Shown here: positions 1-64,000 of the stretch, in pieces | Layout of the letters: each line of letters begins with the position of its first letter | Numbering within the stretch: the stretch's first letter is position 1 | NCBI RefSeq assembly: GCF_003790525.1 | Contig: NZ_CP033635.1 | Length of the DNA stretch: 64,000 nt | Source: Escherichia coli | GTDB taxonomy: Bacteria; Pseudomonadota; Gammaproteobacteria; Enterobacterales; Enterobacteriaceae | Strand: one strand, 5' to 3' | The notes under the pieces: generated by a model | The model's input: only the letters and a program-made list of their open reading frames with translations | Database searches by the model: none | Told to the model about the DNA's origin: nothing | Program-made: the position numbers and the translations under genes

Positions 1-706
1 CCGTCATACGCCGTTGAATAACATAGTTAATAGGGGAAATACGATACTCTTTGGTAAATTCATGGCAGATATAACTGACGCTGGCACGAAATTTTTTCGA
101 TAACTGCTCTAAAGTGATTTTTTCGCGATAGTTATTATTCAGATAGAAAAGAATATCTTTTATCAGAACATCTTTTTTAATATATCCCTGCTCCGAACGA
201 TAAGCATTTTTAAAGTTTTCGTAGTAAAGAATTGCTAACGTATAGGCAAATGCGTCCCATAACGAAGATGTTTGGCTATTTTTACTTTGCGGCAAAATCA
301 CACTTAGCTCATTAAATAAGGTTTTAATGACTTCTTTTCCCTGCCCTGCGGCAATTACCGGGCAAGAATGCGGTTGCAGTAGCTGATTTTCCTCAGCCCC
401 CTGAAACTGAAAGCCGTACAGCGCACAGGTACACGTCGTTGCCGGATCGTTAACGTCAGAGGCCACCGCATGCAGCCTGCCACGTTCTATCACCACAATG
501 TCATCGGCATGCGCGACATATAACGAAGAATCGATGGTAAACCTTGCTACCCCTTTCTTGACGTAAATCAGCTCGGTTTCATTGTCATGAACGTGATGTC
601 CGGACTCCCATTTTGGATCATCGCTAAATGCGAAACGTGAAAGCCGTGGCGTTTTACCGGCGACAAACAGCGTTTCACTGGCATTATCAAAACAGCGTTG
701 ATACAT
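1..706 (-). CDS. ydiP: AraC-family transcriptional regulator, N-terminal portion only (3' end of gene lies before window start)
   Basis: Reverse-strand reading from ATG at 704-706 gives MYQRCFDNASETLFVAGKTPRLSRFAFSDDPKWESGHHVHDNE..., a cupin-type sensor domain, and the AraC-type HTH (..EFTKEYRISPINYVIQRRMT) runs off the window edge. Divergent from ydiQ as in K-12. Confidence 0.7.
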   Translation of the reverse strand, partial: MYQRCFDNASETLFVAGKTPRLSRFAFSDDPKWESGHHVHDNETELIYVKKGVARFTIDSSLYVAHADDIVVIERGRLHAVASDVNDPATTCTCALYGFQFQGAEENQLLQPHSCPVIAAGQGKEVIKTLFNELSVILPQSKNSQTSSLWDAFAYTLAILYYENFKNAYRSEQGYIKKDVLIKDILFYLNNNYREKITLEQLSKKFRASVSYICHEFTKEYRISPINYVIQRRMT

Positions 707-1021
707 GACAACCTCCCTATTCCATGAGCAAGCAAAAACAATATATGCCGGATAAAATACGGCGTGTATTGCGGTTATACAACCGCGTTTAGCGAGAGCT
801 AAACAAGATTATTTACACTGAATGCAAGATTGTACGGTCATGGAATAACTATATTGCCGCAAATTGCACTTTTGTTTTAGCGATCGCATTTTTTTTGCAA
901 GATTGTTGGCAAGGAAAACAGCTTGCTCCGTCGAAAACCCCGCACCGCTATCGCACACTATTTTCAGGCCATATTTACCTTCCATCGGAGATGGTTCCGT
1001 ATGCGACTCACAGGAGAAATC

Positions 1022-1786
1022 ATGAAAATAATAACCTGCTTTAAGCTGGTGCCTGAAGAACAGGACATTGTTGTCACTCCAGAATATACCCTGAATTTCG
1101 ACAATGCCGACGCCAAAATCAGCCAGTTCGATCTCAATGCCATTGAAGCTGCAAGCCAGCTTGCATCAGATGACGATGAGATAGCCGCGCTGACCATTGG
1201 CGGCTCATTGTTGCAGAACTCGAAAGTGCGAAAAGACGTGCTATCCCGCGGGCCGCATAGCCTGTATTTGGTGCAGGATGCGCAACTTGAACATGCACTG
1301 CCTCTCGATACCGCAAAGGCGCTGGCGGCAGCAGTTGAAAAGATCGGCTTCGATTTACTGATCTTTGGTGAAGGTTCCGGCGACCTTTATGCCCAGCAGG
1401 TTGGCTTGCTGGTCGGAGAAATTCTGCAACTTCCGGTGATTAATGCAGTGAGTGCTATTCAGCGTCAGGGCAATACACTGGTGATTGAACGCACGCTTGA
1501 AGATGATGTTGAAGTTATTGAGCTCTCTGTTCCAGCCGTGCTCTGCGTCACCTCCGATATTAACATGCCACGCATTCCTTCGATGAAAGCCATTCTCGGC
1601 GCGGGTAAAAAACCGGTAAATCAGTGGCAGGCAAGTGACATTGGCTGGAGCCAGAGCGCACCACTTGCTGAACTGACCGGTATTCGCGTACCGCCGCAAA
1701 CAGAACGTAAGCACATCATTCTCGATAACGATTCGCCGGAGGCCATTGCCGAGCTGGCGGAACATCTGAAGAAAGCCCTGAACTGA
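1022..1786 (+). CDS. ydiQ: Electron-transfer-flavoprotein beta-subunit-like protein
   Basis: Track ORF 923..1786 trimmed to the ATG at 1022 (MKIITCFKLVPEEQDIVV...), giving 254 aa, which matches E. coli YdiQ. Confidence 0.9.
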   Translation: MKIITCFKLVPEEQDIVVTPEYTLNFDNADAKISQFDLNAIEAASQLASDDDEIAALTIGGSLLQNSKVRKDVLSRGPHSLYLVQDAQLEHALPLDTAKALAAAVEKIGFDLLIFGEGSGDLYAQQVGLLVGEILQLPVINAVSAIQRQGNTLVIERTLEDDVEVIELSVPAVLCVTSDINMPRIPSMKAILGAGKKPVNQWQASDIGWSQSAPLAELTGIRVPPQTERKHIILDNDSPEAIAELAEHLKKALN

Positions 1787-1805
1787 AGTCTACGGAGAAG
1801 AAACG

Positions 1806-2744
1806 ATGAGTCAATTAAACAGCGTCTGGGTCTTTAGCGATAATCCTGAACGTTATGCTGAACTGTTTGGCGGCGCTCAGCAATGGGGCCAACAGGTGTA
1901 TGCCATTGTACAAAATACCGAGCAGGCGCAGGCAGTTATGCCTTATGGGCCAAAATGCATTTATGTTCTTGAGCAAAACGACGCGCTGCAACGTACTGAA
2001 AATTACGCCGAAAGCATTGCTGCCCTGCTGAAAGATAAACACCCCGCTATGTTGCTGTTGGCCGCGACGAAACGTGGTAAAGCTCTGGCAGCACGGTTAA
2101 GTGTGCAACTGAATGCGGCGCTGGTGAACGATGCCACGGCGGTGGATATTGTCGATGGTCACATTTGCGCCGAACACCGGATGTATGGCGGGTTAGCGTT
2201 CGCACAGGAAAAGATCAACAGCCCGCTGGCGATCATTACCCTTGCACCCGGTGTTCAGGAACCGTGCACCCGTGATACCTCTCATCAGTGCCCGACAGAA
2301 ACGGTACCTTATGTTGCCCCGCGTCATGAAATTCTCTGTCGCGAACGCCGTGCGAAAGCGGCAAGCAGCGTGGACCTGAGCAAAGCAAAACGTGTGGTTG
2401 GCGTCGGTCGTGGTCTGGCGGCGCAGGATGACCTGAAAATGGTCCACGAACTGGCGGCAGTGCTGAATGCTGAAGTCGGCTGTTCACGTCCAATTGCCGA
2501 AGGCGAGAACTGGATGGAGCGTGAACGTTATATCGGTGTCTCCGGCGTGTTGCTGAAATCCGATCTCTACCTGACGCTGGGGATCTCCGGGCAGATCCAG
2601 CATATGGTTGGCGGCAACGGCGCAAAAGTGATTGTCGCCATCAATAAAGATAAAAATGCGCCAATCTTCAACTATGCCGACTACGGTCTGGTGGGCGATA
2701 TCTACAAAGTCGTCCCTGCCCTGATTAGCCAGTTGAGTCGCTAA
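1806..2744 (+). CDS. ydiR: Electron-transfer-flavoprotein alpha-subunit-like protein
   Basis: 312-aa ORF (MSQLNSVWVFSDNPERYAELFGG...) of the ETF alpha/FixB family, 20 bp after ydiQ. Confidence 0.9.
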   Translation: MSQLNSVWVFSDNPERYAELFGGAQQWGQQVYAIVQNTEQAQAVMPYGPKCIYVLEQNDALQRTENYAESIAALLKDKHPAMLLLAATKRGKALAARLSVQLNAALVNDATAVDIVDGHICAEHRMYGGLAFAQEKINSPLAIITLAPGVQEPCTRDTSHQCPTETVPYVAPRHEILCRERRAKAASSVDLSKAKRVVGVGRGLAAQDDLKMVHELAAVLNAEVGCSRPIAEGENWMERERYIGVSGVLLKSDLYLTLGISGQIQHMVGGNGAKVIVAINKDKNAPIFNYADYGLVGDIYKVVPALISQLSR

Positions 2745-2798
2745 TTCCCTTTCAACCACATCTCCCGCTGTAAACGCAGCGGGAAGGGAGCATAACGC

Positions 2799-4088
2799 AT
2801 GTCGGATGACAAATTTGATGCCATTGTGGTCGGTGCGGGCGTTGCCGGTAGCGTTGCCGCACTGGTCATGGCGCAAGCCGGGCTGGATGTCCTGGTGATA
2901 GAACGCGGCGACAGTGCCGGATGTAAAAACATGACCGGCGGGCGTCTTTATGCCCACACACTTGAAGCGATTATTCCAGGCTTTGCAGCATCAGCGCCGG
3001 TAGAACGCAAGGTCACACGCGAGAAAATCTCCTTCTTAACCGATGAGAGTGCCGTTACCCTCGATTTTCACCGCGAGCAACCAGATGTTCCGCAACACGC
3101 GTCTTATACCGTATTGCGTAATCGTCTGGACCCGTGGTTGATGGAACAAGCCGAACAGGCTGGCGCGCAGTTTATCCCGGGCGTTCGTGTCGATGCGCTG
3201 GTTCGTGAAGGAAATAAGGTCACTGGCGTCCAGGCCGGGGATGATATTCTCGAAGCGAATGTGGTGATTCTGGCTGATGGCGTTAACTCGATGCTTGGCC
3301 GCTCGCTGGGAATGGTTCCCGCTTCCGATCCGCATCATTACGCTGTTGGTGTTAAAGAGGTTATTGGCCTCACACCAGAACAGATCAAGGATCGCTTTAA
3401 TATTACGGGCGAGGAAGGTGCCGCCTGGCTGTTTGCCGGTTCCCCTTCTGACGGCCTGATGGGCGGCGGATTCCTCTATACCAATAAGGATTCCATATCG
3501 TTGGGGCTGGTTTGTGGATTGGGTGATATCGCCCATGCGCAAAAAAGCGTGCCGCAAATGCTGGAAGATTTTAAACAACACCCCGCCATTCACCCGCTGA
3601 TTAGCGGCGGCAAACTGCTTGAATATTCCGCGCATATGGTGCCGGAGGGCGGTCTGGCAATGGTGCCGCAGCTGGTTAACGATGGCGTGATGATCGTTGG
3701 TGACGCCGCAGGCTTCTGCCTGAATTTGGGTTTTACAGTTCGCGGCATGGATTTAGCCATTGCATCAGCTCAGGCTGCCGCCACAACAGTGATTGCAGCC
3801 AAAGAACGCGCGGATTTCTCCGCCAGCAGTCTGGCGCAATACAAACGTGAGCTGGAACAAAGCTGCGTCATGCGTGATATGCAGCATTTTCGCAAGATCC
3901 CGGCGCTGATGGAAAATCCGCGCCTGTTTAGTCAGTATCCGCGCATGGTCGCCGACATCATGAACGAGATGTTCACCATTGACGGCAAACCAAACCAGCC
4001 GGTACGCAAAATGATCATGGGACACGCGAAGAAAATTGGGCTGATCAACTTGCTGAAAGATGGCATTAAGGGAGCAACCGCGCTATGA
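2799..4088 (+). CDS. ydiS: FAD-dependent oxidoreductase (ETF-quinone oxidoreductase/FixC-like)
   Basis: 429-aa ORF with an N-terminal FAD-binding motif (AIVVGAGVAGSVAA). Confidence 0.9.
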   Translation: MSDDKFDAIVVGAGVAGSVAALVMAQAGLDVLVIERGDSAGCKNMTGGRLYAHTLEAIIPGFAASAPVERKVTREKISFLTDESAVTLDFHREQPDVPQHASYTVLRNRLDPWLMEQAEQAGAQFIPGVRVDALVREGNKVTGVQAGDDILEANVVILADGVNSMLGRSLGMVPASDPHHYAVGVKEVIGLTPEQIKDRFNITGEEGAAWLFAGSPSDGLMGGGFLYTNKDSISLGLVCGLGDIAHAQKSVPQMLEDFKQHPAIHPLISGGKLLEYSAHMVPEGGLAMVPQLVNDGVMIVGDAAGFCLNLGFTVRGMDLAIASAQAAATTVIAAKERADFSASSLAQYKRELEQSCVMRDMQHFRKIPALMENPRLFSQYPRMVADIMNEMFTIDGKPNQPVRKMIMGHAKKIGLINLLKDGIKGATAL

Positions 4089-4378
4089 GCCAGAACGCTA
4101 CGGTTAACGTCGACATCAAATTAGGCGTCAATAAATTCCATGTTGATGAGGGACACCCGCATATCATTTTGGCGGCAAATCCCGATATCAATGAATTCCG
4201 TAAATTAATGAAAGCTTGCCCTGCCGGACTTTATAAGCAGGATGACGCAGGAAACATTCATTTCGATTCCGCCGGTTGTCTGGAGTGCGGCACCTGTCGG
4301 GTGCTGTGCGGCAACACTATTCTCGAACAGTGGCAATATCCCGCAGGCACCTTCGGTATTGATTTTCGCTACGGCTAA
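4085..4378 (+). CDS. ydiT: Ferredoxin-like protein (FixX-like)
   Basis: 97-aa ORF overlapping the ydiS stop by 4 nt, with a Cys cluster (CLECGTCRVLC). Confidence 0.85.
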   Translation: MSQNATVNVDIKLGVNKFHVDEGHPHIILAANPDINEFRKLMKACPAGLYKQDDAGNIHFDSAGCLECGTCRVLCGNTILEQWQYPAGTFGIDFRYG

Positions 4379-4380
4379 TC

Positions 4381-6075
4381 ATGCATCCCACAGGCCCGCA
4401 TCTCGGGCCTGATGTTCTGTTTCGAGAGTCCAAAATGAAAGTGACATTAACGTTTAACGAACAACGTCGTGCGGCGTATCGTCAGCAAGGGCTATGGGGC
4501 GATGCTTCGCTGGCCGATTACTGGCAGCAGACCGCTCGTGCGATGCCAGACAAAATTGCCGTGGTCGATAATCATGGTGCATCATACACCTATAGCGCGC
4601 TCGATCACGCCGCGAGCTGTCTGGCAAACTGGATGTTGACGAAGGGTATTGAATCAGGCGATCGCATCGCATTTCAACTGCCTGGCTGGTGTGAATTTAC
4701 CGTTATCTATCTTGCCTGCCTGAAAATCGGTGCGGTTTCCGTACCGCTGTTGCCTTCCTGGCGGGAAGCAGAACTAGTATGGGTACTCAATAAGTGTCAG
4801 GCAAAAATGTTCTTTGCACCGACGTTGTTTAAACAAACGCGTCCGGTAGATTTAATCCTGCCGCTGCAAAATCAGCTTCCACAACTACAACAAATTGTCG
4901 GCGTGGACAAACTGGCTCCCGCCACCTCTTCCCTCTCATTAAGTCAGATTCTCGCCGACAATACCCCACTGACTACGGCGATAACGACCCACGGCGATGA
5001 ATTAGCCGCTGTGCTATTTACCTCCGGAACCGAGGGTCTGCCAAAGGGCGTGATGCTAACGCATAACAATATTCTCGCCAGTGAGCGGGCTTATTGCGCG
5101 CGGCTGAATCTGACCTGGCAGGATGTCTTTATGATGCCTGCGCCACTTGGTCACGCAACGGGCTTTCTGCATGGCGTAACAGCACCATTTTTAATTGGTG
5201 CTCGCAGCGTGTTGTTAGATATTTTCACTCCTGCTGCGTGTCTCGCGCTGCTTGAGCAGCAGCGTTGCACCTGTATGCTCGGCGCAACGCCGTTTGTCTA
5301 TGATCTTTTGAATTTACTAGAGAAACAGCCCGCAGACCTTTCAGCGCTGCGTTTCTTTCTTTGTGGCGGTACCACAATCCCCAAAAAAGTGGCGCGTGAA
5401 TGCCAGCAGCGCGGCATTAAATTATTAAGTGTTTATGGTTCCACAGAAAGTTCGCCGCATGCGGTGGTGAATCTCGATGATCCTTTGTCGCGCTTTATGC
5501 ACACCGATGGTTACGCTGCCGCAGGTGTAGAGATTAAAGTGGTCGATGGCGCACGCAAGACCTTACCGCCAGGTTGCGAAGGTGAAGAAGCCTCGCGTGG
5601 CCCCAATGTGTTTATGGGGTATTTTGATGAACCTGAATTAACCGCCCATGCCCTGGATGAAGAAGGCTGGTATTACAGCGGCGATCTCTGCCGCATGGAT
5701 GAGGCTGGCTATATAAAAATAACCGGGCGCAAGAAAGATATTATTGTCCGCGGCGGCGAAAATATTAGCAGCCGTGAAGTGGAAGATATTTTATTACAGC
5801 ATCCTAAAATTCACGATGCTTGTGTGGTTGCGATGCCCGATGAACGCTTAGGTGAACGTTCATGCGCTTATGTCGTGCTGAAAGCACCGCATCATTCATT
5901 ATCGCTGGAAGATGTAGTGGCATTTTTTAGCCGTAAACGGGTCGCGAAATATAAATATCCTGAACATATCGTGGTAATCGAAAAACTACCGCGCACTGCC
6001 TCCGGTAAAATACAAAAATTTTTGTTACGTAAAGATATTCTTCAACGGCTGGAACAAACATGCGTTGAGGCATAA
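4381..6075 (+). CDS. fadK: Short-chain acyl-CoA synthetase
   Basis: 564-aa ORF with AMP-binding motifs (FTSGTEGLPKGV, ..YGSTE.., ..GYIKITGRKKD..). An internal start at MKVTL (about 4435) is also possible. Confidence 0.85.
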   Translation: MHPTGPHLGPDVLFRESKMKVTLTFNEQRRAAYRQQGLWGDASLADYWQQTARAMPDKIAVVDNHGASYTYSALDHAASCLANWMLTKGIESGDRIAFQLPGWCEFTVIYLACLKIGAVSVPLLPSWREAELVWVLNKCQAKMFFAPTLFKQTRPVDLILPLQNQLPQLQQIVGVDKLAPATSSLSLSQILADNTPLTTAITTHGDELAAVLFTSGTEGLPKGVMLTHNNILASERAYCARLNLTWQDVFMMPAPLGHATGFLHGVTAPFLIGARSVLLDIFTPAACLALLEQQRCTCMLGATPFVYDLLNLLEKQPADLSALRFFLCGGTTIPKKVARECQQRGIKLLSVYGSTESSPHAVVNLDDPLSRFMHTDGYAAAGVEIKVVDGARKTLPPGCEGEEASRGPNVFMGYFDEPELTAHALDEEGWYYSGDLCRMDEAGYIKITGRKKDIIVRGGENISSREVEDILLQHPKIHDACVVAMPDERLGERSCAYVVLKAPHHSLSLEDVVAFFSRKRVAKYKYPEHIVVIEKLPRTASGKIQKFLLRKDILQRLEQTCVEA

Positions 6076-6087
6076 GTCATAAATAAT

Positions 6088-6117
6088 AAAGCACCTTACA
6101 CGCAAGGTGCTTTATTC
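6088..6117. terminator. Bidirectional rho-independent terminator between convergent fadK and the SDR gene
   Basis: Hairpin aaagcacctt-acacgc-aaggtgcttt, flanked by an A-run upstream and T-rich sequence downstream. Confidence 0.55.
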
Positions 6118-6125
6118 AATCTCGA

Positions 6126-6869
6126 TTAACCACGTCCGACATACGGCATATTATTTGCCATAATCGTTATTTCCAGCACATTCGTGGTTACTGGCAACTG
6201 AGCCATCATCTGAATGGTCGCTGCAACATCAGCAACATTCATCATATCTTCCGCTTTAATAGCACCATCTGCCTGATAAACGCCCTTACGCATCCGATTC
6301 GATAATGTCGTTTCCGCATTGCCGATATTAATTTGCCCGCAAGCGATATTAAATTTGCGACAATCCAGGGAAATGGCCTTGGTCAACCCGGTAACAGCAT
6401 GTTTCGACGCCGTGTATGGCGCAGTATAGAGGCGCGGCGTCAGTGCAGAAATCGACGCATTGTTAATAATACGTCCTCCCATTGGCTGCTGCGCTTTCAT
6501 GATTTTAATCGCCTCTTTCGAACACAAAAATGTCGAATGAATATTGGCGTTAAACACGCGCGTCCACTCAGTAAACTCAACCTCTTCAATACTTTTTGCC
6601 GGACTATTATTGCCCGCATTTTTGAACAAGAGATCCAGTCGACCAAAAAGAGCCTTAATCTCGGCAAATAGCGCAACGACAGCGGACTCATCCGTGACAT
6701 CGGCAACCAGAGGAATAAAGCGTTCCTTGGCTAATCCTTGTGCACATTGCTGTAAGGTTTCTTCGTTACGCGCGGCAACAATAACTGTATATCCAATGTC
6801 ATAGAGTGCCTTTGCTGCTGCGTAGCCGATGCCTTTACTTCCCCCCGTCACCAGGGCAATTTTTGTCAT
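6126..6869 (-). CDS. Short-chain dehydrogenase/reductase (SDR) family oxidoreductase
   Basis: 247-aa ORF with TGGSKGIG Rossmann motif, NAG motif and catalytic YTASK. No equivalent gene is recalled at this position in K-12. Confidence 0.8.
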   Translation of the reverse strand: MTKIALVTGGSKGIGYAAAKALYDIGYTVIVAARNEETLQQCAQGLAKERFIPLVADVTDESAVVALFAEIKALFGRLDLLFKNAGNNSPAKSIEEVEFTEWTRVFNANIHSTFLCSKEAIKIMKAQQPMGGRIINNASISALTPRLYTAPYTASKHAVTGLTKAISLDCRKFNIACGQINIGNAETTLSNRMRKGVYQADGAIKAEDMMNVADVAATIQMMAQLPVTTNVLEITIMANNMPYVGRG

Positions 6870-6881
6870 AGCCAGCTCCGC

Positions 6882-7361
6882 CTATAATAAACTCATGTCG
6901 ATTTTCACGACTGTTTTTTTGATTTTTTCCACGTTATCGATTTTATAGCATGCCCGATGCACTTCTTCCGGAAAGACCACCACAAACTGTCCTGGTGTCA
7001 GCGTGATGATTCGATCATTAATACGTTCATCAGCATAAAAAATAACATCACGGTCGCCCAGGTGGCTTTCTACAACCGAGTTTTCCCCATCATCAAAATC
7101 CACACAAATCCGCTCTTCTCCGGCAATTAAAAAATGGACATCAAGATATTTACGATGAACTTCCGGTCGACATTCATGTAGTGGTTTAGTCATCGGTTCA
7201 ACCACGGTATAAAATATTGAGTCATCCTGAATAAAAACCTTCTCTCCCACAGGAAGACTATTCAGATCATGTTGTGAAAGATACTCAATGACACGAGTGA
7301 TGACAGGATGAAATGTCCGCTTTTGTTGTTCACTAAGATACGCGATATCACCATAAATCAT
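6882..7361 (-). CDS. YhcH/YjgK/YiaL (DUF386) family protein
   Basis: Track ORF 6882..7496 trimmed to the internal ATG (MIYGDIAYLSEQQKRTFHPVI...), about 159 aa. An RBS-like aaggcgga lies upstream, and the longer ORF would overlap the upstream dehydrogenase. Confidence 0.65.
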   Translation of the reverse strand: MIYGDIAYLSEQQKRTFHPVITRVIEYLSQHDLNSLPVGEKVFIQDDSIFYTVVEPMTKPLHECRPEVHRKYLDVHFLIAGEERICVDFDDGENSVVESHLGDRDVIFYADERINDRIITLTPGQFVVVFPEEVHRACYKIDNVEKIKKTVVKIDMSLL

Positions 7362-7371
7362 ATTTTCCGCC

Positions 7372-8330
7372 TTATTGAGTAACAGGGGTAATAACTGGCC
7401 GTCCGCTAAAGAAAGCCTGTAAGTTATCAAATACCAAATCCGCCATCGCATTAAACGTTTCGCTCGTACCACTGGCGATATGTGGCGTAAGGACAACGTT
7501 ATCCAGCGACATTAATTGTTCTGGCACATGTGGTTCGTTGGCATAAACGTCCAGTGCCGCACCAGCAATGATGTTATTTTGCAGAGCATCAATCAGATCG
7601 GTTTCGTTCACCACTGATCCCCGGGAAATACTGATCAAATGCCCGGTTTTCCCCAGAGCCTGCAGCACCGTTTTGTCAATAACGCCGCGCGTACTCGCGC
7701 CGCCTGGCAGCGTCAGAACGAGGAAGTCCACCGCTTGCGCCAGAGAAACCAACGAATCATGCGCCGTCCAATCAGGTTTGTTATGCGGTTTTGGGTCGAA
7801 ATAGTGAATTTCCATTTCAAATGCTGCTGCACGGCGGGCTACTGCGTTACCAATGTTCCCCAGACCGACAATTCCGCAACGTTTGCCACTCACTTTCGTC
7901 GCCATCGGGAAACGCCCCTCGTTTGGCCAACGGCCGTCACGAACATAACAATCGGCAATGTTAATACGTCGGGCAACATTGAGTAACAACGCTATACCAA
8001 TGTCTGCGACACAGTCATTAAGCACGCCAGGTGTGTTGGTGACGATAACGCCATGCTCCCTGGCTGCCACGATATCAATAGGGTCATAACCCACACCGTT
8101 GCTGGCAATAATCTTCAGATTCGGAATTTTTCTATTAGCGCCCGAGAAGCCCCCATTACCGGATTACCACTGGTCACCAGCGCCTGAATATCCGGCGCGA
8201 TTTGCGTGTAAAAAGCGCCTTCATCAGCCAGTTCCCACAGGCGATATGCGGTGAAGGTAGATTCAACTTTAGCCATTAAGCGGTCACTTAATTTGCCGAC
8301 GATCGCCACTTGAATATCTTTTAAGTTCAT
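7372..8330 (-). pseudogene. D-isomer-specific 2-hydroxyacid dehydrogenase (glyoxylate/hydroxypyruvate reductase-like), disrupted by a frameshift
   Basis: The N-terminal 71 aa (8115..8330, ..ALIEKFRI*) and the remaining 240 aa (7372..8094) are in different frames. Reading the second frame upstream restores the expected ..PNLKIIASNGVGYD.. motif, consistent with a 1-bp deletion near 8118-8127. Confidence 0.7.
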
Positions 8331-8365
8331 ACACTATTCCTTGATTGATGTTTGTCGCAGGCCAC

Positions 8366-9766
8366 TTACCACAGGCCAAGAATTTTCCACCACACCGCCC
8401 CCAGTCCGAACCAGATGGCAATGTTCAACAACATGACGATAAAGCCCAGCCGCCACCATTCTCGTTGCGAGACATAGCCAGCGCCGTAATAGATCACTGC
8501 GGGTCCGTTGCCATAATGCGAAATGCCGCTCATCAGGTTAGTGACGAACGCCAGTGACAGAGCCGCCATCATCGGCGGTGCGCCAGCAGCAACCGAGACG
8601 CTGCCAAAAGCGGCATACATCGCCACTACATGCGGCGTACTTCCGGCAAAGAAATAGTGGGAATAGCAGTAAACTATCAGCAACACCGTCAACGTTATCT
8701 CCCACGGAATGCCGGTGAACAGCGCCGAGGTTGTGACGGCAAACCATTTGAACAGGCCAAGCTGATTGAGCTTATCTGCCATACAGATCATGACTCCCAG
8801 CCAGACCAGAATGTCCCAGGCCCCCTTCTCTGACTGCACATCCTGCCAGGTGATAATCCGGGTCATCAACATTAAACAGACGCCAGAAAGCGCGACAGCC
8901 GTCGCATCCAGGCCAGTCCATTTCGATGTACTCCAGGCCAATAATGAAAGCAGGAAAATGCCAATTGTCACGCGCTCATCACGGGTTACCGGCCCCATTT
9001 TGATAAGTTCTTCCTGTGCCAACGCTTTGGCTTCTGGCGTCTTTTTGATCTCTGGCGGGTAGAGTTTGTAAATGACCAACGGCATAGTGATAAAAGCGAT
9101 AATGCCCGGCACCAGTGCGCTTAGCGTCCACATCCCCCATGAGATATCGACAAATAAAGTGCTGGCCGCCAGAGATACAATGAGTGCATTTGGCGCGCTG
9201 GCCGTCATAAACATCGAGGATGAGAGACAGTTGGAATGGAACACCGTCTGCATCAGATAAGCGCCTATTTTACGCGGCCCTTGATCCGGTTCAGATCCAA
9301 AGCTGTTAGAGACACTGCGAACAATCGGGAACAAAATCCCTCCTGCTCGCGCTGTGTTTGATGGCGTTGCGGGCGCGATAATCATATCGCTTAGCGCCAA
9401 TGTATAACCCAGACGCAACGAGCTGCCGCCAAATCCGCGAATCAGCAAATAGGCGATACGCCGCCCCAACCCCGTTTTGATGAATCCTTTCGCGTACAGG
9501 AATGCGGCGACAATAAGCCATACCGTCGTGCTGCTGAAACCTTTTAAGGCTTCGCTGGTTTTCATCATACCGGTCAGCATAATAAAACTGATGGCTATTA
9601 ACGCGATAGCGCCCACCGGCAACGGTTGCAGAATAAACGCCACCACAGTGGTGATAAATATGGCCAGAATGTGCCAGGTTAAGGGTGTTAATCCGTCGGG
9701 GACGGGGAAAAACCATATAGCGAGTGCGACAATCGCACAAATCAGGACTTTCAAATAGCAACTCAT
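8366..9766 (-). CDS. DASS-family anion permease (CitT/TtdT/YbhI-like di/tricarboxylate transporter)
   Basis: About 466-aa polytopic membrane ORF; the track starts at a TTG (9772), the first ATG is at 9766 with an aggga RBS-like sequence upstream. First gene of a four-gene minus-strand operon. Confidence 0.8.
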   Translation of the reverse strand: MSCYLKVLICAIVALAIWFFPVPDGLTPLTWHILAIFITTVVAFILQPLPVGAIALIAISFIMLTGMMKTSEALKGFSSTTVWLIVAAFLYAKGFIKTGLGRRIAYLLIRGFGGSSLRLGYTLALSDMIIAPATPSNTARAGGILFPIVRSVSNSFGSEPDQGPRKIGAYLMQTVFHSNCLSSSMFMTASAPNALIVSLAASTLFVDISWGMWTLSALVPGIIAFITMPLVIYKLYPPEIKKTPEAKALAQEELIKMGPVTRDERVTIGIFLLSLLAWSTSKWTGLDATAVALSGVCLMLMTRIITWQDVQSEKGAWDILVWLGVMICMADKLNQLGLFKWFAVTTSALFTGIPWEITLTVLLIVYCYSHYFFAGSTPHVVAMYAAFGSVSVAAGAPPMMAALSLAFVTNLMSGISHYGNGPAVIYYGAGYVSQREWWRLGFIVMLLNIAIWFGLGAVWWKILGLW

Positions 9767-10023
9767 ATGCAATCCCTGTAGCTGTTTCCCACCGCTCGCG
9801 GAGGGAATTTATCCTGTTTTCTGTACAGCCAGACAAATCAGAAAATCGGTTTTAGTTCGAATAAATTCTCTGAATTACATAATCTGCGCTTATGTCTGAA
9901 TAACGGTGCGGTAATTTTTCATGGCCATATCCCTTTTTATGCTGTGGTTGAAGATAGTATAAAAACGGGACTCATCAGTGACTTCGTGCAATCCAACGAA
10001 CTCTGGACGAAAAAATTACGCAT

Positions 10024-10236
10024 ATGCTTAAGGAAATTGACGTGTGGTCACATTCGGCTTTGAGAAAAAACGGTATCGAGAATTATTCTGTGGAGAGGAT
10101 CGCAAACAAATTAAAATCAGAAAGAACAGCAGCCAATTATTCAGATGATGTCCGGAAACTTTTTATATTGCATGAGCGCGTTTGCCCAAAGCAGGTTGTT
10201 AAAAGGTGGGGATATAGAAATGGACCCGGCGACTGA
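10024..10236 (+). CDS. Hypothetical small protein (70 aa), possibly a gene remnant
   Basis: ATG-initiated ORF (MLKEIDVWSHSALRKNGIENYSVERIANK...) divergent from the transporter operon and followed by a hairpin plus T-run. No clear RBS and no family recognised. Confidence 0.2.
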   Translation: MLKEIDVWSHSALRKNGIENYSVERIANKLKSERTAANYSDDVRKLFILHERVCPKQVVKRWGYRNGPGD

Positions 10237-10252
10237 ACGCCGCCGGGTTTTT
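10224..10252. terminator. Hairpin terminator at the ppsA 3' end (possibly bidirectional)
   Basis: Stem cccggcg/cgccggg followed by tttttattt, located immediately 3' of the ppsA stop. Confidence 0.45.
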
Positions 10253-10254
10253 AT

Positions 10255-12633
10255 TTACTTGTTAAGTTCAGCCAGACTTAACCAGGTTTGCACCACGGTG
10301 TCCGGGTTAAGAGACAGGCTATCGATCCCCTCTTCCATCAACCATGCAGCAAAGTCTTCGTGGTCGGATGGACCCTGACCGCAAATCCCGACATATTTGC
10401 CCTGTTTCTTCGCGGCACGAATCGCCATCGACAGCAGTGCTTTCACCGCATCGTTGCGCTCATCGAACAGTTCAGATACCACGCCGGAGTCACGATCCAG
10501 ACCGAGCGCCAGCTGCGTCATGTCGTTTGAGCCAATTGAGAAGCCGTCGAAATATTCGAGGAACTGCTCGGCCAGCAAGGCGTTGGACGGGATTTCACAC
10601 ATCATGATGATTTTCAGCCCGTTCTCACCACGTTTCAGCCCCTGACGCGCCAGTTCCTCAACCACCGCTTTCGCCTGATCTACGGTACGCACGAACGGGA
10701 TCATGATCTCAACGTTGGTCAGCCCCATGTCGTTGCGCACACGTTTCACTGCTTCACACTCCAGCGCGAAGCAGTCGCGGAAGCTGTCGGAAACATAGCG
10801 GCCCGCGCCACGGAAGCCGAGCATCGGGTTCTCTTCATCTGGCTCGTAACGCTCACCACCGACCAGGTTGGCATATTCGTTCGATTTAAAATCAGAGAGA
10901 CGGACAATGACGCGCTTCGGATAAAACGCGGCACCCAGCGTCGCGATCCCTTCAGTCAGACGACCAACGTAAAATTCACGCGGAGAATCAAAACCTTTCA
11001 TCATCTCGCGGATTTCGTTTTGCAACTGCGGTTCTTGATCGTCAAACTCAAGCAGCGCGCGTGGGTGGACGCCAATCATACGGTTGATGATAAATTCCAG
11101 ACGCGCAAGGCCCACGCCTTCGTTCGGCAGGCAGGCGAAGTCGAAAGCACGATCCGGGTTACCGACGTTCATCATCACCTTCAACGGCAGGTCCGGCATC
11201 GTTTCTACGCTGGAGCTTTTCACGCTAAATTCCAGCAACTCCGCATAGACATAACCGGTATCACCTTCGGCACAAGAAACAGTGACGTTCTCACCGTCTT
11301 TCATCCGTTCTGTTGCATCACCACAGCCCACTACCGCCGGAATGCCGAGTTCACGAGCGATGATCGCCGCGTGACAGGTACGACCGCCACGGTTGGTGAC
11401 GATGGCAGATGCTTTCTTCATGATCGGTTCCCAGTCCGGGTCGGTCATGTCAGTAACCAGCACGTCACCAGGTTCGATGCGGTTCATTTCGCTGATGTCA
11501 TGGATGACTTTCACCGGACCCGCGCCGATGCGATGACCGATAGCACGGCCTTCGGCGATAATCTTACCCTGTGAATGCAGCGTATAACGCTCCATGACCT
11601 GACCGCGTGAGCGCACGGTTTCCGGACGCGCCTGCACAATGAACAGTTTGCCGGTGTGGCCATCTTTCGCCCACTCAATATCCATCGGGCGACCGTAGTG
11701 TTTCTCAATTTGTACGGCCTGTTTTGCCAGTTCCTGCACTTCTTCGTTGGTCAGCGAGAAGATGTCACGCTGTTCCTGCGGTACGTCTTCGATTTTAACC
11801 TGCTTGCCGTGCTCCTGGGTCGGCGCGTAAACCATGCGGATTTTTTTCGACCCCATGGTGCGGCGCACGATAGCCGGGCGATTCGCCGCCAGTGTCGGTT
11901 TGTGCACGTAAAACTCATCCGGGTTAACCGCACCCTGCACGACCATTTCACCAAGGCCCCATGCGGAAGTGATAAACACCACCTGGTCAAAGCCGGATTC
12001 GGTATCAATGGAGAACATCACGCCAGAAGATGCGAGGTCGGAGCGCACCATCCGCTGAACACCGGCGGAGAGCGCCACGCCACGGTGATCGTAACCCTGG
12101 TGCACACGATAAGAGATGGCGCGATCGTTAAACAGAGAAGCAAATACATGTTTCACTGCCACGAGAACGGCGTCAAAACCCTGAACGTTGAGGAAGGTTT
12201 CCTGCTGACCGGCAAAAGAAGCGTCCGGCATATCTTCTGCAGTAGCGGAGGAACGCACCGCAAACGAGGCGTTTTCGTCATCGGCGGAAAGCTGTGCATA
12301 GGCTTCGCGGATGGCGTTTTCCAGCTCAGGCTGGAAGGGAGTGTCGATAATCCACTGGCGGATTTGCGCGCCCGCTTTCGCAAGCTGGGTAACATCGTCA
12401 ATATCCGTTTTATCCAGCAGTTCATAAATGCGCTGGTTTACGCCGCTTTGGTCCAGAAACTGGTTAAACGCGTCGGCGGTTGTGGCGAAACCATTCGGAA
12501 CGGAAACACCCATTCCGGAAAGGTTAGTAATCATTTCACCCAGGGAGGCATTTTTGCCCCCAACCCTGTCTACATCATTCATGCCGAGTTGGTTATACCA
12601 AAGCACCAGCGGTGACGAGCCATTGTTGGACAT
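10255..12633 (-). CDS. ppsA: Phosphoenolpyruvate synthase
   Basis: 792-aa ORF ([34 protein letters not shown]...) with PEP-utilising enzyme domains; length matches E. coli PpsA. Confidence 0.97.
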
Positions 12634-12721
12634 CGAACAATCCTTTTGTGATAAATGAACGGTTTGAGAAACACATTTCTGCGCATTTATCTTTGCATAT
12701 TTAACCGGATGAAAAAAACGG

Positions 12722-12737
12722 TGAATCGTTCAAGCAA
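12722..12737. promoter_or_regulatory. Candidate Cra (FruR) binding site in the ppsA promoter region
   Basis: tgaatcgttcaagc resembles the Cra half-palindrome consensus, about 90 bp upstream of the ppsA start. ppsA is a known Cra-activated gene. Confidence 0.35.
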
Positions 12738-12964
12738 ATATATTTTTTTACTTTTTAAGACTGATCCCAGCGTTGCGCAAATCTGCTCTCTTCGACAATT
12801 TCCACATAAACCATCGGTATAAACGAAACCATAAAAATGAAATGCTGTTTTCATAAAAAATAAAATTGAAGGTTCATTTATAAACCAGACATAACGTTCT
12901 ACGCTTCTGTGCGTTTTTAATTTATGCTTTCATAGAATTATGTCTGCATCACGGGAAGAACAAA

Positions 12965-13798
12965 ATGGATAATGCTGTTGATCGCCACGTTTTTTATATT
13001 TCTGATGGTACGGCAATAACTGCGGAGGTATTAGGACACGCAGTAATGTCACAATTTCCCGTCACTATCAGCAGCATTACGCTGCCGTTTGTCGAAAATG
13101 AGAGCCGTGCACGGGCAGTGAAGGATCAGATTGACGCAATTTATCACCAGACAGGCGTGCGCCCGCTGGTCTTCTACTCCATCGTGTTGCCGGAGATTCG
13201 CGCCATCATCTTGCAAAGTGAGGGCTTTTGCCAGGATATCGTTCAGGCGCTGGTTGCCCCGCTACAACAAGAGATGAAACTGGATCCCACGCCGATTGCT
13301 CATCGTACCCATGGCCTGAACCCTAATAACCTCAATAAATATGATGCGCGTATTGCGGCGATTGATTACACCCTTGCCCATGACGACGGCATTTCGTTGC
13401 GCAATCTGGACCAGGCTCAGGTGATCCTGCTCGGTGTTTCTCGCTGTGGTAAAACCCCCACCAGTCTGTATCTGGCAATGCAATTTGGTATCCGCGCGGC
13501 AAACTACCCCTTTATTGCCGACGATATGGATAATCTGGTGCTACCCGCGTCGCTCAAACCGCTTCAGCACAAATTGTTCGGCCTGACTATCGACCCGGAA
13601 CGTCTGGCGGCGATTCGCGAGGAACGTCGGGAGAACAGTCGCTATGCCTCGCTTCGTCAGTGCAGGATGGAAGTCGCGGAAGTGGAAGCGTTGTACCGTA
13701 AAAATCAGATCCCGTGGATTAACAGTACCAATTATTCGGTAGAAGAGATTGCCACCAAGATCCTCGATATCATGGGCCTTAGCCGTCGAATGTACTAG
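12965..13798 (+). CDS. ppsR: PEP synthase regulatory protein (bifunctional kinase/pyrophosphorylase)
   Basis: 277-aa ORF ([27 protein letters not shown]...) of the DUF299/PSRP family, divergent from ppsA. Confidence 0.93.
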
Positions 13799-13812
13799 AG
13801 AACTAGTGCATT
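13792..13812. promoter_or_regulatory. TrpR operator of the aroH promoter
   Basis: Near-palindrome gtactagagaactagtgc matches the Trp repressor operator consensus and lies upstream of aroH. Confidence 0.6.
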
Positions 13813-13954
13813 AACTTATTTTTTTGTTATCATGCTAACCACCCGGCGAGGTGTGACACACCTCGCACTTGAAATCAGCTGCGATTGGTTTATCGTGATG
13901 CGCATCACTTCCCGGTAGTCCTGCCGTAGAAGCAACAAATTTCTGAGACTTGTA

Positions 13955-15001
13955 ATGAACAGAACTGACGAACTCCGTACTGCGCGTATTGAGAGCCTGG
14001 TAACGCCCGCCGAACTCGCGCTACGGTATCCCGTAACGCCTGGCGTCGCCACCCATGTCACCGACTCCCGCCGCAGAATTGAAAAAATACTGAATGGTGA
14101 AGATAAGCGACTGTTGGTCATTATTGGCCCCTGCTCGATCCACGATCTCACCGCTGCAATGGAGTACGCCACCCGTCTGCAGTCGCTGCGCAACCAGTAC
14201 CAGTCACGGCTGGAAATCGTAATGCGCACCTATTTTGAAAAACCACGAACTGTTGTCGGCTGGAAAGGACTCATCTCCGATCCAGATTTAAACGGTAGCT
14301 ATCGGGTAAATCACGGTCTGGAGCTGGCGCGCAAATTACTTTTACAGGTAAATGAGCTGGGCGTCCCTACCGCGACTGAGTTCCTCGATATGGTGACCGG
14401 TCAGTTTATTGCTGATTTAATCAGTTGGGGCGCGATTGGCGCTCGTACTACCGAAAGTCAGATCCACCGCGAAATGGCTTCAGCACTCTCCTGTCCGGTA
14501 GGTTTTAAAAATGGTACCGATGGCAACACGCGGATTGCCGTGGATGCTATCCGCGCAGCCCGCGCCAGCCATATGTTCCTCTCACCAGACAAAAACGGTC
14601 AGATGACCATCTATCAGACCAGTGGCAACCCGTATGGCCATATTATTATGCGTGGCGGCAAAAAACCGAATTACCATGCCGATGATATCGCCGCAGCCTG
14701 CGATACGCTGCACGAGTTTGATTTACCTGAACATCTGGTGGTGGATTTCAGCCACGGTAACTGCCAGAAGCAGCACCGTCGCCAGTTAGAAGTTTGTGAG
14801 GATATTTGTCAGCAAATCCGCAATGGCTCTACGGCGATTGCTGGAATTATGGCGGAAAGTTTCCTGCGCGAAGGAACGCAAAAAATCGTCGGCGGTCAGC
14901 CGCTCACTTACGGTCAATCGATTACCGACCCGTGTCTGGGCTGGGAAGATACCGAACGCCTGGTCGAAAAACTCGCCTCTGCGGTTGATACCCGCTTCTG
15001 A
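13955..15001 (+). CDS. aroH: 3-deoxy-D-arabino-heptulosonate-7-phosphate synthase, Trp-sensitive
   Basis: 348-aa ORF (MNRTDELRTARIESLVTPAELA...) of class I DAHP synthase; length and context match AroH. Confidence 0.95.
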   Translation: MNRTDELRTARIESLVTPAELALRYPVTPGVATHVTDSRRRIEKILNGEDKRLLVIIGPCSIHDLTAAMEYATRLQSLRNQYQSRLEIVMRTYFEKPRTVVGWKGLISDPDLNGSYRVNHGLELARKLLLQVNELGVPTATEFLDMVTGQFIADLISWGAIGARTTESQIHREMASALSCPVGFKNGTDGNTRIAVDAIRAARASHMFLSPDKNGQMTIYQTSGNPYGHIIMRGGKKPNYHADDIAAACDTLHEFDLPEHLVVDFSHGNCQKQHRRQLEVCEDICQQIRNGSTAIAGIMAESFLREGTQKIVGGQPLTYGQSITDPCLGWEDTERLVEKLASAVDTRF

Positions 15002-15007
15002 ATGCGT

Positions 15008-15036
15008 GCCCATTCCTGACGGAATGGGCATTTCTG
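15008..15036 (+). terminator. aroH terminator hairpin
   Basis: Stem gcccattcc/ggaatgggc with loop tgac, followed by atttctg. Confidence 0.5.
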
Positions 15037-15091
15037 CGCAACTTGTTGTCTTCTCAACACATTACTGCTTGCTCTGGCCCGCCAGAATATT

Positions 15092-15115
15092 GATAATAAG
15101 AATCATTGTTATATC
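15092..15115. promoter_or_regulatory. Fur box upstream of ydiE
   Basis: gataataagaatcattgttatatc is close to the Fur consensus gataatgataatcattatc, just upstream of the hemP-like ydiE. Confidence 0.5.
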
Positions 15116-15132
15116 AATTATTATTAATTTTT

Positions 15133-15324
15133 ATGCGTTATACGGATAGCAGAAAATTCACGCCTGAAACGGATGCCAATCACAAGACCGCTTCCCCGCA
15201 GCCCATTCGGCGAATTACCAGCCAGACACTGTTAGGTCCGGATGGCAAACTGATTATCGATCATGACGGGCAAGAATATCTGCTCCGTAAAACTCAGGCT
15301 GGCAAGCTGCTGTTGACCAAGTAG
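15133..15324 (+). CDS. ydiE: HemP-like hemin uptake small protein
   Basis: Track ORF 15106..15324 trimmed to [23 protein letters not shown]..., 63 aa. Confidence 0.8.
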
Positions 15325-15327
15325 CCT

Positions 15328-16803
<1,476 letters not shown>

Positions 16804-16826
16804 TTAAACACCAGCAAACAGGAGGG

Positions 16827-17540
16827 TTATCGCTGAACCAACGTCGTTATCTGATTTACAGGAACGGCAGGCCACAGGCATCCCTGGAGAGCATGGAAAT
16901 CAAAGGGGGTAATCTGTGCCATTATTTCTGGCGTATCAATGCCCCCCGCGATGATGCAATTGCAACATGGGGAAATTTGCGCCTGGATCGCACGAATAAA
17001 CGGTTCGAAGGAGCGATGCGTGATTTGTTGCTGAATAAAACTTTTATCCAGCATGACGCGGGTGAAAAGACCATCAAAAACCGCTTTCATTGTGCTATTG
17101 CCTGCGCCCAAATTACCTAACACAAGGGGATACATTTGCGATAAGGAAAAAAGATCGCGATTATCTTTTCCTTCATCGAGATGCGGGTAATTCTCATTAA
17201 TCAACAGTTCAATAAACGGATATTTTAATAGTTCGCCCGCGTAATTATCCCTGTCTAATAATAAAGTAGCCACTTGTGGGGTTAAATTAAGCCAGGCAAA
17301 GAGTTTATGTTGAATAAAAAAGTGTTGGCATGATTTTAGCAATTCCAACTGCTCAGAAAATAATTGCCAATGTTGCTCCTCGGTAAGTTGCGCTATAACC
17401 CGACTCGTCGGTATACGAACCGTACCATCTTCACTGGAGAAATGGGTAATTAACTCAACGCCGACAAGGTCTTGCTGGTTATCTCTTATCGGCAGGAAAT
17501 AGCAATCAGAATGATAAAGATTCTCCAAAAAAATCTTCAT
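16827..17540 (-). CDS. ydiV: Anti-FlhD4C2 factor, degenerate EAL-domain protein
   Basis: 237-aa ORF (MKIFLENLYHSDCYFLPIRDNQQDLVGVELITHF...); AT-rich gene matching YdiV. Confidence 0.9.
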   Translation of the reverse strand: MKIFLENLYHSDCYFLPIRDNQQDLVGVELITHFSSEDGTVRIPTSRVIAQLTEEQHWQLFSEQLELLKSCQHFFIQHKLFAWLNLTPQVATLLLDRDNYAGELLKYPFIELLINENYPHLDEGKDNRDLFSLSQMYPLVLGNLGAGNSTMKAVFDGLFTRVMLDKSFIQQQITHRSFEPFIRAIQAQISPCCNCIIAGGIDTPEIMAQITPFDFHALQGCLWPAVPVNQITTLVQR

Positions 17541-17786
17541 GGTAACCGTCCCTCTCGAAGGATGTTTTTCAGTATCCGGCTAAAAGGGATGAGGCCATAA
17601 GACATAACAATTACAGAAGGAGTAACTTTCATTTGTTCCATGTTAACCACTTTTTCAGGGGTCCTTTTATTAGATTATCCTGATTATAAACGAATAATCC
17701 ATTTACGGAATTTTTGTCTGTAAAATACTACTGTATTCAGGAGTAAATGGACGGAGATGTATCATCGCCGTCCATTTTTCGACATA

Positions 17787-18251
17787 CTAGATTCGTCTCG
17801 CCTGCCAGAAATTTTTCTGCCAATAAACATTATCGAGTGAGGAACGCATCACTCCCTTGCTGGTAGAGGCGTGGATAAATTGGTTGTTGGTATCGTAAAT
17901 ACCTACATGCAAACCATTTTGTCCGGAGCCCGTTTTGAAAAAGACCAGGTCACCAGGCAGCAACTCGTCTTTATCAATTTGCGTGCCGATAGAGGCTTGT
18001 TCTTTGGTTTCTCGGGGCAGCTGCAAATCGAAACGATCGCGCATCGTCACAACCACAAACCCCGAACAGTCCACACCGCGCCGCGTCATGCCACCATAAC
18101 GATACGGCGTGCCATGCCAGCTCTGTAGCTGGTCGTTCAAACCGGCAATAACGGTAATCGAATCAGAAAGTCTGGCATTTGGCGGCGGTGCTTTATGGTG
18201 GCTACACCCGGCCAGAAACAGTGCTGTGATCAAAATAAGGCAGAAACGCAT
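17787..18251 (-). CDS. nlpC: NlpC/P60-family lipoprotein peptidase
   Basis: 154-aa ORF with signal peptide and lipobox (LFLAGCSH) and an NlpC/P60 domain containing a catalytic Cys (DCSGFV). Confidence 0.9.
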   Translation of the reverse strand: MRFCLILITALFLAGCSHHKAPPPNARLSDSITVIAGLNDQLQSWHGTPYRYGGMTRRGVDCSGFVVVTMRDRFDLQLPRETKEQASIGTQIDKDELLPGDLVFFKTGSGQNGLHVGIYDTNNQFIHASTSKGVMRSSLDNVYWQKNFWQARRI

Positions 18252-18328
18252 TCCGTACGGTTCCTCTGTTTTTTATTCTTGCATTAATTTAGCGTCGTAA
18301 TTACCCGATTTTCAAGATACTAATGAAA

Positions 18329-19078
18329 TCAGATGGTCGAAATCAGCATTCTGTGACCTTCGATATCCAGACGGCGAAAATTCATCCCATAGGCCTGCGC
18401 CAGATTTGGCGGCGTGAGCACCTCTTCCCTGCGTCCACTGGCCAGCATTTTTCCACCTTTTAGCAACCACGCCCGATGCGCATGACGCAATGTATGGTTG
18501 AGATCGTGACTGCTCATCACAATCGCCAGTCCTTGCTGACACAGCGCGCTCAGAATTTTGTCTAACGCACTTTGTTGCGCAACATCAAGACTGTTCATAG
18601 GCTCATCAAGAAGTAGTAATTGGCCTGCGGGATTGGCTTGTGGTGTGATTTGCAGCACCACCGCAGCAAGACGTACGCGTTGCCATTCGCCGCCGGAAAG
18701 TTGATTGGTGCTACGTCCGAGTTTGTCATCAAGAGCCAGCGCCCCTGCGACATCATTCAGTAGTTCGGTACGCGTTTTATCGTGCTGATGCAGTGTCAGG
18801 TAGTGCCAGACCGGCATTGCAAACGGCGGCGTCTGCTGTTGTGAAAGATAGGCGCGATGCAGCGCGAGTTTTGTTGCGGACCATGCTTCCAGTGGTTGCC
18901 CCGCGAACTGAATGCTTCCCTTACCGCTGGTCATTCCGGCCATTCGTGCAAGCAAGGTACTCTTACCCGCGCCGTTCGGCCCCACCAGGTGCAGGATCTC
19001 CCCAGCCCGAACCTCGCCAGAAAGCGGCCCCAGGCGGGTAGATTCCGCAACATCCTGTAACTGCATCACAATAGACAT
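18329..19078 (-). CDS. btuD: Vitamin B12 ABC transporter ATP-binding protein
   Basis: 249-aa ORF with Walker A (GPNGAGKST) and ABC signature (LSGGEWQR). Confidence 0.95.
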
Positions 19079-19629
19079 TATTTTGCCAACGCCAGTTTAA
19101 TGCTTTCCATCACAATGGGATCTTCCGGCGTCATATCCGGGGAAAAACGCTGGATGACCAATCCGTCCCTGCCAACTAAAAATTTCTCAAAATTCCATAA
19201 AATATCATCAGGGTACAGCGGTGCACGACCTTTGCTGACCATACGGGCATAGAATCCGCTCTCTTCCGGCGCGACTGCGGTCGGCGCTGCGGCAATCAAT
19301 TTTTGATACAGCGGATGGCGTCCTTCGCCATTAACTTCAATCTTACTGAACATCGGGAACGTCACCCCCCATGTGGTGGTACAGTAAGTTTTAATCTCTT
19401 CATCGCTGCCCGGTTCTTGTTCCAGAAACTGGTTGCACGGGAATCCCAGCACCACAAAACCACGATCAGCCCAGGCTTTCTGAATATTCTCCAACTGCTC
19501 ATATTGCGGCGTTAAGCCACACTTTGAGGCGACATTGACAATCAACAGCACATTACCGGCGTACTTCTCCAGCGTGGTCACTTCACCGTCGATATCTTTC
19601 ACTACGGTCGTCAGAATGGAATCTTGCAT
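19078..19629 (-). CDS. btuE: Glutathione peroxidase-family thioredoxin/glutathione peroxidase
   Basis: 183-aa ORF ([44 protein letters not shown]...) with the GPx motif; sits between btuC and btuD. Confidence 0.93.
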
Positions 19630-19691
19630 CGTTTCTCCTGGGTGTGGTCAGTAAAAATCTTAGCTTTTAATCATAGACCGTCTTTTTGCGG

Positions 19692-20672
19692 CTAACGTCC
19701 TGCTTTTAACAATAACCAGATAAACACCGGCGCACCCAACGTTGCGGTGACCACGCCAATAGGCAGCTCTGCGGCAGCTAATGCCAGGCGCGCTACAATA
19801 TCGGCCAGCAGCAATGCGCTCGCCCCTGCCAGCGCGCAGCCGGGAAGTAATACGCGATGATCGGTTAAACCACACAGCCGGAGAATATGTGGGATCACCA
19901 GACCAATAAAGCCGATAGCACCCGCCAGCGCCACACTGACGCCAACCATCCAGCCGGTCGCTGCCACCAACACATTGCGCCAGAACCACAGGGGTAAACC
20001 CAGTTGCCGCGCCGAGATCTCGCCAAGTGCTAACATATTCATTGGCCTGGACTGACAACAGATCCACAACAACACGGGGATCAATGCCAGCATCAGCCAG
20101 CTTTGCCGCCAGTCTACGCCGCCAAAACCGCCCATCATCCAGTACATCAGCTGACGTAAATCAACAGAGGTGGAAAAGTAGATAGCCCACGTCATTAGTG
20201 CGCTACAGATAATCCCTAATGCAACGCCAGCCAGCAATAACCGACTGGTCGAAAGATGACGACGGGCGAAACGTAAGAGTATTAAAGTGATGATAAGCGC
20301 GCCAGCAATCGCACACAGCCCTAGCGCCCAGTTGGGGAGTTGCCCTTGCCCAAGCAATACCGCGGCGATAAGCCCCACGCCTGCGCCGTTAGAGACGCCA
20401 AGTAGTCCAGGTTCTGCCAGAGGATTTTCGAACAACGCCTGCATTACAGCGCCGGATATAGCCAGCGCCGCACCAACCAGCAATACAGCCAGCGTACGTG
20501 GCAGGCGAATTTGCCAGACGAACAGTTCGCCACGAGGAGTAAACCAGTCACCTGGCGAGATCCATTGTTCACCGGCGCAAAGGCTTAAGAGAAGCGCCAG
20601 CAGCATCAAAACTGACAGGCATAATAACCAGCGAATATTTTGTCGCTGTTGTTGGCGGGCAAGTGTCAGCAT
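19692..20672 (-). CDS. btuC: Vitamin B12 ABC transporter permease
   Basis: 326-aa polytopic ORF of the FecCD permease family. Confidence 0.95.
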
Positions 20673-20732
20673 GGTATCCGTTCTGCTGAAGTGTCATGGC
20701 GTTGATTTTACGGTGACTCTTCGACAGTGAAA

Positions 20733-20761
20733 AGAAAAAAGGCCGCAGAGCGGCCTTTTTA
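20733..20761 (-). terminator. ihfA rho-independent terminator (bidirectional hairpin)
   Basis: aaaaaaggccgc-aga-gcggccttttt: GC stem flanked by A and T runs, 12 bp after the ihfA stop. Confidence 0.6.
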
Positions 20762-20772
20762 GTTAGATCAGA

Positions 20773-21072
20773 TTACTCGTCTTTGGGCGAAGCGTTTTCG
20801 ACCCGGCTTTTTAACTTCTGCCCGGGTCTGAAGGTCACCACGCGCCGTGCTGTAATGGGAATATCCTCGCCCGTTTTCGGGTTACGTCCCGGGCGTTGAT
20901 TCTTATCACGCAGATCGAAGTTACCAAAACCAGAGAGTTTCACCTGTTCGCCGTTTTCCAGAGCGCGACGGATCTCTTCGAAAAACAGTTCAACCAGTTC
21001 TTTGGCATCCCGCTTGCTAAGCCCAAGCTTATCAAACAGATATTCTGACATTTCAGCTTTTGTAAGCGCCAT
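20773..21072 (-). CDS. ihfA: Integration host factor alpha subunit
   Basis: 99-aa ORF ([52 protein letters not shown]...). Confidence 0.97.
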
Positions 21073-21076
21073 AGGT

Positions 21077-23467
<2,391 letters not shown>

Positions 23468-23478
23468 CTATTCCTGCC

Positions 23479-24504
<1,026 letters not shown>

Positions 24505-24526
24505 TTAATTTTTTCAAAACGCGCAT

Positions 24527-24553
24527 ACAAAAAAAGCCTCCACTGGGAGGCTT
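24527..24553 (-). terminator. pheST attenuator terminator
   Basis: On the minus strand, gcctccc-agtg-ggaggct followed by a T-run, between pheM and pheS. Confidence 0.65.
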
Positions 24554-24600
24554 TCAGGCGCTGTTTTCCGTTTCTCTTCTCACGCGCTAGCCTCCTGGAG

Positions 24601-24645
24601 TCAGGTGCTAAAGTAAAAAAAGAAGCGGAAAATAGCAGCATTCAT
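24601..24645 (-). CDS. pheM: pheST operon leader peptide
   Basis: The reverse complement reads atgaatgctgctattttccgcttctttttttactttagcacctga, i.e. [14 protein letters not shown], the Phe-rich attenuation leader. Confidence 0.8.
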
Positions 24646-24734
24646 TGCTTGCGTTACCTTTTGGTACTTTTCAAAAGACCTTTATTGAAAAGGCTACGGC
24701 GATAAAAGTCAATGTTTTGATGGCGTTGAAACGA

Positions 24735-24760
24735 AAAGAGGGAGACTAGCTCCCTCTTTC
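24735..24760 (-). terminator. rplT terminator hairpin
   Basis: agagggag-acta-gctccctct hairpin immediately 3' of the rplT stop on the minus strand. Confidence 0.5.
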
Positions 24761-24767
24761 AACTGGC

Positions 24768-25151
<384 letters not shown>

Positions 25152-25177
25152 TTAAAAAGTTAAAAAACGTTAACGGC

Positions 25178-25399
<222 letters not shown>

Positions 25400-25471
25400 T
25401 TAATAAACGAAACAAAGGCGAACAAAGCCTGTGAAGCCCGAAGGCTCCACAGACATTGCTACTTGAAGGCC

Positions 25472-26017
<546 letters not shown>

Positions 26018-37705: not shown

Positions 37706-38509
37706 TTATGCTGGCAACGGTCCGTTTTGTATAGGGACCGTTGCCTTACTTTTTAAATGTTCCATCGCGGCGATGCATACTGACTCATATTGAAACAGAT
37801 CGTCAGCGAAAAAAATGGCCAACTTATCAATACATTCCTGGCTCAATGAATGTGCCTGTAGCGAGAAGCTTAAAACCTCATACCCGAGACGTTTTCTAAG
37901 TGAACTATCTGAAATACTCATAATATCTTCAAGCACACCATTTCCCATTCCCGGAAGATTTAGTGGATTAAAAAGAAGACTGATATTAAGCATTGATATT
38001 ATCGAAGGAAACTTTAGGAGACTCTCATTTTTTTGAATCGCAGCAAAAATGCTCCCGACAGGATGTATATAATTTTGTTCATAGTATATAGTCCTTAAAT
38101 AGTGAATAACCAACCTGTTTTTTATATTGATCAAATTGGTCATTTTTTCTGGGCGAAATACAGAAGTGACATCCATTCCAATAAAATCTTTATTTATACC
38201 TCTTATCCGAATTTCACTACCATAAAGATTATTAATTATTACTCTATATTTAACATTGTCCTGCAGATATGTATCAAAACTAAGTGCTGGCGCTCCTGGC
38301 TTTGAGGCATCATAGTTAATGTTAGACATATAGGCAATCATATAATTAAAGTTTGATTCTGCTATTTCATCGCAGTCACATTGACCCGTTGATATAAAGA
38401 AAGTGAGTGCTGTCATAGTAGACTGCAGCCTTTCTTTAAAAGAGTCGAAAGCCAGGCTTTTAATATTTAAATCACCATAATTACTCTGTATTAAGTTTGT
38501 AGAAAGCAT
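37706..38509 (-). CDS. ydjO: Uncharacterized protein YdjO (AT-rich gene)
   Basis: Track ORF 271 aa; trimmed to the second Met (MLSTNLIQSNYGDLNIK...) for 267 aa. About 35% GC. Confidence 0.8.
   Translation of the reverse strand: MLSTNLIQSNYGDLNIKSLAFDSFKERLQSTMTALTFFISTGQCDCDEIAESNFNYMIAYMSNINYDASKPGAPALSFDTYLQDNVKYRVIINNLYGSEIRIRGINKDFIGMDVTSVFRPEKMTNLINIKNRLVIHYLRTIYYEQNYIHPVGSIFAAIQKNESLLKFPSIISMLNISLLFNPLNLPGMGNGVLEDIMSISDSSLRKRLGYEVLSFSLQAHSLSQECIDKLAIFFADDLFQYESVCIAAMEHLKSKATVPIQNGPLPA
37712..37750 (+). terminator. tcyP (ydjN) terminator hairpin
   Basis: ggcaacggtcc-gttttgtatag-ggaccgttgcc followed by ttacttttt; it lies inside the 3' coding end of the convergent ydjO. Confidence 0.5.
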
Positions 38510-38797
38510 CTCCCGCCTCATATTGTTAACAAAATTATTATCTCATTTAAATCTAAGTCATTTACAATATAAGTTTAAGAGCGACGCCACAGGATGAACT
38601 ATCAAAAATAGCTCATCATGATTAGCAAAACTTAACCATTTTAAAATAAATAAACAATTAAAGAAAAAAGTTCACTTATTTATAGCAATAGATCGTCAAA
38701 GGCAGCTTTTTGTTACAGGTGGTTTGAATGAATGTAGCAATGAAATACAAAATTTCAGGCCATGTAACTCCCGGCAAAACCGGGAGGTACGTAATCT

Positions 38798-39040
38798 TTA
38801 CTCAGTCACTTCCCCTTCCTGGCGGATCTGATTTGCCCAACGCTGGGCGGATTCAGGCACAGTAAACGCCGGTGAGCGCATAAATGACTCCCCCATCAGT
38901 ACAAACGCAACATATTTGCCACGCAGCATCCAGACATCACGAAACGAATCCATCTTTATCGCATGTTCTGGCGGCGCGGGTTCCGTGCGTGGGATATAGC
39001 TAATAATCTGGCGGTTTTGCTGACGGAGCGGTTTCTTCAT
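38798..39040 (-). CDS. cedA: Cell-division modulator CedA
   Basis: Track ORF trimmed to MKKPLRQQNRQIISYIPRTEPAPPEHAIKMDSFRDVWMLRGKYVAFVLMGESF..., 80 aa. Confidence 0.88.
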   Translation of the reverse strand: MKKPLRQQNRQIISYIPRTEPAPPEHAIKMDSFRDVWMLRGKYVAFVLMGESFMRSPAFTVPESAQRWANQIRQEGEVTE

Positions 39041-39243
39041 TACTGGCTTCACTAAACGCATATTAAAAATCAGAAAAACTGTAGTTTAGCCGATTTAGCC
39101 CCTGTACGTCCCGCTTTGCGTGTATTTCATAACACCGTTTCCAGAATAGTTTCCGAAGCGGGATCTGGCTGGTGGTCTATAGTTAGAGGGTTTTTTGACC
39201 AAAACAGCGGCCCTTTCAGTAATAATTTAAGGAGACGAGTTCA

Positions 39244-41505
39244 ATGTCGCAACATAACGAAAAGAACCCACATCAGCACCAGTCACCACTACACGATTCC
39301 AGCGAAGCGAAACCGGGGATGGACTCACTGGCACCTGAAGACGGATCTCATCGTCCAGCGGCTGAACCAACACCGCCTGGTGCACAACCTACCGCCCCAG
39401 GGAGCCTGAAAGCCCCTGATACGCGTAACGAAAAACTTAATTCTCTGGAAGACGTACGCAAAGGCAGTGAAAATTATGCGCTGACCACTAATCAGGGCGT
39501 GCGCATCGCCGACGATCAAAACTCACTGCGTGGCGGTAGCCGTGGTCCAACGCTGCTGGAAGATTTTATTCTGCGCGAGAAAATCACCCACTTTGACCAT
39601 GAGCGCATCCCGGAACGTATTGTTCATGCACGTGGATCAGCCGCTCACGGTTATTTCCAGCCATATAAAAGCTTAAGCGATATTACCAAAGCGGATTTCC
39701 TCTCAGATCCGAACAAAATCACCCCAGTATTTGTACGTTTCTCTACCGTTCAGGGTGGTGCTGGCTCTGCCGATACCGTGCGTGATATCCGTGGCTTTGC
39801 CACCAAGTTCTATACCGAAGAGGGTATTTTTGACCTTGTTGGCAATAACACGCCAATCTTCTTTATCCAGGATGCGCATAAATTCCCTGATTTTGTGCAT
39901 GCGGTAAAACCAGAACCACACTGGGCAATCCCGCAGGGGCAAAGCGCTCACGACACCTTCTGGGATTATGTTTCCCTGCAACCGGAAACACTGCACAACG
40001 TAATGTGGGCGATGTCGGATCGTGGTATCCCGCGCAGCTACCGCACTATGGAAGGCTTTGGTATTCATACCTTCCGTCTGATTAACGCCGAAGGTAAAGC
40101 GACGTTCGTACGTTTCCACTGGAAACCACTGGCAGGTAAAGCCTCACTCGTTTGGGATGAAGCACAAAAACTAACCGGACGTGACCCGGACTTCCACCGC
40201 CGCGAGTTGTGGGAAGCGATTGAAGCCGGCGATTTTCCGGAATACGAACTGGGCTTCCAGTTGATTCCTGAGGAAGATGAATTTAAGTTCGACTTCGACC
40301 TTCTTGATCCAACTAAACTTATCCCGGAAGAACTGGTGCCCGTTCAGCGTGTCGGCAAAATGGTGCTCAATCGCAATCCGGATAACTTCTTTGCCGAAAA
40401 CGAACAAGCAGCATTCCATCCAGGTCATATTGTTCCTGGTCTGGACTTCACCAACGATCCGCTGTTGCAGGGGCGTTTGTTCTCTTATACCGATACACAA
40501 ATCAGTCGTCTTGGCGGACCAAATTTCCATGAGATTCCGATTAACCGCCCGACCTGCCCTTACCATAATTTCCAGCGTGACGGCATGCATCGTATGGGGA
40601 TCGACACTAACCCGGCGAATTATGAACCGAACTCGATCAACGATAACTGGCCGCGCGAAACACCGCCGGGGCCGAAACGCGGCGGTTTTGAATCATACCA
40701 GGAGCGCGTGGAAGGCAATAAAGTTCGCGAGCGCAGCCCATCGTTTGGCGAATATTATTCCCATCCGCGTCTGTTCTGGCTAAGTCAGACGCCATTCGAG
40801 CAGCGCCATATTGTCGATGGTTTCAGTTTTGAGTTAAGCAAAGTAGTTCGTCCGTATATTCGTGAGCGCGTTGTTGACCAGCTGGCACATATTGATCTCA
40901 CTCTGGCCCAGGCGGTGGCGAAAAATCTCGGTATCGAGCTGACGGACGACCAGCTGAATATCACCCCGCCTCCGGACGTCAACGGTCTGAAAAAGGATCC
41001 ATCCTTAAGTTTGTACGCCATTCCTGACGGTGATGTGAAAGGTCGCGTGGTAGCGATTTTACTTAATGATGAAGTGAGATCGGCAGACCTTCTGGCCATT
41101 CTCAAGGCGCTGAAGGCCAAAGGCGTTCATGCCAAACTGCTCTACTCCCGAATGGGTGAAGTGACTGCGGATGACGGTACGGTGCTGCCTATAGCCGCTA
41201 CATTTGCCGGAGCGCCTTCGCTGACGGTCGATGCGGTTATTGTCCCTTGCGGCAATATCGCGGATATCGCTGACAACGGCGATGCCAACTACTACCTGAT
41301 GGAAGCCTACAAACACCTTAAACCGATTGCGCTGGCAGGAGACGCGCGCAAGTTTAAAGTAAGAATCAAGGTCGCTGATCAGGGTGAAGAAGGGATTGTG
41401 GAAGCTGACAGCGCCGATGGTAGTTTTATGGATGAACTGTTAACGCTGATGGCAGCACACCGCGTGTGGTCACGCATTCCTAAGATTGACAAAATTCCGG
41501 CGTAA
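39244..41505 (+). CDS. katE: Catalase HPII
   Basis: 753-aa ORF ([36 protein letters not shown]...) with large-subunit catalase core motifs (RERIPERVVHARG-like, ..FDHERIPER..). Confidence 0.97.
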
Positions 41506-41513
41506 ATATGGAT

Positions 41514-41541
41514 AAGGTCACGCCCCCTGGGGAGTGACCTT
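41514..41541. terminator. Bidirectional terminator hairpin between katE and chbG
   Basis: aaggtcacgcccc-ctg-ggggagtgacctt, a 13-bp stem with one mismatch. Confidence 0.5.
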
Positions 41542-41551
41542 ACCACCTTAC

Positions 41552-42313
<762 letters not shown>

Positions 42314-43666
42314 TTAATGTGCTTTTTTAAGCTCTGCGATGCAGTCGGCAAAATTTGGCAACCATTTCTCGTGCGCCAGAATCATCTCGCGTGCCAGCAG
42401 CTCAGCATCGCGATCGGAATGCACCAACGGACTAAGGTTTAGGGCCAGTAACACATCGTTAAACTCTCCGCTAAGTGCGGCGTTGCTGGCAGCAATCTCG
42501 AAGCTTTTAATGGTGTGAATCAGCCCCATCACTTTATCATCGAAATGCGTAATGCGCGGATGTGGCGTCGCGCCATCGCGCCCCAGCGTACAGGTCATTT
42601 CTACCGCCCAGTCTGCCGGAATATTATCAATATGCCCATGATGCGGGATATTAACGTAATGTTCAGCTTGCTTGTCGTTGTAGATAGCGTTGATCACTTC
42701 GCATGCAGCATCAGAGTAATAAGCCCCACCGCGCTGTTCCAGTTCTTTCGGCTTAACTTTCAACTCCGGGTTTTTATACAGCTCAAAAAGTTGTTTCTCG
42801 ACTTTCTGTACTACCTGCGCTCGTGCGCCGCCTTTGTAGTATTCGCCCATTTCAATAGCCAGCATCTCTTTTTGCTTGAAGTAATAAAGCAAATAAGAAC
42901 ACGGCAACAGATTCAGAGAACGAATTAAGCCTTCGCTAAATGGCAGATCGAAAATATTTTTAACGCCAGATGCTTTTAACTGCCCGGATGCCACACCATC
43001 AAGCAATTCGGCAAAGCGTGATTTGCCATTTACCAGCACATCTTTAATGAACACCATATGGTTGAGGCCGAACAGATCGATAGATAAATCATCGCTGTCT
43101 TTCAGCATCAGAACATCGCGAATAAACATCTTCATGCCGATCGGAATATTACACACGCCGATAAAGCGTTTAAATCCAGTATGACGATAAACGGCTTCAG
43201 TGACCATTCCCGCCGGGTTAGTGAAATTAATCACCCATGCATTCGGACAAAGTTCTTCGACATCTTTTACGATGTCAAAAATCACCGGAATGGTACGCAG
43301 ACCTTTAAACAGGCCGCCCGCGCCGTTGGTTTCCTGACCAAGATAACCATGACTTAATGGAATACGTTCATCCAGTTCGCGCGCCGGTAATTGGCCTACG
43401 CGCAGTTGGGTAGTAACGAAATCAGCATCTTTCAATGCTTCGCGGCGATCCAGCGTTTTATAAAGCTTCATCGGGACGCCAGCGTTATCAATCATCCGTT
43501 GGCAGAGATCAAAAATAATATCCAGTTTCTCTTTACCATCTTCGACATCCACCAGCCATAATTCGCTGACCGGCAATTCGTGATAACGCTTAATAAATCC
43601 TTCCAGTAACTCCGGGGTATAGCTGCTCCCGCCACCAATAGTGACGACTTTTAATTTCTGGCTCAT
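42314..43666 (-). CDS. chbF: 6-phospho-beta-glucosidase (glycoside hydrolase family 4)
   Basis: Track ORF trimmed to MSQKLKVVTIGGGSSYTPELLEG..., 450 aa. Confidence 0.95.
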   Translation of the reverse strand: MSQKLKVVTIGGGSSYTPELLEGFIKRYHELPVSELWLVDVEDGKEKLDIIFDLCQRMIDNAGVPMKLYKTLDRREALKDADFVTTQLRVGQLPARELDERIPLSHGYLGQETNGAGGLFKGLRTIPVIFDIVKDVEELCPNAWVINFTNPAGMVTEAVYRHTGFKRFIGVCNIPIGMKMFIRDVLMLKDSDDLSIDLFGLNHMVFIKDVLVNGKSRFAELLDGVASGQLKASGVKNIFDLPFSEGLIRSLNLLPCSYLLYYFKQKEMLAIEMGEYYKGGARAQVVQKVEKQLFELYKNPELKVKPKELEQRGGAYYSDAACEVINAIYNDKQAEHYVNIPHHGHIDNIPADWAVEMTCTLGRDGATPHPRITHFDDKVMGLIHTIKSFEIAASNAALSGEFNDVLLALNLSPLVHSDRDAELLAREMILAHEKWLPNFADCIAELKKAH

Positions 43667-43769
43667 AATTTCTCCCTTCAGTACAGAATACTGATATCTG
43701 GCATATCTGCCCCCCGGACATAAATAATCCAGCAACAGGACAGATATGTGAATTGTCAGGTATAACGAC

Positions 43770-44612
43770 TTACTGATTAAATTCAGTCAATTTCTTACGA
43801 TAGCTCTTAGGCGTAAAGGACGTTAATTTCTTAAACGTTTTAATAAACAAACTCGGGCTACTATAACCGGCCTCAAACGCAACATCCGTCACTGAATAGT
43901 TGGTCATTTCCAGTTGTTTTTTGGCAAAATTAATACGGATTTCATTAATAATCTGCATTGGCGTTTTGCCATAATATCGTTGAGTCGCTCGCGTCAAATA
44001 TTCCTGTGATTTGGCTGACAACGTCACCATATTCTCCAGTGCCGATTCACTAAACTGCTCTTTATCATGCATCTTTTCTACCGTACTTTTCAGCCACTGC
44101 GGTACATCATCAATCACCTGTTCTTCGCGGTAATGACGTAAACGGTTAATGACATAAAAAGTAACCATCTCAACAAACTCTTCCAGCCCTGTTTCGCGGA
44201 AATTCAATGAAGAAATCACTGTTTCCACATAGGTGAGAAAAGCGTTATTGGTCCGGTATACCTGCGAAGCAACAAAGCAATAAGGCAACAACGGCAGGTA
44301 ATGCTGCTCAAAAAAGCGTTTACTGATCCCAACGTTCAATATGCGCGTGGCACCAAACTCATAAAAACTTTGATGGTGCGAACCTAACGGAATAAAAACA
44401 AAATCGCCCCGTTCCAGTAACACGCGCTTACCGTTAATCTCCTGGAAATAACGCCCGGTTAATACCAGAGTAAATTCATAATAGTCGTGCTGATGCAGTC
44501 CGCTGATACTCTCAGTTTTGTTGTAGATAAACACATGGAAGTTTTTGCCATTAAACAACTGCTGTTCTCGGGCAGTGGCAATTTCCGGCGCGTTAATCAT
44601 TGGCTGCATCAT
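43770..44612 (-). CDS. chbR: AraC-family chb operon regulator
   Basis: 280-aa ORF with a C-terminal AraC HTH. Confidence 0.93.
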
Positions 44613-44619
44613 CGACTCC

Positions 44620-44970
44620 TTATGCCTTCAGTTTTTCATGAAGCTCAATTAATTCAGTAATCAGTTCACGCGCAAGCATGGACGTCATTAAATGATCCTG
44701 AGCGTGGACCAGCACCAGACTCACTTTCATCTTACCTTCGCCCGCATCGCCTTCAATCAGTTTCGTCTGTACCAGATGCGCTTCATTCAATGCCATCCGT
44801 GACTGATCCATCATGGCTTTTGCTGCGGCAAAATCGCCCTGCTTCGCCTGTTTCAGTGCCGCATACGCCAGGCTGCGCGCTTGTCCGGAGTTGATGATAA
44901 GCCCCATCACCACTTCTTCCAGCTCTTCAGCTTCTGTTTGCGTATCGGGAATGTTATCGAGATCCATCAT
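44620..44970 (-). CDS. chbA: PTS chitobiose-specific EIIA
   Basis: 116-aa ORF ([33 protein letters not shown]...) of the lactose/cellobiose EIIA family. Confidence 0.93.
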
Positions 44971-45020
44971 ACATCGTTCCTCTCTTTTCTTACCGGCACG
45001 ATTACCCGTACCGGCATCGA

Positions 45021-46379
45021 TTAAAATTTCAGGGCGTTAGCGATATCTTCTTCGCTCTCTTCTTTATCAATCGCGTTTTGTGCTTTGTTAGCGACCACAA
45101 CAAAGGGCAGATAAATTAACGTTGCGATACCAAGGTTGAAGAGTGCGACCAGCAATGCGGCGACGCTACCGTTGGTGTTAAAGAAGGCTCCCAGACCGGT
45201 TGGCATGGTCCACGGTGCAATATTGGTCACCGGAGGAATAATGCCCATGTAGTACGCTGCGAGGGTGATTGCCGCCAGAATCGGTTGTACCAGTACAAAC
45301 GGGATAAACATCACCGGGTTCATGATAATTGGCAGACCAAACAGAATCGGTTCGTTAATCTGGAAGATGCCGGACGGCAGCGCCAGTTTTGCCACCTGAC
45401 GATAATCAGCACGGCGAGAGGCGATAAAGATAGCCAGGATCAGACCTAAAGTCGCACCACTGCCCCCAAGGAAAATAAAGGAGTCCAGCATCGGCTTGGC
45501 CCAGATATGGAAGGTCTTACCGGCTGCCAGCGCCGCTTCGACGGAACCATATTGCTGATAGGTCGCGATATTTTCCAGCGCCCAAGGCGTCATAATGCCG
45601 TTGTCCAGTGCGGTCAGCGCCAGCGCACCATGAATACCGAAGAACCAGAGCAGTGGAACAAAGATCACATAGGCCCAGCCCACCACACTACCCAACGATG
45701 CCAGTGGGGTTGAGATGGTATCCATAATGATCTGATGGAAGTTGGTGCCCCAGGTATTCAACGCCCAGGCAATAATCCCCATCACGGAAAGAATAATAAA
45801 GCCGGGAATTAAAGCCGAGAAGGAACGCGATACTGAAGCAGGTACGCTATCGGGCAATTTAATGACCCAATTGCGGCGGACAATAAAGGTAAACATTTCT
45901 GCCACCACCAGGCCAATAATAATCCCGGAGATGATATTCGCCCCACCTAACCAGTTTGCGCCAACCGCATAGGCCTCACCGACACTATATGGGGTGACGG
46001 TCATAAATGCTGCAACGGATAACAACCCGGCCGCCAGCGCATCGACTTTACGCTCTTCTGCCAGCGCCATGCCAATAAAGAACGGTGCCATTAAAGACAT
46101 TATCCCTAATGTTCCGTTATATACGTTGCCGCCAATACCTTTCAGACCATTAAGTGTTTCAATGGTTGAGGCATCCAGGCGAATACCTAAGGAATAAAAA
46201 AACGACCCCTCCCCAAAGCTTAGAAAAACGTTGTTAATTAATACAAACATGGCCCCCGCAAGGGTTAACGGCATTAAGCGAATAAAGCCATTTTTGATTG
46301 CATTAACGTGTGGCTGCTTTCCTATTTTAACTGCAAAAGGGAGGAGTACCTTTTCAAGCGATGCAATAACATTACTCAT
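45021..46379 (-). CDS. chbC: PTS chitobiose-specific EIIC permease
   Basis: 452-aa polytopic ORF. Confidence 0.95.
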
Positions 46380-46463
46380 AGAAAAATACCCTTAAAAACC
46401 GCAATTTAAATATTGCGGTATTGATTTATGAAATAACTCTTTGACGGGAAAATTTAAAATAAA

Positions 46464-46784
46464 TTAATTTGCTGCGGCTTTTTTAATCGCTGCAACCGCA
46501 GCCTTAAGCACGCCTAAACCATCGACTTTGCCATAAAGCAGCGAGTCAATTACTTCAACCGGTTTGTTGGGTAACAAACGCTGGATTTCGGGCAACATAT
46601 AAGCAATCTGCGGCCCTAATAACACGACATCGGCATTCTGACCTTTTTCACCAGCCAGTGTTTCCGGAAATGCTTCAATAATGACCGGAACTTCATATTT
46701 TTCTGCCTGTGCGCGCATTTTTGATACCAGTAAAGAGGTAGACATGCCCGCAGAACAAAACAGATAAATGTGTTTCTTTTCCAT
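46464..46784 (-). CDS. chbB: PTS chitobiose-specific EIIB
   Basis: Track ORF trimmed to [26 protein letters not shown]..., 106 aa, with the phospho-Cys motif. Confidence 0.93.
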
Positions 46785-47023
46785 AAAACTGCCCTCATCG
46801 ACGATTATCTGTAAGCCAGACACTCCGCAAGCCTTAACCTGCTTCCATGCTCTGGGTAACTTGCGAAACCAACATGACTTTTTTTGTGGCTGAAAGGAGT
46901 ATACGGTATAGACCTGAGCAATAGTATTTCTTTGACCTTATAAATTGTCTCTCCTTGACCTGCGGTTATGACCCTCTTCACATTTCGGGCAAATAATTCG
47001 CGAAGATAATTAAGAACTCAGGC

Positions 47024-47052
47024 CAAAAAAAACCGGCACAATGGCCGGTTTC
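47024..47052 (-). terminator. osmE rho-independent terminator
   Basis: The minus strand reads aaccggcc-attg-tgccggtt followed by ttttttttt, just 3' of osmE. Confidence 0.55.
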
Positions 47053-47082
47053 CGTTGTAACTCAAGCTTTCAGGCGAAGTGA

Positions 47083-47421
47083 TTACTTCGCAGCCTGTGG
47101 ATCAGTGTCGTATTCAGCACAGGTCTGATAACCGGAGTTGATGACATGTCCGGTATCATCTAACGCGACAAAGTAGGTTTCTGCTTTACCATCACGTTGA
47201 CCCAGGATGTAGGTCTGGCAAGTACCACGAGCATGGATCATGCTCACTTCAGACGAAGGTTTACCCGCAATTTGTGCAACCTGCGCCCGGCTCATGCCTT
47301 TTTTGACGTCTTTCACCACAGGCTGTACAAACTGGTCTTTGGTACGATCATAAGCCGTACAACCCGCCAGCATGGTTAATACCGCCGCTGCACTCAGAAT
47401 TCCTGCCATATTCTTGTTCAT
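47083..47421 (-). CDS. osmE: Osmotically inducible lipoprotein E
   Basis: 112-aa ORF with lipoprotein signal (..[11 protein letters not shown]..). Confidence 0.9.
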
Positions 47422-47622
47422 ATTCCGTCCTCTTGTTTATCAGCGTGTTAGATAAGCCTGGAATACATTGGGCGCTTTTTCAAGCCCGTGAACGAAACGG
47501 CTCCGCTTTCAGAGGATTCCTGTATGACGTTTTAACCACCATTCAGCCCGCTGTCGCTTGTCGTTTCAGTAGCAACGGGTTAGCTTTAAGGAAGTTTTGT
47601 CTTTTCTGTCTGGAGGGGTTCA

Positions 47623-48450
47623 ATGACATTGCAACAACAAATAATAAAGGCGCTGGGCGCAAAACCGCAGATTAATGCTGAAGAGGAAATTCGTCGTAGT
47701 GTCGATTTTCTGAAAAGCTACCTGCAAACTTATCCGTTCATTAAATCACTGGTGCTAGGTATCAGCGGCGGTCAGGACTCCACGCTTGCCGGTAAGCTGT
47801 GCCAGATGGCGATTAATGAACTGCGCCAGGAGACCGGCAACGAATCACTGCAATTTATTGCCGTACGCCTGCCCTATGGTGTTCAGGCCGACGAACAAGA
47901 TTGCCAGGATGCCATTGCCTTTATTCAACCGGATCGCGTATTAACCGTTAATATCAAGGGCGCGGTATTGGCCAGCGAACAGGCGCTGCGCGAAGCGGGT
48001 ATTGAATTAAGTGATTTTGTCCGTGGCAATGAAAAAGCGCGTGAGCGGATGAAAGCACAATATAGCATTGCGGGTATGACCAGCGGTGTCGTGGTGGGCA
48101 CCGATCATGCAGCAGAAGCCATTACCGGATTCTTCACTAAATATGGTGACGGCGGTACGGACATTAATCCACTGTATCGTCTCAACAAACGTCAGGGTAA
48201 ACAGTTACTGGCAGCATTAGGTTGCCCGGAACACCTTTATAAGAAAGCCCCAACTGCCGATCTGGAAGATGATCGCCCTTCTCTGCCAGATGAAGTGGCA
48301 CTCGGCGTGACCTATGACAATATCGACGACTATCTGGAAGGGAAAAACCTACCTGAACAGGTCGCCAGAACAATAGAGAACTGGTATCTGAAAACTGAAC
48401 ATAAACGCCGTCCGCCAATTACCGTTTTCGATGATTTCTGGAAGAAGTAA
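47623..48450 (+). CDS. nadE: NH3-dependent NAD+ synthetase
   Basis: 275-aa ORF with the PP-loop motif ([10 protein letters not shown]). Confidence 0.97.
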
Positions 48451-48492
48451 TAATTTGCACATATTGGTTTGTGCGAAAAAGAGTACTTTGTT

Positions 48493-48529
48493 CACGCCGG
48501 ATGCGGCGTGAACGCCTTATTCGACCTAC
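48493..48529. repeat. REP (repetitive extragenic palindromic) element
   Basis: cacgccggatgcggcgtgaacgccttattcgacctac matches the E. coli REP consensus (gccggatgcggcgtgaacgccttatccggcctac) with a few mismatches, in the nadE-cho intergenic region. Confidence 0.55.
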
Positions 48530-48679
48530 AAAACTATGCAAATTCAATATATTGCAGGAGTCGAATAGGCCTGACAGGCGTAGCACGTCAGACGGTGTAA
48601 CCTTTGTCATCGACCCGCCTCTTTTTTAATCGCTCTCCGCCTGTTACACTGGATAGATAACCAGCATTCGGAGTCAACA

Positions 48680-50180
<1,501 letters not shown>

Positions 50181-50215
50181 TTAGTGGCAATCAGGCTTTT
50201 TTTGCATCTGTTTGA

Positions 50216-50293
50216 GAACAAAAAAGAAAACCGCCGATCCTGTCCACCGCATTACTGCAAGGTAGTGGACAAGACCGGCGGTCTTAAGTTTTT
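50216..50293 (-). terminator. Long imperfect palindrome 3' of spy, probably the spy terminator or a REP-like element
   Basis: ccgccgatcctgtccacc...ggtagtggacaagaccggcgg interrupted stem flanked by an A-run (50216-50229) and a T-run (50286-50292). Confidence 0.4.
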
Positions 50294-50304
50294 TGGCTGA
50301 AAGA

Positions 50305-50790
50305 TTATTCAGCAGTTGCAGGCATTTTACCTTTTGCCGCTGGACGTTCTGTCAGACGCTTCTCAAAATTAGCATTAAATTGCTTTTTCTGTTCCGGCGT
50401 CAGGATGTTGTAAATCTTGTTCTGGGTTTCCATGTGCGCCAGCATGTTAGCTTTGCGCTGTTCTTCCATTTTTGCGATCTGCGCTTCAGCTTTTGCTTTA
50501 TCGAAGGTATCGCTGGCAATGATGTCATGCATTGCGCGGCGTTCTTCCAGCGGCGGACGTTTCATCTGGTCACGCTGGCCTTTCATGATTTCGCGGATCT
50601 GCTGTTTCTGCGCGTCGGTCAGGTTCAGGTCTTTGAACATCATGTCCTGATGCGGACCGAACTTGCCTTTGTGGTGCATCATCGGCTTCGCGTCAGCCGG
50701 TGCTGAGGTAGTGGTGTCTGCGGCATGGGCCAGGTTAGCCGCGCCAAGAGCCAGGGTAGAGGCAACAAACAGTGCAGTTAATTTACGCAT
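50305..50790 (-). CDS. spy: Periplasmic ATP-independent chaperone Spy
   Basis: 161-aa ORF (MRKLTALFVASTLALGAANLAHA...) with signal peptide and the LTDAQKQQIREIM motif. Confidence 0.95.
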   Translation of the reverse strand: MRKLTALFVASTLALGAANLAHAADTTTSAPADAKPMMHHKGKFGPHQDMMFKDLNLTDAQKQQIREIMKGQRDQMKRPPLEERRAMHDIIASDTFDKAKAEAQIAKMEEQRKANMLAHMETQNKIYNILTPEQKKQFNANFEKRLTERPAAKGKMPATAE

Positions 50791-51119
50791 ATTCTATATC
50801 CTTCCTTTCAGTTATTTATTACGGCTTTCTTAAGTAGCGTGCCGTGTTGACGAGATTAACTTTACTGACTTTAGCGTCAATTAATCAGAGCAACGGTAAA
50901 ACAATGAAAGTGTAAAAAACACTTTTTCGCCAATTATGGAGAAAAAAAGAAAATTTGATGGAGAGTAATGAGAGAATATTACAACACGATGATTTTGCAG
51001 AGATTATGAAGAACTATACCGGATGACTGGTGATAAATAAAGCAAATAACCAGGATTAATCTGTATTAATTTATAAGAAAGTAACTTAATACCCGCAGAA
51101 TGATTTCTGCGGGTAAGTA

Positions 51120-57183
<6,064 letters not shown>

Positions 57184-57217
57184 TTAATAATAAGTAATGT
57201 TTGCGCTGTAAATGTAG

Positions 57218-57233
57218 ATTGCAGGGTTCGTGC
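57218..57233 (-). promoter_or_regulatory. Candidate sigma-54 (-24/-12) promoter of astCADBE
   Basis: The minus strand reads tggcacgaaccctgca (TGGCAC-N5-cTGCA), about 70-85 bp upstream of astC. The ast operon is known to be NtrC/sigma-54 dependent. Confidence 0.5.
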
Positions 57234-57592
57234 CAGCCAGTGATAAAAGTGCATAAACGGCGGAGGCTAACTGGAAATCAAGCAGTTATAACCAAACCAT
57301 ATGCATTTAAAGTGCATATAAAGTGAATACGTTTGCGATGTGGGTGAATAAAAAGAATAAAAAACGCAATGTTATGCAGAAGTAAAATATAATTCTGGAA
57401 TTGTGATCATTGACGAAATTTACTGGAAATTACTGCGCCATTCTGACGCAACGCGCACCAAAAGCGGGCATTTTTTGCGCCATCGTTGACATCATTAACA
57501 ACCATCGATCAAATCACTTAACAACAGGCGGTAAGCAAAGCGAAATTCTGCTACCATCCACGCACTCTTTATCTGAATAAATGGCAGCGACT

Positions 57593-64000: not shown

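Follow-up and report, generated by a model that had tools for sequence, protein, structure and literature searches.

The segment between fadK and ppsA in the 64,000-nucleotide stretch of Escherichia coli DNA analysed here (the window) carries a genuine operon that has had no earlier study and is assembled from familiar enzyme families. Its four genes encode an anion permease of the DASS family, a 2-hydroxyacid dehydrogenase (2-HADH), a YhcH/YjgK/YiaL (DUF386) protein and an SDR oxidoreductase. Together they most likely form a variant of a sugar-acid catabolic module, uncharacterised so far. The original prediction, a system that takes up a hydroxy-dicarboxylate or sugar acid and subjects it to oxidoreduction, identified the correct general class. 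Its view that no substrate could be assigned was too pessimistic, since the SDR and 2-HADH are homologous to the Ltn3D/2KGR pair characterised in PMC12994016. A keto-aldonate, aldonate or aldarate of C4-C6 size is the most likely substrate, for instance an ascorbate- or plant-derived compound. Chances are about even that the cassette by itself makes up a catabolic operon for some acidic derivative of a sugar and works in the four steps set out below.

Reading frames and the annotation of E. coli SMS-3-5 both place four minus-strand genes where they had been proposed (Table 1). The window is near-identical to SMS-3-5, with only three differences in 61.2 kb. In K-12, fadK and ppsA are convergent neighbours separated by 56 bp, and the site between them is empty, both as anticipated. 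Alignment of this region to K-12, which had been suggested as a check, defined the junctions of the extra segment: K-12 has ~66 bp in its place, the final ~36 bp of fadK among them, and the left junction lies within the 3' end of fadK and the right one at the ppsA terminator hairpin. The GC content described as near the host average holds overall (0.487 for the operon versus 0.494 for the window) but not for the DUF386 gene and the upstream region, which are clearly lower at 0.40 each. Open reading frames and annotation revealed no integrase gene, transposase gene or tRNA target within the segment, and a search for flanking direct or inverted repeats found none; the segment lacks the hallmarks of an integrative genomic island or transposon.

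Table 1. Features of the fadK-ppsA region in window coordinates.
Feature	Position	Strand	Remarks	Source
Variable segment	~6040-10224		4.18 kb	Alignment of window to K-12 empty site
Hairpin AAAGCACCTT-N6-AAGGTGCTTT	6088-6113	no strand	A/T runs on both sides	Read directly from sequence
SDR gene	6126-6869	minus		RefSeq annotation of SMS-3-5 record, converted to window coordinates
YhcH/YjgK/YiaL (DUF386) gene	6882-7361	minus		RefSeq annotation of SMS-3-5, converted
2-Hydroxyacid dehydrogenase gene	7372-8330	minus		RefSeq annotation of SMS-3-5, converted
Anion permease gene	8366-9766	minus		RefSeq annotation of SMS-3-5, converted
Upstream region	9767-10224	minus	458 bp, AT-rich, travels with cassette
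-10-like TATACT	9956-9961	minus	Conserved	Alignment with Citrobacter upstream regions
Inverted repeat TTCGT-N8-ACGAA	9983-10000		Conserved	Alignment with Citrobacter upstream regions

Transcription would run from the AT-rich region beside ppsA towards fadK. Annotation and sequence reproduce the reported gaps of 35, 10 and 12 bp, and the proposed single-operon layout is plausible: the genes are co-directional and closely spaced, no convincing internal terminator separates them, and a hairpin follows the last gene. Each gene is preceded by a Shine-Dalgarno-like sequence. A scan for internal terminators returned only weak intragenic terminator-like sites, no more numerous than in shuffled sequences. 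The hairpin lies between the stop codons of fadK and the SDR gene and probably terminates transcription from both sides, closing the operon; a simple terminator scan did not flag it. The upstream region is a candidate promoter and operator. It is 96% identical in E. whittamii, and its alignment with Citrobacter also reveals a conserved block, GCTGTACAGAAAACAGGAT, immediately 5' of the start codon. Neither a consensus sigma-70 promoter on its minus strand nor an Rfam match was found.

The cassette occurs in 114 of 5,426 complete E. coli genomes (~2%). E. whittamii and Escherichia sp. MOD1-EC7003 also carry it between fadK and ppsA, with divergence on the scale of the genus. The description of the operon as inserted there is too simple in view of these same-site copies; at this locus the cassette is an old presence/absence polymorphism. 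Citrobacter, Salmonella, Mangrovibacter and Celerinatantimonas have the genes in the same order at other, unrelated loci, and the order is therefore constant across five genera and at least five unrelated loci. A transposase fragment lies beside the Salmonella copy only. As predicted, the cassette contains no cognate regulator, and across the five kinds of locus examined none adjoins it consistently. It has no gene for a kinase, aldolase or epimerase, and no kinase or aldolase gene is linked to it at those loci.

The reported dehydrogenase frameshift is real in the window but is private to this sequence and no property of the operon. One nucleotide is missing from an A-run at ~8124, so that ...IEKF is followed by RI and a stop after 71 aa. 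The frameshift is absent from SMS-3-5 and from all 102 complete genomes that a 61-nt probe matched (no match was obtained for 12 of the 114 carriers), which indicates a strain-private mutation or an assembly error. The window SDR gene has a change of its own: N83K at nt 6621, which converts NNAG to KNAG and is absent from all complete genomes matching its probe (0 of 114 carriers). With private and probably damaging changes in two of its genes, the operon may not function in the isolate from which the window comes. That it persists there as a decaying remnant, inactivated by both changes, is a serious possibility of somewhat less than even probability. Two of the three differences from SMS-3-5 fall in the 3.6-kb operon (P ~0.01 by chance), and both are probably damaging. 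The deletion lies within a homopolymer run, however, where an assembly error is possible, and the intact genes of annotated carriers, together with protein conservation across genera, indicate selection on the cassette in general.

HMM scores and solved relatives directly establish the four predicted families (DASS, 2-HADH, YhcH/DUF386 and SDR). The 466-aa permease scores 447.6 bits against TIGR00785 (cut-off 198.6; residues 23-462). Its assignment to the DASS anion permeases therefore stands, and by its residue signature the subtype can now be specified as exchanger-type rather than Na+ symporter. Exchangers conserve LaINDY Arg159 (Na1 site, salt-bridged to an acidic residue), His392 (Na2) and His401, which cotransporters lack (PMC7553777). 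All three have equivalents in the permease, with Asp at the Glu146 position (PSNTARAGG, SHYFFAGSTPH), and the orthologs from Citrobacter, Salmonella, Mangrovibacter and Celerinatantimonas keep the signature. The permease is 44.6% identical to plastid DiT1, LaINDY being the next best solved relative, and 39%, 38% and 35% identical to K-12 YbhI, CitT and TtdT, respectively. These features place it, by sequence, in the DASS-E (exchanger) clade, whose members LaINDY, DiT1/DiT2, CitT, TtdT and YbhI share the Arg and His...His cation-surrogate residues. It is the ortholog of no K-12 DASS paralog, and it is linked to sugar-acid-type oxidoreductases and not to a citrate lyase or tartrate dehydratase. 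For LaINDY, a charge-compensation model predicts divalent anions (PMC7553777), so a divalent anion is the predicted cargo here, moved by Na+-independent, electroneutral exchange; known relatives transport di- or tricarboxylates.

The SDR (247 aa) is 50.2% identical to PlLtn3D (PDB 9X6I), and its reference protein has all three classical motifs, TGxxxGxG, NNAG and YxxxK. Ltn3D is an L-threonate/sugar-acid 3-dehydrogenase (Watanabe et al., J Biol Chem 2026, PMC12994016; PDB 9X6I/9XAX). PlLtn3D is promiscuous, and its key residues are a Ser-Tyr-Lys triad, Arg143, Asn181, Glu204 and Met238, the last four recognising the substrate carboxylate and 2-OH, and Arg33 for NADP. The catalytic residues of the SDR can be observed directly: S139, S141, R146, Y152, K156, N184, E207, M241 and R34 are retained, covering every PlLtn3D residue for which PMC12994016 records an inactive or severely impaired Ala mutant, as well as the key NADP Arg. 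In PlLtn3D numbering, the differences are Met186 to Leu and Arg34 to Asn, the latter an 'Arg-X' type noted in that paper. The SDR is accordingly assigned to the Ltn3D subfamily, with sugar-acid 3-dehydrogenase as its predicted activity. Related SDRs stand alone in C. koseri and Klebsiella.

The 2-HADH has 319 aa in the SMS-3-5 reference and is intact in all annotated carriers. Its best solved relative is 4LSW from K. vulgare (E 4e-80, 47% identical), and with Pl2KGR, a characterised 2-keto-D-gluconate/2-keto-L-gulonate reductase, it shares 41% identity. PF00389 and PF02826 were found on its orthologs, with strong matches to many solved 2-HADHs. Its motifs comprise GLGNIG at 156, the Arg in SISRGS, the Glu in ANEP and the His in TPHIAS, and its cofactor pair is of the Asp (NADH-accepting) type. 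It scores under the cut-off of every NCBIfam equivalog model; GhrB (TkrA), represented by NF011938, was rejected at 173.8 bits against a cut-off of 492. Close identity and a shared operon with an Ltn3D-like SDR place it in the 2-keto-aldonate reductase group of Pl2KGR and 4LSW, with NAD(P)H-dependent reduction of 2-keto-D-gluconate or 2-keto-L-gulonate as the predicted activity.

The Ltn3D and 2KGR genes of Paracoccus litorisediminis (GL300_RS07945/07940) are adjacent, with 5 bp between them, so this pairing recurs across classes. Both systems combine an SDR of the same subfamily (50%) with a 2-HADH of the same subgroup (41%), both of sugar-acid metabolism. The Paracoccus pair lies in a 'funnel' cluster of ~30 genes with dehydratases, GntR regulators, OtnI, Ltn2D and TctABC; this cluster lacks the DUF386 and DASS genes of the cassette. 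In contrast to the adjacent Paracoccus genes, the cassette order is 2-HADH, DUF386, SDR. Its cofactor residues also differ, Asp-Pro (NADH type) versus Ser-Arg in the 2-HADH and Arg-Asn versus Arg-Arg in the SDR, and its transporter, unlike the Paracoccus system, predicts a dianion.

The DUF386 protein (159 aa) scores 129.8 bits against TIGR00022 (cut-off 45.5) and matches HI0227 with E 5.5e-16. The family metal-binding motif is E-x-H-x4-D...H (PMC12517248), and the tetrad E67/H69/D74/H135 is invariant across the clade, a narrow one in which only two 50%-identity clusters score below 1e-30. The NanQ equivalog NF040884 was rejected at 101.2 bits (cut-off 160), and no nan genes lie near the cassette at any locus examined. 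Other enterobacterial DUF386 proteins found, presumed to be NanQ, are at most 42% identical. The nearest relatives are located in 2-keto-sugar-acid (mono-acid) clusters, and the contexts of the nearest outgroup proteins are KduI-KduD-KdgT, KDG kinase/KDPG aldolase and TRAP/Gfo-Idh-MocA/Ldh_2. By analogy, the metalloprotein is proposed as a ring-opening or anomerase helper. To our knowledge, activity on a keto-aldonate has been shown for no member of the family. NanQ (YhcH) offers a precedent as an anomerase supplying the open-chain keto acid (PMC8141875). It shares the fold family and metal-site motif, and its role would be alike, namely presenting a cyclic 2-keto acid in open-chain form to the enzyme that follows; NanQ, however, acts beside an aldolase in the nan operon, whereas the cassette protein is partnered by a reductase outside any sialic-acid cluster.

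A coherent four-step route can be proposed from these assignments. First, the exchanger-type permease would bring in the substrate anion against an internal anion. Second, the DUF386 metalloprotein would open or anomerise the cyclic hemiketal of a 2-keto sugar acid, as NanQ does with sialic acid. Third, the NADH-type 2-HADH would reduce the 2-keto group to a 2(R)-hydroxy acid, in the manner of 2-keto-gulonate and 2-keto-gluconate reductases. Fourth, the NADP-type SDR would oxidise the 3-hydroxyl of the 2(R),3(S)-hydroxy acid, as in L-threonate 3-dehydrogenase. Host enzymes would phosphorylate and/or decarboxylate the resulting 3-oxo (beta-keto) acid, which would then pass into central metabolism. 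We infer both the order of the steps and the role of the DUF386 protein.

Several points weigh against this sugar-acid route. The permease predicts a dianion, whereas the substrates of Ltn3D and 2KGR are mono-anionic aldonates. In addition, SMS-3-5, the closest reference, lacks ygbIJKLMN (otnK/otnC) at mutS-rpoS, so the published route for Ltn3D products is missing at its usual locus; these genes occur in 4,578 of the 5,426 E. coli genomes, and one or more cassette carriers have them. Identities of 41-50% to characterised relatives leave substrate specificity unfixed, and the promiscuity of PlLtn3D, the stand-alone SDRs and the DUF386 chemistry, for which the family has no keto-aldonate precedent, count against the route as well. 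A self-sufficient hydroxy-dicarboxylate route to D-glycerate from tartrate isomers or other aldarates fits the missing otnK/otnC, but we regard it as unlikely. The exchanger would take in the di-acid against succinate, oxidation by the SDR at the 3-hydroxyl would yield a beta-keto di-acid, for example oxaloglycolate, the DUF386 protein would promote decarboxylation or tautomerisation to hydroxypyruvate, and the 2-HADH would act as a hydroxypyruvate reductase, delivering D-glycerate to host glycerate kinase. The DASS-E signature, the 35-39% identity to TtdT, CitT and YbhI, and the position of the 2-HADH in the glyoxylate/hydroxypyruvate-reductase group all suit such a scheme, and so does the neighbourhood of a stand-alone C. 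koseri SDR ortholog, which lies close to garD and to a sugar-diacid regulator of the CdaR type. The orphan oxaloglycolate reductase (decarboxylating) of Pseudomonas, EC 1.1.1.92, reported to reduce hydroxypyruvate too, also favours it. Against it, decarboxylase or tautomerase activity is known for no DUF386 protein, the closest DUF386 relatives belong to keto sugar pathways for mono-acids, and E. coli already has the TtdAB/TtdT and Gar/Gud routes. The di-acid tartronate is tightly bound in the Ltn3D active site, yet PlLtn3D is inactive on L-tartrate (PMC12994016).

The cassette could also encode a complete pathway, as yet undescribed, whose substrate is a dianionic sugar acid (for example a tartrate isomer, an aldarate or a dicarboxylate derived from ascorbate), with the Ltn3D-like SDR and 2KGR-like reductase retuned to di-acids. 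A new catalytic role would fall to the DUF386 protein, which would open the ring of a keto di-acid, tautomerise it or decarboxylate it. This is quite improbable; if true, it could identify the orphan tartrate dehydrogenase and oxaloglycolate reductase (decarboxylating) activities and would represent a niche trait of minority Escherichia, Salmonella and Citrobacter lineages.

Very unlikely is a precursor/product exchange that would provide an electron sink and not a source of carbon, in which a 2-oxo-dicarboxylate would enter, be reduced by the NADH-type 2-HADH and leave as the hydroxy acid through the same exchanger, regenerating NAD+ during anaerobic gut growth: CitT, TtdT and LaINDY do exchange dicarboxylates, typically against succinate (PMC7553777; K-12 annotations), the 2-HADH cofactor pair is NADH-accepting, and regulator, kinase and aldolase are linked to the cassette at none of the loci examined, but the constant NADP-type Ltn3D-like SDR and the DUF386 protein are left unexplained, and the Ltn3D/2KGR homology indicates sugar acids, not TCA-type oxo-acids.

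The preferred reading as a sugar-acid catabolic operon also has parallels among clusters that contain DUF386 genes. The E. coli yiaK-S operon serves 2,3-diketo-L-gulonate utilisation, and its YiaL is a DUF386 member. Both yiaK-S and the KduI/KduD/KdgT clusters likewise combine DUF386 with keto-sugar-acid oxidoreductases and a dedicated anion transporter, and YiaK-like Ldh_2 and KduID contexts are those seen for the nearest outgroup DUF386 relatives. Unlike these clusters, the cassette has no kinase, aldolase or epimerase genes. The reductases are Ldh_2 or KduD there and a 2-HADH with an Ltn3D-like SDR in the cassette, and the transporters are TRAP or KdgT versus DASS-E.

The interval between fadK and ppsA in the window holds a real and conserved catabolic module, still uncharacterised and built from known protein families. 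Four minus-strand ORFs encode a DASS anion permease, a 2-hydroxyacid dehydrogenase (2-HADH), a DUF386 protein and an SDR oxidoreductase. The ORFs themselves, the annotation of the near-identical reference strain E. coli SMS-3-5 (NC_010498.1) and a comparison with K-12 all confirm the four-gene accessory operon of the original prediction, whose interpretation stands in part and is sharpened here on the frameshift, the history of the locus and the substrate class. Gaps between the genes measure 35, 10 and 12 bp, and a Shine-Dalgarno-like sequence precedes all four. The operon has a GC content of 0.487 and the window one of 0.494, but the value drops to 0.40 in the DUF386 gene and the 458-bp region upstream of the permease.

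Features of the fadK-ppsA cassette, sequence differences from SMS-3-5 and neighbouring elements, in window coordinates
Feature	Position	Strand	Detail
fadK	4435-6075	+	ORF listing
Hairpin	6088-6113		A/T runs on its flanks; between stop codons of fadK and SDR gene
SDR oxidoreductase, 247 aa	6126-6869	-	RefSeq annotation of SMS-3-5
YhcH/YjgK/YiaL protein (DUF386), 159 aa	6882-7361	-	RefSeq annotation of SMS-3-5
2-Hydroxyacid dehydrogenase, 319 aa	7372-8330	-	RefSeq annotation of SMS-3-5
Anion permease, 466 aa	8366-9766	-	RefSeq annotation of SMS-3-5
Conserved block GCTGTACAGAAAACAGGAT	directly ahead of permease start codon		alignment
-10-like TATACT	9956-9961	-	conserved, common to Citrobacter (alignment)
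Inverted repeat TTCGT-N8-ACGAA	9983-10000		conserved, common to Citrobacter (alignment)
70-aa ORF, probably spurious	10024-10236	+	overlaps ppsA terminator hairpin
ppsA	10255-12633	-	ORF listing
T for A	6621		SDR N83K, within NNAG motif
1-nt deletion	~8124		2-HADH broken after Phe69; stop after 71 aa
C for T	43883		ChbR I244V; completes the three point differences from SMS-3-5 over 61.2 kb
ynjA	60680-61228		
Sequence departing from SMS-3-5	61233-64000		last 2.8 kb of the window
Tyrosine integrase ORF	61386-62603		

Outside Escherichia, the same four genes occur in the same order at unrelated loci. In Citrobacter youngae and C. werkmanii the cassette lies between genes for a GNAT acetyltransferase and a methyltransferase, and in Salmonella enterica it lies downstream of tolB-pal-cpoB, adjoining a transposase fragment and bigA. 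The order is also kept in Mangrovibacter sp. MFB070 and in Celerinatantimonas sp., a non-enterobacterial gammaproteobacterium. No consistently adjacent regulator was found at the loci examined. A comparison across some 100,000 species representatives found close orthologs of the DUF386 protein (at least 72% identity) only in two Escherichia species and C. youngae. A word-indexed search with this protein returned only four matches, and an exhaustive protein search was needed, which yielded no more than two clusters at 50% identity under 1e-30. The SDR also occurs on its own, unaccompanied by the rest of the cassette, in C. koseri (82% identity) and Klebsiella (75%; K. oxytoca is the species name given by the cluster's source). 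The C. koseri copy has a galactarate dehydratase and a CdaR-type sugar-diacid regulator a few kb away.

The permease matches TIGR00785 at 447.6 bits. Among solved structures it stands nearest to plastid DiT1 (E 1e-129; 44.6% identity), to DiT2 and to the exchanger LaINDY. In exchangers, LaINDY-type residues stand in for both Na+ ions (PMC7553777). Every cassette ortholog keeps their equivalents, namely those of Arg159 of LaINDY and its acidic partner together with His392 and His401, and identity to the K-12 paralogs is 39% (YbhI), 38% (CitT) and 35% (TtdT); the protein is thus a distinct exchanger-type DASS transporter (DASS-E). The DUF386 protein matches TIGR00022 and carries, invariant, the Zn/Cu tetrad known from YjgK (E67, H69, D74, H135). 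Orthology to NanQ, the anomerase that supplies open-chain Neu5Ac to NanA (PMC8141875), was rejected because the score lies under the equivalog cut-off. Its nearest outgroup relatives (35-40% identical) occur in gene clusters of three kinds, each of them serving 2-keto sugar acids: IclR-DUF386-KduI-KduD-KdgT, KDG kinase-KDPG aldolase-DUF386, and TRAP transporter-DUF386-Gfo/Idh/MocA-Ldh_2.

The 2-HADH retains the GxGxxG motif and an Arg-Glu-His triad, has K. vulgare 4LSW as its best solved relative (47% identity), and is 41% identical to the Paracoccus 2-keto-D-gluconate/2-keto-L-gulonate reductase (Pl2KGR), which has been characterised biochemically (PMC12994016). Its cofactor-discriminating pair is Asp-Pro, resembling the Asp-Ile of the K. 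vulgare enzyme Kv2KGR, whereas Pl2KGR, which is specific for NADPH, has Ser-Arg there. The score of the cassette enzyme reaches no NCBIfam equivalog cut-off, that of GhrB included, and GhrB orthology was rejected on this basis. The top solved relatives of the SDR are 4DYV, 4DRY and 9X6I. The last of these is the structure of PlLtn3D, described in PMC12994016 as an L-threonate 3-dehydrogenase (Ltn3D) with a preference for NADP, which also oxidises D-gluconate, D-xylonate, L-arabinonate, D-galactonate and D-fuconate. The E. coli SDR is 50.2% identical to it and keeps the equivalents of Ser136, Ser138, Arg143, Tyr149, Lys153, Asn181, Glu204, Met238 and Arg33; it differs in having Leu for Met186 and Asn for Arg34. 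The genes for Ltn3D and 2KGR are adjacent in Paracoccus.

From the observed family assignments, residue conservation and gene linkage, we infer a step order, a role for the DUF386 protein and a class of substrate. The exchanger would take the substrate in, and the DUF386 protein would bring a cyclic 2-keto sugar acid into its ring-opened form. Its 2-keto group would then be reduced by the 2-HADH, giving a 2(R)-hydroxy acid, and the SDR would oxidise the 3-hydroxyl to give a 3-oxo acid for host enzymes to carry on. The original prediction held that no substrate could be assigned from sequence; the homology to Ltn3D and 2KGR now allows sugar acids to be proposed as the class.

Two features fit this pathway poorly. 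The charge-compensation model for DASS-E exchangers predicts a divalent anion (PMC7553777), so that the exchanger type favours a dianion, whereas the substrates of Ltn3D and 2KGR are mono-anions. In addition, the mutS-rpoS segment of SMS-3-5 lacks OtnK and OtnC (ygbK and ygbL in K-12), which are known to act downstream on the products of Ltn3D. Together they keep two other readings alive. In the first, tartrates or aldarates would be converted to D-glycerate through a beta-keto di-acid, which we regard as unlikely. L-tartrate is not a substrate of PlLtn3D, for which tartronate acts as a competitive inhibitor (55 uM; PMC12994016). Extra basic residues in the substrate lid of the SDR were considered as a di-acid signal and proved uninformative, since alignments inspected by eye place similar ones in 4DYV and 4DRY. 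The second and weaker reading, in which exchange serves as an electron sink, draws on the same two misfits and appears improbable.

For the sugar-acid pathway, the idea that OtnK and OtnC process the Ltn3D product is weakened because SMS-3-5 has no ygbIJKLMN at mutS-rpoS. Across the species, 4,578 of 5,426 E. coli genomes have otnK-otnC, among them at least one cassette carrier. The mutS-rpoS segment is polymorphic: in SMS-3-5 (NC_010498.1 2936816-2939637) it encodes hydroxyarylic-acid decarboxylase BCD and a MarR regulator, and K-12 has the L-threonate/3-oxo-tetronate genes ygbIJKLMN instead.

Within the searchable library, no paper was found that names the RefSeq accessions of the cassette proteins, the locus-tag prefix ECSMS35_14 or the gene combination, and the Ltn3D paper (PMC12994016) mentions neither Escherichia genes nor DUF386 or DASS. 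Current understanding is not overturned; all parts belong to familiar enzyme families. The cassette probes the reach of the newly described Ltn3D/2KGR chemistry and whether DASS-E exchangers carry sugar acids, and it offers a compact four-gene test bed for poorly known DUF386 chemistry beyond sialic-acid metabolism. Should it give access to a sugar acid derived from ascorbate or plants, the cassette would act as a determinant of niche in gut or environment.

In K-12, fadK and ppsA are convergent and 56 bp apart. Homology to K-12 ends at about 6039, within the last ~12 codons of fadK, and returns at about 10225, at the ppsA terminator hairpin. With the left junction inside fadK, presence or absence of the cassette also alters the FadK tail. 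The FadK C-terminus of carriers (...LRKDILQRLEQTCVEA) differs from that of K-12, and the DNA of the 3' end diverges over the last ~36 bp (6040-6075). No integrase genes, tRNA genes or flanking repeats were found at the cassette, and a mobile-element origin was rejected for this reason. The cassette is chromosomal and single-copy in all 114 carriers among 5,426 complete E. coli genomes. It represents an unstudied catabolic trait of about 2% of sequenced E. coli, found also in some Salmonella and Citrobacter. Carriers include extraintestinal pathogens (O7:K1 CE10, IAI39) and environmental or animal isolates (SMS-3-5), and their alleles form two groups (80 genomes at 99% identity or above, 34 at ~96.5%). 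The same site is occupied in E. whittamii (96% DNA identity to the window) and Escherichia sp. MOD1-EC7003 (91-95%), where the neighbouring fadK and ppsA show 91-94% and 94-96% identity. The shared site and the similar divergence of cassette and flanks disfavour a recent horizontal gain by E. coli. First described as an insertion, the cassette looks less like a recent one than like an old genus-level presence/absence polymorphism, lost from the majority of E. coli lineages, perhaps with a degree of recombination.

The 458-bp upstream region accompanies the cassette, being 96% identical in E. whittamii and partly kept in Citrobacter. Its palindrome and TATACT element (9956-10000) form a candidate operator and promoter for an unlinked regulator, with transcription predicted to begin close to 9949 on the minus strand, and a host-encoded factor may plausibly control the operon. 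A scan of the operon strand detected no sigma-70 promoter of consensus type, promoter and terminator counts were no better than in shuffles, and no Rfam element matched this region at E up to 1. The 70-aa ORF in this region has no RefSeq annotation.

The first 61.2 kb of the window differ from NC_010498.1 at three positions only, each altering a protein. Two of the three fall within 3.6 kb of 61 kb (P ~0.01). When 61-nt probes around both operon variants were searched against complete genomes, neither variant recurred: the 102 matches for the deletion and the 114 for N83K were all in the reference state. The dehydrogenase frameshift, noted in the original prediction, is therefore private to this sequence and no feature of the operon, the gene being intact in SMS-3-5; it arose through decay in this strain alone or through misassembly of a homopolymer. 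Identity of the window with the reference was likewise rejected, given these point differences and another island after ynjA. There the window continues with a tyrosine integrase, a GT4 glycosyltransferase and a phosphoethanolamine-transferase (CptA-like) gene, and the reference goes on to ynjB; the source is thus a close relative of SMS-3-5. The same integrase-led arrangement occurs in 29 other complete E. coli genomes. In E. coli CS5L (NZ_CP158311.1), an IS1 transposase lies within the cassette and the SDR annotation is split in two, another sign of occasional operon decay.

Follow-up and report, generated by a model that had tools for sequence, protein, structure and literature searches.

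A probable recent one-base frameshift in the 2-hydroxyacid dehydrogenase gene of the fadK-ppsA module in a strain of Escherichia coli

In the 64,000-nucleotide stretch of E. coli DNA analysed here, hereafter called the window, a gene encoding a 2-hydroxyacid dehydrogenase is divided between two open reading frames. The arrangement raises the question of whether the strain carries a genuine frameshift mutation, whether one base was dropped during sequencing or assembly, or whether the two frames together form a functional gene. A reading of the window from its sequence alone, hereafter called the sequence-only reading, had offered an inactivating mutation or a homopolymer error as the two choices, an either-or which the present analysis supported and narrowed towards a genuine mutation. 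Most probably (about 0.84) the locus is a genuine slipped-strand frameshift pseudogene that arose recently and is specific to the strain.

The junction and the missing base

The 5′ fragment of the gene (8115..8330, - strand) starts with ATG and encodes 71 amino acids, 69 native codons being followed by Arg-Ile and a premature TGA at 8115-8117, with the tail ..SRALIEKFRI. The earlier description of a 71-codon ORF ending ..ALIEKFRI* was confirmed, as was that of a 240-codon remainder in the -1 frame (7372..8094, - strand). The latter ORF (240 amino acids, MGYDPIDIV...) has a GTG start and lies within a longer 3′ remainder in the -1 frame (7372..8124, - strand), which is identical to the intact allele; upstream of the 240-amino-acid ORF this frame reads ..RKIPNLKIIASNGVGYDPID. 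The exact sequences of both products are found in NCBI nr, as WP_225877570.1 (71 amino acids) and WP_250147265.1 (240 amino acids).

The intact 960-nt gene of strain 2014C-3075, which encodes a protein of 319 amino acids (WP_001049278.1), was used as the alignment reference. Across the junction the intact orthologue reads ..ALIEKFPNLKIIASNGVGYDPIDIV.., and the sole gap in the 161-nt alignment lies where the window has GAAAAA-TTCCG and the intact gene GAAAAATTTCCG, the two sequences being otherwise identical. On the gene strand the sequence changes from GAAAAATTTCCG (A5T3) in the intact orthologues to GAAAAATTCCG (A5T2) in the window, and the AAA of the intact genomes on the + strand is AA in the window (8125-8126), adjoining T5 at 8127-8131. 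Pairwise alignments to 2014C-3075 and SMS-3-5 place the one-base deletion at 8125..8126 (- strand), inside the run around 8118-8127 to which the sequence-only reading had correctly assigned the lesion. Alignment to intact orthologues, which that reading had proposed as a check, showed exactly one base to be missing in the window, and one added base restores ..EKFPNLKII.., as it had predicted. The base is lost from the Phe69 codon (TTT to TT) within the A5T3 tract of the gene strand, the last T beginning the shift. The two-ORF split is a direct sequence difference and not a statistical pattern prone to chance.

The intact orthologue has a PF02826 match (4e-50) which is retained in the 240-amino-acid remainder (2e-50), whereas coverage of the PF00389 profile, 34-133 in the intact orthologue, is reduced to 71-133 (of 134) in the remainder, and the 71-amino-acid fragment had no Pfam match of its own. 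The NAD-binding motif GLGNIG, which has the GxGxxG form of a Rossmann fold, and the Arg/Glu/His catalytic motifs are unchanged in the 3′ remainder. No single polypeptide encoded in the window holds the complete catalytic domain, and the gene belongs, in disrupted form, to the family defined by PF00389 and PF02826. All 21 NCBIfam equivalog matches of the intact protein were below the curated cutoffs, with scores of 173.8 for GhrB (cutoff 492) and 223.9 for glyoxylate reductase (cutoff 455), and at this level the protein is therefore not identified as any named enzyme (GhrB, glyoxylate reductase, PGDH and others). The closest type to the intact protein is that of the GhrB/TkrA-type glyoxylate/hydroxypyruvate reductases (PDB 4lsw, 5j23, 3ba1), with which the intact orthologue shares PF00389, PF02826 and the GLGNIG dinucleotide-binding motif. 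It aligns with 4lsw over nearly the full length (E = 4e-80), including the ALIE-x-x-PNL...GVGYD motif that is broken in the window, but it differs from this type in falling far below every equivalog cutoff, and the window copy is in addition truncated at residue 69.

Close relatives (SMS-3-5, 2014C-3075 and others) carry an intact allele in a single ORF, from which the window is separated by a one-base gap, and translation of the window copy stops after 71 codons, whereas the NAD-binding domain starts at residue 113; both are features of a frameshift pseudogene. A split but functional enzyme was also considered and was rejected: the sole start for the 240-amino-acid remainder is the GTG at 8094, which has no convincing ribosome-binding site upstream and which also cuts the conserved GVGYD motif.

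The module, its relatives and the rarity of the allele

Four closely packed genes of the same orientation lie between fadK and ppsA, in the order DASS anion permease, dehydrogenase, YhcH/DUF386 and SDR, and the dehydrogenase gene is the second of them. The DASS-family anion permease (gene 1, 8366..9766, - strand, 466 amino acids) is intact and matches TIGR00785 with 447.6 bits, the cutoff being 198.6. Gene 3 (6882..7361, - strand, 159 amino acids), assigned to YhcH/YjgK/YiaL (DUF386) by profile matches, is likewise intact; it starts 10 nt past the dehydrogenase stop codon and is therefore exposed to polarity from the premature stop. Gene 4 (6126..6869, - strand) encodes a classical SDR oxidoreductase of 247 amino acids with a private N83K change (AAT to AAA, T at 6621 on the + strand) within the NNAG motif. 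This motif is kept in 14 of the 14 other SDR cluster members read, the N83K change is absent from SMS-3-5, and the substitution is probably damaging to the SDR. Judged from the gene content, the pathway of the module probably handles a carboxylate or a sugar acid. When the module was scanned for promoters and terminators, their numbers did not surpass those in shuffled sequence, and a literature search on the fadK-ppsA module found no work on it.

The window is nearly identical to E. coli SMS-3-5, with two SNPs and one indel over 61,232 nt (window 1-61232): T for A at 6621, the one-base deletion in the dehydrogenase gene, and C for T at 43883. Between 6000 and 10300 the window differs from SMS-3-5 at base level by the missing base and by the SNP at 6621, and 19 complete genomes, including SMS-3-5, score identically against this interval (7,932 bits, 4,302-nt span), which argues that the intact state is ancestral and the lesion recent. 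The 24 kb from 12000 to 36000 are identical to SMS-3-5 and to eleven other complete genomes. Since the window shows one indel and two SNPs in 61,232 nt, and 24-kb identity to twelve genomes, the assembly is not an error-prone one.

The substitution at 43883 lies in chbR (43770..44612, - strand), where SMS-3-5 has ATT (Ile) at codon 244 and the window GTT (Val). The last 2.8 kb of the window (61233-64000) belong to an integrase-bearing island right after ynjA, which is absent at that position in SMS-3-5; the window is therefore from a distinct strain. The island begins with a tyrosine integrase gene (61386..62603, + strand), followed by glycosyltransferase family 4 and phosphoethanolamine-transferase-like sequences. 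Its junction after ynjA was also found in 29 complete E. coli genomes, and a tRNA scan at the junction near 61.2 kb gave no tRNA gene.

The dehydrogenase gene was found in 114 of 5,426 complete RefSeq E. coli genomes. Among the matches listed, all full-length ones span 960 nt and are intact, and one partial match, in H40, is split in two places. The window allele was sought both by the full gene sequence and by a 100-nt probe spanning the site, and none of the 114 gene-bearing genomes has it; the probe matched 102 complete genomes, the best match being 99.0% identical over a 101-nt span, none with the window allele. At least 1,000 contigs are on record with a protein identical to the intact one. 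From these comparisons the lesion appears to be recent and private to the strain, and the 3′ remainder, which shows no further decay, fits a recent event.

Mutation, miscall or recoding

A sequencing or assembly error would mean that the strain really has A5T3 and that one base was dropped when the length of the homopolymer was called. This explanation is rather unlikely. It draws on the composite homopolymer A5T3, a classic context for length miscalls, on the lack of the window allele in all of the gene-bearing complete RefSeq genomes, a set from which the strain's own complete genome is missing, and on the complete genomes of LS45 and XDL, of the same lineage, in which isolated one-base deletions in the operon resemble assembly noise. 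The affected run is, however, just 3 bases long, and a single indel in 61.2 kb relative to the nearest relative is unlike an unpolished long-read assembly. Furthermore, the same base call is found on a draft contig of 178 kb, RDDW01000007.1 (GCA_003686615.1), which matches window 126-12869 at 100% identity, has the deletion too, and carries no called protein over the dehydrogenase interval. The size of this contig, from which alone its origin was deduced, suggests a short-read assembly, in which a 3-base run would be very unlikely to lose a base in the consensus; the contig may nevertheless be the window's own source, its independence from the window being only partly established. A miscall also leaves unexplained, as a random error, the second private change in the same operon, SDR N83K, a variant found on two NCBI contigs, RDDW01000007.1 and one of 5,539,489 bp (AYW30679.1). 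The 3.65-kb operon holds two of the three sites at which the window differs from SMS-3-5 (binomial p about 0.01, a value resting on three differences only).

The two-ORF arrangement could alternatively be functional, either by -1 ribosomal frameshifting or with the tract as a reversible on/off switch for the module, but this is highly improbable. The zero frame at the junction, ATA GAA AAA TTC CGA, is without an X XXY YYZ heptamer, and only a single-tRNA AAA-to-AAA re-pairing is possible. Such a -1 slip of the P-site tRNA-Lys on GAA-AAA would be sterically possible, and its predicted product, ..EKIPNLK.., would have 319 amino acids and differ only by F69I. No Shine-Dalgarno-like element was seen upstream on inspection of the sequence, and the fold of the 83 nt downstream was no better than that of shuffles (z = +0.51), with an MFE of -19.9 kcal/mol against a shuffle mean of -21.6 and with 128 of 200 shuffles at least as good. 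Programmed frameshifting was rejected on these three counts, namely heptamer, Shine-Dalgarno-like element and downstream structure, and is very unlikely at this junction. The site resembles dnaX-type programmed -1 frameshifting in the -1 frame of its downstream ORF and in the tRNA-Lys-decoded A-run at its junction, but it lacks the tandem slippery heptamer, the Shine-Dalgarno-like stimulator upstream and the hairpin downstream. It differs further in that the two-ORF arrangement is unconserved. Orthologues sharing this arrangement together with signs of programmed frameshifting, which the sequence-only reading had named as evidence against its interpretation, were not found, the orthologues being single-ORF in all the full-length matches listed among the 114 genomes and in the widely recorded intact protein.

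A reversible switch would find some support in the three independent length alleles known at the one tract, A5T2, A4T3 and A6T3. These alleles shift the frame in different directions, however, and no common recoding signal is therefore possible. Phase-variable loci typically have a homopolymer of 7 or more bases and frequent length variants among close relatives. The runs of 5 and 3 bases in the A5T3 tract are well below the known lengths of phase-variable tracts, and the window allele was absent from 102 of the 102 probe-matched complete genomes.

Consequences and other lesions of the module

A genuine frameshift pseudogene thus remains the preferred reading. The proposed course of events is that slipped-strand mispairing during replication lost one base in the composite A5T3 tract at codons 67-69. 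As read from the sequence, the frame shifts after Phe69 and translation stops two codons later, and the 71-amino-acid product is without the NAD-binding domain and all catalytic residues. No credible start of translation is available to the remaining 240 codons, which would yield no enzyme, so that a null allele is expected. A real deletion would almost certainly abolish the dehydrogenase step. In addition, about 750 nt left untranslated may lower the expression of the two downstream genes, and such polarity on the DUF386 and SDR genes is plausible. In this clone decay seems to affect the entire module, because the SDR also carries the private N83K change in NNAG; disabling of the whole module, which the sequence-only reading had considered, is an inference.

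The lesion is like ordinary slipped-strand frameshift pseudogenes (PGAP 'frameshifted'): a one-base indel within a mononucleotide run leads to a premature stop after a few codons, near-identical genomes have the allele intact, and the rest of the gene is undegraded. There is no substantive difference from these, the one noteworthy point being that the A5T3 tract has been struck independently in at least two other lineages. The phenomenon is ordinary gene decay, which is already known, and the products of the allele are already in NCBI records.

The other alleles of the tract were found by exact-sequence look-ups of N-terminal fragments. In the A4T3 allele (GAAAATTTCCG, A5 to A4; tract at L007:6188-6217) the product has 71 amino acids and ends ..ALIENFRI*. 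Among the matches listed it occurs in four Logan assemblies (L007-L010; SRR28646883, SRR23098562, ERR11440740 and SRR30949391), which have 8-10 mismatches to the window over 2.6-4.3 kb, are identical or nearly so to each other and represent one lineage. The A6T3 allele (+1; tract at L011:6188-6219), with the product ..ALIEKISESEDYCQQWCGL*, occurs in six contigs (L011-L016), from the PDII01, PDIH01, PDIE01, PDIL01 and PDIK01 assemblies and the Logan run SRR6148328. This group is approximately 96.5% identical to the window, with mutual differences of up to about 1%, and its protein is labelled 'unclassified Escherichia'. Several of the A6T3 assemblies also have broken copies of the DUF386 gene, fadK and ppsR, with a different pattern in each assembly, which reflects either real decay or low assembly quality. 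The dehydrogenase gene has only three 5-base homopolymers, and a frameshift allele was also found at its G5 run (P0009); frameshifts at both the A5T3 and the G5 runs are the pattern expected from slipped-strand mispairing. That natural indels strike the A5T3 tract in other lineages, and that the operon is broken by IS1 in CS5L, speaks for a genuine mutation in the window.

Lesions were also found elsewhere in the module, among them those of three near-identical complete genomes. In the complete genome of CS5L (L018) an IS1 element unambiguously splits the SDR gene, and the permease has a missense change. The permease gene of XDL (L002) has a -1 deletion adjoining a GATC site at about window 8497, and in LS45 (L017) both the SDR gene (about window 6725) and the permease gene (about 9641) have lost one base by a change from CC to C; as evidence for recurrent decay the lesions of XDL and LS45 were downgraded, since one-base losses at a GATC-adjacent site or in CC are possible assembly errors. 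A record labelled Shigella flexneri (4.87-Mb contig; P0006, P0045) contains the same module, with the dehydrogenase frameshifted near codon 90 and with several substitutions in the SDR.

This accessory metabolic operon shows signs of decay in several lineages. A broader proposal is that the module is under recurrent, lineage-independent inactivation in Escherichia, with A5T3 at codons 67-69 as the preferred breaking point, and the lesions listed for it are A5T2 with N83K, A4T3, A6T3, the IS1 insertion in CS5L and the P0006 fragment. We regard it as unlikely. If it were true, loss of the pathway would be favoured in some niches, or the tract would act as a low-frequency reversible switch.

The finding raises no new question, and its practical value is that of an annotation and quality-control flag. 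Should the deletion be real, the clone is short of one step, and possibly of the whole, of an accessory pathway that is present in approximately 2% of complete E. coli genomes; as a natural knockout, the strain would then be of minor use for its own annotation and for assigning a phenotype to the module.

Follow-up and report, generated by a model that had tools for sequence, protein, structure and literature searches.

A 70-codon frame between an accessory permease operon and ppsA of Escherichia coli is probably a chance ORF in a four-part non-coding spacer

Organization of the fadK/ppsA locus

The DNA analyzed here is a stretch of 64,000 nucleotides from Escherichia coli (GCF_003790525.1, NZ_CP033635.1), hereafter referred to as the window, in which an accessory operon headed by an anion permease gene lies between fadK and ppsA (Table 1). 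The presence or absence of this four-gene module corresponds to an indel of about 4.1 kb that extends from the fadK stop region (~6085) to a GGGGAT motif (~10208). The 488-bp spacer that separates the permease from ppsA is 100% identical to that of E. coli strain SMS-3-5, and had been described in the original prediction as an AT-rich segment (9767-10254) harboring a divergently oriented 70-aa ORF (10024..10236), here named ORF70. The coordinates are right, the GC content is 0.416 (41.6%) against 0.494 (49.4%) in the whole window, and an ATG-initiated ORF is indeed found there, on the plus strand, opposite to the permease. Of 5426 complete E. coli genomes, 114 carry the spacer, each as a single copy that is always flanked by the permease and ppsA, and a "distant" blastn search against plasmids and E. 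coli genomes detected no second copy. None of the RefSeq features listed lies beneath the spacer, and a literature search found nothing on the fadK/ppsA accessory locus.

Table 1. Coordinates of the genes and of the spacer elements at the fadK/ppsA locus, counted from the first nucleotide of the window
Feature	Position	Strand	Remarks
fadK	4381-6075	+	
SDR oxidoreductase	6126-6869	-	
YhcH/YjgK/YiaL-family protein	6882-7361	-	
2-hydroxyacid dehydrogenase DH-B	7371-8330	-	
Anion permease (DASS/Na_sulph_symp family)	8366-9766	-	First gene of the accessory operon; RefSeq on identical SMS-3-5 DNA, Pfam
Spacer, 488 bp	9767-10254		From the permease start codon (9766, minus strand) to the ppsA stop (10255); limits match the SMS-3-5 RefSeq annotation
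Proximal 5' leader of the permease operon	9767..9889	-	
Permease Shine-Dalgarno ACAGGGAT	9779-9772	-	
Hairpin TTCCCTCCGC..GCGGTGGGAA	9807-9786	-	GC-rich
CTGTACAGAAAACAGGAT	9828-9811	-	Invariant
10-bp stem-loop in the leader	9873-9838	-	
10-codon mini-ORF (MKNYRTVIQT, stop)	9922-9890	-	Opened by the DH-A start relic
DH-A relic	9890..9935	-	Shine-Dalgarno AAGGGA (9935-9930), N7, then ATGAAAAAT; Shine-Dalgarno and start at 9935-9914
Operon promoter and upstream control block (predicted)	9956..10053	-	Cross-genus conservation, position
TTTTTATACT	9965-9956	-	Conserved block; contains the -10 hexamer TATACT (9961-9956)
TTCG-N10-CGAAG dyad	10001-9981	-	Conserved block; over the -35 position
Palindromic GCATATGCG	10027-10019	-	Conserved block; contains the ORF70 ATG
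ATGTGA	10053-10048	-	Conserved block
ORF70 (MLKEIDVWSH...GPGD), open frame, 70 aa	10024..10236	+	Judged not a gene
Filler DNA, ~170 bp	10054..10223		Module-borne, fast-evolving, no function detected
Terminator-like hairpin ACCCGGCGACTGAACGCCGCCGGGT and T-run	10224..10254		Bidirectional, core; hairpin proper 10224-10248, then TTTTTATTT
ppsA	10255-12633	-	

Some irregularities were recorded within the genes of the module. The DH-B gene of the window carries, at 8124-8125, a 1-bp homopolymer deletion with respect to SMS-3-5 (GGAAATTTTT to GGAATTTTT), which splits it into two ORFs (7372-8094 and 8115-8330) and is either a strain pseudogene or a sequencing error. In Escherichia sp. E4385 (locus L016, 2177-5822), the YhcH-family gene is in three pieces and DH-B in two, and 9 gap openings separate the locus from the window over 8.4 kb; this fragmentation suggests that the module is decaying in the E4385 lineage, or else that the assembly has homopolymer errors. 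As for the YhcH-family gene of the window, a mechanical ORF list places its start at a TTG at 7496 (6882-7496, 204 aa), overlapping the DH-B 3' end; the RefSeq start is equivalent to 7361 (159 aa) and agrees with the Citrobacter youngae orthologue.

The hairpin next to ppsA

The stem of the terminator-like hairpin that closes the spacer on the ppsA side consists of ten pairs, eight of them G-C, and is followed on the plus strand by TTTTTATTT. A terminator scan flagged 10224-10254 on both strands, with the weaker tail on the minus strand. E. coli K-12 is without the four-gene module, and its 56-bp fadK-ppsA gap (b1701/b1702) contains CCCCGGCGACTAAACGCCGCCGGGG and a T-rich run; it is the same hairpin, apart from three or four bases, located directly after the ppsA stop in both strains. 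Because a module-less strain has the same hairpin, the element is not part of ORF70 or of the module, and it is the predicted fadK/ppsA terminator at a convergent gene pair. Hence, the hairpin and T-run with which the original prediction ended the ORF are present, but they belong to the core fadK/ppsA region and not to the ORF. The TGA of ORF70 (10234-10236) sits in the hairpin loop, so that the frame starts in module DNA and ends inside a core terminator, an arrangement unlikely for a genuine gene.

In K-12, the hairpin also ends fadK, whereas in the window fadK has its own hairpin (~6089-6114) beside the SDR gene, so that the old hairpin has no gene left to terminate on the plus strand. On the fadK side, module-bearing strains have a diverged fadK C-terminus (…LQRLEQTCVEA versus …MRRLTQDVCEEIE in K-12), and the interval 6076-6125 of the window contains a convergent hairpin, AAAGCACCTTACACGCAAGGTGCTTT, common to fadK and the SDR gene, that replaces the ppsA-side arrangement of K-12.

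ORF70: length, signals and coding statistics

An ORF of at least 70 aa arises in 621 of 2000 dinucleotide-preserving shuffles of the 488-bp spacer (31%), and in 347 of 2000 (17%) when an ATG start is imposed; therefore, the length of ORF70 is no greater than the chance expectation. No Shine-Dalgarno-like purine run occurs within the 25 nt 5' of its ATG (AACTCTGGACGAAAAAATTACGCAT), in keeping with the weak ribosome-binding site noted in the original prediction, and the promoter scan detected no promoter-like site 5' of the ATG, the plus-strand matches being all inside ORF70 and at chance frequency. A hexamer complementary to the operon strand, TATAAA, could in principle fire toward ORF70. The ATG itself is the center, CATATG, of the conserved GCATATGCG motif: it exists only because it is part of this palindrome upstream of the promoter, which also accounts for a start codon that is kept while the rest of the frame varies.

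The codon log-odds of ORF70, computed with the window's own long genes as the training set, is -0.19 per codon versus +0.25 +/- 0.14 for real genes and -0.23 +/- 0.18 for shadow ORFs; this score is below that of all 145 real-gene windows (70 codons each) and mid-range among shadow ORFs. The pN/pS ratio of ORF70 ranges between 0.33 and 1.21, from 9-14 changes per pair and with a method that ignores transition bias, versus 0.011-0.019 for the permease; it is below 1 in most pairs, on the basis of 4-6 synonymous and 5-9 non-synonymous changes. On these small counts, the frame is under clearly relaxed selection. ORF70 is not called among the PGAP/RefSeq rows listed, and some GenBank submitters deposited it as a hypothetical protein.

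ORF70 across Escherichia lineages

The segment 10040-10224 falls into three sequence classes among the 114 E. coli genomes, with 100% (n=37), 98.4% (n=43) and ~92% (n=34) identity to the window, and base-by-base reading covered representatives (three sequence classes and five loci); the same locus was also recovered from E. whittamii, Escherichia sp. MOD1-EC7003 and Escherichia sp. E4385. The ORF70 frame is intact in the 100% and 98.4% classes. Conversely, the ~92% E. coli allele (34 of 114 genomes) carries a CAG to TAG change at codon 57, E. whittamii a TAA at codon 21, and MOD1-EC7003 a TGA at codon 8, a TAA at codon 21 and a 14-bp insertion, while E4385 and E2586 combine a TAG at codon 57 with an A7 in place of the A6 run that gives a different 27-codon N-terminus and an 83-aa product. 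Of the 6 other versions of the locus examined, all with the same module, 5 thus have premature stops or a frameshift, and 4 still have codons 1-56 open, as has the window allele; depending on the lineage, the would-be protein measures 7, 20, 56, 70 or 83 aa. Hence, among insertion-bearing strains the 70-aa ORF is not conserved, and the idea of a small protein belonging to the module, advanced in the original prediction, is not supported, since the frame is disrupted in most lineages examined.

In one E. coli draft (GCA_001277695.1; locus L015, 1-100), the spacer is interrupted at ~10035 by an IS5-family element, which lies among the upstream motifs of the predicted promoter and in codon 4 of ORF70; the resulting 84-aa chimera is listed in NCBI as a "partial hypothetical protein".

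Homology searches and the origin of the frame

Searches against Pfam, NCBIfam and PHROGs returned nothing credible for ORF70, for the upstream 39-aa ORF or for a frameshift-joined 97-aa version, the top domain matches of these queries being unrelated families at E ~0.05-0.1, and the absence of a recognizable domain reported in the original prediction is thereby confirmed in all three collections. A word-indexed search of 5.8 billion proteins yielded three matches to ORF70, all from the same Escherichia locus, one of which is the read-through chimera with the IS5-family element at ~10035. No match to ORF70 emerged from tblastn against plasmids and phages.

These data bear on the proposal that ORF70, or its common 56-codon core, encodes a small protein that arose recently within Escherichia and is disappearing from some lineages. 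In its favor, both E. coli alleles, E4385 and E2586 have codons 1-56 open, several pairs show a pN/pS of ~0.3-0.6 (small counts), and some pipelines called a hypothetical protein, on 17 contigs. Still, we regard such a gene as very unlikely, considering that the ATG is preceded neither by a Shine-Dalgarno sequence nor, in the scan, by a promoter-like site, that early stops (codons 8 and 21) interrupt the frame in two species of Escherichia and both termini vary by lineage (7, 20, 56, 70, 83 aa), that codon usage resembles that of shadow ORFs, that chance suffices for a frame of such length, which PGAP does not call, and that no homologue outside the locus was retrieved from searches of 5.8 billion and 1.8 billion proteins.

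Alternatively, ORF70 may be what decay has left of a larger gene, for instance one for a divergent regulator of the module, cut at the ppsA junction. Specifically, ORF70 is preceded, one frame off, by 93 codons without a stop (9782-10063), and the addition of one A to the A6 run (10010-10015), a change that is real in E4385 and E2586, opens a 151-codon frame. The frameshift-corrected 151-aa conceptual translation (9782-10236) was compared by exhaustive phmmer with 1.8 billion representative proteins; besides ORFs of the same locus, only three long tandem-repeat proteins matched, which were rejected as homologues since their scores sum ~28 bits per repeat over many identical repeats. Against a remnant, the conceptual protein has no true homologue among these representatives and contains no HTH or other domain in Pfam, NCBIfam and PHROGs, 20% of the shuffles contain 94 or more consecutive codons without a stop, and the frame overlies the conserved promoter and leader, which are intergenic in other genera. 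Moreover, the promoter is flanked elsewhere by unrelated genes, as upstream of it lie malZ in UBA3516, L017 and L022 and a GNAT acetyltransferase gene in C. youngae, and no regulator gene adjoins the module in any genus examined. A gene remnant is thus highly improbable, and the original prediction's suggestion of a regulator remnant is not supported. As malZ is the divergent neighbor in loci of the DH-A type (see below), ORF70 was also tested as a remnant of the malZ 5' end; this was rejected because malZ starts ~160 bp past the GCATATGCG motif and no similarity is present.

Divergence along the spacer and the filler

Between Escherichia lineages, the divergence of 10053-10224 amounts to 0.076-0.134, plus a 14-bp indel, and that of 9767-10052 to 0.021-0.049 (Fisher p = 0.04, 0.007 and 0.002), so that the permease-side half of the spacer is 2-3 times less diverged than the half bearing ORF70. 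For the same pairs, the 4-fold-site divergence of the neighboring genes is 0.06-0.19, close to the value of 10053-10224, which indicates that the ORF70-bearing half drifts roughly neutrally and that the permease-side half is constrained. The filler (10054-10223) has no similarity to DNA of other genera, to plasmids or to other E. coli loci. Regarding the alternative offered in the original prediction, that the frame is simply junction debris from the insertion, the non-gene or debris reading is close to the truth for 10054-10223.

The filler has also been considered as the template of a plus-strand sRNA that would extend from ~10176 to 10253 and employ the orphaned fadK-side terminator, given that two plus-strand sigma-70-like matches (10060-10089 and 10140-10169) precede the strong hairpin and T-run. 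However, two promoter-like matches correspond to the level of the shuffles (1.2 +/- 1.2), the segment is the most divergent part of the spacer, with the 14-bp insertion of MOD1-EC7003 falling within the putative -10 region, its fold is no better than that of shuffled sequences (z = 0.24), and it matches no Rfam family. Such an sRNA is barely credible, and the filler is better viewed as DNA with no function detected.

The predicted promoter of the permease operon

The constrained half of the spacer contains four blocks, namely ATGTGA, GCATATGCG, the TTCG-N10-CGAAG dyad and TTTTTATACT, that are invariant or nearly so, with order and spacing kept, across Escherichia, C. youngae, the Enterobacteriaceae MAG UBA3516 and three metagenome contigs, the latter located by pattern from the dyad and the -10 block. 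The hexamer TATACT matches the consensus in 5 of 6 positions, including A2 and T6, and is invariant in 4 or more genera; from its conservation and position we infer that it is the -10 element of a sigma-70 promoter directed to the permease operon. The corresponding -35, AAGTCA, matches the consensus in 3 of 6 positions, and this is why the promoter scan missed the conserved promoter. The promoter region anticipated by the original prediction would correspond to this block (9956-10053), with the TATACT hexamer on the operon strand.

The poor -35 may point to activator dependence. In addition, the overlap of the weak -35 with the dyad suggests control by a regulator encoded elsewhere, for which the dyad is a likely candidate binding site. 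A CRP site was not assigned at ATGTGA, which on manual reading is a single half-site in all three genera, and a sigma-54 promoter at TGGATTGCACG was rejected because of the misfit of the GG/GC spacing and the lack of the GG in other genera.

The leader and the relics of DH-A

Transcription would start near 9949 and originate a leader of ~180 nt (9767-9949). Immediately downstream of the predicted promoter, the Escherichia sequence aligns with the Shine-Dalgarno and start of a 313-aa 2-hydroxyacid dehydrogenase, DH-A (ATGAAAAATAAACC...), which directly follows the promoter in UBA3516 (L007) and in the loci L017, L020 and L022, where 25-40 nt separate the promoter block from the DH-A start. Specifically, the Escherichia leader still has the ribosome-binding site of DH-A along with the first three codons of that gene, and the C. 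youngae leader keeps the last DH-A codons and the stop (ACCCGGTTGTATAA versus CCCCGGTTGTTTAA). A leader peptide or attenuator was rejected as the function of the mini-ORF, since MKNYRTVIQT is not found in C. youngae and is explained as the DH-A start relic.

The permease-proximal leader matches the region between DH-A and the permease of UBA3516, and the conserved block CTGTACAGAAAACAGGAT and the leader hairpin are found in three genera, lying in UBA3516 between the two genes. For the hairpin at 9807-9786, 92% of the cells of the seven-sequence alignment are paired, with compensatory changes in 3 of 9 pairs, versus 43-66% for slid controls, and its score is reached by 22 of 500 shuffles of the same 7 sequences; this pattern is suggestive of covariation, and the hairpin may function as an element of mRNA stability or translation. 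The folding of the whole leader is no better than that of shuffled sequences (z = 0.01), and an Rfam scan with E up to 1 assigned no family, the top matches reaching 19.8 and 18.4 bits where the gathering scores are 55 and 40.

Origin and arrangements of the module

DH-A is only ~45% identical to the DH-B of the module. In UBA3516, L017, L020 and L022, DH-A lies between malZ and proY, and in UBA3516 and L020 the permease comes next. The promoter of these loci shares with the Escherichia spacer ATGTGA, GCAwATGCG, the TTCG-N10-CGAAG dyad and TTTTTATACT, in the same order and with the same spacing, and the same Shine-Dalgarno and ATG are located downstream of the motif blocks. The two differ in what follows and in their position: DH-A comes immediately after the promoter in the four loci and is gone in Escherichia and C. 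youngae, in which the promoter is followed by a long leader and then by the permease, DH-B, YhcH and SDR genes, and the Escherichia module lies between fadK and ppsA, in contrast to the malZ/proY position of the DH-A loci.

The arrangements met in Enterobacterales include DH-A alone between malZ and proY (L017, 9988-10929), DH-A followed by the permease at the same position (L007, 6439-8864; L020) and the permease alone beside obgE (L009, 1092-2492). In C. youngae (L008, 10001-13642), the full set of permease, DH-B, YhcH and SDR genes is located near a GNAT gene, HigBA and an IS200-like fragment.

Within Escherichia, the history of the module was compared with that of its flanks (4381-12633 of the window versus L002, L003, L005 and L006). 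In the comparison with the second E. coli allele, 4-fold sites are more diverged in the module (0.10-0.12) than in fadK and ppsA (0.06-0.11), and in the comparison with E. whittamii they are less diverged in the module (0.13-0.17) than in the flanks (0.23-0.28). These discordant values suggest that the module has been exchanged among Escherichia lineages by recombination.

Discussion

The reading to which we assign a probability of about 85% is that ORF70 is a non-functional chance ORF and that the spacer is ordinary non-coding DNA with four parts, namely a core terminator, neutral filler, the promoter/operator block of the operon and a relic-bearing leader. On the ppsA side lies the core fadK/ppsA terminator hairpin carried by every E. 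coli, followed by ~170 bp of filler that arrived with the four-gene module and drifts near the neutral rate. Toward the permease, a putative sigma-70-type promoter would combine TATACT with a poor -35 under the dyad and with GCATATGCG and ATGTGA upstream. In other Enterobacteriaceae, the same promoter would drive DH-A at malZ/proY, sometimes followed by this permease. The simplest history would be that the permease, DH-B, YhcH and SDR operon was built behind the DH-A promoter and that DH-A itself was deleted, a loss that would explain the ~180-nt leader, with its DH-A start relic and the old DH-A/permease intercistronic hairpin.

It is unlikely, in our estimation, that the locus holds more than this, either as an undescribed regulatory unit at 9767-10053, with the dyad and the GCATATGC palindrome as binding sites for a regulator whose gene lies elsewhere and with the mini-ORF and hairpin controlling permease translation or mRNA stability, or as a very young, Escherichia-only micro-protein encoded by ORF70. 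On the prevailing reading of a non-coding spacer, the practical consequence is one of annotation hygiene: ORF70, alias HMPREF9530_03802, should not be counted as a gene, and what seemed its terminator is really the core ppsA/fadK terminator; beyond that, the frame matters little. The spacer does give a modest insight into how the accessory operon, a small catabolic one with genes for an anion permease, a 2-hydroxyacid dehydrogenase, a YhcH-family protein and an SDR, was assembled: the operon appears to sit behind the promoter and the start-codon relic of a different, deleted dehydrogenase gene that other Enterobacteriaceae have beside malZ, and the spacer provides studies on the regulation of the operon with a defined candidate promoter, dyad and leader hairpin.

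Two elements of the spacer can be compared with known systems. In operons, intercistronic stem-loops set differential mRNA stability, and the leader hairpin resembles them in being GC-rich, in having no T-run and in its compensatory changes; moreover, it lies between two cistrons in UBA3516, and in E. coli it immediately precedes the ribosome-binding site of the permease. In the 7 sequences compared, it could equally be a DNA operator palindrome. As for ORF70, its exact 70-aa sequence was deposited as a hypothetical protein, HMPREF9530_03802, in E. coli MS 21-1, and it is akin to the spurious "hypothetical protein" calls of AT-rich intergenic DNA, being short, devoid of a Shine-Dalgarno sequence, atypical in its codons, unconserved and without homologues. 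Nothing substantive sets it apart from such calls, and PGAP/RefSeq has no ORF70 call.

Follow-up and report, generated by a model that had tools for sequence, protein, structure and literature searches.

A conserved Fur box upstream of the HemP-family gene ydiE of Escherichia coli and its probable role as the operator for iron-dependent repression

Introduction

The closest described counterpart of the site analyzed here is the Fur site of ydiE (b1705) in Escherichia coli K-12. A Fur cluster was predicted at this gene by Chen et al. (2007; PMC2189734), who reported 10 walkers spanning 53 bp and a strongest site of 20.1 bits at coordinate 1787602, i.e., at -35 from the gene start. The same authors cited microarray support for ydiE, and their entry carries no flag for a footprint or a gel shift; the literature consulted here likewise yielded no in vitro footprint of this DNA. 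Fur binding at ydiE was later located by ChIP-exo (Gao et al. 2023; PMC10164565). The Fur regulation of ydiE is therefore already known from the 2007 prediction, the microarray cited by Chen et al. and the ChIP-exo location. In Salmonella enterica, the orthologue (STM1346) occupies the same place after the aroH hairpin; it presents a predicted Fur site and its expression was increased 7.4-fold in a Δfur strain of S. Typhimurium (PMC3212961).

Related arrangements are found outside these two species. In Yersinia enterocolitica hemPRSTUV and in proteobacterial HemP/HmuP/ChuP systems, a Fur box precedes a gene of the PF10636 family and confers iron repression, as for ydiE. There, hemP is the first gene of a heme-uptake operon, and its product regulates heme-receptor genes, whereas ydiE of E. 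coli is monocistronic, lies between aroH and selO and is not accompanied by adjacent heme-uptake genes. The canonical Fur promoters (fepA-fes, entC, fiu, cirA, sodA, sufA, tonB and exbB) share with ydiE overlapping registers in 6-bp phase and, probably, a position over the core promoter. These promoters control transporters or biosynthetic enzymes, whereas the product of ydiE is a cytoplasmic protein of 63 aa. In addition, the array of ydiE differs from that of the canonical promoters in that it crosses a leader devoid of Shine-Dalgarno sequence up to the start codon.

Here, we analyzed a stretch of 64,000 nucleotides of an E. coli genome (contig NZ_CP033635.1 of assembly GCF_003790525.1), hereafter the window. 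An original prediction made from the sequence of this window had proposed a Fur-box-like site immediately upstream of ydiE, in the short spacer that follows aroH. We evaluated this site based on its sequence, its statistical strength, its conservation and the published binding and expression data.

Results

Organization of the locus

The region surrounding the site (bases 14700-15500) is 100% identical to E. coli SMS-3-5 and is present in 5422 of the 5426 complete E. coli genomes. Relative to K-12, the aroH-ydiE spacer of the window differs only at positions 15060, 15078, 15080 and 15085. These four substitutions are all located upstream of the Fur box, and the two sequences are identical from position 15086 to the ATG of ydiE. 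The experimental data discussed below were obtained in other strains, the SMS-3-5-like strain of the window being absent from the nine strains assayed. However, because the differences in the spacer all lie outside the box, the binding and expression data of K-12 apply directly to the window. The features of the locus are presented in Table 1. Further upstream, we observed that the fadK-ppsA interval of the window strain contains an insertion of four genes (~6125-9766) encoding an SDR oxidoreductase, a YhcH/YjgK/YiaL protein, a 2-hydroxyacid dehydrogenase and an anion permease. This insertion is missing from BL21(DE3), where fadK directly adjoins ppsA.

Table 1. Coordinates of the genes, candidate regulatory elements and mapped binding data at the ydiE locus (window numbering).
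Feature	Position	Strand	Details
ppsR	12965-13798	+	
aroH	13955-15001	+	upstream neighbour of ydiE
aroH-ydiE spacer			131 bp
Hairpin after aroH	15009-15030	+	GCCCATTCC-TGAC-GGAATGGGC, then AUUUCU
Candidate -35 (TTGCTC)	15069-15074	+	TTG in 14/14 orthologues, always 17 bp from GATAAT
Core Fur operator (probable)	15089-15113		15089-15107 (21.5 bits), 15092-15110 (15/19), 15095-15113 (12.9 bits)
Extended Fur-site cluster	15089-15141		53 bp, 12 registers with positive scores (3- and 6-bp phase), over the start codon
Published promoter (TTGATA-16-TATCAA)	15090-15117	+	-35 at 15090-15095, -10 at 15112-15117 (PMC3946193)
Candidate -10 (GATAAT)	15092-15097	+	inside the Fur box
W3110 Fur ChIP-exo peak	15101-15113		transferred through the ydiE ATG; inside the box
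ydiE (annotated hemP)	15133-15324	+	63 aa, Fur-regulated gene
selO (ydiU)	15328-16764	-	convergent with ydiE
ydiV	16827-17540	-	start codon at 17540

Sequence and statistical strength of the Fur box

The 24-mer given in the original prediction (gataataagaatcattgttatatc) is found exactly where it had been placed, at 15092-15115 on the + strand. It had been described as matching the Fur consensus at most positions, and GATAATAAGAATCATTGTT (15092-15110) does agree at 15 of 19 positions with GATAATGATAATCATTATC, the classical 19-bp consensus. A census of mismatches over the ~128,000 positions of both strands revealed that this is the sole 15/19 match of the window, and no sequence of the 64-kb window reached 16/19 (three mismatches or fewer). 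Seven positions presented 14/19 matches, two of which correspond to the reverse strand of the ydiE site and to the register located 6 bp upstream. This is the pattern of overlapping arrays of Fur hexamers, and the registers matching the consensus at ydiE indeed follow a 6-bp phase (15086, 15092 and 15098).

Because the match to the consensus was considered only as a lead, we built an independent Fur matrix. The training set consisted of 15 ChIP-exo peaks of strain W3110 (Gao et al. 2023, PMC10164565, Dataset 2) that lie between genes, are occupied by Fur under iron-replete conditions and are attributed to genes listed in the Fur iModulon tables of the same study; ydiE was excluded. Motifs were searched within 30 bp on either side of the peak centers with an unseeded Gibbs sampler, which converged on AATGAAAATGATTATCAAT, recognizably a Fur box. 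The leave-one-out scores of the training sites ranged from 10.8 to 24.3 bits with a median of 20.2. The best match in the entire window was ATTGATAATAAGAATCATT at 15089-15107 on the + strand with a score of 21.5 bits, which falls within the range of the canonical promoters listed above, whose sites served to train the matrix, and the runner-up scored 6.4 bits lower (15.1 bits). None of 200 windows randomized under a first-order Markov model reached 21.5 bits (the mean of their maxima was 15.0 and the largest was 20.9). Matrix scoring, which had been proposed as a check of the prediction, thus ranks the site first, and both the consensus and the independent matrix identify it as a Fur box. The center of this best match (15098) corresponds exactly to the -35 position of the strongest site of Chen et al., and the 53-bp extent of the surrounding cluster is also the same as theirs. 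The ydiE site is a real Fur site that lies far beyond chance expectation.

The interval first proposed for the site (15092-15115) was correct in location but not in extent: the strongest register begins 3 bp further upstream, and positive registers continue to position 15141. These registers form the densest cluster of positive Fur-matrix scores in the window. The other matches in the window, at 24048, 27637, 55033 and 62511, were rejected as Fur sites since they are at chance level and within coding sequences. The dense spots near 38 kb were rejected on the same grounds, as they score at chance level inside coding sequences such as ydjO and ynjC.

Nucleotide composition must be considered here, since the tract 15086-15132 contains just 11% G+C. 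The match could in principle merely reflect the A+T richness of the promoter and leader, possibly an H-NS-bound tract, where Fur would exert no sequence-specific action. H-NS binding was flagged in the aroH-ydiE spacer by Shimada et al. (PMC3946193), and Fur-like matches of low score do become more frequent in A+T-rich DNA: the cluster of weak registers that ranks second in density (37949-38250) is inside the A+T-rich coding sequence of ydjO, where we take it to be an effect of composition and not a Fur site. At ydiE, however, the chance of reaching 21.5 bits is 3e-6 per 19-mer even when the background is set to 15% G+C.

Conservation in Escherichia, Citrobacter and Salmonella

We then compared the site across species. 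Scanning a single genome for each species, we identified 13 loci encoding a relative of YdiE, 12 of which retain the position after the aroH hairpin. These 12 loci, from Escherichia, Citrobacter and Salmonella, were aligned with K-12 and the window (14 sequences in total). The sequence TTGATAATAAnAATCATTGT was invariant across the 14 orthologues except for one column, while the spacer has diverged on both sides of it. Between Escherichia and Citrobacter/Salmonella, identity reached 0.89 in the box and was only 0.41-0.51 upstream and 0.66 downstream. This difference further argues against a by-product of composition, since the adjoining downstream leader is equally A+T-rich. In each of the 14 orthologues, the best matrix match occupied the same anchored position, and its score ranged from 16.7 to 23.0 bits. 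The highest of these values is that of the core box of Salmonella subspecies arizonae and diarizonae (ATTGATAATAATAATCATT), which differs from the window at one position; the spacer between hairpin and box is 25-27 bp longer in Salmonella than in the window. Within E. coli, 4240 complete genomes possess the 33-mer of 15086-15118 without any change, and 1101 possess it with one mismatch.

Fur binding and expression of ydiE

The ChIP-exo dataset of Gao et al. (PMC10164565, Dataset 2) contains Fur peaks for ydiE at 1787605-1787617 in MG1655 and at 1791295-1791307 in W3110. Both peaks are flagged "R", which denotes binding in iron-replete cells only according to the footnote of the dataset, and the MG1655 peak is marked as found also in the earlier dataset of Seo et al. 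Fur binding at ydiE was reported in each of the nine E. coli strains of the study (PMC10164565). Occupancy restricted to iron-replete cells is the behavior expected of Fe2+-Fur. With the ATG of hemP at 1791327 in W3110, the W3110 peak is positioned at -32 to -20 and can be transferred to the box of the window through the ydiE ATG (Table 1). The MG1655 coordinates, which we presume to follow the older U00096.2 numbering, give the same offset; the mapping of the W3110 peak is independent of this assumption.

Expression data were obtained by RNA-seq comparisons of Δfur and wild-type strains in iron-replete medium (PMC10164565). In Δfur, the reads of ydiE rose from ~11 to ~86 in MG1655 (log2 fold-change of 2.87) and from 0 to ~32 in W3110 (8.14), and the log2 fold-change was 5.24, 2.91, 7.08, 3.20, 2.23 and 5.16 in six further strains. 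In total, ydiE was upregulated 5- to 280-fold (log2FC +2.2 to +8.1) in eight of the nine strains, and the gene was included by the authors in a core Fur regulon of 36 genes (PMC10164565). The dependence of ydiE on iron and Fur, on which the original prediction had been made to hinge, is thus borne out by peaks specific to iron-replete cells and by derepression in eight of nine strains and in Salmonella. Because the match remains strong under A+T-matched statistics, because the box and the leader are differentially conserved and because the ChIP signal on the box depends on iron, we rule out a fortuitous match in A+T-rich or H-NS-bound DNA as an extremely improbable explanation; the strong derepression of ydiE in Δfur argues in the same direction.

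BL21(DE3) is the one exception to the core regulon singled out by the authors: ydiE decreases in the Δfur derivative of this strain (log2FC -1.10) despite the Fur binding reported in all nine strains (PMC10164565). This raises the question of whether the action of Fur on ydiE differs from simple repression in some strains, Fur having for instance a positive role or serving as an anti-silencer. We examined the BL21(DE3) spacer and found a single difference from K-12, a T-to-A substitution at base 33985, which is equivalent to window position 15088 and borders the box on its upstream side, one base before the strongest Fur 19-mer. The score of the core box is unchanged by this substitution, and we saw no cause in cis for the BL21 response in the spacer. 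In the window, position 15088 is occupied by the common T, and the box does not differ from that of K-12. Considering the classic derepression observed in the eight remaining strains and in Salmonella, and binding confined to iron-replete cells, we find a role of Fur at ydiE other than simple repression scarcely credible.

One additional ChIP-exo observation concerns ydiV, the gene of an anti-FlhDC factor. An iron-replete Fur peak of W3110 (1793696-1793708) corresponds to ~17502-17514 of the window, in the first codons of ydiV on the - strand. Two weak Fur-like matches are found under this peak, at 17504-17522 (12.4 bits) and at 17507-17525 (14/19 relative to the consensus). Assuming again the older U00096.2 numbering, the peak assigned to ydiV in MG1655 would lie farther upstream of this gene, by ~110 bp. 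The segment 17502-17528 could represent a weak intragenic Fur site in ydiV.

Candidate promoters of ydiE

A promoter was placed in the aroH-ydiE spacer by Shimada et al. (2014; PMC3946193) based on genomic SELEX with the RpoD holoenzyme (TTGATA-16-TATCAA; Table 1). We scored every possible pairing of -35 and -10 hexamers across the 14 orthologues, using the Fur box as an anchor. The best-conserved pairing was a different one: TTGCnn separated by exactly 17 bp from GATAAT. Positions A2 and T6 of this -10 hexamer were kept in all 14 orthologues. Outside Escherichia, the published -10 hexamer (TATCAA) shows no conservation, and it retained only one to three of six matches in Citrobacter and Salmonella. 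Since GATAAT forms part of the Fur box, its own conservation is confounded. In contrast, the TTG found at a fixed distance represents independent evidence for a promoter, especially because the aroH hairpin and the box are separated by a variable distance (60-95 bp). The conserved pairing TTGCnn-17-GATAAT, whose -10 hexamer lies in the Fur box and whose leader lacks a Shine-Dalgarno sequence, may be the functional promoter of ydiE in place of the published TTGATA-16-TATCAA.

We searched for mapped transcription start sites of ydiE in the supplements of the Cappable-seq (PMC4782308) and SMRT-Cappable-seq (PMC6131387) studies using both genome numberings and found none. Because these two datasets provided no start site, the overlap between the box and the promoter rests on the assignment of hexamers, and we infer the functioning hexamers and the start point from their sequence and conservation. 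The site had been predicted to overlap the likely promoter of ydiE, and this is the case with both candidate promoters, whether TTGCTC-17-GATAAT or TTGATA-16-TATCAA is considered. A strict scan for promoters and terminators over 14900-15400 returned nothing. We gave no weight to this result, as the filters bar both candidate promoters (one presents 8/12 matches and the other lacks the T at -7) as well as the aroH hairpin. A scan of 14800-15600 against Rfam yielded only one match, at chance level and inside selO, and no known RNA element.

We also observed a conserved block, ATTA-n3/4-CTTGC, that precedes the Fur box by ~20 bp in the window (15062-15072) and in its orthologues. We read the CTTGC as the putative -35 region, and the ATTA could be an UP-element-like sequence or the half-site of another regulator.

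The hairpin after aroH and convergence with selO

The original prediction had also placed a terminator hairpin of aroH just upstream of the site. The hairpin itself is well supported: it forms a G+C-rich stem of 9 bp with a UGAC loop (-21.4 kcal/mol, z = -4.6), and it is present in 14/14 orthologues with conserved arms and variable loops. Its function as the aroH terminator is probable, although a short U-tract causes it to be missed by the strict scan for terminators. In wild-type K-12, RNA-seq counts drop ~25-fold from aroH (~275 reads) to ydiE (~11 reads) (PMC10164565), which fits termination at the hairpin.

The layout downstream of ydiE invites another explanation of the Fur site. The stop codons of ydiE (15324) and of the convergent selO (15328) leave the two ORFs 3 nt apart, and more than 1.4 kb of the + strand past ydiE yielded no intrinsic terminator. 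The pair ydiE-selO is also among the overlapping convergent transcripts of ExcludonFinder (PMC12288877). Derepressed ydiE transcripts therefore probably run antisense into selO. It could be argued from this that the main output of the Fur site is to gate a terminator-less antisense transcript through selO (an excludon), or else, given the poor U-tract of the aroH hairpin, that Fur acts mainly as a roadblock to read-through from aroH. Mutual exclusion predicts that selO mRNA should decrease in Δfur, but selO was slightly increased (log2FC +0.32 in MG1655 and +1.6 in W3110). The changes of aroH in Δfur were small and of opposite sign in MG1655 and W3110, which does not favor a roadblock. Moreover, the YdiE protein is conserved, its structures have been solved and its family is typically controlled by Fur. 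It is therefore very unlikely that either of these outputs is the main one, and we favor the repression of ydiE itself.

The YdiE protein and its start codon

The 63-aa ORF downstream of the site had been described as HemP-like, and profile searches bear this out: residues 27-63 match PF10636 (hemP) of Pfam with an E-value of 3.2e-15 and 56.1 bits (cut-off 25), and the protein matches the NCBIfam equivalog NF007559 with 134 bits (cut-off 77). YdiE has also been crystallized (PDB entry 4YNX). No heme-uptake genes were found within the 64-kb window, the neighbours of ydiE being aroH and the convergent selO. A heme-uptake operon beside hemP is the typical context of the family but it is not a requirement for membership of HemP/HmuP, and ydiE is a stand-alone gene of this family.

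The annotated ATG of ydiE is not preceded by a Shine-Dalgarno sequence (15120-15135, atcaattattattaatttttATG). In Citrobacter and Salmonella, ydiE possesses a second ATG 9 nt downstream of the first, and in S. enterica subsp. arizonae the first ATG has been lost. Based on these sequences, the second ATG is likely the start codon of ydiE in Citrobacter and Salmonella; the Salmonella protein has a different N-terminus relative to that of E. coli, with a start codon that is probably different as well. The N-terminal third of YdiE has diverged among orthologues. A protein 97% identical to YdiE of the window was also encountered on a contig of 417 bp with a coverage of 0.8 (NZ_POTZ01001146.1) in the assembly of "Streptomyces sp. 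NTH33", which is almost certainly a contamination by E. coli DNA.

Discussion

Our results indicate, with a probability of roughly 0.93, that the core site at 15089-15113, together with weaker registers extending to ~15141, constitutes the operator through which Fe2+-Fur represses a sigma-70 promoter of ydiE. When iron is sufficient, Fur dimers would occupy overlapping sites in 6-bp phase. If TTGCTC-17-GATAAT is the promoter, these dimers would cover its -10 hexamer and the start region; under the published reading, TTGATA-16-TATCAA, they would instead mask its -35 hexamer and spacer. In either case, RNA polymerase would be excluded by Fur, which corresponds to classical repression by occlusion. 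When iron becomes scarce, Fur would leave and ydiE would be transcribed. The binding and the derepression are direct observations, and we infer from the position of the box that repression proceeds through steric occlusion. The Fur array runs on through the A+T-rich, Shine-Dalgarno-less leader up to the ATG of ydiE.

The present analysis adds little beyond a good annotation. It nevertheless shows that a genuine operator can be recognized from sequence alone, and it places this operator precisely in the strain analyzed here. The gene that it controls belongs to the core Fur regulon of E. coli, which comprises just 36 genes. Dub-seq fragments that encode YdiE guard BL21 against phage T5, whose receptor is FhuA. 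This protection is the sole clue to a role of YdiE in heme or iron acquisition, and it should be viewed as a hint.

The most novel consequence concerns selO, whose product is a protein AMPylase/UMPylase. Given the missing intrinsic terminator of ydiE and the 3-nt gap between the two ORFs, the Fur box could, in addition to controlling ydiE, switch antisense transcription across selO. We consider it unlikely, if less so than an antisense transcript being the main output of the site, that the box also serves as such an iron-dependent switch; a smaller novelty would be the use of TTGCnn-17-GATAAT as the working promoter. If the antisense switch were true, the iron status of the cell would be coupled to the levels of SelO.

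Follow-up and report, generated by a model that had tools for sequence, protein, structure and literature searches.

The orphan gene ydjO in this stretch of Escherichia coli DNA (the window, 64,000 nucleotides, a 100% match to strain SMS-3-5 in which gene identities agree with the RefSeq annotation) probably arrived in an insertion, confined to Escherichia, whose own edge hairpins replaced a terminator shared by its convergent neighbours, with the end of the ydjO coding sequence being dictated by one of these RNA elements. An AT-rich insertion of 1.09 kb (approximately 37703-38818) would have come to lie between the core genes tcyP and cedA, where a GC-rich hairpin with a U-rich tail at its left edge would now set the 3' end of the tcyP mRNA and a second hairpin at its right edge would end the cedA mRNA. 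It would have brought ydjO together with an AT-rich promoter region that is bound by H-NS, and ydjO transcripts would largely be stopped by Rho inside the ORF, within ~490 nt. Since the ORF runs through the tcyP terminator in the complementary sense, an RNA element of the opposite strand would dictate its last 13-16 codons. The anatomy of the hairpin, the mapped 3' ends, the ancestral state and the persistence of the hairpin without coding are direct results; the involvement of H-NS and Rho is taken from the literature. The features of the locus are as follows.

36311..37702, + strand, tcyP (ydjN), cystine/sulfocysteine:cation symporter, a core gene (463-aa ORF; RefSeq)
37706..38509, - strand, ydjO, orphan ORF of 267 aa (RefSeq annotation)
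37713..37754, + strand, tcyP terminator hairpin and tail (fold; published K-12 3' ends)
37797..37805, + strand, left copy of the 9-bp direct repeat AGATCGTCA
38000..38045, - strand, Rho termination region inside ydjO, approximate position (K-12 1812645 = window 38022)
38510..38761, no strand assigned, AT-rich ydjO-cedA spacer (~31% GC), published 'promoter island' bound by H-NS (composition; PMC3661553 Table 1)
38534..38561, - strand, ydjO sigma-70 promoter ATGACT-16-AATAAT (consensus scan; same hexamers in PMC3946193)
38690..38698, + strand, right copy of the 9-bp direct repeat AGATCGTCA
38762..38787, - strand, cedA terminator at the right edge of the island, stem CTCCCGG/CCGGGAG at 38769-38787 (fold and TRS)
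38798..39061, - strand, cedA (ORF and RefSeq)
from 39244, katE (RefSeq annotation)

Window positions were converted to K-12 numbering by adding 1774623, a conversion verified on the tcyP and cedA stops. The sequence-only reading had described the segment from ydjO to cedA as AT-rich, and the composition bears this out: GC content is 34.3% in the island (37703-38797), 35.1% in ydjO and 30.8% in the ydjO-cedA spacer, against 53.1% in tcyP and 51.5% in cedA. The ~34% GC of the island lies below the comparison range of 49-53%, as is expected of acquired DNA. TcyP itself retains 90-97% amino acid identity over the Enterobacteriaceae loci. The stop codons of the two convergent genes, said to be 3 bp apart, can be read directly at 37700-37702 (TAA, tcyP) and 37706-37708 (TTA on the + strand, TAA on the - strand, ydjO). 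A longer ydjO ORF begins at an ATG at 38521, the RefSeq start being 38509.

The tcyP hairpin and the mapped RNA ends

The stem begins 10 nt past the tcyP stop, and its arms, GGCAACGGTCC (37713-37723) and GGACCGTTGCC (37735-37745), form 11 of 11 perfect pairs, 8 of them G-C, around a loop of 11 nt, the kind of stable GC-rich stem-loop expected of an intrinsic terminator. In the tail that follows (TTACTTTTT / UUACUUUUU, 37746-37754), 7 of the 9 bases are U, although the tract is interrupted. That an 11-bp stem lies in the 3' coding end of ydjO had also been proposed; the hairpin does occupy codons -2 to -13 counted from the ydjO stop and the U-tract extends to codon -16, with the stop lying 4 nt past the stem and the last 13-16 codons within the tcyP terminator. 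A simple terminator scan of 36000-39400 gave no match here because its loop limit was 8 and the loop of the hairpin is larger.

Folding of the tcyP-strand RNA gave -23 kcal/mol (z = -3.9), and only 1 of 200 shuffles was as stable. Markov simulations predict 0.1 perfect inverted repeats of this kind (stem of 11 bp or more, loop of up to 12 nt) for the 64-kb window, which has them at only 5 loci. The element does not resemble a REP/BIME-type repeat, a 90-nt query being found at a median of 1 and a maximum of 2 places per genome, and an Rfam scan returned only a sub-threshold chance match to a snoRNA. That the palindrome is a functionless product of chance has the general possibility alone in its favor, and it is contradicted by the fold statistics, the rarity of such repeats, the RNA ends mapped at the hairpin and its conservation in Escherichia albertii, where the surrounding island is only ~50% identical; its probability is judged negligible.

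Published data place the tcyP mRNA end at this hairpin, as the sequence-only reading had predicted; ends lying elsewhere would have spoken against it. The Term-seq tables for K-12 give position 1812373 (+) as an RNA end of the category 'primary tcyP, antisense ydjO', with the same sequence (PMC7815308 supp. 1) and in the M63-glucose sheet only, and TRS, in which RNAtag-seq data were analysed, lists tcyP primary termini at 1812375/6 at the same hairpin, with a hairpin energy of -22.4 kcal/mol and 5 U in the tail (PMC10687069). These ends correspond to window positions 37750 (Term-seq, +5 from the stem) and 37752/3 (TRS, +7/+8), compared with the ~7-9 nt past the stem expected of ends formed in vivo. 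The supplements of TERMITe have no entry for the locus.

The mapped ends also admit a reading in which the hairpin is a 3' stem-loop that blocks exonucleases, and transcripts that terminate beyond it, perhaps through Rho acting in the untranslated antisense of ydjO, are shortened as far as the hairpin. It would suit such trimming that the Term-seq end, at +5, falls short of the usual +7 to +9 and that the U-tract has an interruption in E. coli and is poor in E. albertii; a passage of Adams et al. describes Rho-terminated transcripts as typically processed by exonucleases, and tcyP read-through would run into AT-rich antisense RNA of ydjO. The TRS termini at +7/+8, in contrast, fit intrinsic termination, as do the predicted stability of the hairpin, the 5 U counted by TRS and the 7 U among the 9 tail bases, and PMC7815308 supp. 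2 lists no Rho region on the + strand downstream of tcyP, only one early in tcyP. Trimming is considered unlikely. Termination of tcyP is probably intrinsic rather than a result of processing, which falls short of proof because the U-tract is interrupted and the E. albertii tail is poor.

The hairpin might instead be a bidirectional terminator, or the terminator of ydjO itself. It is located at the 3' end of ydjO, and the stem of the window allele pairs fully in the RNA of either strand (-21.8 and -20.0 kcal/mol). However, it lies inside the ydjO ORF and not past its stop, and the tail in the ydjO sense, AGCAUAAGAAUUAACGG, has a U-tail score of 0.13, compared with 2.84 for the tcyP-sense tail, 0.7-1.2 in E. 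albertii and 5.4 for the ancestral terminator described below; at this score ydjO would have no intrinsic terminator of its own. An A-tract upstream of the stem is absent on the tcyP strand, where the sequence is UUCUUAUGCU, and the layout of a bidirectional terminator (A-tract, hairpin and U-tract on both strands) is not seen at this hairpin. In the majority E. coli allele, further, one pair becomes a C·A mismatch in ydjO-sense RNA, and neither the Term-seq (PMC7815308) nor the TRS (PMC10687069) tables contain a 3' end for ydjO, the ends at the hairpin being on the + strand only. A role of the hairpin in ending ydjO transcripts is most improbable.

At the other edge of the island, TRS places the cedA primary terminus at K-12 1813385 (-), past the hairpin CCUCCCGGUUUUGCCGGGAG (PMC10687069), which corresponds to window position 38762, 7 nt beyond the stem at 38769-38787.

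Ancestral arrangement and distribution of the insertion

Of 5426 complete E. coli genomes, 4297 carry ydjO and the hairpin and 1124 (21%) lack them; the gene is not fixed in the species, an amendment to the earlier picture. In the 1124 genomes without ydjO the gap between tcyP and cedA is 46 bp and holds a canonical terminator, AAACGCCTGTC-atccc-GACAGGTGTTTTTTT. Island-free strains include CFT073, ATCC 25922 and APEC O2-211, which we take to belong to phylogroup B2. A CedA scan of one genome per species gave 45 loci, in which tcyP and cedA are directly convergent in E. whittamii, three further Escherichia lineages, Citrobacter, Salmonella, Enterobacter, Kluyvera and others, and the loci of this short form have a single hairpin with an A-tract on one side and a T-tract on the other. 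Because this layout is common to relatives outside the island-bearing Escherichia, the short form is taken as ancestral and the 1.09-kb segment as inserted. From these comparisons, the segment appears to be an insertion that displaced the ancestral bidirectional tcyP/cedA terminator. The claim that the hairpin is the tcyP terminator accordingly holds for its function as a mapped end, but the element is not ancestral and belongs to the inserted segment.

The right junction of the island lies inside cedA, of which the last 6 codons (38798-38818) are haplotype-specific: CedA ends in ..QEGEV(T/A)E in all island-bearing haplotypes (..QEGEVTE in the window) and in ..QENEVEE or similar in all island-free ones. 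YdjO homologs were found on neither phages nor true plasmids, and a search of 5.8 billion proteins and 1.84 billion cluster representatives gave none outside Escherichia, one artefact aside. This artefact, a protein of 299 aa with 25% identity (P0030) that HMMER had presented as a distant homolog, proved to be an A/G-swapped E. coli ydjO: it differs by 255 A>G and 146 G>A changes on one strand with hardly any other change, and occurs on a single 2-kb Logan contig. AT-richness and a patchy distribution are thus both seen for ydjO, and the island is missing from the non-Escherichia relatives.

An ortholog of ydjO was found at the same site in E. albertii, where it is split by an IS1 with a 9-bp target duplication; without the IS it encodes 244 aa with 35% identity over the full length. 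The locus was found through the exact CedA sequence, a query with the N-terminal fragment having given only a 79-aa fragment. Nucleotide identity between the two species is ~50% in the island and ~85% in the flanks. The hairpin is the best-conserved stretch adjoining tcyP; it keeps 11 pairs in E. albertii, and its 3' arm, GGGCCGTTGCC, is identical.

The island is borne by E. coli other than the CFT073 type, by Escherichia sp. MOD1-EC7003 and by E. albertii, and is missing from CFT073-type E. coli, E. whittamii and other clades, and ydjO has diverged ~50x as much as tcyP at non-synonymous sites. These observations allow a broader joint reading, 'terminator capture' with old cross-species haplotypes. 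The island would carry the only terminators of both neighbours at its edges, and its clean loss would be costly because the shared terminator has been replaced and the sole terminators now sit on the island edges; the near-silent ydjO would thereby be retained, with its 3' end frozen by the RNA of its neighbour. The two haplotypes would be old, shared across species and kept or exchanged by recombination. Taken as a whole, this combination is regarded as rather doubtful.

Hairpin or peptide as the constrained layer

The sequence-only reading held that the C-terminus of ydjO is constrained by an RNA structure of the opposite strand, and comparison of orthologs and alleles agrees with it, the hairpin being kept where coding is lost. 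In B and AH04 strains a TG>CA change in the loop creates a stop codon and leaves the stem intact, YdjO of the B strains lacking its last 7 residues. In O157:H7 the frameshifted ydjO ORF ends in the A-tract just before the hairpin, with the whole tail lost and the stem kept. An 893-bp deletion between the AGATCGTCA copies has removed most of ydjO from Escherichia sp. MOD1-EC7003, where both edge hairpins are retained, and E. albertii retains the hairpin despite its IS1-broken ydjO. Orthologs ending before the hairpin had been named as evidence that would count against the claim. Such alleles do exist (O157:H7; in B the end falls inside the hairpin), but they refute nothing and rather strengthen it, because they are derived truncations that keep the hairpin. 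The truncated and disrupted alleles may nonetheless be too recent for retention of the hairpin to be telling.

Changes within the stem lean in the same direction. The majority E. coli allele has G at 37737 (A37737G), which pairs as U·G in tcyP-sense RNA and leaves C·A in the RNA of the other strand; the A of the window strain makes a U-A Watson-Crick pair, together with an Ala-to-Val change in YdjO. The two informative stem changes in E. albertii have the same outcome, a G·U wobble in the tcyP sense and C·A in the ydjO sense, and one stem pair occurs as U-A, U·G and C-G. Hairpin energies for the tcyP and the opposite strand are -21.2 and -14.9 kcal/mol in the majority allele, -21.8 and -20.0 in the window and -19.0 and -12.7 in E. 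albertii. Of five informative stem transitions, four keep pairing on the tcyP strand only (one-sided p ~0.19), and a rare allele, ETEC6335, goes in the opposite direction, with pairing broken on the tcyP strand. Among the 7 distinct sequences the covariation count was not significant, shuffles giving a similar result (367/500), and no pair differed from its commonest form in both partners. The wobble asymmetry toward the tcyP strand is suggestive only.

It could be argued that the inverted repeat is kept for the peptide that it encodes (A-T-x-P ... G-P-L-P), with the RNA hairpin incidental; ydjO is under some purifying selection (dN/dS of 0.1-0.4), and its C-terminal half is the more conserved among E. 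coli alleles. The loss of the last 7 residues in B strains and of the whole tail in O157:H7, with the stem kept in both, argues against this, as does the Ala-to-Val change of the window strain, which restores a Watson-Crick pair. Between E. coli and E. albertii the YdjO tails differ past the loop because a 3-nt loop indel shifts the frame (..PIQNGPLPA / ..KATVPIQNGPLPA versus ..RGNEPSRLY / ..RATARGNEPSRLY), while the stem pairs are kept. The last 13 residues of YdjO are modelled as a low-confidence coil by AF2, a disorder that is merely suggestive because the model is weak. Selection for the peptide is very unlikely. The hairpin, under selection as tcyP-sense RNA, is probably the constrained layer and the YdjO tail a by-product, presumably dispensable.

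The ydjO orphan, its silencing and related systems

No profile in Pfam, NCBIfam, PADLOC or PHROGs matched YdjO, and no fold match was found for its AF2 model, which has a mean pLDDT of 59 and an alpha/beta domain at residues 21-140 with pLDDT 70-86. Kinship with YahL and YjfZ, proteins of similar length, was considered and rejected (E = 0.32 and 2.1). Among E. coli alleles dN/dS of ydjO is 0.1-0.4, and the C-terminal half is more conserved than the N-terminal half. One allele (L004) is a recombinant mosaic, as judged from a dS of 0.78 in its N-terminal half and near-identity in its C-terminal half. Between E. coli and E. albertii the values are dN 0.66, dS 1.5 and dN/dS 0.43 for ydjO and dN 0.013, dS 0.72 and dN/dS 0.018 for tcyP. 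Inactivations of ydjO comprise the O157:H7 frameshift, multiple stops in UTAK-12 and IS1 in several strains. Judging by these substitution patterns, ydjO appears to be a real gene, a weakly constrained and fast-evolving orphan.

The proposal that the segment was acquired and is bound by H-NS agrees with published data. ydjO is called foreign by two prediction methods, and the ydjO/cedA promoter island is H-NS-bound ('K' code) in the Kahramanoglou and Oshima data sets (PMC3661553 Table 1), the coordinate match to this island being only approximate because the paper uses older K-12 numbering. Genomic SELEX sets an H-NS flag on the ydjO promoter ATGACT-16-AATAAT (PMC3946193), the hexamers of which are found at window 38561..38534. 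Within ydjO a Rho region has been reported with a Rho score of 4.36 (p = 4.9e-5; PMC7815308 supp. 2), reads falling from 83 to 10 in untreated cells and from 80 to 42 with bicyclomycin (PMC7815308).

The locus shares features with several known systems. Like H-NS/Rho-silenced xenogeneic genes and 'promoter islands' (PMC3661553), ydjO has 34% GC, a narrow taxonomic range, numerous promoter-like sites, bound H-NS and a Rho termination region within its ORF; unlike them, it has no mobility genes, phage or plasmid homolog or identifiable donor, and it is under weak purifying selection rather than in pure decay. YahL, YdjO and YjfZ have been described as 'conserved signature proteins' of E. coli (PMC11057252). 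The lack of a homolog outside Escherichia is shared with that description, but YdjO is neither E. coli/Shigella-specific, given the 35% identical E. albertii ortholog, nor conserved, with 21% of genomes lacking it. With the terminators that lie in the coding ends of convergent genes (the Term-seq 'primary and antisense' class, for which Adams et al. give 12 ends in one category count) the tcyP hairpin shares its structure, its U-rich tail and ends at +5 to +8. It departs from that class in its interrupted U-tract, in overlapping a silenced orphan, and in its origin, since it arrived with, or arose in, an inserted segment and is not the ancestral terminator.

Another relevant class corresponds to the ancestral state of the locus, as seen in B2 E. 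coli, other Escherichia, Citrobacter, Enterobacter and others, namely bidirectional intrinsic terminators; ydjO-bearing genomes instead have two one-directional hairpins 1 kb apart. Such terminators between convergent genes were reportedly described by Ju et al. in 2019.

The exact tcyP site is already known from two published 3'-end maps, and it has likewise been published that ydjO is an orphan of foreign origin bound by H-NS. No description was found of how two one-directional terminators took the place of the ancestral bidirectional one, of an ortholog in E. albertii, of the lack of ydjO in ~21% of E. coli genomes or of the pattern of hairpin retention. These elements add evolutionary detail and not a new kind of mechanism, and current views on termination and H-NS silencing are unchanged.

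For users of E. coli data, ydjO is a poor universal marker of the species because about one-fifth of complete genomes are without it. Non-stranded RNA-seq would assign reads from the tcyP 3'-UTR to ydjO, a possible reason why ydjN and ydjO have been reported as co-regulated in serum, and a clean deletion of ydjO would take away the tcyP terminator. The locus offers a clear example of a coding-sequence end dictated by an RNA signal of the opposite strand, and an example of an inserted gene replacing and taking over the terminators of its neighbours.

Deletion and IS1 insertion in the ydjO segment

The AT-rich segment carrying ydjO contains two copies of the 9-bp direct repeat AGATCGTCA, its only occurrences in the window (0.35 expected), and IS1 elements were found to have inserted into the segment repeatedly (search matches H11, H13, and H20; retrieved loci L011 and L059). 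The features concerned are as follows:

37797-37805 and 38690-38698 (window): the two copies of the 9-bp direct repeat AGATCGTCA
L011, about 1461-2174 (PK5074): IS1 in the terminator U-tract, directly 3' of the stem
L059, 4880-5647 (E. albertii TW07627): IS1 within ydjO

In Escherichia sp. MOD1-EC7003 (L013 3790-3900), an 893-bp deletion has its crossover point at AGATCGTCA; it removes the ydjO promoter and most of the ORF and spares both terminator hairpins, those of tcyP and cedA. The IS1 of PK5074 is associated with a rearrangement that brings yqcG/queE beside tcyP, and the element within ydjO of E. albertii TW07627 is accompanied by a 9-bp target duplication, GGAACACCG. In the latter strain (L059 1-4264), the chb/ydjC (chitobiose) genes adjoin cedA at the place occupied by katE in E. 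coli, and the catalase HPII gene is absent from this cedA-adjacent position.

A mosaic ydjO allele and a spurious homolog

One E. coli allele of ydjO differs markedly from the common ones:

L004, 3001-3804 (GCA_025283635.1, E. coli): ydjO allele encoding protein P0005

Its N-terminal 170 codons are very divergent (dS 0.78, ~78% nucleotide identity), whereas its C-terminal third, together with the hairpin and promoter, is near-identical to the common alleles. The L004 allele is thus a recombinant mosaic, the donor being a divergent Escherichia. This allele also bears on the start codon of ydjO. The longest ORF begins at the ATG at 38521 (271 amino acids) and the RefSeq form at the ATG at 38509 (267 amino acids); because only the second of these positions is shared with L004, the sequence comparison favours the shorter form.

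A 25%-identity ydjO "homolog" from the protein representative library, P0030, was rejected as an artefact. It derives from L058, a contig of a public assembly (Logan SRR33321306) in which A is swapped for G, and G for A, on one strand of an E. coli ydjO/cedA stretch, with 255 A>G changes, 146 G>A changes, and hardly any others.

Transcription of tcyP and other inverted repeats

A Rho termination region has been mapped ~45 nt into the tcyP ORF (K-12 position 1810978, + strand; window ~36355; Rho score 3.3; PMC7815308, supplement 2), which may point to attenuation or early termination at the beginning of the gene. Both ydjN (tcyP) and ydjO are listed as regulated in a table of serum-responsive genes obtained for an ExPEC O78 strain by non-stranded TruSeq RNA-seq (PMC4145685). 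Given the silencing of ydjO and its overlap with the tcyP 3' UTR, the ydjO signal may reflect spill-over of tcyP reads rather than regulation of ydjO.

Perfect inverted repeats in which a stem of 11 bp or more encloses a short loop occur at four other loci in the window; these are probably terminators or REP-like elements:

6085-6116: inverted repeat
20736-20760: inverted repeat
51090-51115: inverted repeat
62614-62642: inverted repeat

ydjO as a marker of E. coli

Searches of 5426 complete E. coli genomes found ydjO (window 37706-38509) to be missing in 1124, among them CFT073 and ATCC 25922. In E. albertii, by contrast, there is a divergent ortholog of the gene. As a marker, ydjO is thus not universal, and at the level of the protein family it is not strictly specific either.
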